A stretch of DNA of 62,905 nucleotides, counting the filler, from Choristocarpus tenellus KU-1152 (lineage: Eukaryota; Protista; Phaeophyceae): NCBI GenBank assembly GCA_964200185.2. It is 9 parts of 9 records of this genome, joined end to end, with 100 filler letters (N's around TTAATTAATTAA, not from the genome) between each part and the next. Parts side by side here need not be neighbours in the genome. Positions count along the whole stretch, not along the records: positions 38,662 to 43,108 come from CAXNAD020014507.1; 8 more parts are not named here. One strand, given 5' to 3'. The position numbers and the translations under genes are program-made. Of this stretch, positions 1 through 62,905 are shown in pieces (position 1 is the first letter of the stretch; each line of letters starts with the position of its first letter). The notes beneath the pieces were generated by a model. That model saw nothing but the letters and a program-made list of their open reading frames with translations. It did no database searches and was not told the DNA's origin.

Positions 1-445
1 GAAGCTTTGGGCGCTTGATAAGCAAGCAGAAAGTTTTCTGGATGAGTAGCTACGCACATGGTAGGGGGGATAGGCGTGGGAGGCTAAAGCAGGTAAGGAC
101 CTGTCAAATCCCGTTTACGACAGATAGTCTCTGTCACAACACAAGTGGCTCTATCAAGACGTGTCATGCGTTTTGAGCTGGAGACACCAGGTAGATGGGC
201 AAAGAGGAGCCTGCCAGTTTCTTGGGATGCTTCGCTAGCTCCTCGCCAAGTAGTGTAAAACCTAAGCTAGGTTGGAGACATAGGAGGGGAGTGGAATAGC
301 ATAGATTGCAGTCAAAAAGAAATAGATGACAAAAAAATATCTTTCACATGTACGAGAAATGTTACTTTTTCAGAGGTTTTAATGATATTGTATGGACTCT
401 TAGTTATTTTTTCCCCTGACACATCTGGAAAATGTCAAAAGACAT
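1..445 (+). mobile_element. 3' fragment of an RLE-type (CRE-like) non-LTR retrotransposon, degraded
   Basis: Homologous to 53130-53580. Translates to the ..FGRLDKQAESFL..KSRLRQIVSVTTQVALSRRVMRF tail typical of the region after a restriction-like endonuclease, with stops; followed by the shared 3' UTR ending cccctgaca...tgtca. Confidence 0.65.
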
Positions 446-3400
446 AATGAGTGTTGACATGCAAACTACTCTTTGAGATGTGGAATCTTCAAATATCCGG
501 AACTCCTATACGCTTGTCGTATTGTATATACTATTATACCCTTCAACAGTTTCCTCATGTATGTGTCGTATTTGAGTTATTAGATGTATTCTTTTCACAC
601 CGATACACCTTATTTTGTCTGAACTCAAAAAATTATGATGTGATGTAGTGTGGGTTTGGATTTTTGAATTTCTTGGTTTCTATCTTTGAGGTCTTTCGTT
701 AAGGGAACGGCTTTGAAGGTGGTATGCTCGAGTTGTGTGGTCCTCAACAACGTGAAGAGCGCTAGTGGGTGGTGGAAATTATGGCTCCTACGCGCCGTCG
801 CTCTCGCGAAGATTCTGATGAGGAGGAAGAAGAGGTGATACCTCGGTCCCTTGGCCCTCCACCATTTACAACATGACCATGGTTTACTTTCCCGATTTCT
901 CAATCATGGACGACAGTGAGGACTCACACTTGTGCCTCGTGATCGACGGTATTCACTCTTGGGGAATCTTTTAGCTGATTGCTCACCTTTTTCCAAAGTG
1001 ACTCGCTTGGATGAGATTACACAGTTGTTCTTGAGTTGTTGTCACCACAATCCCGCACACCTGTTCCATACACCGACGCCACTGCACTGACCGGCCTAAT
1101 GACGATGCTTGTTTGACTCATTGATTTGATAAGCTGGTATTTTGTAGTTCTGAATTTGTCTGATATTTTTTACTTTGTGTAGAGAGTCCCAAATGCCTGC
1201 AATTTCTCCTCGAAAAGTGCCTTTGCATGGGAGAAGGGCGCGTCTCAAACCGAATCTTTGGTTTCAGTCCGTAGGCCTTCATCGTTGCATCTTTTAAGTG
1301 CTTAGTGTGAAAAATTCCTGGCTAACTGGTAGGCTTGACCTTGTCGCCAATTTTTACCCTAATCCTTTTTGGAGTGAGAATTTCCGTGATCGTCGCTGTT
1401 CGCGTCCTAGTTGAATGACCATGTTTCCTTGACATTTCTCTGTATGGATTCTCATCTACATGAACCCAGAAAACAGTATTTGCTATCTGTTAAAGTGACT
1501 AGCTACGATCCCCCATCGTTCATTCTCTTAAACCTCGGACATTCAAGCACCTCGAGTGTCGACGTCAGATTGACTAGTTCGAAATAGAAAGGGGAGGCGT
1601 CAGGTCGGAAAATATTTCATTTCGGATGCGATTTGAATCCTTAACCCCAAGCTCTGCACTCACAGTCCATGGTGTCCACGCTCACATAGTTGACTATCAA
1701 CTTTTACAATCAGCCCTACCTCTATCCCTATCCTTGTTCCTAACCCTTTCACAAACCGATCATTTACACAACCTCGGGTTGCGTTGAACAACACAACTTA
1801 ATGCAGAGGACATCTACATCCCTGCTCTGTGTAGCCCTCTCACTCCTTTATTGCATCCCTTCTAACACCATGAACTGCTGTGCACAATTCCATTAGTCCA
1901 TTAGTTAACTAGTCCTTAGTGGATGTGCATCCCAAGTGTATTTTATTTGTAGTGAACGGTATTGATTGAATCAGACACCATCTTTATCCCATCATCTCGT
2001 TATGCATGCTTCAATCGCCTGATCTTGTAACTGTTGTCATTGAGTTGAACACCCCCGTCAAAAGCGACCCTCTCTATCCCCCCTTGTAATGAAGTGTATA
2101 CTGTCTTTATGCCATGAAGTGAAGCGATTTCAGATTTAAACCTGTGTCTCTACATTTACATGTATGTAAATAGGTTGACATCAGAAGCTTACTTGCACAT
2201 ATGTGTACATACACATAAACAGTAGTCCATTAGGGTTAGGGCTATTGATTGGATTATTTAAAATCCCCTTAACTGATGCAGAGGAGATACTGATACAAAG
2301 AAAAAACATATAGTTCTGGTACATTGTTCTGTAGTATTGTCCACACATGTGGACCAAGATCGGGCTTTTGGCATAATCTGCATAGAAGCTGTGCTAAGTT
2401 ATATGTGTGTGCATTGTGTTTAGCAATATATATACATACATGTAGTTGTTGAAGAATTGACAATTTCTTTCCGAATCCATTCCCTGTGAACCCGTACTGT
2501 ATGTATGCTGAAATCTCACCTTATCCCCATCCCTCAATCCTTGATTGAACCTAACCCTTACCAACCCTGACTGTTGATATAAATATATACTTGTTTTGAA
2601 GAGTCCCATCCCTAAACTTGAAGTTTCCTTAACCTTAAGGATTGCTTGCATCAGTGGTAAGAAAAAAAAGAAAATGTTTTGTATTTCCTGAGTTGTCTTG
2701 TTGCTTGCATGTCACCCCCATCACATTTGCGAGAAATATAAGGGGGCAGGGTTAAGGTTAGTGGAGAAAACCATAATGTTATTTTTATTCATTTTGCTTC
2801 AAAACTTGAAAGTGTTCATTTCAATTCAAAATAGATGCGCTCTTTTCTTTTGTTTTGGATTCAAAATGGATACGCTTCTTTGCATTCATTTCAGTTCAAA
2901 AAATAAAAGTGTCCTTTCCTATCCTTTCATTTTGATTCAAAATAGACATGCTGCTTTGTATTCATTTTTTATAATTAAAAAAGAAGATTGGTGATACGCT
3001 CTGACTACTAATAAGAAACAAACTGTTGAAGGTATATGTGTACATATGTAGATACATACATGTGGAATTTTTTTATGCCATTCGGGGTAAATACACAGTG
3101 TTACACTGATACACCGACTGCCTATTTCCAAGACAGCAGAAAACAGGAAATTTCCTGATTAGTTGGCGCCTAGTCCATGGAAGTTCTACTTTTGATGCTG
3201 ATCATACCATTAATACTATTGTTATTATTATTATTATTGTTATTGTTATTGTTATTTATTTTAATATTTTAATTTATTTTGCTGTGGTGTAAAATAACAA
3301 AAACACAACTAGTCCCTCTAGTGCTTCAGTTGCTCTGGATCAAAAGACCCTAGAGCCCAGGATGAATGAAGCAGCCTTGGTCGGGGTGTGTTGGACAAGA

Positions 3401-3798
3401 ACCTTATTCCTATCCCTGAAAAATTCTGCAGAAATATCTGCGTGTGTCAAGACAAATGTTTTTTTTAATTACTTTACACTGATGGTCTATGGTTTGAGAT
3501 TTGAAACCTTTCATATCCAGTTTGCGCTGAGTGTTTAGTTTAAAGTTATTTTTGGCATGTATCAACGAACCCTTTCTGACTAAACAAACAGCATCTATTT
3601 ATATGCTCATACTCTTTGTACATACACATAGGCGTAATAATGTTTTTTTTTTGTATTTCTGGATAATTTTGTTTCTTTCTTGGTACTCGTATTTTCTGGA
3701 TTTTCTTTTTTTTACGTCCAATTTTTGTCCCTCTGCCATCTTTGTCTTCATGCCTGAGACCCCTCAGACAAGTGTGAAGACAATAATAATATTATTAT

Positions 3799-3832
<34 letters not shown>

Positions 3833-3871
3833 TTGTATTTGTGTAAGAATTAAAATATATACACATATAGT

Positions 3872-4131
3872 AAGTGAGAGTATCTTAGAGGGTACGAGTT
3901 TTGCCCTGTTTGTCCATTTGGGACTTGGCTTCCCTCAGGGTTTTTTTAAGACATTTTCCTAATCCAAAATATTCTGGAGTGGGCAAAATGTATACGTTAT
4001 GAAAAGATGTGTCCGGAACAAGGATATTGACACTTCCTAACAAACACAATAGACAAAATTACATCAAAATGGCAACATTGGATTTTGGCCCCCAAATGGA
4101 CGTGGCTCTACCCTATAAGATAATTCGGGTC
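3872..4131. mobile_element. MITE family A (about 260 bp, Sola2-like)
   Basis: Degenerate TIR (..AGTATCTTAGAGGGTA / TACCCTATAAGATA..); TAGT on both sides (3868-3871, 4132-4135); homologous to the other copies in the window. Confidence 0.85.
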
Positions 4132-4194
4132 TAGTGAATCATTTCAACAACCAGCCAAGGCTGAAAGTTATGTTGTTGTGTTGATGCTAAGATT

Positions 4195-4226
<32 letters not shown>

Positions 4227-4312
4227 CTAGGTTAGGGTTAGATTTACGTTTGCTAAATGATATATTATGTTGATATATGTGTGTATGTGTGTGTGGATTT
4301 TTTTTTGTCCAG

Positions 4313-7300
4313 AGTCATCGCTCCAGCAAGCGGCCTAATGTGTTGTATGCTGAGCAGGAAGGCGTTGCCTCTGGCAGTGAGGAGGGATATGGTCATGGTG
4401 AGAGCTTTCGGTTTTTGATTTGTATATTTTCTTTATTTCTGGGTACAAGTTACTTAGGGTTAGGTTTAGGGTTAGGGTTGGAGTTAGTGTTAGGTTTAGA
4501 GTTAGGGTTATAGAGACACTGAGCTCCAACTGCGGTAGGTATGATTGGTTTTTGAGGAATGAAGTGAAGTGATCATTGTTGGGTGGAGGAACAGAGTCAT
4601 TTCACAACTGCACAGGCAAAGAATCGATGTAAAGGGTTAGGGTTACCAAATGAAGAATGCTACCTCTGACCCAAGGGTTAGGGTTAGCTCTGACCTTTAT
4701 TTTGACCTTAAATGTGACCTAAACCTGCTGTAGACTGGATTGGGCCCATGTAGAGTTAGGGTAAGGGGTGTGGGTAAGGGTTTGCAGAAAGGGTCAGGGT
4801 AAGGGTACAACAGTAGGTTTGTCCAGAACCCTTTTCAGCAGCCCTTTATTGTTATCTGTTTGTTTAGTGCATATCTCCATGGGCTAGGTTTAGGGTTAGG
4901 GTTAGGGTCAGGGTGAGGGATTGTAGTACAACAGCAGGATTAGGGTTATTTGCACCCCTTACCTCTGTTGTAGTCCCTTTTCTGTTTAGCTTTTATGGTC
5001 TTTTTTGTAGCCTTAACTCCCACCTTAACCCTAACCCTGAGACGTGGAGACCTCGACAAAGCCTAGCTCTAACACCAAGGAAACCTCTTCCCCCCAAGAA
5101 CAGAGCATCATACACTATTAATATGGTAGAAGTTTCCAGCACCCTAATGCTACATGGTTTGATACGACTATGCTAACAACACCTGTTGTTTAGGGTTAGG
5201 GTCACACAGTGATGGGTTAAGGTTAGGGGAAAGTATACCCTAACCCTATGATCGGAAATCGACAACTGATACTTGTCAGCAGTGGAGATGTTGAAGAACT
5301 GCACAAACGTCAACATCCTGTAGCTGTAACGTGGTGATGGTGGGTGGGGGCTATTTACCATATCTTACCTTACCATCCAGATAGCATTCTTTTACAATGA
5401 CCATACCGTCCACTCCTTTAGAATCCCTGGTCATAACATAGCTCTGCCGCATTGGAGAGCACTTACTGTAAGTGTACTGTAAGTGGACCGTAAGTGGACC
5501 GTAATCGTACTGTAAGTGTACTGTAAGTGTACCATAAGTGTACTGTAAGTGGACCATAAGTGGACCGTAAGTGGACCGTAATCGTACCGTAAGTGGACCG
5601 TAAGTGTACTGTAAGTGGACCGTAAGTGTACTGTAAGTGGACCATAAGTGGACCGTAAGTGGACCGTAAGTGTACTGTAAGTGGACCGTAAGTGGACCGT
5701 AAGTGGACCGTAAGTGGACCGTAAGTGGACCGTAATCGTACCGTAAGTGGACCGTAAGTGGACCGTCCAGTGGTATACTGCACAGACTGTAAGAATGCCG
5801 AATTGGCAACAACGTACTCTATTTTCATAACATTTATTATCAGTAGTAATGTATAGCGGTGGTGAATCTTTGTAACTGTCTTACTCTATTTTCATAACAT
5901 TTATTATCAGTAGTAATGTATAGCGGTGGTGAATCTTTGTAACTGTCTTACTCTATTTTCATAACATTTATTATCAGTAGTAATGTATAGCGGTGGTGAA
6001 TCTTTGTAACTGTCTTCAATCCTAAACTTCTCGCCCTGGTACTATGAATATTATTGTACCACTCCTGTAAGAATACTAGCTCTTTGTGGAGAGAGGTTAG
6101 TATGCATACTGTAGTAATAGTGGGCATAGATATTGAGGTTAACTCTACCATTATAGGTGGGGTTTCGATTCAGTTGGCGGTACTCGATGAGTAAGAGTAA
6201 GAATGAAACTGTCAACAGTGTATGTGGAATTTGTTGTACCTGTTTATGGTAAATTCATAGTGTTACACCTCTCCACTGATCTCCAATATACTGCTTAGTA
6301 GAATAATTCCAGGATTTTCGGAGTTGTTGGCGACCCTTCCAGCTATGTTGTTCTATTTGGAGTGAACAATTTGATTTGATTTACTAACCTGTACACGAGA
6401 AGGTTTTATAGCCCCCGTGATTGCCTTCAACAACCGTGTAAGGGCCATGGTACTGTCATCATTCTTGTCATCATTGTTGTCATCATTGTTCACTGTGTTG
6501 TAGCTGTATTGTCAAGAAACTGGACTACGTCCAACTGTAGACCCAAACACACTGTGAGGTCAAATGAAGACCGCAACTCTTACTGTAATGTAAGCATTTA
6601 CTGAGTATGTCGACGTTTTCGAAGGACCAAAACCTACCGACTAAATTCCCTAACCCTAACCCTAAACCTAACCCTATCCCTAAGCCTTCTTGACAGTGCC
6701 GTGGCAAATTCCGCAGCGTTCGACGTGAAACTGTCAACATATTTCAATCTCACATATTCTGACATATGCAGTTTGGACAAACCTTCATGTTCAAATGTCA
6801 AGAACTGACTGAACGTTGAAAGTGCAACTGTCTAAGTTTTTTCTACTAGTATTAGGACACTGTCTCAAGTCAGTTTTAACCTGTCCCTCCCTAACTCCAA
6901 TCCTAACAAAAGCCCTAACCCTAACCTTAGCCTGAAATTTCAACTTTTGTGCACCCTGAATTCATCCCTACCTATATCTAAATTTCAACTATTTCCTCTT
7001 AGTCCTAGAACTGTCTCCTCCGAACCTTTTACCCTAACCTTAACATACTAAATTTTGACCACTGTATTGTACCCTAAACTCGTTCCTTCTAACCCCAACC
7101 CTAACCCTATTCCCATATCTGAAAACCTTTGTTGCAGCACATTCCAATGGAACCAGAGAGACCTCCATGACCAACAAAGGGCAGAAAGGCAAGAGCAAAG
7201 GCAAGGGCAAAGGCAAGGAGAAGGGGAAGGGAGAGACCACATTACTACACCCTCCTGAGCAAGATCAACATAATATAAATAGTCATCAAGACTATTCAGA

Positions 7301-10300
7301 TGGTGGCAACGATGGGGCAGGGGGAGGGAGAGGGGGAGGGGGAGAGGATGAGAAGGATGAGGAGGAGGAGGAGGATGAGGATGGGGCAATGATGAGGAAG
7401 CAACGGGAGCTCATGGGAGACCTAGAAGGCGATGATATGGATGAGGATCAGGAGGAGGGTACGTAAAGGGGGACCGTTTTGTACTGTTAGGGATCAAAAG
7501 GATTTGTGAGCTAAGGTCTATTTTATCGGCCCAATTTTTTTTTCATGTGCTTCATTGAATCAAGGTGTGTGCTGAGTGCTGTGAGTTGCTGTAAGAAAAT
7601 AATCAAGGTGAGGTGAGTTGAGATTAATCAGATGAGGAGTCAGTGGAGGATTGTGCTGTGAGTAGCTCTTTAGCAGAGATGCAATATTCATGCATGTGTA
7701 CACGCAAGGATTTTCCAAATAGTCAGAAGGCGCTGATTCTGATGCCAATTGTTCCTTGACTAGGTGAATTGCAAGCAACTGGATCACTACGATATGACTC
7801 ACAACCCTAGTATTTAGTGTACATGATTATTGTTAGTTTTTACTATTGTTATAAAAATATTGTTTTATTGATACAGTGTACGTATACCTTGGTTCTGGTG
7901 GTGGTATATCGGTGTGTTGACAGTGTAGGTATGTGGTGGGACTTTGCTTTTACTTTACCTTTGTTTTATTTTCCATTACCTTCCATTACTTTACATTACA
8001 TTACTTTCTTTACTTAATTTACGTTACTGGTGGTGTTATATCCATTTGTTGACAATGGATGTATGTGGTTGGAATTTGCTTTACTTTACTTTACTTTACT
8101 TTACTTTACTTTACACATTACTTTACTTGAATTGACTTAACTTGAGTAGTTCGGTGTGTGATTGTGAGTTTAAGTGTATGTATAGCACTCCTTAGGACAT
8201 CTTTATTGTAGGGTATATATCAACCCCATAGCTTAAAAGAACGCCCTTTCCGTAGCCCTATCCCTAACACTTACACTAACACTATCCCCCAAAGGATGAG
8301 GCAGGGAAGGTCGTGGTGTGAGTGCAGATCACTGCCTTCTTTGAAATACACTGTTAAATAGCGATCCTATCCCTATCCCTAACCCTAGCACTAACCTTCT
8401 TTGAAATACACTGTTGAATAGCAATCCTATCCCTATCCCTAACCCTAGCACTAACCTTCTTTGAAATACACTGTTAAATGGCGACCCTATCCCTAACCCT
8501 AACACTAACCCTAACATTATTACCTCACTATTAAGATATTTTGATGTGTGAAATACTACCAGGACCGATTTTACTGTAGCAGTCTGGACCATATTTCATC
8601 CCTAACTTTGCCTCTCCTCAACACAAAATGCCTTGAGCTATGCACAGTTCTTTTACTTGTGTAACACATACTATTGATTTGTTTGTTGATCATAGATTAT
8701 TGATTATTGATTGCTGATTATAGATGATTGAATATAGGCAATAACGCAGGCAATCGAGCCTTGGTACCCTAACCCTAAACCTAGAGTATGAAATAGAAAT
8801 AGTTGGTAGTTTTTTTTGAGAGGTTGAATACGGGACACATGGTAAAAGAAAAAAATCCCTTCAGCAGCATTTAGACCAATAGAATGGTTTTTTTCTATCA
8901 GAAGCTTTTTGACCAATACAATGAGTGCCTTTTGTTCTCATTACATTGATCCAGCATGATAGAACCCTTGGCATATATTTGAGTTGGTTGTGACCTGTGC
9001 TTACAGGAAGATGAAAAATGTCGTTTGAGTAAGAAAATATATACTAACAGTTAGAGTTAGTACTAACATTATTCTTATTATTGTTACATATACATGATCA
9101 TATATGTTGCAATTTTGATTATTCTAGTCATAGTTTTTTTTTTAAATGACAATGATCGTAACAGTATCAGCTTGTGCCCTCCTCCTCGCCATGTTGATGT
9201 GATACCGCTCTGATGATTCTTTTCATGACTACTCAAAAATACGAATTCAACGGGGGGGTGTTAGGTACCCGAAACACAAGAGTCACGGACAAGTTGAACA
9301 CAACAGTCACCAATTGCAGGAAGCCCTTGGGGGCACCTGAGTCGGGTCTGGTGTCTAAGATCATGGTGTCCAACTTTATGTGTCACCGCAAACTATCCAT
9401 CCACCTGTGCAGGTTGGTACACTTTTTTTTCCCATTTTTTTAGCGTGCTCTTGATAATAATGATCCGTAAGACACAATTCTAATTTTTTCTTTTTTAAAT
9501 TTATATTTAATTTTGATTTTAATTTTAATTTCTGCCGTGTGTTTTTCATTCACAACCTTTTCGTGTTCAGTGCATCGTCAGTAGGTACGGTTCTATATTT
9601 ATATATTTTTCTTTTTTTTCATTGGTTTTTCCGCTTTTTGGGCATAAAAATATTTTTTCTTTTTTAATTTTTTTTTGCGCAATATTTTTTTTATTTTTTT
9701 TCCCATTTATCTTTTTTTTTGGTTGTTGGTGGGCCGAAGTATCTTTCTTAGAGGGTAGAGCCGCGTCCGTTTGGGTGCCAAAATCCAATGTTGCAAATTT
9801 TATGTCGTTTTGGCTATTGTGTGTGTTAGGAAGTTCCAATAACCTTGTTCCGGACACACCTTTTCATAACGTAAACGTTTTATCTCCTCTGAAGCATTTC
9901 GGAGGGGGGAAGTGTAAGAAAAAATCTGTGGGAAGTCATGCCCCAAACGGACAAACAGGGCAATGCTCGTGCCCTAACCCTAACCCTAACCCTAAGATAC
10001 TTTCACTCTGGTAATACCATACATTCTTTTATTTTTTTTAGGTGCGTTTTTTGTTTTTTTTATTGTGTTAGGGTTAGGGTTGGTATATTTTACTATTTTT
10101 TCATTGTATTGGTATATTTTACTTTTTTTCATTGTGTTGGTATATTTTACTTCTTTGGCATTATGGGACAGTGATGGATTGTTTGTTCGGGTGGGAGGGA
10201 GCTTCATCCCTTTGTTCATTCTTTTTTTATTTTCTTATCTGATTACGGTTTAGGGTTAGGGTTAGATTTTCTTAGTGTGTTTAAAAACATACACTATTGA

Positions 10301-11325
10301 TGTGTAGTAGAGGAAATATTTCAGTGTTTTTGTGTAACACCATGCCACTTTTGGGGGGGCAGAATTCTTTCAATAATTTTTTTTAATTTCTAATTGGGTT
10401 TAAGGATTGAAAAAAAAATTATTACTTAGTGGCTCAATCTTTTTGAACACGAAACTGGAGACTTCCGCTGACTACATATGTCAAGGTTTGTGCATCAGTA
10501 GGATGGTATGTATCATACCGATGACGGTATGAGCTTAATCGATTGATCATGCTGTCATTGATTTCTTTGATAGTTGTACTGTATCCCCAACCATAACCCT
10601 AACCCTCTATGATTCTTCGCTTTTAGTAGGATATCTAAAGTTTTTCAATTTAGTTTGATTTATTTTCTGAGGGCTCCTTACAGTGAATCTTTTTGACAAG
10701 TTTTTTTTAAAATGTGTATTTGGAGAGTTGAAACCATAGACCTTGTTATGGTATGTTCATTTTTTAATTTCTTGTAAGTTATTCAGCAGTGAATCTTTTT
10801 AACAAGTTTTTTTTAAATGTGTATTTGGAGAGTTGAAACCATAGACCTTGTTATGGTATGTTCATTTTTTAATTTCTTGTAAGTTATTCATGTAAGTTAT
10901 TCTTGTAAGTTATTCAGCAGTTAATCACCACGTTGATGTTGTTGTCATTATTTCTGGTTTGTAGTGACTTTTTTTTTGTTTTCAATTTTTATATATATTT
11001 ATTTTAAGAGTTTCAAAATTGAACCAAACCGCTGTCACGATGTTTTTTATTTTTTATACTTTGTAGTATGTATGTGGAGAGGGTGAAAAAATATATCGTA
11101 GTGTTAATTTTTTAGTGTATTATTTGCAGCCCCAACCCTAACCCCCTCAAAAAGCTGTAAACTGTTCATATCTGTCTTCAACATGGCATGACTTGACAGG
11201 CAAGTTAATTTCATCCATGGTCGGAATGGTTCCGGAAAGTCTGCCATATTGGCTGCACTGCAGATATGCCTTGGGGCCAGAGCAAAACTAACCAACCGAG
11301 CCAATAAACTGGACGATCTCATCAG
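4313..11325 (+). CDS. SMC6: SMC6 (structural maintenance of chromosomes 6), partial 5' exons 4313-4397, 7138-7458, 9265-9412, 11200-11325
   Basis: The last two exons splice to ESGLVSKIMVSNFMCHRKLSIHLCR|QVNFIHGRNGSGKSAILAALQICLGARAKLTNRANKLDDLIR, the SMC6 N-terminal head with NFMCH and Walker A GRNGSGKS. The two upstream exons have AG/GT borders with compatible phase-1 junctions and encode a K/G- and D/E-rich extension (less certain). Start codon and the rest of the gene not located. Confidence 0.85.
5462..5767. repeat. 11-bp minisatellite (GTAAGTGGACC / GTAAGTGTACT / GTAATCGTACC variants), roughly 27 units
   Basis: Directly visible tandem array; it produces the repetitive ORFs 5351..5812 and 5463..5828. 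Confidence 0.95.
5815..6016. repeat. Perfect 67-bp tandem triplication
   Basis: Unit tactctattttcataacatt...gtaactgtct starts at 5815, 5882 and 5949. Confidence 0.95.
8335..8515. repeat. 60-bp tandem triplication containing CCCTAA-like repeats
   Basis: ccttctttgaaatacactgtt...ccctaaccctagcactaa repeats with period 60. Confidence 0.9.
9731..10008. mobile_element. MITE family A with a telomeric-repeat insertion in its right TIR
   Basis: TSD TGGT (9727-9730, 10009-10012); ends GGGCCGAAGTATC ... GATACTTTCACTC; (CCCTAA)4 at 9972-9995. Confidence 0.9.
10681..10890. repeat. About 106-bp direct tandem duplication (intronic)
   Basis: cagtgaatcttttt...gtaagttattca at 10681 and 10787. Confidence 0.9.
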
Positions 11326-12003
11326 GTTTGTGAGATGGTGTGTGTGTCTCATAGTAGGTGTCCACCTGTGCCATTGTTTATGTATCATGTATTGTGTATT
11401 TTCATTATGTACTATATACTATGTATTATGTATTATGTATTTATATCATGTAACATGTATTATGCACTATGTATTATGTATTATGCACTATGTATTCTTA
11501 TTATTTACTATGTATTATGTATTGTGTATTGTGTATTGTGTATCATATATATGTTTGTTTGATTGTGGTACTATGTGATACAATAAGCTATATAATAATA
11601 ATAATAATAATAATAATGTTGAACCCTCCTCAATCATTTTATCCAATAGACTATTCCTGTTGTTCACCTTGAGCCAATGGGATGTGGTTACACTGTGTAG
11701 ACACTTGAAAGTCCTTATTCTGTTCGTACCTGGTGTTGAATCAATGGGATGCATTCACCCTTTAGTTCAAAACGTGAGTTTGTAATGCTGTAATGCCGTG
11801 GAACCTGTATGTGCACTATGTGGAGATAGAGTGGAAGTCTTGCTTAGAGCCTCAAGACCAGCCTGTTGATATGACTAACCTACTCTTTTCTTAGGGTTAG
11901 GCTTAGGGTCTTCTTTTTTCATTTTCTTTTCTGCTTTATGTATGGTGTTTGAAATTGAAATGGATACCGCTGTTGTCCAGCTGTATGCAATACATGCTAC
12001 GCT

Positions 12004-12195
12004 CACATTTATTCATATTTTGTATTCACTTATTAGTCACATTTATATTCATATTTGTGTTCACTTATTATTTGCATTTATATTCATATTTGTGTTCACT
12101 TATTAGTCGCATTTATATTCATATTTGTATTCACTTATTAGTCACATTTATATTCATATTTGTATTCACTTATTAGTCACATTTACATTCATATC
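12004..12195. repeat. About 35-bp minisatellite (cacatttatattcatatttgtattcacttattagt), about 5 units
   Basis: Directly visible tandem units. Confidence 0.9.
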
Positions 12196-12327
12196 CGTAT
12201 GTACGTACACGTTCATATTCACACATAGGTTAATTCTAATATTTACGTTGGTATTGACTTTTCCACTTGTAGCTTTTTTTTTTGTAGTGGTACACAGGGT
12301 GTACCTTGTGTGTAAATACATGGGCGT

Positions 12328-12427
12328 NNNNNNNNNNNNNNNNNNNNNNNNNNNNNNNNNNNNNNNNNNNNTTAATTAATTAANNNNNNNNNNNNNNNNN
12401 NNNNNNNNNNNNNNNNNNNNNNNNNNN
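12328..12427. other. Artificial contig-joining spacer N44-TTAATTAATTAA-N44; same spacer at 24861-24960, 35844-35943, 38562-38661, 43109-43208, 46674-46773, 50000-50099, 58185-58284
   Basis: Eight identical 100-bp spacers whose core gives stop codons in all six frames. Confidence 0.98.
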
Positions 12428-12472
12428 CTCCCCCCCCCTGTCCACTCCCCTCTCTATAATTCCCCCCCTGAC

Positions 12473-15230
12473 TTCAACGCCTGCCTGTGGGTGCCAACCC
12501 AATGGCTGAGGGGGGGCATCCATTGTCGTACGCACAGCTACAACTTTCGTTGTGTGGGCTAGCAGGGTGTGAAGGGGGCGGACGGCACAGCTTGCAGGCC
12601 ACAGGGCGAGGGTACCGTCAGCACTGCCAGCGAGGATGAGTGTACCTCTTTCCCAACTTCCATAACTCTGGTCCAGCTGGTTGTCTGTGCAAAGTAGCAA
12701 TTCTAAGGGCATGACGCCCAGGGCTGTGACAGGGGTGCAGGAGGCTGGGACCAGGTGGCGAAGTCCAAGTCCACGGTGAAAGCTGGCTTGATGGGCAACC
12801 TGTGGGCTCACTACTTGTACTATGCCATCATTCCATCCTGTCAAAGCAACTCCCAGAGTTGTGCTGTGCCACCATGAAGTGAGGAAGCACTCCTTGTCAG
12901 ACCGTGGGAAGCCCTCTACCTGGTCTTCCCTATGGCAAAAGAGGGAAAGGGTGAGAGATGACAGTCAATATGGTTCATGGGCTTGACATGTGAGCACTAG
13001 GCAACGTATTGCCACGAACTAACTGGTGCTGACGATAAAAGGTAGAAACCCTAATTCTTCAGCGAGTACTTGGGTATGCACGATATGATCTAGGGTGGAA
13101 CCCTCCAGTCTTTCTATAGCACCCCATCAATAATTGAGGTTTGAAAGGTCCATCTAGTCTGCCCTCTCCCTCCCCATATCATTCTTCGAATAATCTTTAA
13201 ACCTGGCATTACCTGTGACGTCGCTCAAGTGGCACATGTAGCACTTTTCCAGCCTTTGTTTGTGTTACATTCACGACCTGGAATGATGATGGCTGTGATG
13301 TCACGAGGACAAGGGCCTGGGGATTAGAGTCAGTGTTGGTTGGTAAAGGTACAACTGCATGCATCCCCCTGATCCTTGACCCCAGTCCCATATCCCACAA
13401 CAATGCATTGCCTTGAATTCTGGTATCTGGAGCAGGGTGATTGCTGGACATTATGATGAGACCGGAAATGGCTACACCTGAAACCACCATAAGACTCAGG
13501 CCAGTCTTGTCACAGAATCTGCCTGTCAGGATGATGGCTGTCAATGCAGCCTTGGGCAGGCTTCGTGCTCTGACAGTCTCCTCTTCTGCCACATCCAACT
13601 CTGGTTCAACTTCCACACCAGTAGTAGCCTCTTGCTCTTTTCCTCCGGGTGGTTTTGATTGTGGGCCTCCTGCACTCTCTCTGGAGCGAGAGATGGCATC
13701 TAGTGCAAGTGGGAGGCGGGGTGCTGGCTCGGGCAAGGTGTATGCAAGGACAGCCTCACAACCCCCTGAATGTAGTAGCCAAACTCGCAGAGTGCGGGTA
13801 CGGTCAACTACATAGAGATACACCTGCTCAGAAGCATCAATCGGAAACACCCCCCCATATTTGTCCTTCCTTTTCCTTCCATTGAGGACAGAGAATCCTG
13901 CCCCGACAATGGGCACATCAGAGGTGAACGACATTACCTTCAGCCAGCCAGAGCAAGGGTAAAGAAACATAGACTTTGCATGGGCGTGTGTGTACAGGAT
14001 CGCTATTGTCATGAACTACTGTACAGTTGGGATAAGGTAATAAGTCCTTAAAACAGACAGCAGCTACCAGTATGATAGTGCAGCAGGTGTACCTGCAGGG
14101 GTCAGACGCCCAGGATGAGATTGCCCATGCATGCATAACCATGAGTGCATGTCGAGTTGCATGTGTTCTCTTCCTGTATTACGCAAATAATAGTATTGCA
14201 GTGATCCCTTACCTGGTATGTCTCTTGCTCTGCGACATCAATTTGGTGGATGTCCAGTTTCGTCTTTGTATTAACTGATGTGTAGGAAAGCGCTGCAAGT
14301 GATGCCTGTCCACACCATTCTATGTTCTGCACCTTGCATTCTTGAGGTGCAAGAGCGGCAGCAGTAAGGAGTGTTGCCCCTGTTTCCAGATCAAACACAC
14401 AGAGGTGTCTGCCATCTACAATACCTATGAGCAGTCCTCTGAGGGAATCTGCTATCAGGGACGCCACAAGACTCAGCTTAGTCTTGCCCATCGCGCCTAT
14501 TGGCTCGAAATCAAAGTCTTGCTGCTCGTCGGGCAATCCCCTGATCACGATTTCATGCCGCAGGACTAACATCAAAGAGGGTTGGGGTGTTTTTTTCCTC
14601 TTGAGCTTTTTGGTATCACTGCTCGCGGTTCTAGAAGCATTGTCCGGTTGTCGAAGAAGGGTGTATACCTTTATCCCTCCCGCTTGTGTCGCCAATCCTA
14701 TTGTGCAAGCTTTCTCGTTCCAGGCAGTCGCCAACACACTCTCCCCCCTGTCAGCAAAATGATGACCAACAAAGAAAGCTTCCAGGGCTTTCAGGTTTGC
14801 TGTTGCATAGATGACGAATACTTAGTCTGTGAACAGAGTGCAAATCCCACATCGTGGAAGACTACCGACGGAGATCCATACACTCTCAACTACAACTGAT
14901 TCGGAGGAGGTACTGCACTCACCTGTCAAGACTAAGCAATGGGTGACATTGATCAAGATCCGGCAAGCGGAACACGATGACGCCGTCTTTAACGAATACA
15001 CAAATAATGTACGCGTTGTCTGGAGAAAAGAAGAGTCCTTTCGCTTGCTGCCGTGGACAAGCCGCTGAAACGAGTAGTGTTGGACCTTCTTCCATGGCCT
15101 CGTCCTGGGCTAGAAGCCATAGCTTAATGGTACCTTGATCAACTGTGACAACACGACTTCCCTTGGTAGCGACAGCTCCGATCGGCTGCTTATGGGCCGT
15201 AACCTGGAATTTCAACCTGAGCGTCGCCAT
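12473..15230 (-). CDS. WD40/beta-propeller-like protein, 5' part; exons 15230-14923, 14747-14213, 14015-13213, 12929-about 12473
   Basis: Long GC-richer open exons with frame-compatible GT/AG junctions. WD-like segments: AHKQPIGAVATKGSRVVTVDQGTIKLW and LILAGSADGTLALW..LHTLLAHTTKVVAV. The exon 3 acceptor and last donor are uncertain; the gene runs off the contig. Confidence 0.65.
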
Positions 15231-18200
15231 CCTACATCATTGGGTGTGTTCGAAGCATTCCCCTCCTCAAACACACCACAGGATGAAATTGCACAAGTCT
15301 ACCGTTTCATGAATAAAAATAATATAATTTTGATAAATATTTTGCACTTCTATTTCTTGATACTAGAAAATAGTAACTTACAGATGGAGTAAATAATTAT
15401 TTATTGGTTGGTATTGATGTTATTAAAAAACATAGCACCCAGTTCGAATTAGGTCTTGTCTATAGTCGCCCTCAAAGAACAAACGGACAAGACGGATATC
15501 ATCTCCAGAAACTCCCTTCATAGTCAACCAGTGTTTGGGGTAGGGAAGAAATCGTCCATTCGCTGCAGAGTTTGGTACACCTGCCGTTTGGGTGAATGCA
15601 GAAGGTAAGATGTCGATACTAGGAATGCCCATACATGCCCTTGATTTGGGGGCAAGTACGCCTACTATGATCAGGCAACTAGGTAGAGTCTCCTGGCGGA
15701 TGGGCATCTCTTACACCTCTTGGGGTGATGTTCAACATAGCCACACTACATTCCCTGGTGGGGAAAGGGTCTTCTCGTCGAAGTGGCCTTTGAAGAGGTT
15801 CAAGTTGACACTCATGTAAAGTATTTCATTGAACATCAGGGCGTTACTGTAGCTCAGGATCAGAAGTGCAAATATTGCGGTATATGTTTTATTTGTTTTG
15901 GTTTTTATATAGTACACGAAGAATCATTGTATGATGGGTTACTACCACCACCACCACCACCACCACTACTACTACGGCAGTAATGTGGAGATAGTGTGAA
16001 ACAGGTGGAAACCAGCAGACAGGTTCTTCAGACTGAAGGGGAACGGAAAGACGGAAGACCCACAGGAGGAGCGGAAGAAAGATAGACAAGAAAGGAGGGT
16101 CAGCAACCCTCTGAAGGTCACTCAGAAAAGGAGTGAACAAGGAACGTGAATGAGGGGGTCTTGTAAGCTCCACCTAAACAACCCGATACTGATGTACTCA
16201 GGAAGAAAATGCTCATACCATATGAGGAAACAGACCTTGGTATATTTTCTAAAGAAAAAGCACTTTAAACGGTGTGTATACCTTGGCAAGAAGGAGGGTA
16301 TTACATCATCCCCCGCTATATATGGCCTGATGATAATACAAGTATCATAAGAAATGGAAGAAGTGTGTGTGCAGAAGGAAGCTGGCATGAATATTGAGAG
16401 AAAATATATTCAAAGCAAGTGAGAGGTCCCTAGGGTTGCATTTTAAGTATGCTGAGAAATAGGTGCAAAATTCGCCTCTTTACGACAAATGCGCATAGGA
16501 TGTTTTCTGATTATTTCAACAATAGAGAAATCAACACTCTCAAGTCAAAATTAGCACTTTATCCATAGAAATATGGGTGAACTGCAAAAAATGAAAGACT
16601 TTCTTAAAATGAAAAATGGCCAAAACCTGGGTACCTCTCGTTTACTTTGGCTCAGAAATAAATAGTCTCTCAGCAAGGGAATACTGTGAGGCATGAGAGT
16701 TGCATACACAAAGATATCCTCATGGTACGACATATACAGAGCAAAAACATTTCTTGAGTGAGGGTGCCTCACAACTTGCAACTAAGATAGATTTGGTCAA
16801 AACCAAATCTGTGCTACTTCACCTTGATCAGGGGTGAGATTAAAAAAAAATCTGGGCACATAGATCGTGATTTCGATGTATCGGATATCACAACGTCTGG
16901 TCAAGTCTTCAACGTGAAAGGGCATGGGCAAGAACTAGGTAGTCGTGGCTTGAAATTCCGTACAACTCCATCAAGGCGATACAGGCACAAAAGGATGGGC
17001 CATCATCTCCAATGAGGAGGAAACACGAGCATGGGAGACTCCCATAGGGAGCACAGAAACCGTGATCGAATTACAGCCGTTTAGGTGTGGCACCAAATAT
17101 TATATAAAGGTTTGTTTATAGCATTCAACAACACATCATATGGATGTTCGAGTCTCATTCAATGGTTTCTTGTTCTCAAATATACAATAATAATAACTAT
17201 ATGTAGCAACTATTTTAATTACTCCCAACATTGGCTAGTACTATTTGTTGGTGTATTGGAAGACTTTTACCATCAGCAATGCATACTCTTGTGTGGGTAC
17301 AATTAAAAATATGCTTCATAGAATACAACAGGTGTTGCATATCTGTTGATGAAGCTAAAGGCCACAACACATGATACAAATATGTTGGTATTGGTATTAC
17401 CTTTCGTAGTAATACTATAATAGGAGATGTAGTAGAAGAAAAACATCGTATTACTTTCGACGACTTCTGCTGCTAATAAGAATAATGAAGAGTTCCACAT
17501 AAACGGAGTAATTTCATATGAATGACTACACAATGTATTTCAATTGGTGGATATAAAGCCAGATGTGATCGAAATTTCTCTTCGTTAAGGATCACCAAAA
17601 CTCGTCCCAACATCATCAATGCTCTTTTGTGGCATAGATTTCTATAAGGCAGAAAGAAAGCACAGCCATAAATAATGGTGAAAAATAGGACGGAATTATA
17701 TTTTGGAGTAGGGAACGGAGGGGCAAGGCCATTGCCTCACAACAGGCCAAACTACATTATCAAGAGAAGAGGAGCAAAAGAATACAAGTTAAATATGTTG
17801 CAATCTGAGCTCTCGCGAGTTCATATACCTGATGTGGGTGATGTTGACCTCAAGATTCACAAGAAAAAGAGTCAAACCAGCCGAGAGGTAAGCAGGGTTG
17901 CATTATAAGGATTATGAGAAAGGGAAAAAATACGCAACTTTGTATAGTTGCAGAAAGAGGCTTTGTTTAGTTATGGTGTCACTTTGTGTGTGGAAGGGGG
18001 GAGCATCAATGTTTCTTTCACTATTGTACATATAAAGCAATTAAGCGGAGTGTATTGCAAGGGGTAAGAGAGATGGCTTAGAATGCAAAAGGGCCCAAAC
18101 CTGCCTGCCTCTCAATTGGTTTCGCTCAAAAACATGGGCTGGAAATTGCCTTACATGTTTCTGGACCGTAAACTTGGAATGATAATTACTTTTGTCGTTG

Positions 18201-18624
18201 CTTGTAATAAGAGACTAAACCAATTTAGATATGTCTGACTTGTCTCTGACCCTGAAACAACATAAAAAATAGACAACAAAATATTATAAGTCAAATAGAT
18301 AATAGAAAAATCCTATATGGCGTTCAAACCGGCATTTATGAAACCGCTGTTTGGGGCTTGCACTCTGCAACAATTACCAAGAAGTAGACACCAACTGAGA
18401 AATGCATTATTATACTCCAGGAAAACTAAATATATACCCCCAGTAAAACGTATTATGCTTGTAGAAGTACATCCTCCGTTCGGAATTAAATGTAGCATAA
18501 CTTTTGTAACCTTTTTTAAGGAGCAAGATTTTTTTCACATGTTCATATGTGATGTATTGTACAAACACTAAAAAGGTTGCTCACCAAGATCTCAACCAAA
18601 ATGGGGCACCCTACACCTATCTAT

Positions 18625-18909
18625 TCCTCAAAGCATTTCAGAGGGTAGTTCCACATCCGTTTGGGGTCATAAATCCAATGTTGCGATTTTTATATAATTT
18701 TGTCTATCGTGTTTGTTAGCAAGTGTCAATATCCTTGTTCCGGACACACCTTTTCATAGTCGAGTACATTTTAACCCACTCCGAAAAATTTTGGAGTAGG
18801 TAATTGTGTTCACAGAAAACCGAAAAAAAGGGCATGAAAAACCCGTGGGAAGCCAAGCCTCGAACAGACAAATAGGGGTAAACTCTTACCCTTTGAAGTG
18901 CTTTTGGGT
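18625..18909. mobile_element. MITE family B (TIR variant ..AAAGCATTTAAGAGGGTAG) inside the mariner 3' region
   Basis: Internal sequence homologous to family A; CTAT duplicated compared with the empty site in the mariner at about 55855. Confidence 0.8.
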
Positions 18910-19301
18910 CTATGGTCCACCCCTGAAGGACTCCAAAACTACATTCTAGCACAGTATTCGCACGATCCACTGGGGCATTTGGAGGGAGCTTGTCCGCCTT
19001 CTCTATCTTTTCCTTGCGAAGATGGGGAATTTTGAAGATGCTGTCACCCTTGAACCCCGGCACTTCACAGTAGACTACAAAGATACTCTGCCAGACGAGC
19101 TCTGGTGTCTCCAGGGAGTACACATCGAACGCCTGTATTGTGACCTCCACCAGCTCCTCTGTGTTGGTCACCCCCGTATCTTCCTTCAGTTGCTGGATGG
19201 AATGAAAGAATCCCAGGTCGTTGACGTTGAGGTCAGGTGAGTTGGCTGACTGGGTCTCTATAACAATGTCACCCCCCACTTGCCTCCATGATCCTTGGTG
19301 T

Positions 19302-19559
19302 GAGTGAATGTATCTTAGAGGGTACGAGTTTGCCCCGTTTGTCCATTTGATTCTTGACTTCCCATGGGTTTTTTAATGACGTTTTCCTACTCCAAAATGT
19401 TTAGGAGTAGGTAAAATGTGTATGTTATGAAAAGGTGTGTTCGAAACATAGATATTGATACTTCCTAACAAACACGATAACCAAAATTACATCAAAATCG
19501 CAAAATTAGATTTTGACCCTCAAATTGACTCGACACTACACTCTAAGATACTTTGGCTC
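19302..19559. mobile_element. MITE family A interrupting the transposase between the 2nd and 3rd catalytic Asp
   Basis: Ends GAGTGAATGTATCTTAGAGGG ... CTCTAAGATACTTTGGCTC; imperfect TSD in a TG run. Confidence 0.88.
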
Positions 19560-21150
19560 TGTGTGACTTTGCCTCGCCCTGCTGCACGAAAATGGTATGT
19601 CCTTCCGGCCTAGGCATGCAGGCCTTGATTGCTGGAATGATATCCTCAATCATGAGCTCCTTATAGCTCTCCCCATCCAACATGGCTGGCACAAGCACCT
19701 TGGTGCCTTGGGGTGGTGTTTGCTGGAGTGCTGAGGGACCTGAGTGTCCACGATTGGCCAGGTCCCGATTTTCCCATCGAACCACACCCCGTTGGAGAGG
19801 TTCCTAGTGCAGGCCACAGATGCAAGGAACATCATCTTTGTGATATAGCTCTTATTTTGTGCCCGTGGGGGTTTGGGGGGGTCCTCAGTGGGGTGCAGGC
19901 ACACACCTTGTGTTGAAATATCCCACACTGGACCCACGGCTGTGTGCCCTGATAGAGGACAATGAATAGCTTGATGTAGATATACAGTGTTAATGTTACA
20001 AGGAGCTTGTGGTCTCAATTCTGTTAACTGAACTGGTGGGGGGTGAGACATGCCTAGACTACCATTACTGTTCCTATAGTGTGGGGTTTGCAATCGTCCA
20101 CACTAATTTACTATGAATCACTTATTTACTTGTCTTAAGCAAGTGTATCTTGAACATGACACAAATATGAATGGACACTAGGAGTCACTACATATGATAT
20201 ATCTGTCACTGACTCTCCATCCTATTACCTAATCCACGGGTGGTGTCTATCATGTATCAGCACCACTATCTACGAACACTCTCCCTTGCTGCGCAGACCC
20301 TCAAAATCCACTTATCTGAAAAATAGAGAAAACAAACCTCTGCTAGTCCTATCAAAAACAATTTAACAAATATACCCTAACATCCATATTGACGTTGGGT
20401 CTGTGTAGTTACTATAAAACAGTCATGAATCTACCCATCTGTCCTATTCCAGTCTTATGTAGAAACATCCTCAGGTACTTTCTCCTGCAGGTCCTTAGCA
20501 ATACCATGTTGTGTTCCCCACGGTCCATGAAATGGCAGGGTCCTTAGCAATACATGTAGCGTCTCCTACAATCAACAAAACCTCCCTAGTACATAACTAC
20601 TGCAGGTCACTGGAACACAGATCCTACCTCATATCTACCTTCCTATTGTAGTCTCCAGTGGAAACATTATCGGGTACTTCTCCTGCAAGTCCTTAGCAAT
20701 ACCATGTTGCATCTCCCACAATCAACAAAAATCCCTAGTACATCACTACTACAAGTCACCGAAATGCAGTAATATGGTGAGGCTGTTTCTTCCTACCGAT
20801 CCTATCACAGTCTCTATGAACACATTCTGGGGTGTTTTTTACTGCGGGTCCTTAGCCGTAACAAGTTGTGTCTCCCACGATCCACGAAATATCCCTAGTG
20901 TAACGCCTAAAGTGAATCCTTGGAAAGGAGTAGCAATATTCAATTGACTTCCTTACCACTGACATACCATACACACAAACAACAAAAAATCTCTCCCTGG
21001 CTTTATTAGCTCTTCTATCTAAAGTCAGTCTGCATACAACATCACAGCTGTCACTTGACTACTGTGGATATGCACTATAATACACTAGACAAATGGGGGA
21101 CAAATTCCAATCAACTAGTTTGCAATAACAACAAACACAAGGGAAGACAT

Positions 21151-22554
21151 TCACAAGGAGAAATGTTCTCTTTCACCAAAATAGGAGTCTATAACATCTT
21201 CTAACCTTTCGAGTCTTGAACTGATATCTTCTTGGGTTCTGCCTGGGGAAGGAGGGGTTGCTACCGATACCATGTGCACTCCATCCTTAACCTCTCTTCT
21301 GGAAGGTCTTCTTGTTCTCTCCCTGGCTCGAAGAGTAAGGGGACATCCATCTACTTCGTGACGAGTCAAAGTATCTTAGAGGGTAGAGCCGCGTCAATTT
21401 TGGGGCCAAAGTCAAATGTTGCGATTTTGATGTAATTTTGTCTAATAACATACTTGTTAGGAAGTGTCAATATCCTCGTTCTGGACACACCTTTTCATAA
21501 CGTTTACATTTTATCTACTCTGAAATGGTTCGGAGTAGGTAAAATGTCATTAAAAAAAAACATGGGAAGCCAAGCCTCAAACGGACAAACAGGGCAAAAC
21601 TCGTACCCTCTAAGATACTTTCACTCTGACTATCCCTGTACATCTCATGCATCTTCCACCTTGGTCTTCATCCTCTCCCTGTATTGCTGAGGCACTAGTG
21701 TGCCAAGCCCAGTCAAGGTTGGGGCAGTCACTTTTGGTCTGACCATCTTTGCCACACATAAAACAGACTACACAACCCTTTTTTCATCCCTTTCTGCCAG
21801 CAGTACCCTTTCCCGCACTTGCAACAAAAGCATCACCATTCTCAGTAGACTTGGCTACGTTGATCGCTTGCAGGTCCTTGAGCCTTACAACAACTATATC
21901 TTCTACTTCTTTCACAGTCTTGGTTTCCCCGAAATGGACGAAGCTCTTGACTTGGGAGTAGCTCTCCCCAAGCTTGTTAAGATTAGTCGCCACCTTGGTT
22001 TCTTCTGTGATCACTTCGCCCATGGACTCTAGCCTGGTTGTCAGCCTGGACAGTTCGGTAAGCCCTGGTGAAGGGTCCCTCCTGTCGTCAATCATGAGCC
22101 GGTCAAGTTCCTGTCGTAAACGTCTCGCCTCCTGTCGGGTCTTGGGCATAAACGCCGCTTCAAGCGCGCGCCATCCAGCACTTGGGGAGTCAGGCGCAAT
22201 GAACACATGTAGAGCATGCTCTTTAAGCATGATGAGCATGAGCTGCCAAGCTTTCTTGGTCCGTGAAGTGGCCAGTCGCAGGTCACTGTTGCTTGTCATA
22301 ATCGGAACAGGTGCCCTTGAAGATCTCGTGACTTGATCTCCTTCATCGCTTGGTGAACTTGACGATTCGACGTTCACCGCCCATATGGGCCCTCCACAGA
22401 TGATGTCCGGGTTATGTAGAGCAGTCTTACAGTCATGAACACCCAGCGTGGCCTGAGCCCTTACCGCAAAAGTGTAAAAGTCTTTGCCCAGCTTTCCTAC
22501 GAATGTTGGTAGGGTTGTGATCTTCGTTGTGTTGCCAGCGGACATCTTGTACAC
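21151..22554 (-). pseudogene. gag: Copia-type Gag with two CCHC knuckles, disrupted
   Basis: ORF 21784..22554 has the Copia gag pattern (AWQLMLIML..SPSAGWRALEAAF..ARRLRQELDRL..KLGESY). After a frameshift come CFMCGKDGQTKSDC and CMRC....HEVDGC (the latter split by a MITE), ending EREHFSL*. Confidence 0.85.
21363..21626. mobile_element. MITE family A inserted in the second Gag zinc knuckle
   Basis: GAGTCAAAGTATCTTAGAGGGTA ... TACCCTCTAAGATACTTTCACTC; perfect TSD TGAC. Confidence 0.93.
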
Positions 22555-25116
22555 AATAATTGCTCACTACCATCCTTGTCGTTCAGCGCAACGTCCCAGG
22601 AACAATCGGTCCGCTACCTAGCGTGTTGAAATATCCCACACTGGACCCACGGCTGTGTGCCTTGATAGAGGACAATGAATAGCTTGATGTAGATGTAAAG
22701 TATTAATTACAAGGAGCTTGTGGTCTCAATTCTGTTAACTGAACCAGTGGAGGGTGAGACATGCCTAGACTACCATTACTATTCCTATAGTGTGAGGTTT
22801 GCAATCGTCTACACTAATTTACTATGAATCTCTTATTTACTTGTCTTAAGTATAGCAAGTGTATCTTGAACATGACACAAATATGAATGGACACTATGAG
22901 TTAGTACATATGATATATCTGTCACTGGCTCTCCGTCCTATTACCTAATCCACGGGTGATATCTATCGTGTATCAGCACCACTATCTACGAACACCTTGC
23001 CCGTCTTTGAGGAGGTAAAACCGCTTCTCATCCACACCCAGTCAGATAGATCGTCCACAAATACCACACTCCCCCCCATCTTGTATATGTGGCTGATGAC
23101 GAAACCCACCCTGCTGACTTTCTAGTGGTCTAAGAGGACTGGCTTAATTCACCACTTGACTTTCACCTCCTCGCACTTACACAGATCCCACAACGAGGCA
23201 AGGGAGATCCCAGCTTTGGTTGCCCATTTGTGGAAGGATGTGCAGTGTACTTATGGGACATCCCAAAGGTCGAGGATACTTGACTTGTACAGTGGCCACA
23301 TTGCCCCTTGTGTAATTCTACAAGGTTCATGCATTCAATCCATGAGATCTGGTTGTCATACTTCTTCAGATGATGAAACACAGTGGTTCGCGAAACTCCG
23401 AAGTCCTCCACGATGGCCCCCACCGTCCCCCGAGGTATACGAGTCTCACGCCCCCTCACCTCCAGGAATTGGACCACCATGCTGTTCTTAGTCAAAATGT
23501 TTGAGTCCTGATCCTGGGCAGACTACGGAATGAGTGTGCCGCTCGAACGAATGGGAGCCTTTGTCCTAGGCATCTCAATAAAAACCCACTTTGACAGTTT
23601 GACGAGGTTTTGAACACCATCAAATGTGGCTTGGTCGACTTTGCACTATGAACCTCCACAGTCATAACAGCCCACCATCTCAAACCTTGCATGCCTCCCA
23701 ATCTCTATGAGAAATAAGTTTCATCAAGAGTGTCAGTGAGTCGTTTCCAGGCGAGAATGGATGTTGGAAAAGTTATATTACATTTCATTCCGAACGGAGG
23801 AAGTACTCTGTAGTTTGTCGTAAATGCATAGTATGCGTGAAAAAGAGTAGCAGGAAGTGGTGCTCATTCCTTTCCAGAGGTAGAAAAGAGAGCAATGTTT
23901 ACTGCGTGAATAGAATGTGATGACCACTCACTGTGTTGCGTCAATTCATCGAATGCATGATAATGGACGCTTCTCTTTCCTTGAGAAAAGTTGTCTGTGA
24001 CTTGAGTCATACTTCGATATGATACAAAGAAAGGAAGTGATGCAAGTGCTCCTTCACCTCACCAACTAGGCGGCAAACCAGACTGTTGATATGCGAGCAC
24101 AGAACGAAGGTTTCTCTTGGTCTATTCGTAGATAAGACTCGGGAGAAGTTTGTATTCAGTAGGTGTGTGCATTGGATCAATTGCGCTTCAACTCTGTTTC
24201 AAACGAAAGTACCCTCACTTATTAAACTTTTCCTACTACATCAAACTTCCTTGTGGCATCACATCTCGTTCACATGCACTCCATTGTATGTATGTATATA
24301 GATGTTATCCGTTGCTGCTGCTGCTGAACGAGACTGTTCATTTACGTCAAACACTGAACCTTGCACCCTCCGAGGGATACAGTACATCTGGCAAAAACGA
24401 AACGATGCAAACCCACCTACTACCTGTACCAGCAAAAAAGGACAGACAAAAGAGGATTGTTTTGTAGGGCTCAATGAGGTGTGTGTCAACTAATTATCCG
24501 CAGCCTACTAAAAACATTCCCATACCTACTCTTGGTCACATTGCATACCATACTAAATATACTAGTGCATCATATAGAACTGCAAAAATGTAGCTTCTTT
24601 TCTACTCAAACAAGCTGTTCATCATTCACGCATTTGTACTTGGCTATCTGATTTGGTATGTTTTTGAAGGTGCAGTGATTGTCTTCAGCATACCCAATGT
24701 AGGGAAGGGGCACTCAATGGATACCTCCTACCATGTCTGAGGTCGCTGTCTATTGATGTAAACAGCAGGTCAGAGTATTCTTGACAAAAGGTAACAGAGG
24801 TATGGGATGAACATGAAATCAACATCTTGAACAGCGGGAAGGCCTATTTGTTGTACCCTGNNNNNNNNNNNNNNNNNNNNNNNNNNNNNNNNNNNNNNNN
24901 NNNNTTAATTAATTAANNNNNNNNNNNNNNNNNNNNNNNNNNNNNNNNNNNNNNNNNNNNGGAGGACAAGAGTTCGGGTTGGATCAAATTCAGAGGAGGT
25001 GTGCGTAGGATATTGAGAGTCACTCACACCACATCCTTTGAAGGCAAATGAATCTCTTCCTTTTCCGTTCTACTCCCCTTGACAGTCTAAAAATAATTCA
25101 ACAGCCGTATGCCAAC

Positions 25117-28100
25117 CTTGGGGTTGTAGAGATCAGTGGCCAGTCCCCTGAAAAACTCCAGCTCCACCCCGTCATCCGGTGCCGCCACCATCTTGGCCAT
25201 TGCCTGAACGTACCAAAAAGGAGGCAGTGAACTGAGTTGCTACAGACTCAAGTTCATTCCAACTATGATATGGTTGCATTCTAAGCTGGGTTTGCTAGCC
25301 ACAGGTATGGCGGTTGCTATTCTGGAGCTCTATGCATAGGAATAGTACTGCGGAGACACAAACACGCACACACACATATCATGTCCCTTCAAGGTCCTGA
25401 TAAAATTTGGATAAATTCACATGCCTTCCTCCTTGGTATATTCCATATCAAGAGTGGGGTGCCTCTATGTCAACAATTGCAGCCTCGCCAAATGTTTGGT
25501 TCTTCAGAGATATCATTATACAAAACATGTCATGGTTGGTTGGCCAGTGGAATCAGTTCAATGTGTCAGAATCCTAACTCAGAGTTGGCTCATTCTATTT
25601 TATTTTTTAAATAGACATTTAAATTTCACCCTGTGCTTGCCCGTCCGTCTCTCCCCTTACAGACATCTTCTGTTTGTCTACCTGGGTAGCCCCCTCGTTC
25701 AAAGACACTACATCAGAACGGGCATCACACACGATTCAACTGCGGTGAAGTACTCAGGGCACCAAAACAGTACACTTTCTCTTCCACCACAGAGAGGTCA
25801 TCTTGAACCTTGGCATAAAAAAAAAAACCTTTCGGGGAAATAAGACCGCAGAGCGATCGACCCCAACAAGGGGGAACAAAACTGATCGAGGAAACGAAGT
25901 GTACTGGAAGAATCGTTGAGTGATGAGGCAGTAGTTGCAACAACCGCAGAATAAAAAGTAGCTCCTAACTTCTAGAGCTAGAGGTTCAGGCAAGAAGTAA
26001 TGCTTAGACAGGGGAAGGGTTAGGACACACTGTTAGTACTACCACATAATTTAGGACTTGTGTTCACGAGTAGGGTTAGGGCTGGGACCTTCACACAGAA
26101 TCTATGGGACTTTGAGGGAGGCCAACAAAGGCGGAGCTGTGTGTAAAAAAGAAAAAGGGATGGCGTGTGTCGAGCTTTACGTACATGGCACGTTTGTTCA
26201 CCATTAGAAAAAAAAAAAAAACGCCCCAAAAAATGTGCTTCGCGTTTATATTTTCCAATAAATATTTCTGTTGATGATGTAAGGGCAGACTTTCTGTTTG
26301 TGTACAGCCACGAAAATTTCAAAACGATTTTCTTTTCAAAATACGGAGAGCGTATGTTTCCAAGCAAAAGTTTCGAACAACGCCTTCGAAATATTTCATA
26401 TTGTGGAGGTAAGGTAAGAGTATATAATACCTCTGGACAGGTATGTACTATTGATTGGGACATTTTTCCATAGAAACTCACTCCCATCAACGATCTTTTT
26501 CAAACCGATTTCACCACTCCGAAGAGTGCAGTCCAACATCAATAATTTCCAACATCACATTCAAGTAAATATTTTAGAGGTTTTGGGGGAAGGCAGAGGA
26601 CCTTGAAGGAGTGTGGAACCAACACCCTTCATTTGAAATCCAACCCAGTGAAGACCCCTTCGAGTCACAAACCAGGAAACACATTGGTCAGAGGATGCCC
26701 AATACTACCAAATGCTGGAAGAAGGGAAGCATTTTGTGGAGCTGCTTCAAGGCATCAAGAAGGACTTCCATCACAGCAATGTAAGTCGAAAGATATCTGA
26801 GAGCAATATTCCGACAGCAATATATATATATATCACAGCAATATTCCGACCACCTCAAGGCCTTGGAATGTCTACAAGACTCAGAAGGACGCTGGTGATA
26901 CAGATCCCATCATTGACTGGAGTCGGAAGGAGGATTCCGACCGTAAAGATAACTGACAATTTCAATGACGTTTGAGATGCCCTCAAAATGACCACCTTTA
27001 AAAAAAATAAATCCTGATACAGCGCTTGTGTGCTGCGGCAACTCAGCTGGGTATCTTGCTGCCCACTCTACACGATAACATCAAAGAAGCTTGGGTTTTA
27101 AGGGCATGTTCGACCTTACATTTAATTCGTTCCTTGCTGGTGAGTGCATGTTGCAAAGGCTGAGGTAAGCAACACACTGGATCCCTGAAGGACCAGGAGG
27201 TTGGAAGGCCTCCCACCAAATTGAAAACATGGTCTATTTCTCGAAAAGTGGTTTTTCATCCATATGGACAATCAGAAGAACCTGCAATATTATTACCTCT
27301 CTCATCAGGATGAGTCTCCTGCCTTTAAGGTGCAACACAAGGCCAACACTACCTACTGAATAAACACTAGACTTTGGTATGTAAGTATGTATCCAAATCT
27401 GTGCTGCACTCCTGCCTAGAGGTGGTAGTAGTAACGTGGGAAGTGAAATCACCAATACTTTCCACAAATAAATCGATATTCCCGTTTCATACACTGATAG
27501 GTAGGAACACAGGGTAGTCTGCTCCAGAGACTCTGTTCTCATGAGGGGATAAGAAACGTTGTTGGTAGCAATGTTGGCTATAAAGTTGTCTCCATGACGA
27601 CCAGGTTGAGTTGACAGTCAAGCACATCCAAAAGGGTTGACACAACAAATTGCAGCACACACTTGGGAAAACAGAAGGCATCGTAGGGACAGAGAGGGCA
27701 GATGAGAGAGATACCGTAAGGCTTGGATTCAAAGTTACCTCATCGAAGTCCATACCCTTGACACTCTCCCCTTGCACCTTCAACACCTGATCTCCAATTC
27801 GGACATTTCCTGTAGCCTGGAGGAGTAAGTATTAAAAGGGGGATAAGGAAAAAGTCAACAATACCCGCAATAAAAATGTGACTCATGTTGGACCGGATCA
27901 ACCTTACCCTTAACCTTGTCAATTTCCACGGATCATGCAGCGTGATCCCTCTCCCTTTTTACCTCATATTCCACCCCATCCCCCCAATCCGTTGTAACTT
28001 GCAACGAAGTATCCCACGCACCTGCGCGGAACCTTGGGCTGACACTTCCCTGACGCGGAGACCTCCGAACCCCGATCCATTCTCCTCGAGCACGAGTCCC

Positions 28101-28770
28101 ATTGGCTTTGCCAGGGTTAGCTGATACGTTTCAGACTCCGCCATACGTAAACCTCCACCAGACACCCGCCTCGCTGTGGACCGAGCATACTGGGACACAA
28201 AAGGACGACCCGAAACCGGGACAGCTGGACTGACGTAACCAGAAGACGAAATGCCTGTGGAGGGAACACTGGAGGGTATGTACGAGGACGGAGCCTGGCA
28301 GGTGCCACAACAGGTCGTGGGTATTTCGATATAAGGGATAATCTTAAGGTTATAGAGTGCTACAAGAAAAACTATTTCCTACGCCTTCATTCGTTTCATG
28401 CTCTTATGGTAGATTCGAATCATCGGTGAAGCAAATGGCATGAGAGACTCAATTCGTCGGTTCCAGCAGAGATTTGTTTCACTTTGCAAACCCGCTGCTC
28501 AACCCAGAAACTGCTATACAGCAAACTTCGACGAAAGCGATATGTGCAGACCGTATAGATTATACTCAAGATTTACTACCACGGTGACTTTGCGCCATCG
28601 CAGGCGGTGGTAACCATGATCTGGTGGGAGACTCTGCACACAGAAAATAGAAAAGACTTTCGTTTCCATTACCATAGTACCTTACACGGGGCCAGCACAA
28701 ACGCCGACCCACCCGCGACGAAAGGGAGACCGCCAACAAGAGCTCTCCAGACTGCACCGGAACCAGTCAT
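25117..28770 (-). CDS. Plastid-targeted PDZ-like domain protein, 5' part; exons 28770-28686, 28254-28022, 27816-27739, 25203-25117
   Basis: Spliced: MTGSGAVWRALVGGLPFVAGGSAFVLAP|CISSSGYVSP..RMAESETYQLTLAKPMGLVLEENGSGFGGLRVREVSAQGSAQ|ATGNVRIGDQVLKVQGESVKGMDFDE|AMAKMVAAPDDGVELEFFRG. All junctions are GT/AG and in frame. Signal peptide plus ASAFAP-like motif (GSA-FVLAP); PDZ signature KPMGL...GD.V..V.G. Confidence 0.85.
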
Positions 28771-29290
28771 ATTCCGTGAAGGCAATTGTACAATCCTCTC
28801 AGTTGTGGTGGCTTGAGTTCATTGATGTTCATGTTAAAAAAAGACTTACAAAACGCCTGGGAAGTATATTTCAAGTTGTAAAATCTAATGTAGAATTAGT
28901 TGTGTTTGGTACTACTTCCTATACAACCTCAATCTGGGAAAGGAATATATGCACTGGTACCTTGCTTGGTGTGTTAGAGCATGAATTTGATTCGCCGGGA
29001 TGCTTGCTCTTGTCCTTCTTGGGTGGCCATAGGGGTAAACCCTTCGATCTGCTGCCAAGTTAAATTAGTACTCCTGTGTAACTAACTATACGTGATCTTT
29101 GTTGTCATTGTTGTAACATACTCGTCCATTCCTGTCTTTGGATCAAATAACTCTCTTTGCGTGTCTTACACTTAAACATTCTTTATGGGCTGCTCGTGTG
29201 TCTCTCATATGGTAACTCACGCTACCGGCATGGTCTCTCCCAGGGGTTGACGCTACTGCAACTATCAATTTGACACAATTCAGCGCGAAA

Positions 29291-31221
29291 ATGAGAGGAG
29301 TGGTCAGAATTGGTGGTTGCGGATGCCATGCCTTTGTGGCATCCCCCGTCCATCTCTGCGTGAAGTCTGCCCAGGATCACCATAATCGCCTGTGTCAAAC
29401 TTCGTCATCACCTATCAGCATGTCTGTGTACGACATGATCGGCGCCGACGTGGAGACAGCAGGTCTATGGGATCCTCTAGGTGAGAATGCTTTGTGTTGG
29501 AACATACCTCCAGAAAATCGGTGTACTCGCGTTCACCGAGGGCGCTCTTCCCTCTTTCAACTTGGTACGCCCTGTTTCGAGTTACATTTCTCTACCCCTT
29601 CGTCTAATTTCCAATCACAAGACCTCTCCGATCTTCATATTCGTGTTATGGCCTGAACCTCATTCTCCAACGTACTCTTTTTTCTACCAGGATTCTCAAC
29701 CGATGAACCTTCACTGTTCCGGCGACGTGCGGTGGAGCTGAAACATGGACGGGTCAGTATGCTAGCTGTGGTTGGGGTGATCGTCCAGTCCTTTGTCCAC
29801 CTTCCACATCCACTATTTTCCAACCCCCTCCCCCTTGCTGCGTTCATCGATATATGGAAGGAGGCAGCCCCAGCAGTGATGCTTGTATTGGTTTTGATTG
29901 GGGTCTTGGAACTCACTGTGGGAAAACAAGTGAGTATCTTCTATTTTCAAGGAGAATCGATGCTTACCAAGATTTTCTGGCAGGGGTGTGAACTTTCCAG
30001 GCCTCGCTGTCAGTCGATGCGACCTCTTTCTCAAGTGTGTAGAGAACCTACTAGTCCTTATTGGTCTTCCCTCCCCTGCCCAATCCTTTTAGTCACTCCG
30101 TGAGAGTCGCTTCTGGTATGCTATGTACAAATCTCTACACAGATGGTGAACACGACTCAACTCAAAAATCGATTCTAGTTGTAAGAGCACAACCTGTTCA
30201 GCACTGTTTACTGACCCTCACCCCCATCAAACACAGTGGTCTGCTTCCTGCTGCTGTCAGTCCACCAGTGCCTGCTCCAGCCTCTATTCACAGTCACACT
30301 CACTCCATCAACTCGCAATATTAAAATATTGTAGGACTCTTATTTGACAAAGCTGAGATGCCTAAGATAGTCACGAAGCAGGAAGATCATCCCTACCCAC
30401 TAAATTGCCAATCACCACTTGACAAAGGAACCTGACAAACACAGGATTATGTGGACATGGCACCAGGAGAACTCGGTGGATTTGGGTCTATTGCAAAGCC
30501 AGTGGACTTTCGAGAGTGGGACAAGGTCCAGCTGGCAGAGCTGAAACATGGGCGACTGGCTATGATTGCCATCCTGGGTATGCTTGTACAGGAACAGGTC
30601 ACAGGCGAAGGACCAGTGGAGCAGGTCATCAAAGGACATGTGAGGAGCTCCTTTCCTTGCTTACCATAAATATGACAATCGATTCCTTGCAAACAAGGAT
30701 CATATATTATTTTATATCAACACTGGTTGGTTATACTTACTATTTATAGCGGTTTGCTTTGACACCGGACTGCAGTTTAAGTACTTTGAAGTGCAGTAGA
30801 GCTGTACTCAATATCAGAGATGGTAATCTGTAGTATGTGTCCAGGAAACAAAGGAGCTTGATGCCACCCTTAATGCTTACTGTTTCCTGGACTTTGTACC
30901 TGTGCCATTTACCACTCCTTCTCAAACACAAGCATGCTAGCGCACCTAATGGATATCTTCTTGCTAACCCCACTGTCAGTGACAGTTGATTAACACATTC
31001 TTTAACTTCGTCCTATAAATTTCCATTTTTCTCAAAATATGTCCTAATATACTTCTCAGACTTCAAGTTTCACCCTCCACATGCCGTCATTGTGTTTTAA
31101 TCTGCTGCATGAATTTGGTAGAAAGAAAACTGGTGTTCTGGATTCTAGTCCTCACCCAACCTCTGCCATCTCACTCCCTCACCAGATAAATCCATTTGGA
31201 GACGGGCGTGGCTTCTTCTAA
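29291..31221 (+). CDS. Light-harvesting chlorophyll a/c(-fucoxanthin) binding protein, probably Lhcr-type; exons 29291-29480, 29691-29929, 30445-30639, 31186-31221
   Basis: WDPLG|FSTDEPSLFRRRAVELKHGRVSMLA (helix 1), IGVLE (helix 2), APGELGGFG..KVQLAELKHGRLAMIA (helix 3), C-terminus GH|INPFGDGRGFF*. Transit-like CHA-FVASP. Exact start codon uncertain. Confidence 0.93.
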
Positions 31222-31699
31222 CTGCGAGTGTGGCTGCATACTGTGATAGCAGCCTCCAGTCATGAAATGTATGCTCTGTGAACTAGATAGATAAAAGTGA
31301 GCGCTGTGGTTGTAGTGAAATTGCTGTTGAGTGTGCCATCAACACTAGTGTTGAACTCTCCAAAGATCGACAATATGTCTTGCAGGTGACCACCACGTTG
31401 TTGCAACCCCCATTCCCATACGGTTGGAATGCTATTCCATTAATGAAGGCATGAGCACAAAAATTTTGAAGTTTTACAGGAGAGCTGATATGCAATGATG
31501 AAGGAGATTGTAGTATTGTATTCCTTCTTCAGTCTTGATTTTCACATTTACTAATCTGAGATCTGTGTGTGTGTTTTATATGCTGTTTAATGGTAGGCAG
31601 GAGTTATACTCACTGAGAGGTATACACTTTTTGGATGTTTTGGGGCTGGGACTTGATGAGGACTCCTTCTTGGGTAGGTTGTCTACAGCATAATATTTG

Positions 31700-32660
31700 C
31701 TGTGTTGTGATCAGGGATGGAAAGACAGTGTCATCAAATTGTTTTCACAAGAAGACTGCTGAATGTGGCAACTACAGAGATATTTCACTGGTGACACAAG
31801 GCAGTCAAGTGCTCCTAAAAGTTGTTGCACAGCACCTGGGACTCACCACTGAGTGGGAGTACTTACTACCTGAGGAGCAATGTGGATTCCAAACTTGACT
31901 TCCATCAACCATTGACATGATGTTCATAGCACTTACCTTGCAGGGGCTTGTACACATATAGACTAACCCATTGCATGCAGCTTTCTTTGGACAATACTTG
32001 CCAACATGTTTTCGGTCATTTGCCGATTCATTATCAGAATGGAACCTGATAGAAAGTGCTAGGAATGGTTCGGTGTTGAACAAAGCCTCCATGAAGTGTG
32101 TCCTTGTTACAATGTTTGATCTCTTCTTTCCAAAGTGATTGAAAGGCTTAGTGCTAGAGATGGCATTCCTGAAGAAGACAATTAATATTCCGCGTCAGAA
32201 GAGCCTAGAAGAAATAATAGGCCATTGGGGAAAGAGGAGGGAGCAAAGAAATTTCTTGGCAGTTCGTACTGTGGTTCATGCTCTAAGTCAATAGTGCTGG
32301 CATTATGTGAAGGGCTCAAGAGATCTTGGTTAATACAGTAACTGTAAATATTACAGTATGCAAAGCATTTGGACTGCCATGTCAAAGGTGGAGACCATGT
32401 GCCTCCAGGTCTCCCACAAGCCAGCAGACACAATGCAAAACCAACATTGCAGTGCAGGGGCACAAGCAGAAAGATCAATTTGTTTATTTCAATCCTTAGT
32501 GATGGTGCTAACATCACCACTGAGATCCATCCCCAGATCCAAGAATTGTGTGGGCACTTCATGAAGGACAGTAAAGAGCTCTACAACAGAGTAGTTGGTG
32601 TAATACTTGAGCTGAAGATTCAGATGCTCAAGGTCAATGGTCTTGTTGTGTTGTATGATT
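31700..32660 (+). mobile_element. Degraded RTE-like LINE reverse transcriptase remnant
   Basis: [30 protein letters not shown]...STIDMMF and downstream EI..QI....F.....ELYNR....LELKIQMLK; stops and deletions. Confidence 0.8.
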
Positions 32661-33110
32661 GATTTGTACACTCAGGAAAGGTCACTTCACCCAGCTTCAT
32701 ATCCAGCACTTCAAGTTCCTCCAGTGGTGCATCAAGTTCTGTAAAGTGAAATCTTGTGAAACCTGGGTATGAGAGCATCAAGGTGACAATATTTATCTTA
32801 CACAAACGAAGGCTGTCATTTGCATATTTCGTGGGACACATGGGTGATACTCACTTCTCCCAGAACCTTGTTTGGGAAACATACAAGGGAGAGACCAAAG
32901 GGGAAGATGGGAGGGCTGGACAGGCTGTTGGTCGTATCTCCAAGAGTGTTTCAAGATAGGTTCGAACATTGCTGATGGCCTCAGACCAGCCCATTGTCAT
33001 ACGGCTGACAGTGGACATGCTAACTGCCCAGCCCGGTGAAACGCCCTATAGGTATCACGTCTAAGTTCAAGGACAAAAATAGCCCAAGGACAGCTTATCG
33101 AATCAAGTCC

Positions 33111-33369
33111 GAATCAAAGCATGTAAGAGGGTAGGGCCCCGTCCGTTTGGGGTCCAATATCCAATGTTGCGATTCCGATGTAATTTTGGCTATCGTGTTT
33201 GTTAGTAAGTTTTAATAACCTTGTTCCAGACACACCTTTCATAGTGGAACACATTTTACCTACTACCAAATGTTTCGAAAACGGACAAAGGACATAAAAA
33301 ACCCTTGGGGAGCCAAGCCCCAAACGGACAAACAGGGTAAACCCAGTACCCTCTAAGATATTTTCACTC
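33111..33369. mobile_element. MITE, hybrid (B-type left TIR, A-type right TIR)
   Basis: GAATCAAAGCATGTAAGAGGGTAG ... CCCTCTAAGATATTTTCACTC; no clear TSD. Confidence 0.8.
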
Positions 33370-33678
33370 CCTCTGTAATGTGAGATAAGCAGTGTTAATG
33401 ATGGGTTATACTGTGCCTGGAACTTACGTGAAATGTGTGGGGGGAAAGATCCGTCGTGTTAACTTGATGATTATATAGTAGTGTGTCGTACTGTTCCTGG
33501 AACATGGTGAGGTGTGGGAGAGGGCAGAAACAAGGCAAAAGAACACATGGAACATAAGAAATTGGTGGATGTGACACAAGGTACAGTATGAGGTGTGGTC
33601 TCTGGAAAATGAGGAGTGTCATACGGTGTTTCATACTGTTCCTAGAACATTGCCGAAGAGCAGGAGAGGGCAGAAACA

Positions 33679-33935
33679 GAGTCAAAGTATCTTAGACTGT
33701 AGAGCCGCGTCCGTTTGGGGGTCAAAATCCAATGTTGCGATTTTGATATAATTTTGGCTATCGTCTTTGTTAGGAAGTGTCAATATCCTTGTGCTGGACA
33801 AACCTTTTCATAACGTCTACATTTCACCTACTTTGAAACGTTTCGGAGTAGGTAAAATGTAAAAAGAAACGTGGGAAGCCAAGCTTCAAACGAACAAATA
33901 GGGCAAAATTCGTACCCTGTTAGATACTTTCAATA
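33679..33935. mobile_element. MITE family A
   Basis: GAGTCAAAGTATCTTAGA ... AGATACTTTCAATA; TSD AACA. Confidence 0.88.
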
Positions 33936-34199
33936 AACACCACACAAAAAAAGGTTTCCTTGTCTGTGAAGGAATTGGGGTCTAGAAATACTGAATGGTG
34001 TAAATATATATATATATTTCATTTTGAGGCTGAAAAATTGAAGCGAAAATCGTGGTTTCTGAAAATTGGCATTTTTTTTCTTCATAGACTGTCAGCTTGG
34101 GCCTGTTCTCCCGGTGTGTGCACGAGGAACCAAAACATATTATATCATGTACAGTTTAAATGTAATACCTCGTTTGTTTGCGTGCATGTGTTGGATTTG

Positions 34200-34436
34200 G
34201 TATGTAATAAGACGTGGTTGTCGCTGAGGGTGCTAGGGTTGAAGTTTTTGGTATGAAGTAAGGGAAAAGGGTCAGGTTTTGTTATCGGGTTAGTGTATTA
34301 TATCTCTCGTGTAAGAATTTAGTATGTAATAAGACGTGGTTGTCGTTGAGGGTGTTAGGGTTGAAGTTGTTGGTATGAAGTAAGGGAAAAGGGTCAGGTT
34401 TTGTTTTCTGGTTAGTGTATTATGTCTCTCGTGTAA
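34200..34436. repeat. About 122-bp direct tandem duplication
   Basis: gtatgtaataagacgtggttgtcg...tctctcgtgtaa occurs twice. Confidence 0.9.
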
Positions 34437-35079
34437 AGTGTGGACCGAATCTGGACGTGTATACGAGTGGTTATTGGTCAGGGTCTATTGTCGTACGTTT
34501 CTCTGAAAATATTTCAAGATACACTTCCAGACGTCCTGGGTTGGTGCTATGCTTAGGAGCATCGTGTGTGGACTTCGGTATATGATCCTCCAAGATTCGA
34601 AGGAGAACAAGATCGAATCTAGTTTGTCGACACTTGGACAAAGCGTGAGATGGTGCATAGAGTATTGAGAAGAAGGGGGGAGGTGCGTTATAGTGTTGAA
34701 GGAATAAATAGCGACTTTGATAAGGAAGGGTATCCGTCACATGCCTTGGCGAATTGTTTGGAAAGGTTAGCTGAGCAGATGGAGAAGAGTTGTTTGATTG
34801 ATGTATTATATTTTAGTCTAACCCTTGTAGCAGACACATTCTTTTAAACAAATAATAACATAGGTCTAATCCTCAACGTGAGTATGATATATGATACGCT
34901 GACGACTCTGACTGGTAGCGAGGTATCCGATACCACTATCTAAATGCATAACTCATGGAATGGAAAGTGCATGAACATGGTAGTCGGACACCAAGGCAAG
35001 GTACACTGATGCATAAATCACTACAACCTGTAACTCTACCCATACTTCCACAAAAAACCGAAACGACCGAAGTCCTATT

Positions 35080-35578
35080 TCAATTGGTGGGCGGACTCGA
35101 AATTGCATTCGTCCCCCTTCTCCCACCACTCTGTGAGCTTAGGATATGCCTCGCAAGAAGGTGCCATAGATTTAGGCGTTGGGAGTACCTGGCATTCCAA
35201 GGTTCGGGCTTCACGAGGCTCAAGAAGATAGCCTTCCTCACCTGGAGCACTTCCACATGCTCAGGATGCAATGTGTTGCCTGGCTTCCCTCCACGATCGC
35301 CGAGTTTGACTTGTGTGGGCTCGTGGACGTAGCATTCATCCCCGAAAACAAGAGAATCGTCCCCTTTACCGGCCTTGATGATCCTCAACCCATGGTCGTA
35401 TATGACTTGAGTGAGGATTTGAGTCTGCACTTGATACTGTGAAGAAGCAGGTTTCGCTGCCGATCGTAGGAGCTCGGTAACACACGCCTCCATGAAGGCT
35501 TCGGTGATCCCCACATCGGATGCATCGCCAGAGTCGGCCGCGTCCAGTGTGACGCAATCCTCGTCACCACGAGATGAT
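35080..35578 (-). CDS. Terminal exon of an unidentified protein
   Basis: GC-rich open frame of about 165 codons (GITEAFMEACVTELL..TQVIYDHGLRII..DECYVHEP..PWNARYSQRLNLWHLL) after an AG acceptor, ending in a stop; family not recognised. Confidence 0.6.
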
Positions 35579-35943
35579 CTTGTGCAATATAGGCTAGGCA
35601 GTCTATAGGGATTTATATATTTAGTGAACGATAGAGTACAACAGAAGTATTGACTGAGTGGAGTAAGGGTCAAGGATTTGATTCGGTGTGCTTTGAGTTG
35701 TAGGTGCTTTGAGTTGTAGGTTCTAGTCTCGATGGGTTGATTTCTTATTTTGTTCAATGCAAGTGGCTGACGTAGTGTGACTGACACAGACACATTTTGA
35801 CGTGTCTGATGACGTGCGCAATAGATAATAATACAAGGAAGAGNNNNNNNNNNNNNNNNNNNNNNNNNNNNNNNNNNNNNNNNNNNNTTAATTAATTAAN
35901 NNNNNNNNNNNNNNNNNNNNNNNNNNNNNNNNNNNNNNNNNNN

Positions 35944-36768
35944 GGGGGGATCATGGAGGCAATCGAGGAGGAGAAGGGGGACAACGTTGTCATAGAGACC
36001 CAGCCAGTCAACTCACCTGACCTCAACGTCAACGACCTGGGATTCTTTCATTCCATCCAGCAACTGAAGGAAGACATGGGGTTGCCCAACACAGAGGAGG
36101 TTGTTGAGGCCACAACGGAGTCGTTCAATGTGTACCCCTAGGAGGCACTAGAGTGCGTCCGGCAGAGCCTCTTCGCAGTCTATGGTGAAGTGCTGGGGTC
36201 CAAGGATGACAATGTCTTCAAAATTCCCCATCTTAGCAAGGAAGATACTGAGAAGGCGGGCAAACTCCCCCAAAATACCCTGGTGGATGCAGTGAAATAC
36301 CGCGCTGGAATATAATTTTGGAGGGCCTTGGGGGCAGAATCATAGATAGAGAGTAGGCAGCTCCATTATGGTTGAGATTTTGGTGGGCGACCTTTTTAGT
36401 GTCTGCACAATACACCCATAATGTATCATTTGAAAAACTATCTTGCTTCTTCATTGGATCTGGAAAAGAGTGAAAGTATCTTAGAGGGTACGAGTTTTGT
36501 TCTATTTGTCCATTTGGGGCTTGGCTTCCCTCGGGGTTTTTATGACATTGTCCTACTCCAAAATGGTTCGGAGTAGGTAAAATGTGTACGTTATGAAAAG
36601 GGGTGTTTGGAATAAGGATGTTGACACTTCCTAACAAACACGATAGCCAAAATTACATTGAAATCGCAACACTGGATTTCGGCCCCCAAATGGACGCGGA
36701 TCTACCCTCTAAGATACTTTGGCTCAAAGTTGCGTTACATTAAATCATTTAATTCCAAAAGGAGGAAG
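35944..36768 (+). mobile_element. Mariner 3' portion (same family as 18470-23803) carrying MITE A at 36468-36725
   Basis: QPVNSPDLNVNDLGFFHSIQQLKE; 3' TIR catttaattccaaaaggaggaag; truncated by the contig start. Confidence 0.9.
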
Positions 36769-38873
36769 CAAACGAGATTGCCTTGAGGGTGAAACACACG
36801 CAAGTAAGACCGACCCAAAGACCCGAGGTCACGCCCCAAAGGAATCTGCCACTGCCCCAGACTCCAATGACCTAACCCAATGCTGGAGGGACTACCACCG
36901 CAACCCAGCAGGAAATCTCTCCACCACCGACCCAAGCAGTGCAACGGAGGAACGGATGGACTGAGAGTGCAAGGATGGCAATTGCTAACCTATCGTGTTG
37001 TCAGCAAGGGCAGGAAAGAAAGGCTGTAACGTGTGAGGTTGGTGGGGACTCTGACACAAAAGCTAAGAAAGAAATTATACCGGGGGAAAAGGATGGAACT
37101 TCAAAAAGAAATTACGACCATGTAGCCACAGTGTGAGACAGAGATCTCGAATGGCATCATCGCGAGGAATGTCATGTACAGATATCTGTAATATTTTTGT
37201 GAGCTTCTAAGCTTTCAGATCACTTCGACAACACCATACCCTCACATGCATGCCAGAGCTGAAGGGAAGCCAATGAAGTGGGTCATCAAAAGGTCAGCAG
37301 ACAGGGTTTCTGACATCAACGATGGCATGTTCGACATTGACATATCGCCACTCCAAAAAGACAAATTTTTCCGACGGGCTGAAAGGATTGCAGAGAAGAC
37401 CAGAGGAATGGACAAAAAAGTCATACGGTGAAGGTGAAAAGTCCTTCGAATGATGTGGACGAGGTAACATCGCTTGACTAAACTTGATTATTCAGGGTAT
37501 AAGGATGGGTCGTCCTGAAATGTTTTCATCCAGGCGGGGTGTTGTTCCCTTTTCGAATTCCCCATCATTCCCCCCCTCGAGCAGAATCCCTCAGCTCTCT
37601 CCCTCTCCTGTGCCGTATTGTGGTTGTTGTGTGGCACGGCAACAGAAGTATCACAAAATCCTAGAAAGTTACAAAGCCTGATGAACGGTTCAAAGTTAAG
37701 TATAACACAAAAGTTAGGAAAAAGATGTCCCCAACAATGAGAGCCACCTTCCAAATAAGGTACACCCTTAAGATGACCTATCTTGAAGATCCTATCACAT
37801 TTTGTAGATGTTGTATCAAAAACCTAAACCAATACCATAAGTACCCCTACAAAAGTATCCTGTCATATATTGTATATGTATGTGCTGGTGTCAAAGGTGC
37901 CAAGTCATCTGCTCAAGGGGTCACAATCACCAGAGTGAACTCTTCCACCTTGGAGGGTGAGACCGAGTATCAAAGGTCTTGCCCAACATCTCAAAGTCAG
38001 TTGAGGAAATCCAGCACAGAACAAAAACCTCAAGACACAACAGATCTTCCCGAATGACTGAGCAACGTCCTAGCAGAGAAATGGGTCGACCAGAATCGGA
38101 ATGTCTCTTCGTTCTGACAGTCCATTTTGGCTGTTTGGTCAAATCCGGATCTTATGGGTGTGGTTGGTTTATTGGACTGGTCAGTATGGGTGAGCTAAAG
38201 TGATGTGGTTGGCGCGCGCAATTGTATATGACTGCTTTTCTTATGCACAAGTGTGTGTCGGAGATCCTAAAAATGAAACCTGTCCCTGACATATATCTTA
38301 CTACGTATGCCCCTTGACAATGTCCAGATGTGTACGGGAAAAAGTTAAACCATGATCACAAAAAATAAGGCGTTGTTTAGGAGAAGATTGCTTGCGGAGA
38401 TCCGTTGGTTGAGCGCGGTCCCTGGTTCGAGCCTCGGCACGAGTATTTTCATAATGTCCAACCTTTATGGTAGTGTTGTTTAGTAGTAAAGTCGTTTTAG
38501 TAGCTTCGCCCTCTCTAGCATATCTTGGTTTTTTTCACTGTGGGTAAAGGTATCTGGGGGGNNNNNNNNNNNNNNNNNNNNNNNNNNNNNNNNNNNNNNN
38601 NNNNNTTAATTAATTAANNNNNNNNNNNNNNNNNNNNNNNNNNNNNNNNNNNNNNNNNNNNAAAACCCAAAAAAACCACCTACCTTTCCCCAAAAAAAAA
38701 CTTTCCCCCCCCCCCCCCCCCCCCCCCCCCCCCACATACACACACACACACTTTCCTGCACTCACCCCTACACCTTCACATGGTGGTTATCCACGATGTC
38801 ACTCATCACTCTCTATGGGTCTCTACATTCAATACGGACACACGTACTAACTGTTACGCTTGGTGTGTGATAG

Positions 38874-41800
38874 TTGACCACTAACACGACGGTGGGCATG
38901 ACCTATGGGAGGGTGGAGGTGCGTGCCAAGCTGCCAAAGGGGCAGGGGCTTTGGCCGTCTATCTGGATGCTTCCGGTGGACAGCCCGTATGGGGGATGGG
39001 CATCTAGTGGTGCCATTGATATTTTGCAGGCACGCAACCTCATGTCAAGGGTGCATGGGTGAGTGTGGGGTCTGGTATATTTTTGTGAAAATCTGAGAAT
39101 GCTCTCTTCGTATTGGAGTTTGGTCTGATTGGCTTCGTGTGTGTGTGTGGGGGGGGGGAGATGACTGTGGAAGTTTTGCATTTCAAAATTATTCCTTTTG
39201 TGTGTGTGTGTGTGTGTGTTATTATTTTATTTTATTATTGAACAAAAATATTTGTAAAAAACGTTCATAGGATCCTATAGGGGGGTTCAGATGTCCATTG
39301 AGGGCCTTGGTGACCCCGTGGTGGTGGTTTTGATACCATTGGAGTTAATGCAGTTAATGTGGTTAATGTAGTGAATGTTTCACATGTAGAGGCAAATGCC
39401 CTAGTCTGGATGCACTTGCCTTCTCCATTCTCCTGCCCAGACCAAACCCAAAGGGAAGTCACCCGCAAACATAACATAACGTTCACATCAAACCGGAATG
39501 TTTTACAATACCACCTAACTTACGCCTCCCCCCCCCCCTCTTCCCTCTCGCTTCCCCCTCTTCTAGGATACACTATGGGTCATATGTGTTTTATTTCTAG
39601 TTTTTTTTGTGATGCACTGCAGGAGTGTTGTGATGTGATGGGTGTTGTTTTGGTCTTTGTTTTGATTGAAGAGTTGAGGGGAAAGGGGTGGATTTTTCTC
39701 AAGTCAGTCTGCGTGTGCTTGTGGAGTGTGTTTGATACATAGGGTTGGGGTTTCGTGGGTGTCACAGTATGGCCGTCCATGCAAGAATCAGTTGGCTATA
39801 TTTGGATGTATGTGTAAGTATTTTGGATGAATGGATATATGCATTATGTATGACTTAATCGGTATAACGTTGGTTTTACCGTTTGCACTAGATGGTATAG
39901 CACCATACTGCTCCACACTCAAAGATGCTTAGTGGTCAGTGTCTTGTTAGTGTCTCATTAGTATCTGATTAATTAATATCTAATTGATTAGTATCTGATT
40001 GATTAGTATCTGATTAATTAAATATCTAATTGATTAGTATCTGATTGATTAGTATCTGATTAATTAGTATCTGATTAATTAAATATCTAATTGATTAGTA
40101 TCTGATTAATTAATATCTAATTGATTAGTGACCAGCTAGGATAAAAGACGTATCCAAAACTAAACCGACTAACTCACTCTTTTTAACTCCATTGACGTAT
40201 TCTGTTTGCCTGGTCTTTCTCAATCTTGCCATGCCAGTCTGTCAGTCTTACGGTATGTATGTAGGTATGTAGGTATGTTCGTATGTATATATGTATATAT
40301 GTATGTGTATCTCTTATGTATGTATGTCTTTTATGTATCTATGTGTCTATATCTACCGGGTTTTTTGTTGTGTCTGGCTATCACAGGCAGCTGGTCTTTG
40401 GTGGACCGTATCCTGATGTGGACAACCTGAACATCTATGAGGGTGGGCCATGCTACTCTGATATCTATGATGACTTCTCTTCTGAGTTTCATGTGTTTGC
40501 TGTGGAATGGGAAGAGGACTCCTTCAGGTAGTGTATTATACTAGAATTAGTGATAATGATAATAAATATTTTGCTCTTGAGTTTTAGTTTGTACTGTTTT
40601 AGTACTTGAAAGTGAGGCATAAAAAACATATACATATTTGATTTTTATATTTTCAAGTGGGTTGTCCAGTCACATTGATAAAAACAAAAATATAATATTT
40701 TTGTATCTGAATTATGGTATCAGAGTATTGTAGTATATTTCTAAATGCTACCAAAATGATACTAATGTTGATAACTCCATCCTGCTACCACAGGAATGAA
40801 GGGGCTATAGCACCTACATGTGATTGATGATAGCAGTACAGGTTTGTCATGAGTCGTTTTTTCAAATATTTCTAGACCTCTACGGTCCAAGCTCTTTAGA
40901 AACTTACTCACCAGATCAAGCTGCAATTTAAAATCACCAAGAATTTCCCAATTTCTTCCAACTTAACCCCTCCCCTCCTACAACCCCCTTAACCCACATA
41001 ACCCTTCAGTGTTCTCCTCTACTACTCCCTCTGCCCCTTCCCCCCCCTCCACCCACCTTACTCCCTCCTGGGGTCCATCTGGACCTTGGTTATGCAGATG
41101 GTATGTGGATGAGAACCTGTACTGCAACCGGTCCTACTGGTACTCTAGACCGGATCCAAAGGAGGATGATTACTCCTTCCCAGCGCCATTCAACACCCCT
41201 TTCTACCTCATCCTCAATGTGGCAGTTGGGGGGACATTCACTGGTGGGGTGATTGACCAGGTGCGTTGACTTGTTCTATGGTTTTGAGAGTGTTTGTATA
41301 CTTATTTCTGTTGTTTTTTGTAATGGTGGGAAGGCTATGTGAATATGCCGTTGCTACTGTGGTTTGTGTGTTGCCTCTTGTGTGTTAAATTGATACCGGT
41401 TATTAAGTTGATATTATGTTAAATTGATACCATGCAGCATAAGTGAATACACAACATCAAGAAATGTTTATTTGTGTGCTAATCTCTGTAGTGTATGTGT
41501 GTGTTTTATGGTTTGTTTGTTGCCTTTCTAGTGTCGTTTGTTACTGTTTGTCGTTAATGTGTGGCAAAAAAAAGAAGATTTTTGTAACTGCCTTTTTTTA
41601 ACTCTTTTTGTAAAATGTGTAACCTACTTTTTTCTGTGTTATCTGTGAAAGGGTTAGTTAGGGTTATTGTTGGTGAATCGTTCGATACCTGAGGTAGAGG
41701 GGTTTGTATATATTTTGGCTTGTTTGGATGTGTTGTGCATGCCCATTCGTGTTGTTTGTAATGAATGCTGTGTGGTACATCGATTTTTCTGCTCAAGTAT

Positions 41801-43049
41801 CACACCTTGGTTTTGTTTTTTCAGCCTGTTTGGCCTGTTTGGGTTGGGTGCATGAAACGCGAAGGGTCTGCAGCGGGGAGAGCATAAGCATATAACTTCT
41901 AAACCGGCTCTTTGTATGTGTATGTGTTTTTGTCAGTCTGCTGCAGACACCCATTGAATCAGATCATGTAGGATGTATATATATATATATATACATACCA
42001 AGTACCACGGAGCTTATTTCAATTGATGGGCTATAGGGCTAGCTCTACATTCTGACTGCAAAATGCGATCATATCTTTCTTTGAAAAGGTCTCTGCTTCA
42101 GTAATCTGTTCACTAATTTAGTGGGAAAATGAGAAAGAAAAAAAAAAGTGAGGGTGCATGATTTTATTTTTTAACTGCTTTTAATTTAACTCATCACAAA
42201 AAAAACTAACGGGAAAAAAAGCTTGTTTTTTTTTGTGCGAGAATATTTATGGGGGGTATTTAGTATTTTTTAAGTGGGTCTATTTTTTTTTTTAATAGAA
42301 AATGTCGAATTATCTTCAGGAGTGTGAAACCAAAATAGAGTGAGGAGAATAGAGAGGGGAATTGCATTTGTTTTCTCGGGTCATGATATTTTTTTCATTA
42401 TTTTCTTAGGTCTTGTTCCAATTGTCATAATTGGAATGGCAATATTGGCTACGCCCTCTCACACGACGCAGGAGGTTTGATATATTTTTTTGTAGTGTGT
42501 AGTGTAATTTGTGAAATGCTGCCATTTAAAGCCATTTTTTTGTAATAGCATGTTGTTGTCTAATGGTACAAATAGTGTTTTTTTATTTCCAACAAGAAAT
42601 GTACCTGTACCCTCCTTCTATACCCTGACCGAAACTCTGCCCCCTCTTGTCCCTCCTGTTACAGATACAGGTATACGTTCTACTGCACTTTGGTTTCCTT
42701 ATGTTTCATGTCTTATCTCACACTTTATCCCCTCCCCCCTCCCCAAATTTCGCCTCATGCATACGAAAAAATATTCAAATACGATTTTTCCTGGGTCAAG
42801 GCACTGCTGGAGACCAATCCAGAATTACTTGTGGACTATGTTAGGATGTACACGTTAGATGGACAAAATGTCACAGTAGCTCCCAATCCAAACCCGGAGA
42901 CAGCCAGGGATGCAGGCGGGGACGTTAATACATTGGCCTTGGCAATTGTGGCTGGGGTGCTGATATTCCTCGTGGCTTGTTGCTGTTTGGTGGGTATGGC
43001 GTGTGATGTATTGTTTGGGGGGGGGGGGGGAGGTAAGAAGGCAAATTGA
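38874..43049 (+). CDS. GH16 laminarinase/beta-1,3-glucan-binding-like protein lacking both catalytic Glu, with C-terminal TM helix; exons 38874-39058, 40387-40527, 41098-41260, 42801-about 42993/43049
   Basis: TYGRVEVRAKLPKGQGLWPSIWMLP..YGGWASSGAIDILQ; FHVFAVEWEEDSFR|WYVD; APFNTPFYLILNVAVGG; LLVDYVRMY; then hydrophobic LALAIVAGVLIFLVACCCLV. Junctions are phase-compatible. 5' exons missing and end of last exon uncertain. Confidence 0.9.
39955..40130. repeat. Intronic short-period satellite (tagtatctgatt(a/g)at variants)
   Basis: Directly visible degenerate tandem array. Confidence 0.85.
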
Positions 43050-43233
43050 GAAGAGGAAGCTTGCATGGTAAGGAAGAGGAGAAAGATGGTTGATATAATG
43101 GGATGGGGNNNNNNNNNNNNNNNNNNNNNNNNNNNNNNNNNNNNNNNNNNNNTTAATTAATTAANNNNNNNNNNNNNNNNNNNNNNNNNNNNNNNNNNNN
43201 NNNNNNNNAAAAAATAATAAAAAAATTTCCCTG

Positions 43234-43415
43234 GGGCGTAAAAGTTTTGGGGGGGGGGGGGGGGTTCTTCACCAGGGTGTTCATTCGGGGCATAACCAGG
43301 AGAAGTGCAACTACATTATCCATCCATCGCATGCAACCAATTTCACCCAAACATAGCGACATGGAAAAATGGGCTCTGAATGGACAGACGCCACACACCC
43401 CATGTACTTTGAGCC
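43234..43415. mobile_element. MITE family C (about 180-190 bp, poly-G/poly-C subterminal tracts); other copies 46774-46850 (partial), 49775-49965, 52055-52232, 38543-38561 (end only)
   Basis: Ends ..AAAGTATCTGGGGG / CCCCCAGATACTTTG..; shared interior agggtgtccat..ttatccatc..atgcaaccaaa..gcgacatggaa..ccaaatggacag. Confidence 0.8.
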
Positions 43416-46400
43416 TGACAAGCATATTGCTCTGGATGTTCCCTGCCATCTGTTTCCTGTTGTACCTCTTTCTCATTCACTACATCAACACAAAGCAGTA
43501 TTTTCTATTTTTATCATTACCACATTTTAGAATACTACGTCGAATCTACACTACTATAAAGTTCAGGCATCACACTTCTTGTTGTTTTCTCTCCTCTCTC
43601 GTTTTTTTTTTGAAGTCCCTTAAGGCATCGCTCCGCAATGATTCTTGATCACCACATTGCCCCTATCCTATCTTTCGTGGTATACAAGCAGTACTTACAG
43701 AGCTTTCCCTAGAAGAAATACATGGCAAAGACGGGTTCAAACTCATACACACTTACATCGAAGATGTGTGTTGTATCCACTTAGCTACTTAAACCTAAGT
43801 AGTAGTAGTAGGTGAAAAACGCGAGATCTGACCGCCTTTTTCTCCGTAATTAGTATCAGGGTCATAAACATGGATGTACATCGGGAAGGACCTTTAAACG
43901 ACATTAATATGGGTAGAGAGGTATGAAAGAACCTACTTCGTCAAGAAAAGATTATTTGCTGGACTTCCTTAGGGGAGATTTGAATGATATGGAAGGTTTT
44001 TGTGGAGTGACAGAAATTCTCCAAAGAATGATGAACGGATAGATTATTTGAAGTGGAGGAATTGGTTGGTAAGAAAGGAGAGACAAGGTATAATAGTAAG
44101 GTGGTTGAAGGACATACTTTCTTAGGATGTTAATAGTAGGACAAAGGAAGGTACGCGGATGAAGTAATAGTGGGAACAAGGATTTATCTGAATGAGTGAG
44201 GGTAGGGTAGCTGAAGTGAGTCAGGATACGGTTAATGACTATATAGTAAGGAGAGACCCAGGAAGTAAAATATGATGGAGACAACCGTAGATTGAGGAAG
44301 AGTAAGGACACAAGAATAAAAACAGTTGAGAGGTAGGGAGGTTTCGAACCTATTGCATTCTAAGCCATTTTTCTTACCTTGTGAAATACATCAAACTTCA
44401 TTGCTTTGTGTGCACAATAGTGTATATCCAAAATTGTTACTCCTCCTTTCCACACACAAACTGACACCACAATTCAGCAAAGGTCTTTCCAGCAACTGTT
44501 GCAAAAGTTGTGCTTGGCCGATTGTTAGGATCCTCAAAATATAACCTTGCCTACTTACCTATCACCTCAGGTCAAAGCCCAACCAATCATTCACTGCGAG
44601 TTTGTTAGAGGGGGGGATTAGACAAGGGGTGGGCGAGGGGAAGTGTCCCGATGCAGAGGTAGGAGACAACTGTTAAGGACATGTGATGCATGTGAAAGCT
44701 CTCTTGGCATTTGTGATCAAATCGACAGATTAGTACACAATATATGATAGTGTGAGACGCCATCCTGAAATTTCTAATTGAAGAAGATTTAACCGCATGT
44801 TTCACCTCCCTTTGCATAGACCCATTTATTGTTGACCAAACAGATATATCACATGATGAGGAATTCCACAAATATTTGGAACATGCGGTTCTTATGGACT
44901 ACTCCTGTTACCAGGGAGGTAGGTCATCATTTGTGCAATGCTTGGAAGACATAAAAATATATAGATAGGACCTGGCTTATTGAATCCAGGGGTAGAAAAA
45001 ACTTGCTGACAGAAGCCTGAGGGGGAGAATTTTTTTTTTTTAAATATGGAATTACAAGGTGCAAACGTTGACCCTGAAAAAAAAGAAATAAATGTGAAGG
45101 ATTGTTGCACTGCAGCAAGAGAGTATCAATCATACAAATATTTGTCAAAGTGACAGGCAAGGGTCACAGCGATTGACTGTTACTGCAAGAATAAATTTTG
45201 TAGTCTATTACAGTCAGCAAGTGGAGTTGATGCATAGGATCACCAGACAGAACTATACTATAGTGGAGCCTAGCCTGGAGAGACAAAATAGGTCAGCAAT
45301 AGTCTTGGGATCACCTGTAGTAGGGACAATTGGAACTGACCACCTTCGAGCTTGGTACGACTTCAATCTGATTGAGTGCATGGACACACTGTGTTTCACC
45401 ACAGTAGTGTACCTTATTACGTGCCTTGCACATTGGTGACCACCTTGCCACACGATTTAGATTTATTCCTAAGAAACGGAAGGGCTAAATTAAATCACTC
45501 GAACCTACAGTAATAGCAAAACAACCTAAATAGGGATACCTCTTATAATAATTTTCTAAATTTGCTAGCCGGGCATACACACGCACACAAAATACATTCA
45601 TACATATACATACAGTTCTAAGCTCATCATCATACACGTCCATCCAACAAAAAACAGAGATAAATATCTGTCGCATCATCACAAGCGGGGGGAAGGGGGG
45701 CATCTCGATCCATCCTTAAACCTCTTAAAAACACAGAATACATTTCCCTAACCTCTCCCCGACCCAGATGATCTCCCATATCCCTAAGCTTCTTTTTTTG
45801 TGTGTAGTCACTCCTACGAATCTGACCTCACATGTGACCATCTCAAGATCACAGCACTTGAACCATTTCTAGGTTGAGCTCTTACACAAATCTCCATATC
45901 TCAGCCTTGGACTCTTGGCAGAGTTGGCCAAATTGAAACAAAAAGGCACAAGATTATGTTCTTCCCACAAAGAGAACAACTGTGCCCCAGTGAGGGGACA
46001 AAGCGCACTCCTTGGACACCCAGCTCCATACACAAACACACAACACACTCTTCCAACCATTCCAGTAGATCCCAACCACCGGCATCCGCACAACCTTAGT
46101 AGGATACACCTCTCCAGTCTTCACCGCCTCTTTCTTTCTACCCCCTCCGATTCCTCTTGATGGCACAAAGTCAAAAAAGGGCAGGGCATTTTGTTCTGAC
46201 CCAGTTCTAAATCAAGCAGCAGCATGGGAAGAATGCAGCATTTAAAAAAAGGCGCTATCGAGGTATGCCCAGCATCCGAATAAAACAGTCAAAGAAAAAG
46301 AAAAGCAGCGCCAGCACTGAGAGGAAGTAACAGAACAAACCCCCTCAGTGTGGCAAAAGTTGTTCCAGCTTCTTCACTCTCATTGCCCCGTCGGCCACAT

Positions 46401-46932
46401 GACTCCATTTCATGGCCATAGCCACCTTTCAGGGAGCTTGGAAAGTATCGTTGTCTCCCCTCATTCATCATCGGAATGACTTGGATATTCAATGGTCCAC
46501 TCTTCTATGACCGCGATCACCTTGAGAGGGAGAAGCAAGTGTGGGCTAAATGCGTTAAGCTACTCTCCAGGTGAACCCAGAAGAGCCTACAATGTGAGCA
46601 GTGCAAGATTCGATGGAATAGGCGGCTGCGACAATTTAGGCGAGGAGCACTTTTTGTTGGGGGGGGAGGGTAGNNNNNNNNNNNNNNNNNNNNNNNNNNN
46701 NNNNNNNNNNNNNNNNNTTAATTAATTAANNNNNNNNNNNNNNNNNNNNNNNNNNNNNNNNNNNNNNNNNNNNCCAAAAATCACGACATGGAAAAATTGG
46801 TCCAAAATGGACAGCCGCCCCCCCCCCACCCCCCCCAGATACTTTGATCCTTCTGTTCTTTGCTATGTGGTTTGGATAGATAGACATGATAAATCCTTTG
46901 TGTGTGTGTGTGTGTGTGTGTGATGCCTTCAG

Positions 46933-48567
46933 GCAAGCTGAAGCTACGATGTGGTTCTCAATTCACGGGCAAGATGGAGGGTATGATGAATGATCTGGCT
47001 ATTGGGGGTGATCACGAAGCTAACTTTGCAAAGCACCTCAAGGGGTTGGAGGAGGGGGGTACGGTGGACGTGGGCAAGGTGGACTTCAATGTGCAGGTGT
47101 GATACAATTGGCATGCATGAAGTGTGCCCCTGACTCTATCCATATCCATAATATTGGTGTATTGATTTATTTTTGATGTGTTCGAGGTACTGCCTTGTAT
47201 GTTTTGTGTGTTTGTAGTAATCAAGCGGTAAGGTAGGGCTTGTTTTGGTTGTGAACGTTTTTGGTACACTTACTAAGAATAGGAATCGAAAAAGAGTTTG
47301 CAATCATTTTTCTTATTTGTTCATCTAGTGTTTTGAAAAAAAATGTGTAGTCTAATTTTTTATGGGTATAGAGATTCGTGTGCTTTGAAGCTTAGCTTGA
47401 AACACAGGTCTACTTAATAACATTGGATGAACCTTCACACTCCAACCCTGGATCTGAGTGTCTGTCTAAATGATCAAAACATGAGCCGACCTGTATCCTG
47501 TTTATTTTTTTTAATTACAAAAATGTACGAAAATTGAAAGGTTTTGACAACAGGGTACTGGCCGTCCTACAAGCCCTTAGAGGTGACCCTGCCCAAGCCT
47601 ATGATGAAGTGTACTCAGGTGTTCGAAAAGTACTATGATGAGACCACAAGGTGAGCAAAAAAATATGAAAATATTACTGGCGCAATAGGTTTATTGTGTA
47701 TATTTCAAAAGGTGGTGTGTATGTATGTATATATTGCATATGTGATGCCATTTTTTTTAATGGCTTGTTGCCGTTTGTGTGCTTGCTTGTGTGTGTATGA
47801 TGTGTGCGTTATTTTGGCTGGTGTATTGACACGCAAAGTAGATGTTTAATGTTACTTTTTTTTCTAATTTCTGTTTTTTTGTGTTACTTTTTTTTGTGAA
47901 GTTTGAGAAAGGAGGCAGGATTTGTTTTGTGCAGTGATGTCATCGTTGAGAAATTTCTTTGCTTTAAGAAAAAACTCTTTTCTGCTGTGCTATATGTACA
48001 GTTGGGATGTTTATTTATGCTTGCTGTTTTTTTCACTTTTTAGCGGCTAAAATCTGGTCCCATTTTAATTTTTTTTTTAAGTTGAATTTGTTGTGTTTTC
48101 AAGCAAATTGGTCCTTTCTGCTCCCCTTTCCCCCTCTCCCCTTCCCCCTCTAGTGATTTACGTATAATTGTATATATTGATCTGTGGTATGATACACACC
48201 CACGGAAGAGACTGTTGATGGTATTGATTTGGTTAGGTGTACCTTATATTATCATGCCCTTTATCATACCTTTTATCATACCTTTTATTGAGCACTTGTC
48301 TTTTAGTTGGTGATATATTCTGGGACTTTCCCAGATTTCAGCAGTTGACCACTCCAAAGTACCCTGTATATATATTTATGTATGTTTTTTCTTTCTGCCC
48401 CACACCTAGTGAATAGTAATAACGAGGAACTAATTTACCATTTTTGTGATTTTTTTTATTATGGAATGTTCAGTCACCGGCGTTTGGCGTGGACGCATAG
48501 CTTGGGGAATGTCACGGTTCGGGCGAAGTATGCCAAGGTGTATGACCTTCAAGTCACCACTCTACAG
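46933..48567 (+). CDS. Cullin (CUL1-like), internal exons 46933-47096, 47541-47650, 48474-48567
   Basis: KLKLRCGSQFTGKMEGMMNDL..FNVQ|VLTTGYWPSYK..FEKYYDETTS|HRRLAWTHSLGNVTV..YDLQVTTLQ: canonical cullin homology domain with in-frame GT/AG junctions. Confidence 0.93.
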
Positions 48568-51500
48568 GTGAATGACTTGGACAATGTTGTATTTAATATT
48601 GCATAAGTGTACTACCGTGATCCTAAGTATAAATGTAGGGTTTGTTCCTCGTGTTTGGATGGGTCTTTGGTGTCCTAGGCATGTTTATGTATGTATGTGT
48701 GTGTGTGTATGTACTGGGATATTTGTTGTAGCACCTTGAGGGGTGTAAAAAAGGTTAGGGACAAAAAAAGTGAACAGATATGTATATATAGGAACAGATA
48801 TATTTACATACGTACACAAAATATGGTCAAACAATTAATTATAACCCTGGATTTAATTGAGACATTTTGTGTTGATTACAATATATTTGTGATATTATTT
48901 TTTGCAATTGAGTTAGTGGAATAGTTTATGAGCGGTGGCTTCAGTTAGGGTTGGGGGTTTAAAGTTGTGTTTGAATGACGTAGACACTTTTGACACGACT
49001 ATAAAATAGTGTGTGTTTTGACTAAGGGTATTTGTTCTATTTAATTTAAAGTATTGATTAAATTTTGAAATTGTGCATTTATTAAAAGGAATTAAAAGCG
49101 AACTTACGAGATCTTTTTTATTTTGAAACTAATAATACCACGGTGGTAGATTTTGAAGATCTTTGTTGCAATGACCTTGTCCTGTTGGTTGTGCCCTGTT
49201 GTACGCTTTTTTTCTTTCTGCCCACCCCCTCCCCCCAATGACAAGATGGATAAAATCTCAGTGGACATAGAATAACGTTTACACAATAAAATACTACAAA
49301 AAAAATTGAAGGTCATTGTGTGCATCTTGTGGGTGAGGATTTTAGTATTATATTGACCATTCTTTCAACAACATAAGCCTTTTGAATGGTTGGTTACTTT
49401 GTGTCTCCTCTCCTCCCGTCAATTGCTATATTGCACGGTACTCTTCAACTGTATGATAGCCCCCCCCTCCACTTCCTCCTCTGGGTCTGCTAGATGTTGG
49501 TACTATACTGCAGCTGTGGTTGCATACATACTTCAAATACTGTTAGTATATTGATGGCATGATTTATATTCTCTGATGTATTGATAGCGTTAAGAACTAC
49601 TAGATATTATTATTATTATTATTATTATTTATGGTGTGTATCTGCTGTTTCGAACACAAAATGCCAGAATCATACAGATAGTCATGGTGTGTTGCTCCCC
49701 TTGTACCTTGATTGCACACCATTGGCTCGTACCATATATGGTTCGTTTGGTGCAACAACAATAATGACAATAATGACCCTAAGTATCTGGGGGGGCAGGG
49801 TGGTTTACACGAGGGTGTCCATCTGGTGCAGAACCAGGAAAAGTGCACTTGCATTATCCATCCAACACATGCAACCAAATAACCCAGAAATTGCGACATG
49901 GAAGAATAGGCCCCAAATGGACAGCTGCCACCCCTCCCCCCCCCCTCCCCCGGATACTTTGAACCAATAATAGTAAAAATAACATCTCAATCCATCTTGN
50001 NNNNNNNNNNNNNNNNNNNNNNNNNNNNNNNNNNNNNNNNNNNTTAATTAATTAANNNNNNNNNNNNNNNNNNNNNNNNNNNNNNNNNNNNNNNNNNNNC
50101 CGTTTTCGTAAAACAACCATCCCCATAGTCCGGGTCCATCCCCAATTTTGAGGATCCCCTGTTATATGTTCTACATTCCCAAATACATCTGTACTCTATT
50201 GCAGTGGGGATTTACTGTGAGCCCTACTTTGCATCTGATCCACTTGCACCCATCAGGATCTCCACGCCTGAAAAGCAGGATATATACCTAGCACACCCTA
50301 ATCACAAAAGGTGCGCAGAATGACAACGATTGAGCTCAGCTGTACGGCAACACTGTAAGAGTCTTTCCCCCCTCTAAGAGATCTCTGCCATAAGAAGAAA
50401 CACATCAAGACCAGTCGGTTAAGATCTCCAAAGTATGTGAGTACTGAGGATGTGGTCCCAGCCCTCTTTTGTGCTTTGGGCAACACACCCCTCATAACCT
50501 GCTTCGATTATGGAAGGGTCTGCCTTGCCAACCCCGCCTTGGTGTCCCAATTGAGTTGTTAGACAGTTCTGCCTCCGGTGAGCCTCAAAATGAAGTAACC
50601 AATGCCCCCACCCTCCCAGAGTCAATCTAATCAGTCCCTTTTTAGAGACACTTTCAACAGACCCGGTATAAGCAACCCCTCTTCCATCTCTCAGAAATAT
50701 ACTCACAATTTCGTCGACCTCAAGAGTTTCTCTCTTTGTCCATTCCTCTCTCTCCTACAACAATCAAAACACACTCTTTTGCTACGATACAGGTATGTTC
50801 GCATCGAAATTTACTGAAGCGGGTAATGTTAGTATACAGCAAGTACTCTCCACATCTCACGTATTCACAGCATGTTGTAGTGACTAGCAGTTGCCACTAG
50901 GAAGATGAGCAGACCAGGTACTGATGGAACAGTGTTCTCACAGTTGATAACCACACCACTTGGACCCTCCCCTCCAAAATACCCATCAGCCCACAAGTGC
51001 TATATTGAAACCCCACAAGGAATTCTCGCCAAGTGTGAAATGCAAAAACTATCCTCAATATTGGAGATGTAAAACAGACACTGCACACGGGGCTTATCCC
51101 ACCTCGAAAAAACACGTATCTGCTTCTGCTACATTTCCCGGTCGCCTTACAGTTCCATCAAGAAAAAGGACTCGCATTACCTTAGTTGTACACTTCAAGA
51201 CACAATTACTGAACAAAACATGAACCCCTCCATTTTTTTTGTAGGTACGACAGAATCCAGATAGCAAACAAGGTAAGGCACTCACTCCATTCAATCGACT
51301 GGAAATATTTATCTTGGATCCAACCCATGTTGCCTTATTTCTATTATTTAATCCTGACCCTCCCAAAATGCATACATTTACAAACATGAATTTCTCATAC
51401 ATAACCCAAAGAAAAAAAAGCATGTATGAAATGTACGCTTCAACATAATTGCTGAACAAAACGTGTAGGTATAGTTCATTTTTGAAAAAAATACAAGGCC

Positions 51501-51907
51501 CAGATAGCAAAAAAAGACATTCACGGTAAGAAAACGTATATTCCTCGACCCAACTCATGTTGGCCTTTGAATTATTTATATCCAGGCAGGTCTCCCAGGG
51601 TGCATGCACACATAAACAGACCCAACATAGATTAGAAATACCCATAGTTTTTGATGCTTAGCATTTTATTAAGCTCTTTTTTATATTTTGCAACTCTCCC
51701 ATATTTCTATGGATGAAGTAGTTTCAAAAGTGCTGGGCACTGCCGTAATTCTGAACCAATAGACAAGTTGTTTGTGTGCAATACGATCCATACGTTTGTT
51801 GGTATCTCGTCCATGCATGGAAGAGGGCAAGCATATGGTGCTGGCAGATCAGACAGTAGTAGCGAATGGGGTGCAAAGTCGTTCTGCCCGGTATTAGAAG
51901 AGTTATT

Positions 51908-52597
51908 GACCCAAAGCATTTAAGAGGGTAGGGCCTCGTCCGTTCTGGGTCATAAATCCAATGTTGCGATTTTGATTAATCTTGGCTATCGTGTTTGTTA
52001 CCAAGTGACAATATCCTTGCTCCAGACACACCTGTCATAGTCCTACACATTTTAGAGCCAAAGTATCTGGGAGGGGGGGGGGTCTAGACCAGGGTGTCCA
52101 TTTGGGTCAGAATCAGGAAATGTGCATTTTCATTATCCATCGGACGTATGCAACCAAATCACACCAAAATTGCGACATGAAAAAAGTGAGCCCAAATGGA
52201 CAGTCGGCACCCCCCCTCAGATACTTTGAGCCTTACACACTCCGAAATCCGAAATTTTCACACAGAAAACCGAAAAAGAGCATAAAAAAAACGTGGGAAG
52301 CCAAGTCCCGAACGGACAAACAAGCCAAAACTCCTACCCTCTTAAATTTGCTTTGGTTCAGGAGTTTTACCTTGTTTGTCAGTTCAGGGCTTGGCTTTCC
52401 ACGTTTTTTTTATGCCTTTTTTGGGGGTCTTCTGTGTGAACACAGATACCTAAAGTGCATAGGACTACGAAAGGTATGTCCAGAACAAGGATGTTGACAC
52501 TTGGCGACAGACACGATAACCAAAATTCATCAAAATCGCAACTTTGGATTTATGAGCCGAAACGAATGCAACCCTACCCTCTTAAACGCTTTGACTC
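51908..52597. mobile_element. Inverted pair of MITE B copies (51908-52359 and 52360-52597) with MITE C nested at 52055-52232
   Basis: Outer ends GACCCAAAGCATTTAAGAGGGTAG / CTACCCTCTTAAACGCTTTGACTC; the second copy is reverse-oriented and lacks its inner TIR. Confidence 0.85.
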
Positions 52598-52719
52598 TTT
52601 TTAGAACTTTTTCCCACCAATCACGAAGCTCAAGTTATCCACGGTATGAGGCATTATATTGCTCCAAATGTACCGATTATCGATACAACACATATTTTAA
52701 CATCATTGTTTACTTTTCC

Positions 52720-53580
52720 AGTGGTCCTTTTGTTTGTTCAGCTTGTTCTCTGATACACATGCAAGATGTTGGATTGCCTAACAATACAGGAGGACAGGTC
52801 CACCTACACACACCAATGGTGAAGCGTCCAGGTCAACTCTTGAAAGGAATGGGCATCCCTTGCACTATGGAAGACGGTAGCCCTTTCACAGTGGACCAGA
52901 ATTTCCGCATGGATCTAGTCTTCCATGCTGGGGCACTCATGGACGCCGAATCAGCCCCATACTGGGATGAAGACCTCCTCCTGAATGTAACATTTCCAGA
53001 AGTGTACGCAGCCTCCCATCCACCACACTCATCCACCAGCAATGGTGTAGCTGCTGCTGCAACCGAGGCGCCAAAGTCCATTACTAGGGTTCTTTTGACC
53101 CTCGTAGTTGTAACCTCAACACCTTCGCGGTGGAACTTTTTGGGCACCTTGGTAAGCAAGCAGAAAGTTTTCTGGATGAGTTCACTACGCACACGGTAGG
53201 GGGGAGAGGGATGGGAGGCTACACCAGGAAAGGAGCTGTCAAGTCCCGTTTACGACATATTGTGTCCATCACAACAGAAGTGGCTCTATCAAGACGCGTC
53301 ATGCGTTTTAAGCTGGAGACACAAGGGAGATGGGCAAGGAGAGGTCTATCATATTCTTGGAACGCTTCCCTTAGTCCTCGCCCAGGGTTGTGGGGCTAAG
53401 CTAAGTTGGAGGCAATAGGAGGGGAGTGGTGTGGCGTAGTTGGTAGTAAAATAGTAAATAGATGATAGAAAAATGTCTTTCATATTTACGACAACTGTTA
53501 CTTTTACAGGGGTTGCTCTGATATTGAATTGATTTTTAATTGTTTTTTCCCCTGACACATCTCCAAAATGTCAGAGGGCA
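52720..53580 (+). mobile_element. RLE-type (CRE-like) non-LTR retrotransposon 3' end, degraded
   Basis: Zn-knuckle-like CSAC..H...GGQVHLH, RLE-like RMDLV.....LLNVT, then ELFGHLGKQAESFL..SRLRHIVSITTEVALSRR; 3' UTR shared with 1-445. Confidence 0.7.
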
Positions 53581-53712
53581 AAATAATATAATAAAATATA
53601 TAGCAATGTTATATCTATGGTGAGTCCACATGTAGTGTTGGTGCCGGGTGATATAATAGCTACCCAATTGTACAGAAGCGATGTTTTGTATAGTATATAT
53701 ATTTTACTGATA

Positions 53713-53928
53713 TGCCCTCTGACATTTTGCAGATGTGTCAAGGGAAAACGCAATGAAAACTAATCACATGTCAGAAAAATCCCTAAAATAGCAACAGTTG
53801 TCATAAATGTGAAACCATTTAATTCTATTTACTATTTTACTACCAGCTATGCTGTACCATTGCCTGTGCCTCCAACCTAGCTTAGTCCTGCACCCCAGGT
53901 CGTGGAGCTAGGGAAGCATCCCAAGAAT
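53713..53928 (-). mobile_element. Short inverted 3'-end copy of the same CRE-like element
   Basis: Reverse complement matches 53353-53580 and ends at the same TGTCAGAGGGCA terminus. Confidence 0.75.
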
Positions 53929-55444
53929 CTAACAAGCAGATATATCAGGCAGAACCCGACAGTAATACGTGACGAAAGTTTCAAAAGTAAATGGTATGTA
54001 GGTACGCATATATGCAGGTTAAGAAATCAACAGGGCACCCACACAGCATTCTGTTTGCGCCATAAAAACGAATGTTGAAACTTTATGAATGGTGCAATGG
54101 TGGAGGTTTATGAATGTGTATGTATGGAATAAGTTGTGGTGTATATAAAACTGCGTTTGAGACTGGCATAGGCAAGTCGTGAGTACGATTATGAGAAGGG
54201 GACAACTGAAATGAAGCATGCTTTATTAAAATGCTTGAGGTTTTTGGGGTTGGGGTGGGGTGATAGTTAACGCTGTGTGTGGACAGGGGGGGCGACGGCT
54301 TAGTATTTCTCTTCTAAGGACGTTCCATGGGAAGGAAGGCACAAAGGTTGAGGGTTAGTTGAGGGGGATTAAAAAATTTGATAGGAAGGAGAGGTTGAGG
54401 TGAAGGGTGTAAATTAAAACGTGTCCATACCAGAGCACAGAATAGATGTAAAATGAAGATGGGATGTGGCTGATAACTTCATTTTGACAATTTGTCATAG
54501 GTGGAGGAAATCACGGTTCAGGGAGAACATTGTGTTTTGGTATGGATTATGTGGAGGAAGTAAGTATTCCAGGAGATTATTGTCGTGTGTGGATGTGTTG
54601 TAGTCCATGTGTCTGTGTTCGTCAGTGGACTGCTTCTGTTGGTAGTGCCATGTTGAGTGGTGATGTAATGCTGGTACACACACACACATGAACTATATAA
54701 AAACTAAAAGTGATAAACGCACATGACCAGAAGATTACAGACACCGGTGAACCCGTAGTAGCGTGTGGAACTATGTATCTATGTTTGATACTCCAAGTGA
54801 TGATGGAGTGGTGCATTATGACGGTCTTGTAGTGGTGTTTGACGTAGGTGCTCTATGTAAAACGGTTCTAACAATTCCTTTCGACGTTTCAAACGACACA
54901 GGTCCACAATGCGAGCACTACAAAGAGAAAGAGAATGGCACACACAAAAAGATGATGACAAGAGCTGCATGTACATGTGCGGAGGGAATAAAATTAGCCT
55001 CATGTGTGGTGGGAATACCACCACGTAAGTAATTTCCACCTGTAACAAGGTTACACATGTAAAGTCAAGGTATTGAATTTATGTATTGTCACACTCTCAG
55101 TGTTGATCTATTTTGCGGCGAGGAACACCACAGAGTTGTTTTTACAGGGGAGGAGAAAGTCGACACTCGACGGAGTTTGTACATAAAGGGACAAATTGCA
55201 AATTTGAAAAGTGGAGCTTCTGACTTAAACTGACGGTGACCATTCGTTGTTGAATTGTTCTCTCCAATTTCTTCACGTATTGTTGGATGTATGTGTGTGC
55301 ACACAGTTGCACCCTTTTCGTTCTACACATGGGGTTACTACAGATTCACATTTCGAGGTGTCTTCTGTTGGTGTTTGGCTGGATGTATGGCGATTGACAT
55401 GTTAACGGTGATAACTGTGTTGTACAATAGGTCCAAGCTGATTT

Positions 55445-57706
55445 CTTCCTCCGTTAGGAATTAAATGTAACATGCCCTTAGGACAAAGTATGTTAGAGGG
55501 TAGAGCCGCGTCCGTTTGGGGGCCAAAATCCAATGTTGCCATTTTGATGCAATTTTGGCTATAATGTTTGTTAGGAGATGTCAATATCATTGTTCCGAAC
55601 ACACCTTTTTATAACGTTTGCATTTTACCCACTCTGAAACATTTCAGAGTGGGTAAAATGTCCTTAAAAACCAGTGGGAAGCCAAACCCCAAATTGACAA
55701 ACAAGGAAAAACTCTTACCCCCTAAGATACTTTCACTCTTTTGCAGCCCTGATGAGGAAGCAAGATTGTTTTCACATGTTGATATTTTATGCGTGTATTG
55801 TAGAGACACTAAAAAGGTTGCCCACCAAAATCTAAGCAAAATAAGGCAGCCTCCACCTATCTATGATTTCGCCCCCGAAGTCCCTCCAAAACTCCATTCC
55901 AGCATGGTATTCTGCCGGATCCATCGGGGCATTTGGAGGGAGCTTGCCCGCCTTCTTAGCCTTTTCCTTACTAAGATGGGGAATTTGAAGACGTTGCCAC
56001 CCTTCAACCCCAGCACTCTGCCACAAACTCGAAGAGGCTCTGCCAGACGAGTGAAAGTATCTTAGAGGAATCGGGTTTTTCCCTGCTTGTCCATTTGGGA
56101 CTTGGCTTCCACTGGTTTTTATTGGCATTTTGCCTACTCCAAAATGTTTCTGAGTAGGTAAAATGTATACGTTATGAAAAGGAGTGTCCAGAACGAGGAT
56201 ATTGACATCTCCTAAGAAACATGATAGCCAAAGTTACATCAAAATCGCAACATTGGATTTTGGCCCCCAAATGGACACGGCTCTTTCCTCTAAGATACTT
56301 TGACTCAGACGCGTTCTCTACTATCTCCTGGGAGTACACATCGAATGCCTCCTTTCTGGTCTCCTCCAGCTCCTCTGCATTGGTCACCCCTACGTCTTCC
56401 TTCAGTTACTGGATGAAATGAAATAATACCAGTTCGTTGACGTTGAGGTCAGATGAGTTGGCTGGCTGGATCTCTATGACAATGTTGTCCCCTGCCGCCT
56501 CCTCCGTTGCCTCCATGACCCCCCCCTTGGTGTGTGGCTTTGCCCCTTCCTGCTGCATGAACATAGTGTGTCCTTCTGGTCTAGCCATGTGGACCTAGGT
56601 TGCCAGGATCATGAGCTATTATACCTCTCCCCGTCCACCGCGGCTGGCAGAAGCGCCTTGGTGCCCTTGGGGCGGTGTTTTTTGGAGCACTAAGCGACCT
56701 TAGTGTCCAGGATTAGCCAGATCCCGGTTTTCCCATTGCACCACACCAGCTTCTTAGGGCGGACCACAGCTGCAACAAACATCACCTTCCCTTCATAAAT
56801 GTACGCATATTCTGTGCCCGTGGAGGCCTGGGGGGGTCCTCGGTGGGGTGCAGGTACACACCTTGCTCATCTATGAGCATGTAAAACCACTTCTCGTCCA
56901 CATGCACCCAGTCATATAGATCATTCACTAATAACTCACTTCCTTCCTTCTTGTGCATATTGCTCGTGACGAAACTAACCCTGCTATCCTTCTGCTGGTC
57001 TGAGAGGACTGACTTGATCTACCACTTCACCTTCTTCACCTTCTTGCGCTCGCACAGATCCCACAACGAGGCAAGGGGGATCCAAGCTTTGGCTGCCCAT
57101 TTGCGGAAGGATGTGGGGTGTACCAACGGGACACCCCAAACGTTGAGAATACTTACATGGCGACCACATCACTCCTTGCGACATTGTACAAGGTCCATGC
57201 ATTCACCCTTTGCATTGTGGTTACCGTACTCCTTCAGATCACAGAACATGATGAGTCGTGAAATTCTAAAGTCCTCCACGATGGCTGCCGCAGTCCTCCG
57301 AGGCATTCGAGTCTTACACCCTCTCACCTACGGGCATTGCATCACCACACTGTTCTTTGTCGGGGTGTTTGATTCCGGATCCACAGACTTCTGGGTCGAA
57401 GAATTGGGACCAACAGGCGACGACGGGATGAGCAAGCAAATCGAACAACGGGGGTTCTTTGTCCTAGTCATCATCATCATCCCAATAAACACCCGCTTTA
57501 ACAGTTTCACGAAGTTTTTGAACTTCGTCAGAGACTTGGTCGACTTTGCGGTTGTGATCCTCCACAGTCCTGACAGCCAACCATCTCAATCTTTGCATGC
57601 CACCCAATCTATACGAGAACAAAGTCTCATCCAGAGGGTTTATCACGTGGGTTGTTCCCAGGCGAGAACAGAGCTTGCGTAAGTTATGTTACATTGAATT
57701 CCTAAC
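55445..57706 (-). mobile_element. Near full-length degenerate mariner (DD37D) with MITE A at 55480-55738 and 56049-56306
   Basis: TIR cttcctccgttaggaattaaatgtaac and partial gttacattgaattcctaac; WVHVDEKWFY, QQEGAKPH..QPANSSDLNVNE. The MITE at 56049 has TSD AGAC. Confidence 0.9.
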
Positions 57707-58340
57707 AAAATACCTATTAACAGGGTAAAATATGTCCTTGAGGTGTCTCAAAAAGGGTTGTACGCAAACTCGAAAGCAAAACTTTGGGCTTGCATGTGCA
57801 TCGTCTCAATAGTTCCAAAGGTTTGCGTGAAAATCTTCTCACTACTTCCAAAAATAGTTCTATATTCAATTGCTGCATGTCCCTGATAACTCATCCTTCA
57901 ATCAATGGTAGAATTGGAGGAAGAGTTGGTACTGTAAGAAACAGAACAGCGACGAACACTGTATGTAGAGATATGTAGAGATAGAAAAAATAATGGCAAC
58001 GACCAAGAATTATAGTTGGAGCGTGGAACACACCTTGAACAGCGATCATGATGATGGCCGATGGATCATTTCATGGAGGATAGGTTTGACCGAAATGGTG
58101 CGTGGAAAGTGCCCATATGTTTTTTTTTGTAAATGTCATAAAAACTTTTTAGGGCCCATTTTTGAATGAGAATCCATGACAAGCNNNNNNNNNNNNNNNN
58201 NNNNNNNNNNNNNNNNNNNNNNNNNNNNTTAATTAATTAANNNNNNNNNNNNNNNNNNNNNNNNNNNNNNNNNNNNNNNNNNNNTTTTTTTTTGGTCCCT
58301 GGGTGCCACCCACTTTTATGCCGGGGGGCGCCCAAAAATA

Positions 58341-58371
<31 letters not shown>

Positions 58372-58397
58372 TTCCCTGCCGTTGCAATACCTCCCAG

Positions 58398-59641
58398 CTA
58401 TCACAGAAGCAACAATTTATCAGCACTTTGCACACGATGAACAGGGAGGCATTTCGAATGCAGGAGGCCGAGGGTGCTGATGTTGGGTGCGTTTCTTCAT
58501 CGAATCATTCTCCTCTTTTTTGTCTGGTATCAGACCACAACCGCTATTACTGAAGTCGTTTGAACCAACTACCTATTCAGCTTCGCTGACATCCAAATCA
58601 CTCTCCAGTAGCTGGATGGCCTTTTTTCTTGGTTCCAAGCACTCACAATCCATGATGTGCTTTCTACTTCCATTTTTTTGTTGGCTTGTCTCATCGCACA
58701 GAAATTTCTGTGAAAATGTTGTCAATTGTAACGTTGGGACATGATACTGATGACTACCTCCTGCCCTCCTTCACACATCCCGATGCGCATCCCATGGAAC
58801 AGGCTCCTCTCTCAAAAGTTTGCCAACAGGAAAGATCGTCTGGACCAACTGTCCACGGAAAATCAATCAGGGGAGGAAACAGAGGGTGAGGGGTTTACCA
58901 AGGATTCTTCGGAGGTGGGAATACCTGCTGTTGGTGATGGAAAAATCGAGGAGGGGGTTTTGAAGCAGCAGACAAAGGCAACGGTGTCGGTTACAGGAGT
59001 GGGAAAACCTGGTGGTGTCGTCAGTGTTGGACAGAAGCGACCTCGCACTCAGCCTACAGAAGGGTTGGTGAGCCAACCTGTGATCCTTGTAACGAGAGAG
59101 CTTTGAATTGATTATTTTATTATTGTTTTGACTCAGGGGGGTGCAGCCGAGGAGGGATTGAATTAATTGTGTGGCACCTTTGTTTGAAATGTACAGTTTA
59201 CTCTGTGAAGGATTAGACTTAAATCACAGTGCTGAACAGAGACTTGCTTGTATGTGATAGTTTTTCCTCCTCTCTTTTTTTTATTTATTTTTGTATCGCA
59301 TGAACAGGATTTCAGCAAGGAAGAGGAGAAAAGGCCTGATGTGCAGGTTCATGTTGAGGTTTTTTCACAGGTGGAGATTGGCGAAGTGTGGCATATAACA
59401 CGAGTGATGGAGATGACCTTTTTTTAGAACGTATGAAATCCTCCCGCAGTACTCAAATATGACCTTTTTTTAAATTTTGCATTTGGTTTCTCATCAAGGT
59501 ACGCTTTCTTTTCTTTTTTGTTACCCTTGTCTACAGAGGAGAGGAAGCAGCTCATGCCTCACTTCACGATTGCCACCACCGCCCCTACCGGAAGATGAGA
59601 CCACAACAACCGCAAAGAAAAGAGTTCTGTTGCGTTTGTGA
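58398..59641 (+). CDS. 3' exons of an unidentified gene; 58398-58486, 58803-59067, 59308-59370, 59537-59641
   Basis: Four AG/GT-bounded segments that splice in frame (LSQKQQFISTLHTMNREAFRMQE..VG|LLSQKFANRKDRLDQL..GQKRPR..GL|DFSKEEEKRP..FSQ|RRGSS..LLRL*). No family recognised; possible NLS (KRPR). Confidence 0.5.
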
Positions 59642-61240
59642 CTGACATACAGGGCTGTGTTCCGCTGGCGTTGGATGGGACAGGAACGGTCACAATAAAC
59701 TCACAATAATTGAAAAGGTGGCCTTGAAATTTGTGTTCCCTCCTCCCCCCTTCCCCCCTGCTTGGTGTGTAGTAGGAGACGTTTGAGGGGTGAGAATAGC
59801 TTTAGTTGTATAGGTAGAAGAGTGACGAAGCATTGACCCATCATTGACTGGTGGCTCTCTATTGTTATTACAGTTATACTTTTTTCTTCTGTATTGTACA
59901 ATTTTGCGCTGGGAGTGTGCAGTGGAGGAAAAAACGATAAGAAACAGGAAGATTTTTTTTTTTTCTTTGGGATTTTTTTTTTCTGAAGTGGGATGATACT
60001 ATTAATAGTACTGGTTAGTTTAGTAGGGTAAGGTGCCTAGATTATTGTAATCCCATTGCACATGGTGAGAAGAAGATTTTTTTTGTCGAGTGGTTGTTGG
60101 GGTGTAATATGTGCTCCTTTATTTGTTTTCATGTGGGGGTGGGGGGGTTGGGGGGGGGCGGGGGGTGCTGAGTCTCATGTTATTGTTATGCGGGGTATAA
60201 CCGTTTTGACTGTTTTTGCTTATTTTTGTCAATAATTTTTGTGCAGGGGTGCGGTTTGAGTATTAAGGTCAAGCTGAGCAAGATTGAGGAACTGAGATAT
60301 ATTTTGCATAGTAAAAATAAGTGAAGTGTATTCTCTTTGGTTGATGTCATGTGTTGCTCATTCTCTAGTAGGGTCGATTTTTTTTTTTCATACGATATGT
60401 ATGCTTCCCTACAATTGTAGCATGGACTTTCCTGGTTCTTATCGTGTTATGCGGAGAATGACCTGTTTTCTGTTCTGTTCAGTGCTTTTTGTCGTGTTAC
60501 GTGTGTACCTGGGGAGCAAGGTGTATGTGTGTGTGTGTATGTGTGTTCATGTGCATCATTCAATGTGCCGGTCAGTCTTATGTTGATGGAAACAAATAAG
60601 GAGGCTTGTCCATATTCTTGCTATGTTCATTCTGCATTTGGCATGTGTATAGGACGGACCGAACATTTTGTTGAGAAACACTTAGGAGAGCTACTGTATT
60701 GTGGTGTGTGTGTATGTGTGTGTGCACGACAGTGGCATACTTTGGTAAGCTGAACATACAATTAGAGCTCTTTAGACTGATACCATGACGTATTTCAATG
60801 AGTGCATGGCTTGCTCACGTCCCATGATTAATTATGTGTGACAGTTGACGATTTGGAGTCGGAGGCGCTCGAAAGTTGAATCCAGTCACACTTCATATGT
60901 CCTCCTGCTTGTCAATATGCCTCCTACCTCAACACTTATGCTGTTCTTGCCCTATTGTCACTGCACTGTGAAGGCCCGCCATCCACCTCAGGTTTTCCTT
61001 GTTTTTGTTGCATCGGGATATATATCTGTATAGTTCAAGTAAACAACCTATACCCCTTGCCACATAGAAGTGAGATTGTGTCATTCAGAACAGATTTCGT
61101 ACCTGTGAGAAATCCGGCAACAAGTGGGTTTGAATCCGCACATCACCTCCTAAGGAATGCAGACTTTCAATCCCTCAGCTAGTGGACACTCATTGGTAAC
61201 AACTCAGAAGATGTGGTGGAAAAAGTAGTTGAGGTGGCAA

Positions 61241-62150
61241 TTAGGTTTTGAAATTGTGAGGTTCATGGGCTAACAGATACTCGCAAGTATGTCGGATGAG
61301 AGGAGTATTGGGCAGCCTACCACTTGATACAAAATAGAGTGATGTCAGCATGCTGCAGGCACTACATTTGAACGTCGTACCAAGATTGAAAGTGGAGTTC
61401 GACAGCCAACAGTGCACACAGCAACTCCTGTATGATGTTGTAAGTCCCTCTTTCAATATCACAATTAACCCTTGTATAGAAATGAGAGTCCATCCCATGG
61501 GAAGGAAGTGCATCATACTACTTGATGTAATTTTTTCTTCTGAGAGTTCTCAAAACATTTGTGTTCTTTAATTTTAATTTCACCTCACTCTGTGGAATAA
61601 ATGCTTTAATTCTTTTGCTTTTGCAGAGTGGGAAGGCGCACCAAAATAAATAGTAAGATATATTTAATGGTTTAATTTAATTATGTGGACACTTTGTATT
61701 CAGGTCCTGTTGAAGTATGGGATTGTGATTCAGATAAATACGTTAGGGTCCCCTCATAACGAATGTATACACAGGTAAGTCCCCTCAAGTACCTCTGTTT
61801 CACCACACCACCTAGTTATATGAAGTATGCATAGCAAGCAAATCAACTACAACAACATCAACTCTTGTTTGTATGAAACAAATGAATGAGCCATACATAC
61901 CCAACAAGAAATGTCAACTTGGTTGGGTCATTCTTGGTATGCAGTGACGTTCCCTTGGCTTGAAAAGCTCCAAGAAGCAGCACCTTCTGAACGGTTCCCT
62001 AAGTATGATGAGTAGAAGAATACATACCGCTGCATGCATATGCTCTTCCTTAGGACGTAAGCGAACTGAGAAACTACACCAATGCCTGAAGTATACAATG
62101 ACAATGCCAGCCTGTCATCTACCTCGTAAGCCCTCCACAATAGAACAATA
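61241..62150 (-). mobile_element. Possible highly degraded piggyBac-like transposase C-terminus
   Basis: CVHC......TTFKCSAC....YF.......HTC....H resembles the piggyBac C-terminal Cys-rich domain; upstream EVDDRLALSLY weakly resembles VDxxDQLxxxY. No TIRs identified. Confidence 0.3.
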
Positions 62151-62905
62151 GAAGATGTGATTTAAGAACAACCACAAGGATATACATACAGGCGGGCCAT
62201 AACAATGATCAAAAACAGTAACAGCCTGACCTTCAGCTCACCCACCGCAGATGCCCTCTTCTATCAGGAAAGAGAGAAGCGACACCATGGAAACGACACA
62301 AAAACTTGAGATCATTTGGGGGGTTTATGGAGACCATGTGTCCATTTCTTTCACAGCCCCCCCCAAAATAAATCTTGTTAACTCTTTGGCTAGTTCTTCC
62401 CCTTCAGTCTTCTCAGCAAAATGTCTTGTCACACAAGTTCACTAGATATGAACAGCAAGGAACTGCCGGTGCATCCTTGTTTTGTATTACCATACTTATA
62501 ATACCATGGGGGGGAGGGGAACATTCAAACAAGGGTATTGTACCAGAATCTAGAGTATTTTCATCGATACTCTCCTTCAAAACTCAATCCCTCTTACTGC
62601 TGTATTGCGGTAGCTTGCTCTCTACCACGTATGCACAAAAAACTCAACGCAAACACCTGTACTATGATATTGGCTGTCATGATAATATCCTCACAACATC
62701 TTCAGTGTATTTCACTATACAATAATAAAAACAAGAGTCAAGTTTTGAATTTACGTCAAAGATTCATACTAAATGATGAGTAGGAATCTTCCATACTATT
62801 TCCCTCCCCCAAGGACTGCGGGGGTGTTCCAGGAGGCAAGTCAGAAAAGATGTCTTCTCCAACCTGAACATCAGCAGGCACATGCATGGCAATGGTGGGG
62901 TGGGG

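Follow-up and report, generated by a model that had tools for sequence, protein, structure and literature searches.

The window, i.e. the whole stretch of 62,905 nucleotides of Choristocarpus tenellus DNA that was analysed, contains the last four ectodomain exons of a membrane protein. These exons encode its membrane-proximal domain, hereafter module 3, which belongs to the GH16 family, has lost both catalytic glutamates, is expressed and is under strong purifying selection. The best explanation, which we regard as reasonably probable, is that the gene specifies a tri-modular type I membrane protein in which module 3 acts as a non-catalytic glucan-binding module near the membrane. As a whole, the protein is more likely to be a glucanase tethered to the membrane, with binding or spacer modules derived from GH16, than the stand-alone pseudo-glucanase receptor proposed in the preliminary description of this DNA.

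Exon structure and expression of the gene piece

The exons A to D (Table 1) cover a GH16 laminarinase-like domain except for its N-terminal third. All three internal introns have GT..AG borders and are bridged by contigs of the public run X2, which confirms that the splice sites are intact. Exon A is spanned by an X2 contig covering positions 38872-39059 without differences, and the adjoining GT..AG joint leads from 39057 to 40386. The depth of run X2 amounts to 250-400 in the exons versus 13-28 in the introns. Three public runs revealed no base differences to the window, and the spliced X2 contigs carry exactly the motif codons of the genomic sequence, so that both the spliced transcript and its codons are verified at the RNA level.

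Spliced loose ends of X2 contigs were detected at both outer exon borders, on the 38874 side as well as on the 42989 side. The upstream exon ends with FEDNIFTSAK; 30 nt of it were observed and still belong to module 3, so that the domain begins before exon A. At the other border, the X2 contig departs from the genome at position 42991, the depth drops from 398 to 28, and the downstream exon joined to exon D reads L|VSACKSNRR. Since exon D is spliced at 42989 to an exon beyond the piece, the following poly-G/KKAN* stretch represents an intron, and the former extension of the coding frame to a stop codon at 43049 has to be discarded. The short stalk and the transmembrane helix described previously can both be read in exon D, the stalk with 26 residues and the helix rich in Cys. 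A search of the piece against Rfam gave no match.

Table 1. Features of the C. tenellus gene piece encoding module 3
Feature	Position	Strand	Remarks
Exon A	38874..39058	+	phase 0 start, ends 2 nt into a Gly codon; encodes LTTNTTVGMTYGRVEVRAKLPKGQGLWPSIWMLPVDSPYGGWASSGAIDILQARNLMSRVH(G)
NTT sequon in exon A	38883-38891	+	
ExDxxE remnant A-I-D-I-L-Q	39012..39029	+	
Intron after exon A	39059..40386	+	GT..AG, AT-rich
15/46-bp minisatellite in exon A/B intron	39957-40129		
(GTAT)n tract in exon A/B intron	40253-40344		
Exon B	40387..40527	+	phase 2 to phase 2; encodes (G)QLVFGGPYPDVDNLNIYEGGPCYSDIYDDFSSEFHVFAVEWEEDSF(R)
Intron after exon B	40528..41097	+	GT..AG; contig joint 40524->41095 (cut +3)
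Exon C	41098..41260	+	phase 2 to phase 0; encodes (R)WYVDENLYCNRSYWYSRPDPKEDDYSFPAPFNTPFYLILNVAVGGTFTGGVIDQ
NRS sequon in exon C	41126-41134	+	
Intron after exon C	41261..42800	+	GT..AG; contig joint 41258->42799 (cut +2)
Exon D part 1, last GH16 strand ALLETNPELLVDYVRMY	42801..42851	+	
Exon D stalk TLDGQNVTVAPNPNPETARDAGGDVN, 26 residues	42852..42929	+	alignable with Ectocarpus stalk
NVT sequon in stalk	42867-42875	+	
Exon D TM helix TLALAIVAGVLIFLVACCCL	42930..42989	+	continues with VSAC, then KSNRR, in next exon beyond piece
Next intron, 5' part	42990..43108	+	GT at 42990-91; poly-G run ~43017-43030

Loss of the catalytic residues in a conserved GH16 module

Direct reading of the sequence yielded the motif WASSGAIDILQ at positions 38997-39029, in which the nucleophile Glu is replaced by Ala (GCC, 39012-39014) and the acid/base Glu by Gln (CAG, 39027-39029), with Asp (GAT, 39018-39020) retained between them. 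The window exons were searched one by one. A phmmer comparison of exon A with PDB chains detected GH16 laminarinases (best E 3.6e-17) and aligned SGAIDILQ to SGEIDIME, in agreement with the earlier statement that GEIDIxE has changed to GAIDILQ. Exons B and C likewise matched laminarinases (E 0.01 to 2e-4), and exon D gave no meaningful match in this search; matches of exon C to SAKe designer proteins were discarded as repeat artefacts. With the Pfam model PF00722, exon A alone scored 21.7 bits versus a cut-off of 22, and the orthologues scored 46.7 and 80.2 bits; the exons B, C and D, each searched alone, had no Pfam match. The PDB searches, the Pfam results and the orthologue model thus assign module 3, as a well-preserved beta-jelly roll of the laminarinase type, to the GH16 fold and sequence family by homology. 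The ExDxxE signature of the enzymes, however, is not present: it reads A-I-D-I-L-Q, and in all seven orthologous brown-algal loci the first Glu is absent, with Ala or Ser in its place. Given the replacement of the nucleophile by Ala and of the acid/base residue by Gln, module 3 is, judged by these residues, unable to hydrolyse glucans by the retaining GH16 mechanism.

A search over 1.84 billion proteins resulted in 6362 matches. Among the best 150 of these 6362, ExDxxE occurred in 162 motif instances, and the first Glu was absent in only five proteins, four of which are the closest single-module relatives of the window; the fifth (P0068), for which no contig was located, looks like an unrelated fragment.

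The cleft motifs LWPSIWMLP, FHVFAVEW, PFYLILNVAVGG and VDYVR are all present in the window exons, so that their reported integrity is upheld. The window keeps 51 of the 60 alignment columns that are conserved to at least 80% in 118 active laminarinases, and 32 of the 37 columns conserved to at least 95%; for the same 60 columns, the values are 53 in module 1 and 25 in module 2 of the protein described below. The non-catalytic changes comprise WPA to WPS, GTxH to GQxV and PFD to PFN. Outside the catalytic triad, module 3 accordingly has the cleft and fold residues of a GH16_3-type laminarinase, including the cleft tryptophans and polar residues. An AF2 model of the Ectocarpus module 3, used as a proxy, reached a pLDDT of 76.6 and a pTM of 0.78, and superposed on laminarinases with target-normalised TM scores of 0.82-0.88; several of these structures are Glu-to-Ser/Ala mutants that were crystallised with bound laminari-oligosaccharides.

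The 51 conserved positions out of 60 are compatible with retained sugar binding by module 3, whereas the changes to WPS, GQxV and PFN speak against it. An open cleft alone need not mean binding, as shown by Rv0315 of Mycobacterium tuberculosis, a GH16 beta-1,3-glucanase homologue without hydrolytic activity that retains both glutamates and is inactive since its widened groove fails to bind glucan (PMC4606783). In module 3, by contrast, the glutamates are lost and the cleft residues are largely kept.

Orthologues and selection in brown algae

The nearest relatives of the gene piece were found in Ectocarpus species, with identical intron positions and phases. All four exons can be aligned end to end with the Ectocarpus loci, exon A likewise in seven loci, and the junction within the transmembrane helix matches SLCL|MINCIAKRK of Ectocarpus in place and phase. 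The orthologues CBN78473.1, CAM9954136.1 of Ectocarpus sp. 6 (1284 aa) and the EukProt proteins g10939.t1 and g16770.t1 show 59-82% identity per exon and share with the window the missing nucleophile Glu, the stalk, the Cys-rich transmembrane helix and a basic juxtamembrane stretch. The E. siliculosus orthologue CBN78473.1, a truncated model, bears the public name '1,3-beta-glucan-binding protein, family GH16', hence the idea of glucan binding is not new. From this annotation name and the conservation of the cleft, module 3 is a candidate beta-1,3-glucan-binding module.

The acid/base position is occupied by E, H or Q across the seven loci, with Gln in the window, L001, L004 and P0392 and His in L003. 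The Ectocarpus copies read AINILE, with the acid/base Glu kept, whereas AIDILQ of the window has retained the Asp that is changed to Asn in five of the seven loci. Such variability at the acid/base position is expected once catalysis is gone. Of the double substitution whose conservation had been proposed as a check, the loss of the first Glu holds throughout the seven loci, at a dN/dS ratio of about 0.1, whereas the exchange of the second Glu for Gln does not.

The dN/dS ratios, summed over separate exons, ranged from 0.09 to 0.12 (NG86, pairs with unsaturated dS). Between the window and Ectocarpus, pN was 0.17-0.18 and pS 0.73-0.80; the saturated synonymous sites along with the AT-rich introns indicate that C. 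tenellus is distant from Ectocarpus. With a ratio of about 0.1 for pairs whose synonymous sites are not saturated, the gene is not a pseudogene. The notion of a catalytically dead and functionally maintained GH16 module is consequently borne out by expression, by selection and by the largely kept cleft.

Three-module architecture of the full-length orthologues

Three full-length orthologues, from Ectocarpus sp. 6 and two EukProt species (P0387, P0391 and P0392), have one common layout: a signal peptide is followed by the GH16 module 1, the GH16-like module 2, the dead module 3, the transmembrane helix and a cytosolic tail. The window belongs to this brown-algal family by its dead module 3, stalk, transmembrane helix and shared exons, with all five exon borders at the same position and phase as in Ectocarpus and the downstream exon VSACKSNRR. 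In the three full-length proteins the motif EIDIFE of module 1 is intact, and this outermost module still looks active, its activity being presumed since module 1 of the brown-algal proteins is without the GTxH histidine. The modules 1 and 2 and the tail of C. tenellus lie outside the piece, and from the orthologues we infer the full layout, with an active module 1, for this species as well. With an intact EIDIFE on the same polypeptide in all three, the view of the entire protein as a pseudo-glucanase is not supported.

Module 2 is a heavily degenerate GH16-like domain, yet it is conserved between species. One open Ectocarpus exon (L008, about 11060-11290) runs from the last part of module 1 through the linker into the first part of module 2, and the fusion of the two modules is therefore real. 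The modules 2 and 3 have one intron position and phase in common. Shared introns of modules 1 and 3 as a proof of internal duplication failed, because sharing was restricted to modules 2 and 3. The tail of the orthologues comprises about 350 disordered residues, interspersed with the conserved islands TESPxWG, PRPxSGxIPEDW, IEEAIA and GLPSYEEVV; a Pfam search of the tail detected no kinase or other signalling domain.

Comparison with known GH16 proteins

Bacterial GH16_3 endo-beta-1,3-glucanases, represented by ZgLamC (4CRQ), the Thermotoga maritima enzyme (3AZX) and 7WWC, show 43-49% identity and share with module 3 the fold and the motifs WPxxWMLP, W-x-x-SG, FHxFxxEW, PFxxxFxLxxNxAVGG and VDYVRxY. 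In contrast to these enzymes, module 3 lacks both catalytic glutamates, is encoded by a eukaryotic gene with introns, and is membrane-anchored as one of three tandem modules.

The betaGRP/GNBP/LGBP pattern-recognition proteins of invertebrates contain a GH16-like domain that has lost the catalytic glutamates and serves the biology of beta-1,3-glucan in a non-enzymatic manner. They occur in soluble form in the haemolymph and bind glucan mainly through an N-terminal CBM39. The likeness of the betaGRP/GNBP/LGBP group to the window consists in the GH16-like domain without catalytic glutamates; the brown-algal orthologues, however, reside in the membrane and have a further, intact GH16 module, and their recorded Pfam domains are all GH16-type, with no CBM39 among them. 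The transmembrane helix and the missing CBM39 reduce the relationship to a mere resemblance. The Glu loss arose in parallel to that of insect GNBP/betaGRP and not by descent from these proteins, in line with the convergence suggested before. The nearest sequence relatives are bacterial laminarinases and not animal proteins.

Kre6/Skn1 of yeast and TGS of diatoms and haptophytes form a separate subfamily of type II proteins with a preserved catalytic motif. Like the algal protein, they cross the membrane once and carry a GH16-type ecto- or luminal domain, and they too occur in organisms that produce beta-glucans. The Pfam model SKN1_KRE6_Sbg1 (PF03935) matched exon A with an E value of 0.2, and P0152 with 40.9 bits over 68 residues overlapping the GH16 match. 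An assignment to Kre6/Skn1/TGS was rejected on account of this marginal match, the transmembrane helix C-terminal of the domain (type I) and the lost catalytic residues. The literature, searched by accessions, by SRA runs and by the phrase of the annotation, yielded no paper on the tri-modular protein.

Proposed function and alternative explanations

In the favoured explanation, module 3 would keep its sugar cleft and work in the manner of a CBM on beta-1,3- or beta-1,3/1,4-glucan. It may tether glucan chains at the membrane face, where the distal active module would cut or transglycosylate them, with the transmembrane helix as the anchor and the sequon-bearing stalk as a potential site of N-glycosylation. 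At the plasma membrane, the substrate would be wall glucans, such as callose-like beta-1,3-glucan or mixed-linkage glucan; in the vacuole lumen it would be laminarin. Laminarin is stored in the vacuolar/endomembrane lumen, and type I topology fits this compartment just as well, so that the surface anchoring formerly assumed is not established. The conserved motifs of the tail hint at regulation or signalling beyond the reach of the glucanase model.

It is unlikely that the dead modules are purely structural and act without sugar binding as rigid spacers that distance the catalytic module from the membrane. Module 2, with 25 of 60 cleft columns and nevertheless conserved between species, does indicate a non-binding structural role for at least one module. 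The tryptophans and polar residues kept in the cleft of module 3 would not be needed in a mere spacer, and a dN/dS ratio of about 0.1 across the whole of module 3 likewise argues against such a role.

We rate it as quite unlikely that the protein is a membrane receptor whose dead module binds beta-1,3-glucan that stems from pathogens or wall damage and whose helix relays the signal to the tail. This proposal draws on the conservation of a dead module, on the type I topology with conserved islands in a long disordered tail, and on the beta-1,3-glucan that brown algae deposit under oomycete attack (PMC12396294); the review literature searched describes no brown-algal glucan receptor. It conflicts with the presence of a seemingly active GH16 module in the same polypeptide of the orthologues and with the tail devoid of Pfam signalling domains, and the motifs LPSY and YEEV, in our own reading, suit sorting or ubiquitin-ligase recognition equally. 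Only a low probability is likewise given to an enzyme-coupled beta-glucan sensor, in which the dead module would bind fragments possibly freed by the protein's own active module, the Cys-rich helix would transmit the signal, and signalling or endocytic machinery would dock at PRPxSGxIPEDW, IEEAIA and GLPSYEEVV. With such a protein, brown algae would have their own, independently arisen pattern or damage receptor coupled to an enzyme.

Catalysis by module 3 along a non-canonical route, using another nucleophile or a glycosynthase-like transfer from an activated donor, is very improbable. The acid/base Glu kept in the Ectocarpus copies would permit it, and GH16 enzymes engineered without a nucleophile do act as glycosynthases on activated donors. 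However, Gln or His replaces this residue in the window and in L001, L003, L004 and P0392, its variability argues that the position has fallen out of use, and we know of no natural activated donor. A decaying pseudogene, a sequencing or assembly error or an unexpressed relic, to which nothing but the lost glutamates points, is refuted by the absence of differences in three runs, the spliced high-depth contigs, the intact frames and splice sites, and the dN/dS ratio over seven loci.

Implications for GH16 genes of brown algae

In brown algae, few glycoside hydrolase families are larger than GH16, whose members are counted as laminarin-degrading (PMC11468063). As at least one conserved member is a membrane-anchored composite of one probably active module and two GH16-derived non-catalytic modules, such gene counts overstate the catalytic capacity. 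The locus opens no categorically new mechanism. It provides a case of a GH16 module turned into a probable carbohydrate-binding module within a eukaryote, and a candidate for beta-glucan handling at the membrane, be it in the remodelling of walls, in callose-like defence deposits or in the turnover of vacuolar laminarin. Moreover, the locus serves to correct the fragmented reference gene model of E. siliculosus, whose split v1 models coincide with N gaps.

Gene structure and transcript evidence

The piece at positions 38662-43108 is eukaryotic genomic DNA with many microsatellites, a G+C content of about 50% in exons and of about 30-40% in the long introns, and one reading frame that is carried across four exons (A to D). 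The window sequence was searched exon by exon. A phmmer search of all PDB chains aligned exon A to GH16 laminarinases (best E 3.6e-17) with SGAIDILQ opposite SGEIDIME, which together with direct reading corroborates the replacement of both catalytic glutamates noted in the preliminary description. The same laminarinases were matched by exons B and C through FHVFAVEW and PFYLILNVAVGG, and exon D specifies LLVDYVRMY as the last strand, then a stalk of 26 residues and the hydrophobic helix TLALAIVAGVLIFLVACCCL.

Features of the piece at 38662-43108
Feature	Position	Strand	Remark
Poly-C run	38705-38733		29 bases, upstream of exon A
Exon A	38874-39058	+	LTTNTTVGMTYGRVEVRAKLPKGQGLWPSIWMLPVDSPYGGWASSGAIDILQARNLMSRVH
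Altered catalytic motif	38997-39029	+	WASSGAIDILQ, within exon A
Ala codon	39012-14	+	GCC, in WASSGAIDILQ
Gln codon	39027-29	+	CAG, in WASSGAIDILQ
Minisatellite	39957-40129		Intron 1; AT-rich, 15-bp unit within larger units of 46 and 61 bp, ~11 copies
Imperfect (GTAT)n tract	40253-40344		Intron 1; stops ~40 nt short of exon B acceptor
Exon B	40387-40527	+	
Exon C	41098-41260	+	
Exon D	42801-42989	+	
Poly-G run	~43017-43030		Directly past exon D donor

None of three public sequencing runs of one study (X1, X2 and X3) showed a base difference from the window stretch, and coverage was even and genomic-DNA-like in two of them. The gene is regarded as expressed because run X2 yielded spliced contigs and a word depth of 250-400 in exons versus 13-28 in introns. 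The X2 contigs bridged each of the three introns, with GT..AG borders as predicted from the sequence, retained the Ala and Gln codons, and joined an upstream exon at 38872 (...FEDNIFTSAK/LTTN..., junction marked by a slash) and a downstream exon at 42991 (...CCCL/VSACKSNRR, translated by hand). The transcript is therefore spliced, contains both altered codons and extends beyond the piece on both sides; the frame formerly followed through GGGGGGKKAN to a stop at 43049 is intron.

Contigs of all runs broke at the poly-C run, the poly-G run and (TG)n tracts, which probably explains the shortness of the genome piece. A single base at 40020, in the intron 1 minisatellite, is deleted in run X3. Two odd contig joints, 39549 to 40675 (X1 and X2; 1125 bases skipped, GC..CA ends, 21 letters on the shorter side) and 43037 to 42858 (X1; folded back on itself, 29 foreign letters), do not look like splicing and resemble either a dispersed repeat or graph artefacts caused by repeats.

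Loss of catalytic residues under purifying selection

An exhaustive phmmer search of 1.84 billion representatives yielded 6362 matches to exon A. Within the best 150 of these proteins, the catalytic motif ExDxxE occurred in 162 motif instances and the first glutamate was absent from only five proteins, four of which are the closest single-module relatives (73-82% identity); the motifs AINILE, SINILH, AIDLLQ and AINIVQ were found in P0009 (Ectocarpus fasciculatus) and in P0013, P0014 and P0016 (the latter three from assemblies of public runs), respectively. Many of the best matches (P0001-P0012, P0017, P0019, P0021, P0023) are very long, up to 3069 aa, and these long proteins contain two to four GH16 modules, all with ExDxxE.

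The window exons align end to end with counterparts in seven brown-algal loci (L001-L007) at 59-82% identity, and all five exon borders compared with Ectocarpus sp. 6 are identical in position and phase. The source organism accordingly belongs to the brown algae or is very closely related to them. The nucleophile is missing in all seven loci, and the acid/base position varies between E, H and Q. Such drift would be expected from abandoned catalysis, and the catalytic Asp is replaced by Asn in five of the seven loci. Nei-Gojobori counts summed across separate exons gave dN/dS values of 0.09-0.12 wherever dS was unsaturated (0.10-0.12 for Ectocarpus species pairs, 0.116 for L005-L003). Neutral decay was excluded because of these low values and because pN (0.17-0.18) is far below pS (0.73-0.80) between the window and Ectocarpus.

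Conservation of the cleft and fold

The window exons were added as separate fragments to an alignment of 118 bacterial GH16 laminarinases, all with ExDxxE, and the window-covered columns were scored, 60 of which are conserved to at least 80% and 37 at the 95% level. The window module kept 51 and 32 of these columns, respectively, compared with 48 and 34 in Ectocarpus module 3, 53 and 37 in module 1, and 25 and 15 in module 2. At the 95% level, the window lost only both glutamates, WPA (to WPS), PFD (to PFN) and a Val conservatively replaced by Met. As a proxy for the window module, Ectocarpus module 3 was modelled with AlphaFold2 (pLDDT 76.6, pTM 0.78); the model matched laminarinase structures with target-normalised TM scores of 0.82-0.88. 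Several of these structures come from crystals of Glu-to-Ser or Glu-to-Ala mutants in complex with laminari-oligosaccharides, so that such glutamate substitutions are compatible with binding. Since the cleft columns are largely kept, the modelled fold matches and such mutants still bind oligosaccharides, it is plausible that the window module retains glucan binding.

Tri-modular architecture of the orthologues

The 90%-identity clusters of Ectocarpus matches contained two informative members, CBN78473.1 and P0387. The 1284-residue protein P0387 of Ectocarpus sp. 6 comprises a signal-peptide-like N-terminus, module 1 (GH16 with intact WAASGEIDIFE), the GH16-like module 2 with most signature residues gone (GQVDVVVVE), module 3 orthologous to that of the window (GGAINILE), a stalk with transmembrane helix, and a Gly/Ala/Ser-rich tail of ~350 residues. 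This layout recurs in two EukProt proteins, P0391 and P0392, whose gene models stem from other prediction pipelines; P0392 has AINILQ in module 3. Merging of neighbouring gene models was rejected, since locus L008 has an uninterrupted exon (~11060-11290) that runs from the final strands of module 1 through the linker into module 2, whose start WGDEFN it includes. From these orthologues we infer that modules 1 and 2 also precede module 3 in the organism of the window.

CBN78473.1 of Ectocarpus siliculosus (417 aa) starts within module 2 and lacks the transmembrane helix and tail. Runs of N flank this model and interrupt its locus (FN649758.1, 1621089-1647449), where a neighbouring 323-residue GH16 gene matches the N-terminal module and a 113-residue gene the tail of P0387; all three models seem to belong to a single gene. 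In the early-branching brown alga Discosporangium mesarthrocarpum, P0020 (469 aa) has a GH16 module with EIDIME followed directly by a dead GH16-like module with DITVVQ, and tandem active and dead modules may accordingly be old in the brown-algal lineage.

CBN78473.1 is publicly named '1,3-beta-glucan-binding protein, family GH16', so the idea of a glucan-binding, non-hydrolytic protein in Ectocarpus is already present in this name. A literature search found no paper on this protein, and a recent survey tallied brown-algal GH16 genes simply as laminarin enzymes (PMC11468063). The window contributes a distant orthologue without either catalytic glutamate, and the comparison contributes the tri-modular architecture and a repair of the fragmented E. 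siliculosus reference model.

Functional interpretation

The preliminary description was right about the module taken by itself, a non-catalytic, conserved and membrane-tethered GH16 derivative in a laminarin-storing alga, which parallels the insect GNBP/betaGRP proteins without being related to them. The proposed stand-alone receptor is disfavoured by the orthologues, at whose distal end the intact EIDIFE marks a glucanase module that seems competent. For this reason, the dead module most likely serves that distal enzyme, for which it would act as a binding or positioning module.

The sequons NTT, NRS and NVT and the signal peptide of the orthologues place the modules outside the cytosol; the suggested anchoring at the surface is an assumption. 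The non-cytosolic side can mean the cell wall or the vacuole lumen, in which stramenopiles store laminarin (PMC8541152). Candidate ligands on the wall side are mixed-linkage glucan, a brown-algal wall component (PMC5460208), and beta-1,3-glucan, which is laid down on Eurychasma attack (PMC12396294).

No Pfam domain was found in the tail of the orthologues. In P0387, P0392, P0391, P0152 and P0384, the tail, which is disordered, cytosolic and rich in Gly, Ala and Ser, contains the short conserved islands TESPxWGxRxG, PRPxSGxIPEDW, SxDxxIEEAIAxSA, DVWMGxxSTVGS, SVGSxxSExPPxMxGLRL and the C-terminal GLPSYEEVV. GLPSYEEVV is PY-like and YxxPhi-like, and the islands are possibly sorting or ubiquitin-ligase motifs; a regulatory or sensing role suggested by them is rather improbable.

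Downstream of the gene, the Ectocarpus species share an opposite-strand Methyltransf_16 gene followed by a 4Fe-4S ferredoxin-domain gene (L008, 24214-27697 and 27885 onward; L005, 7843-14242), a synteny that could help to locate this gene's orthologues in further brown algae.
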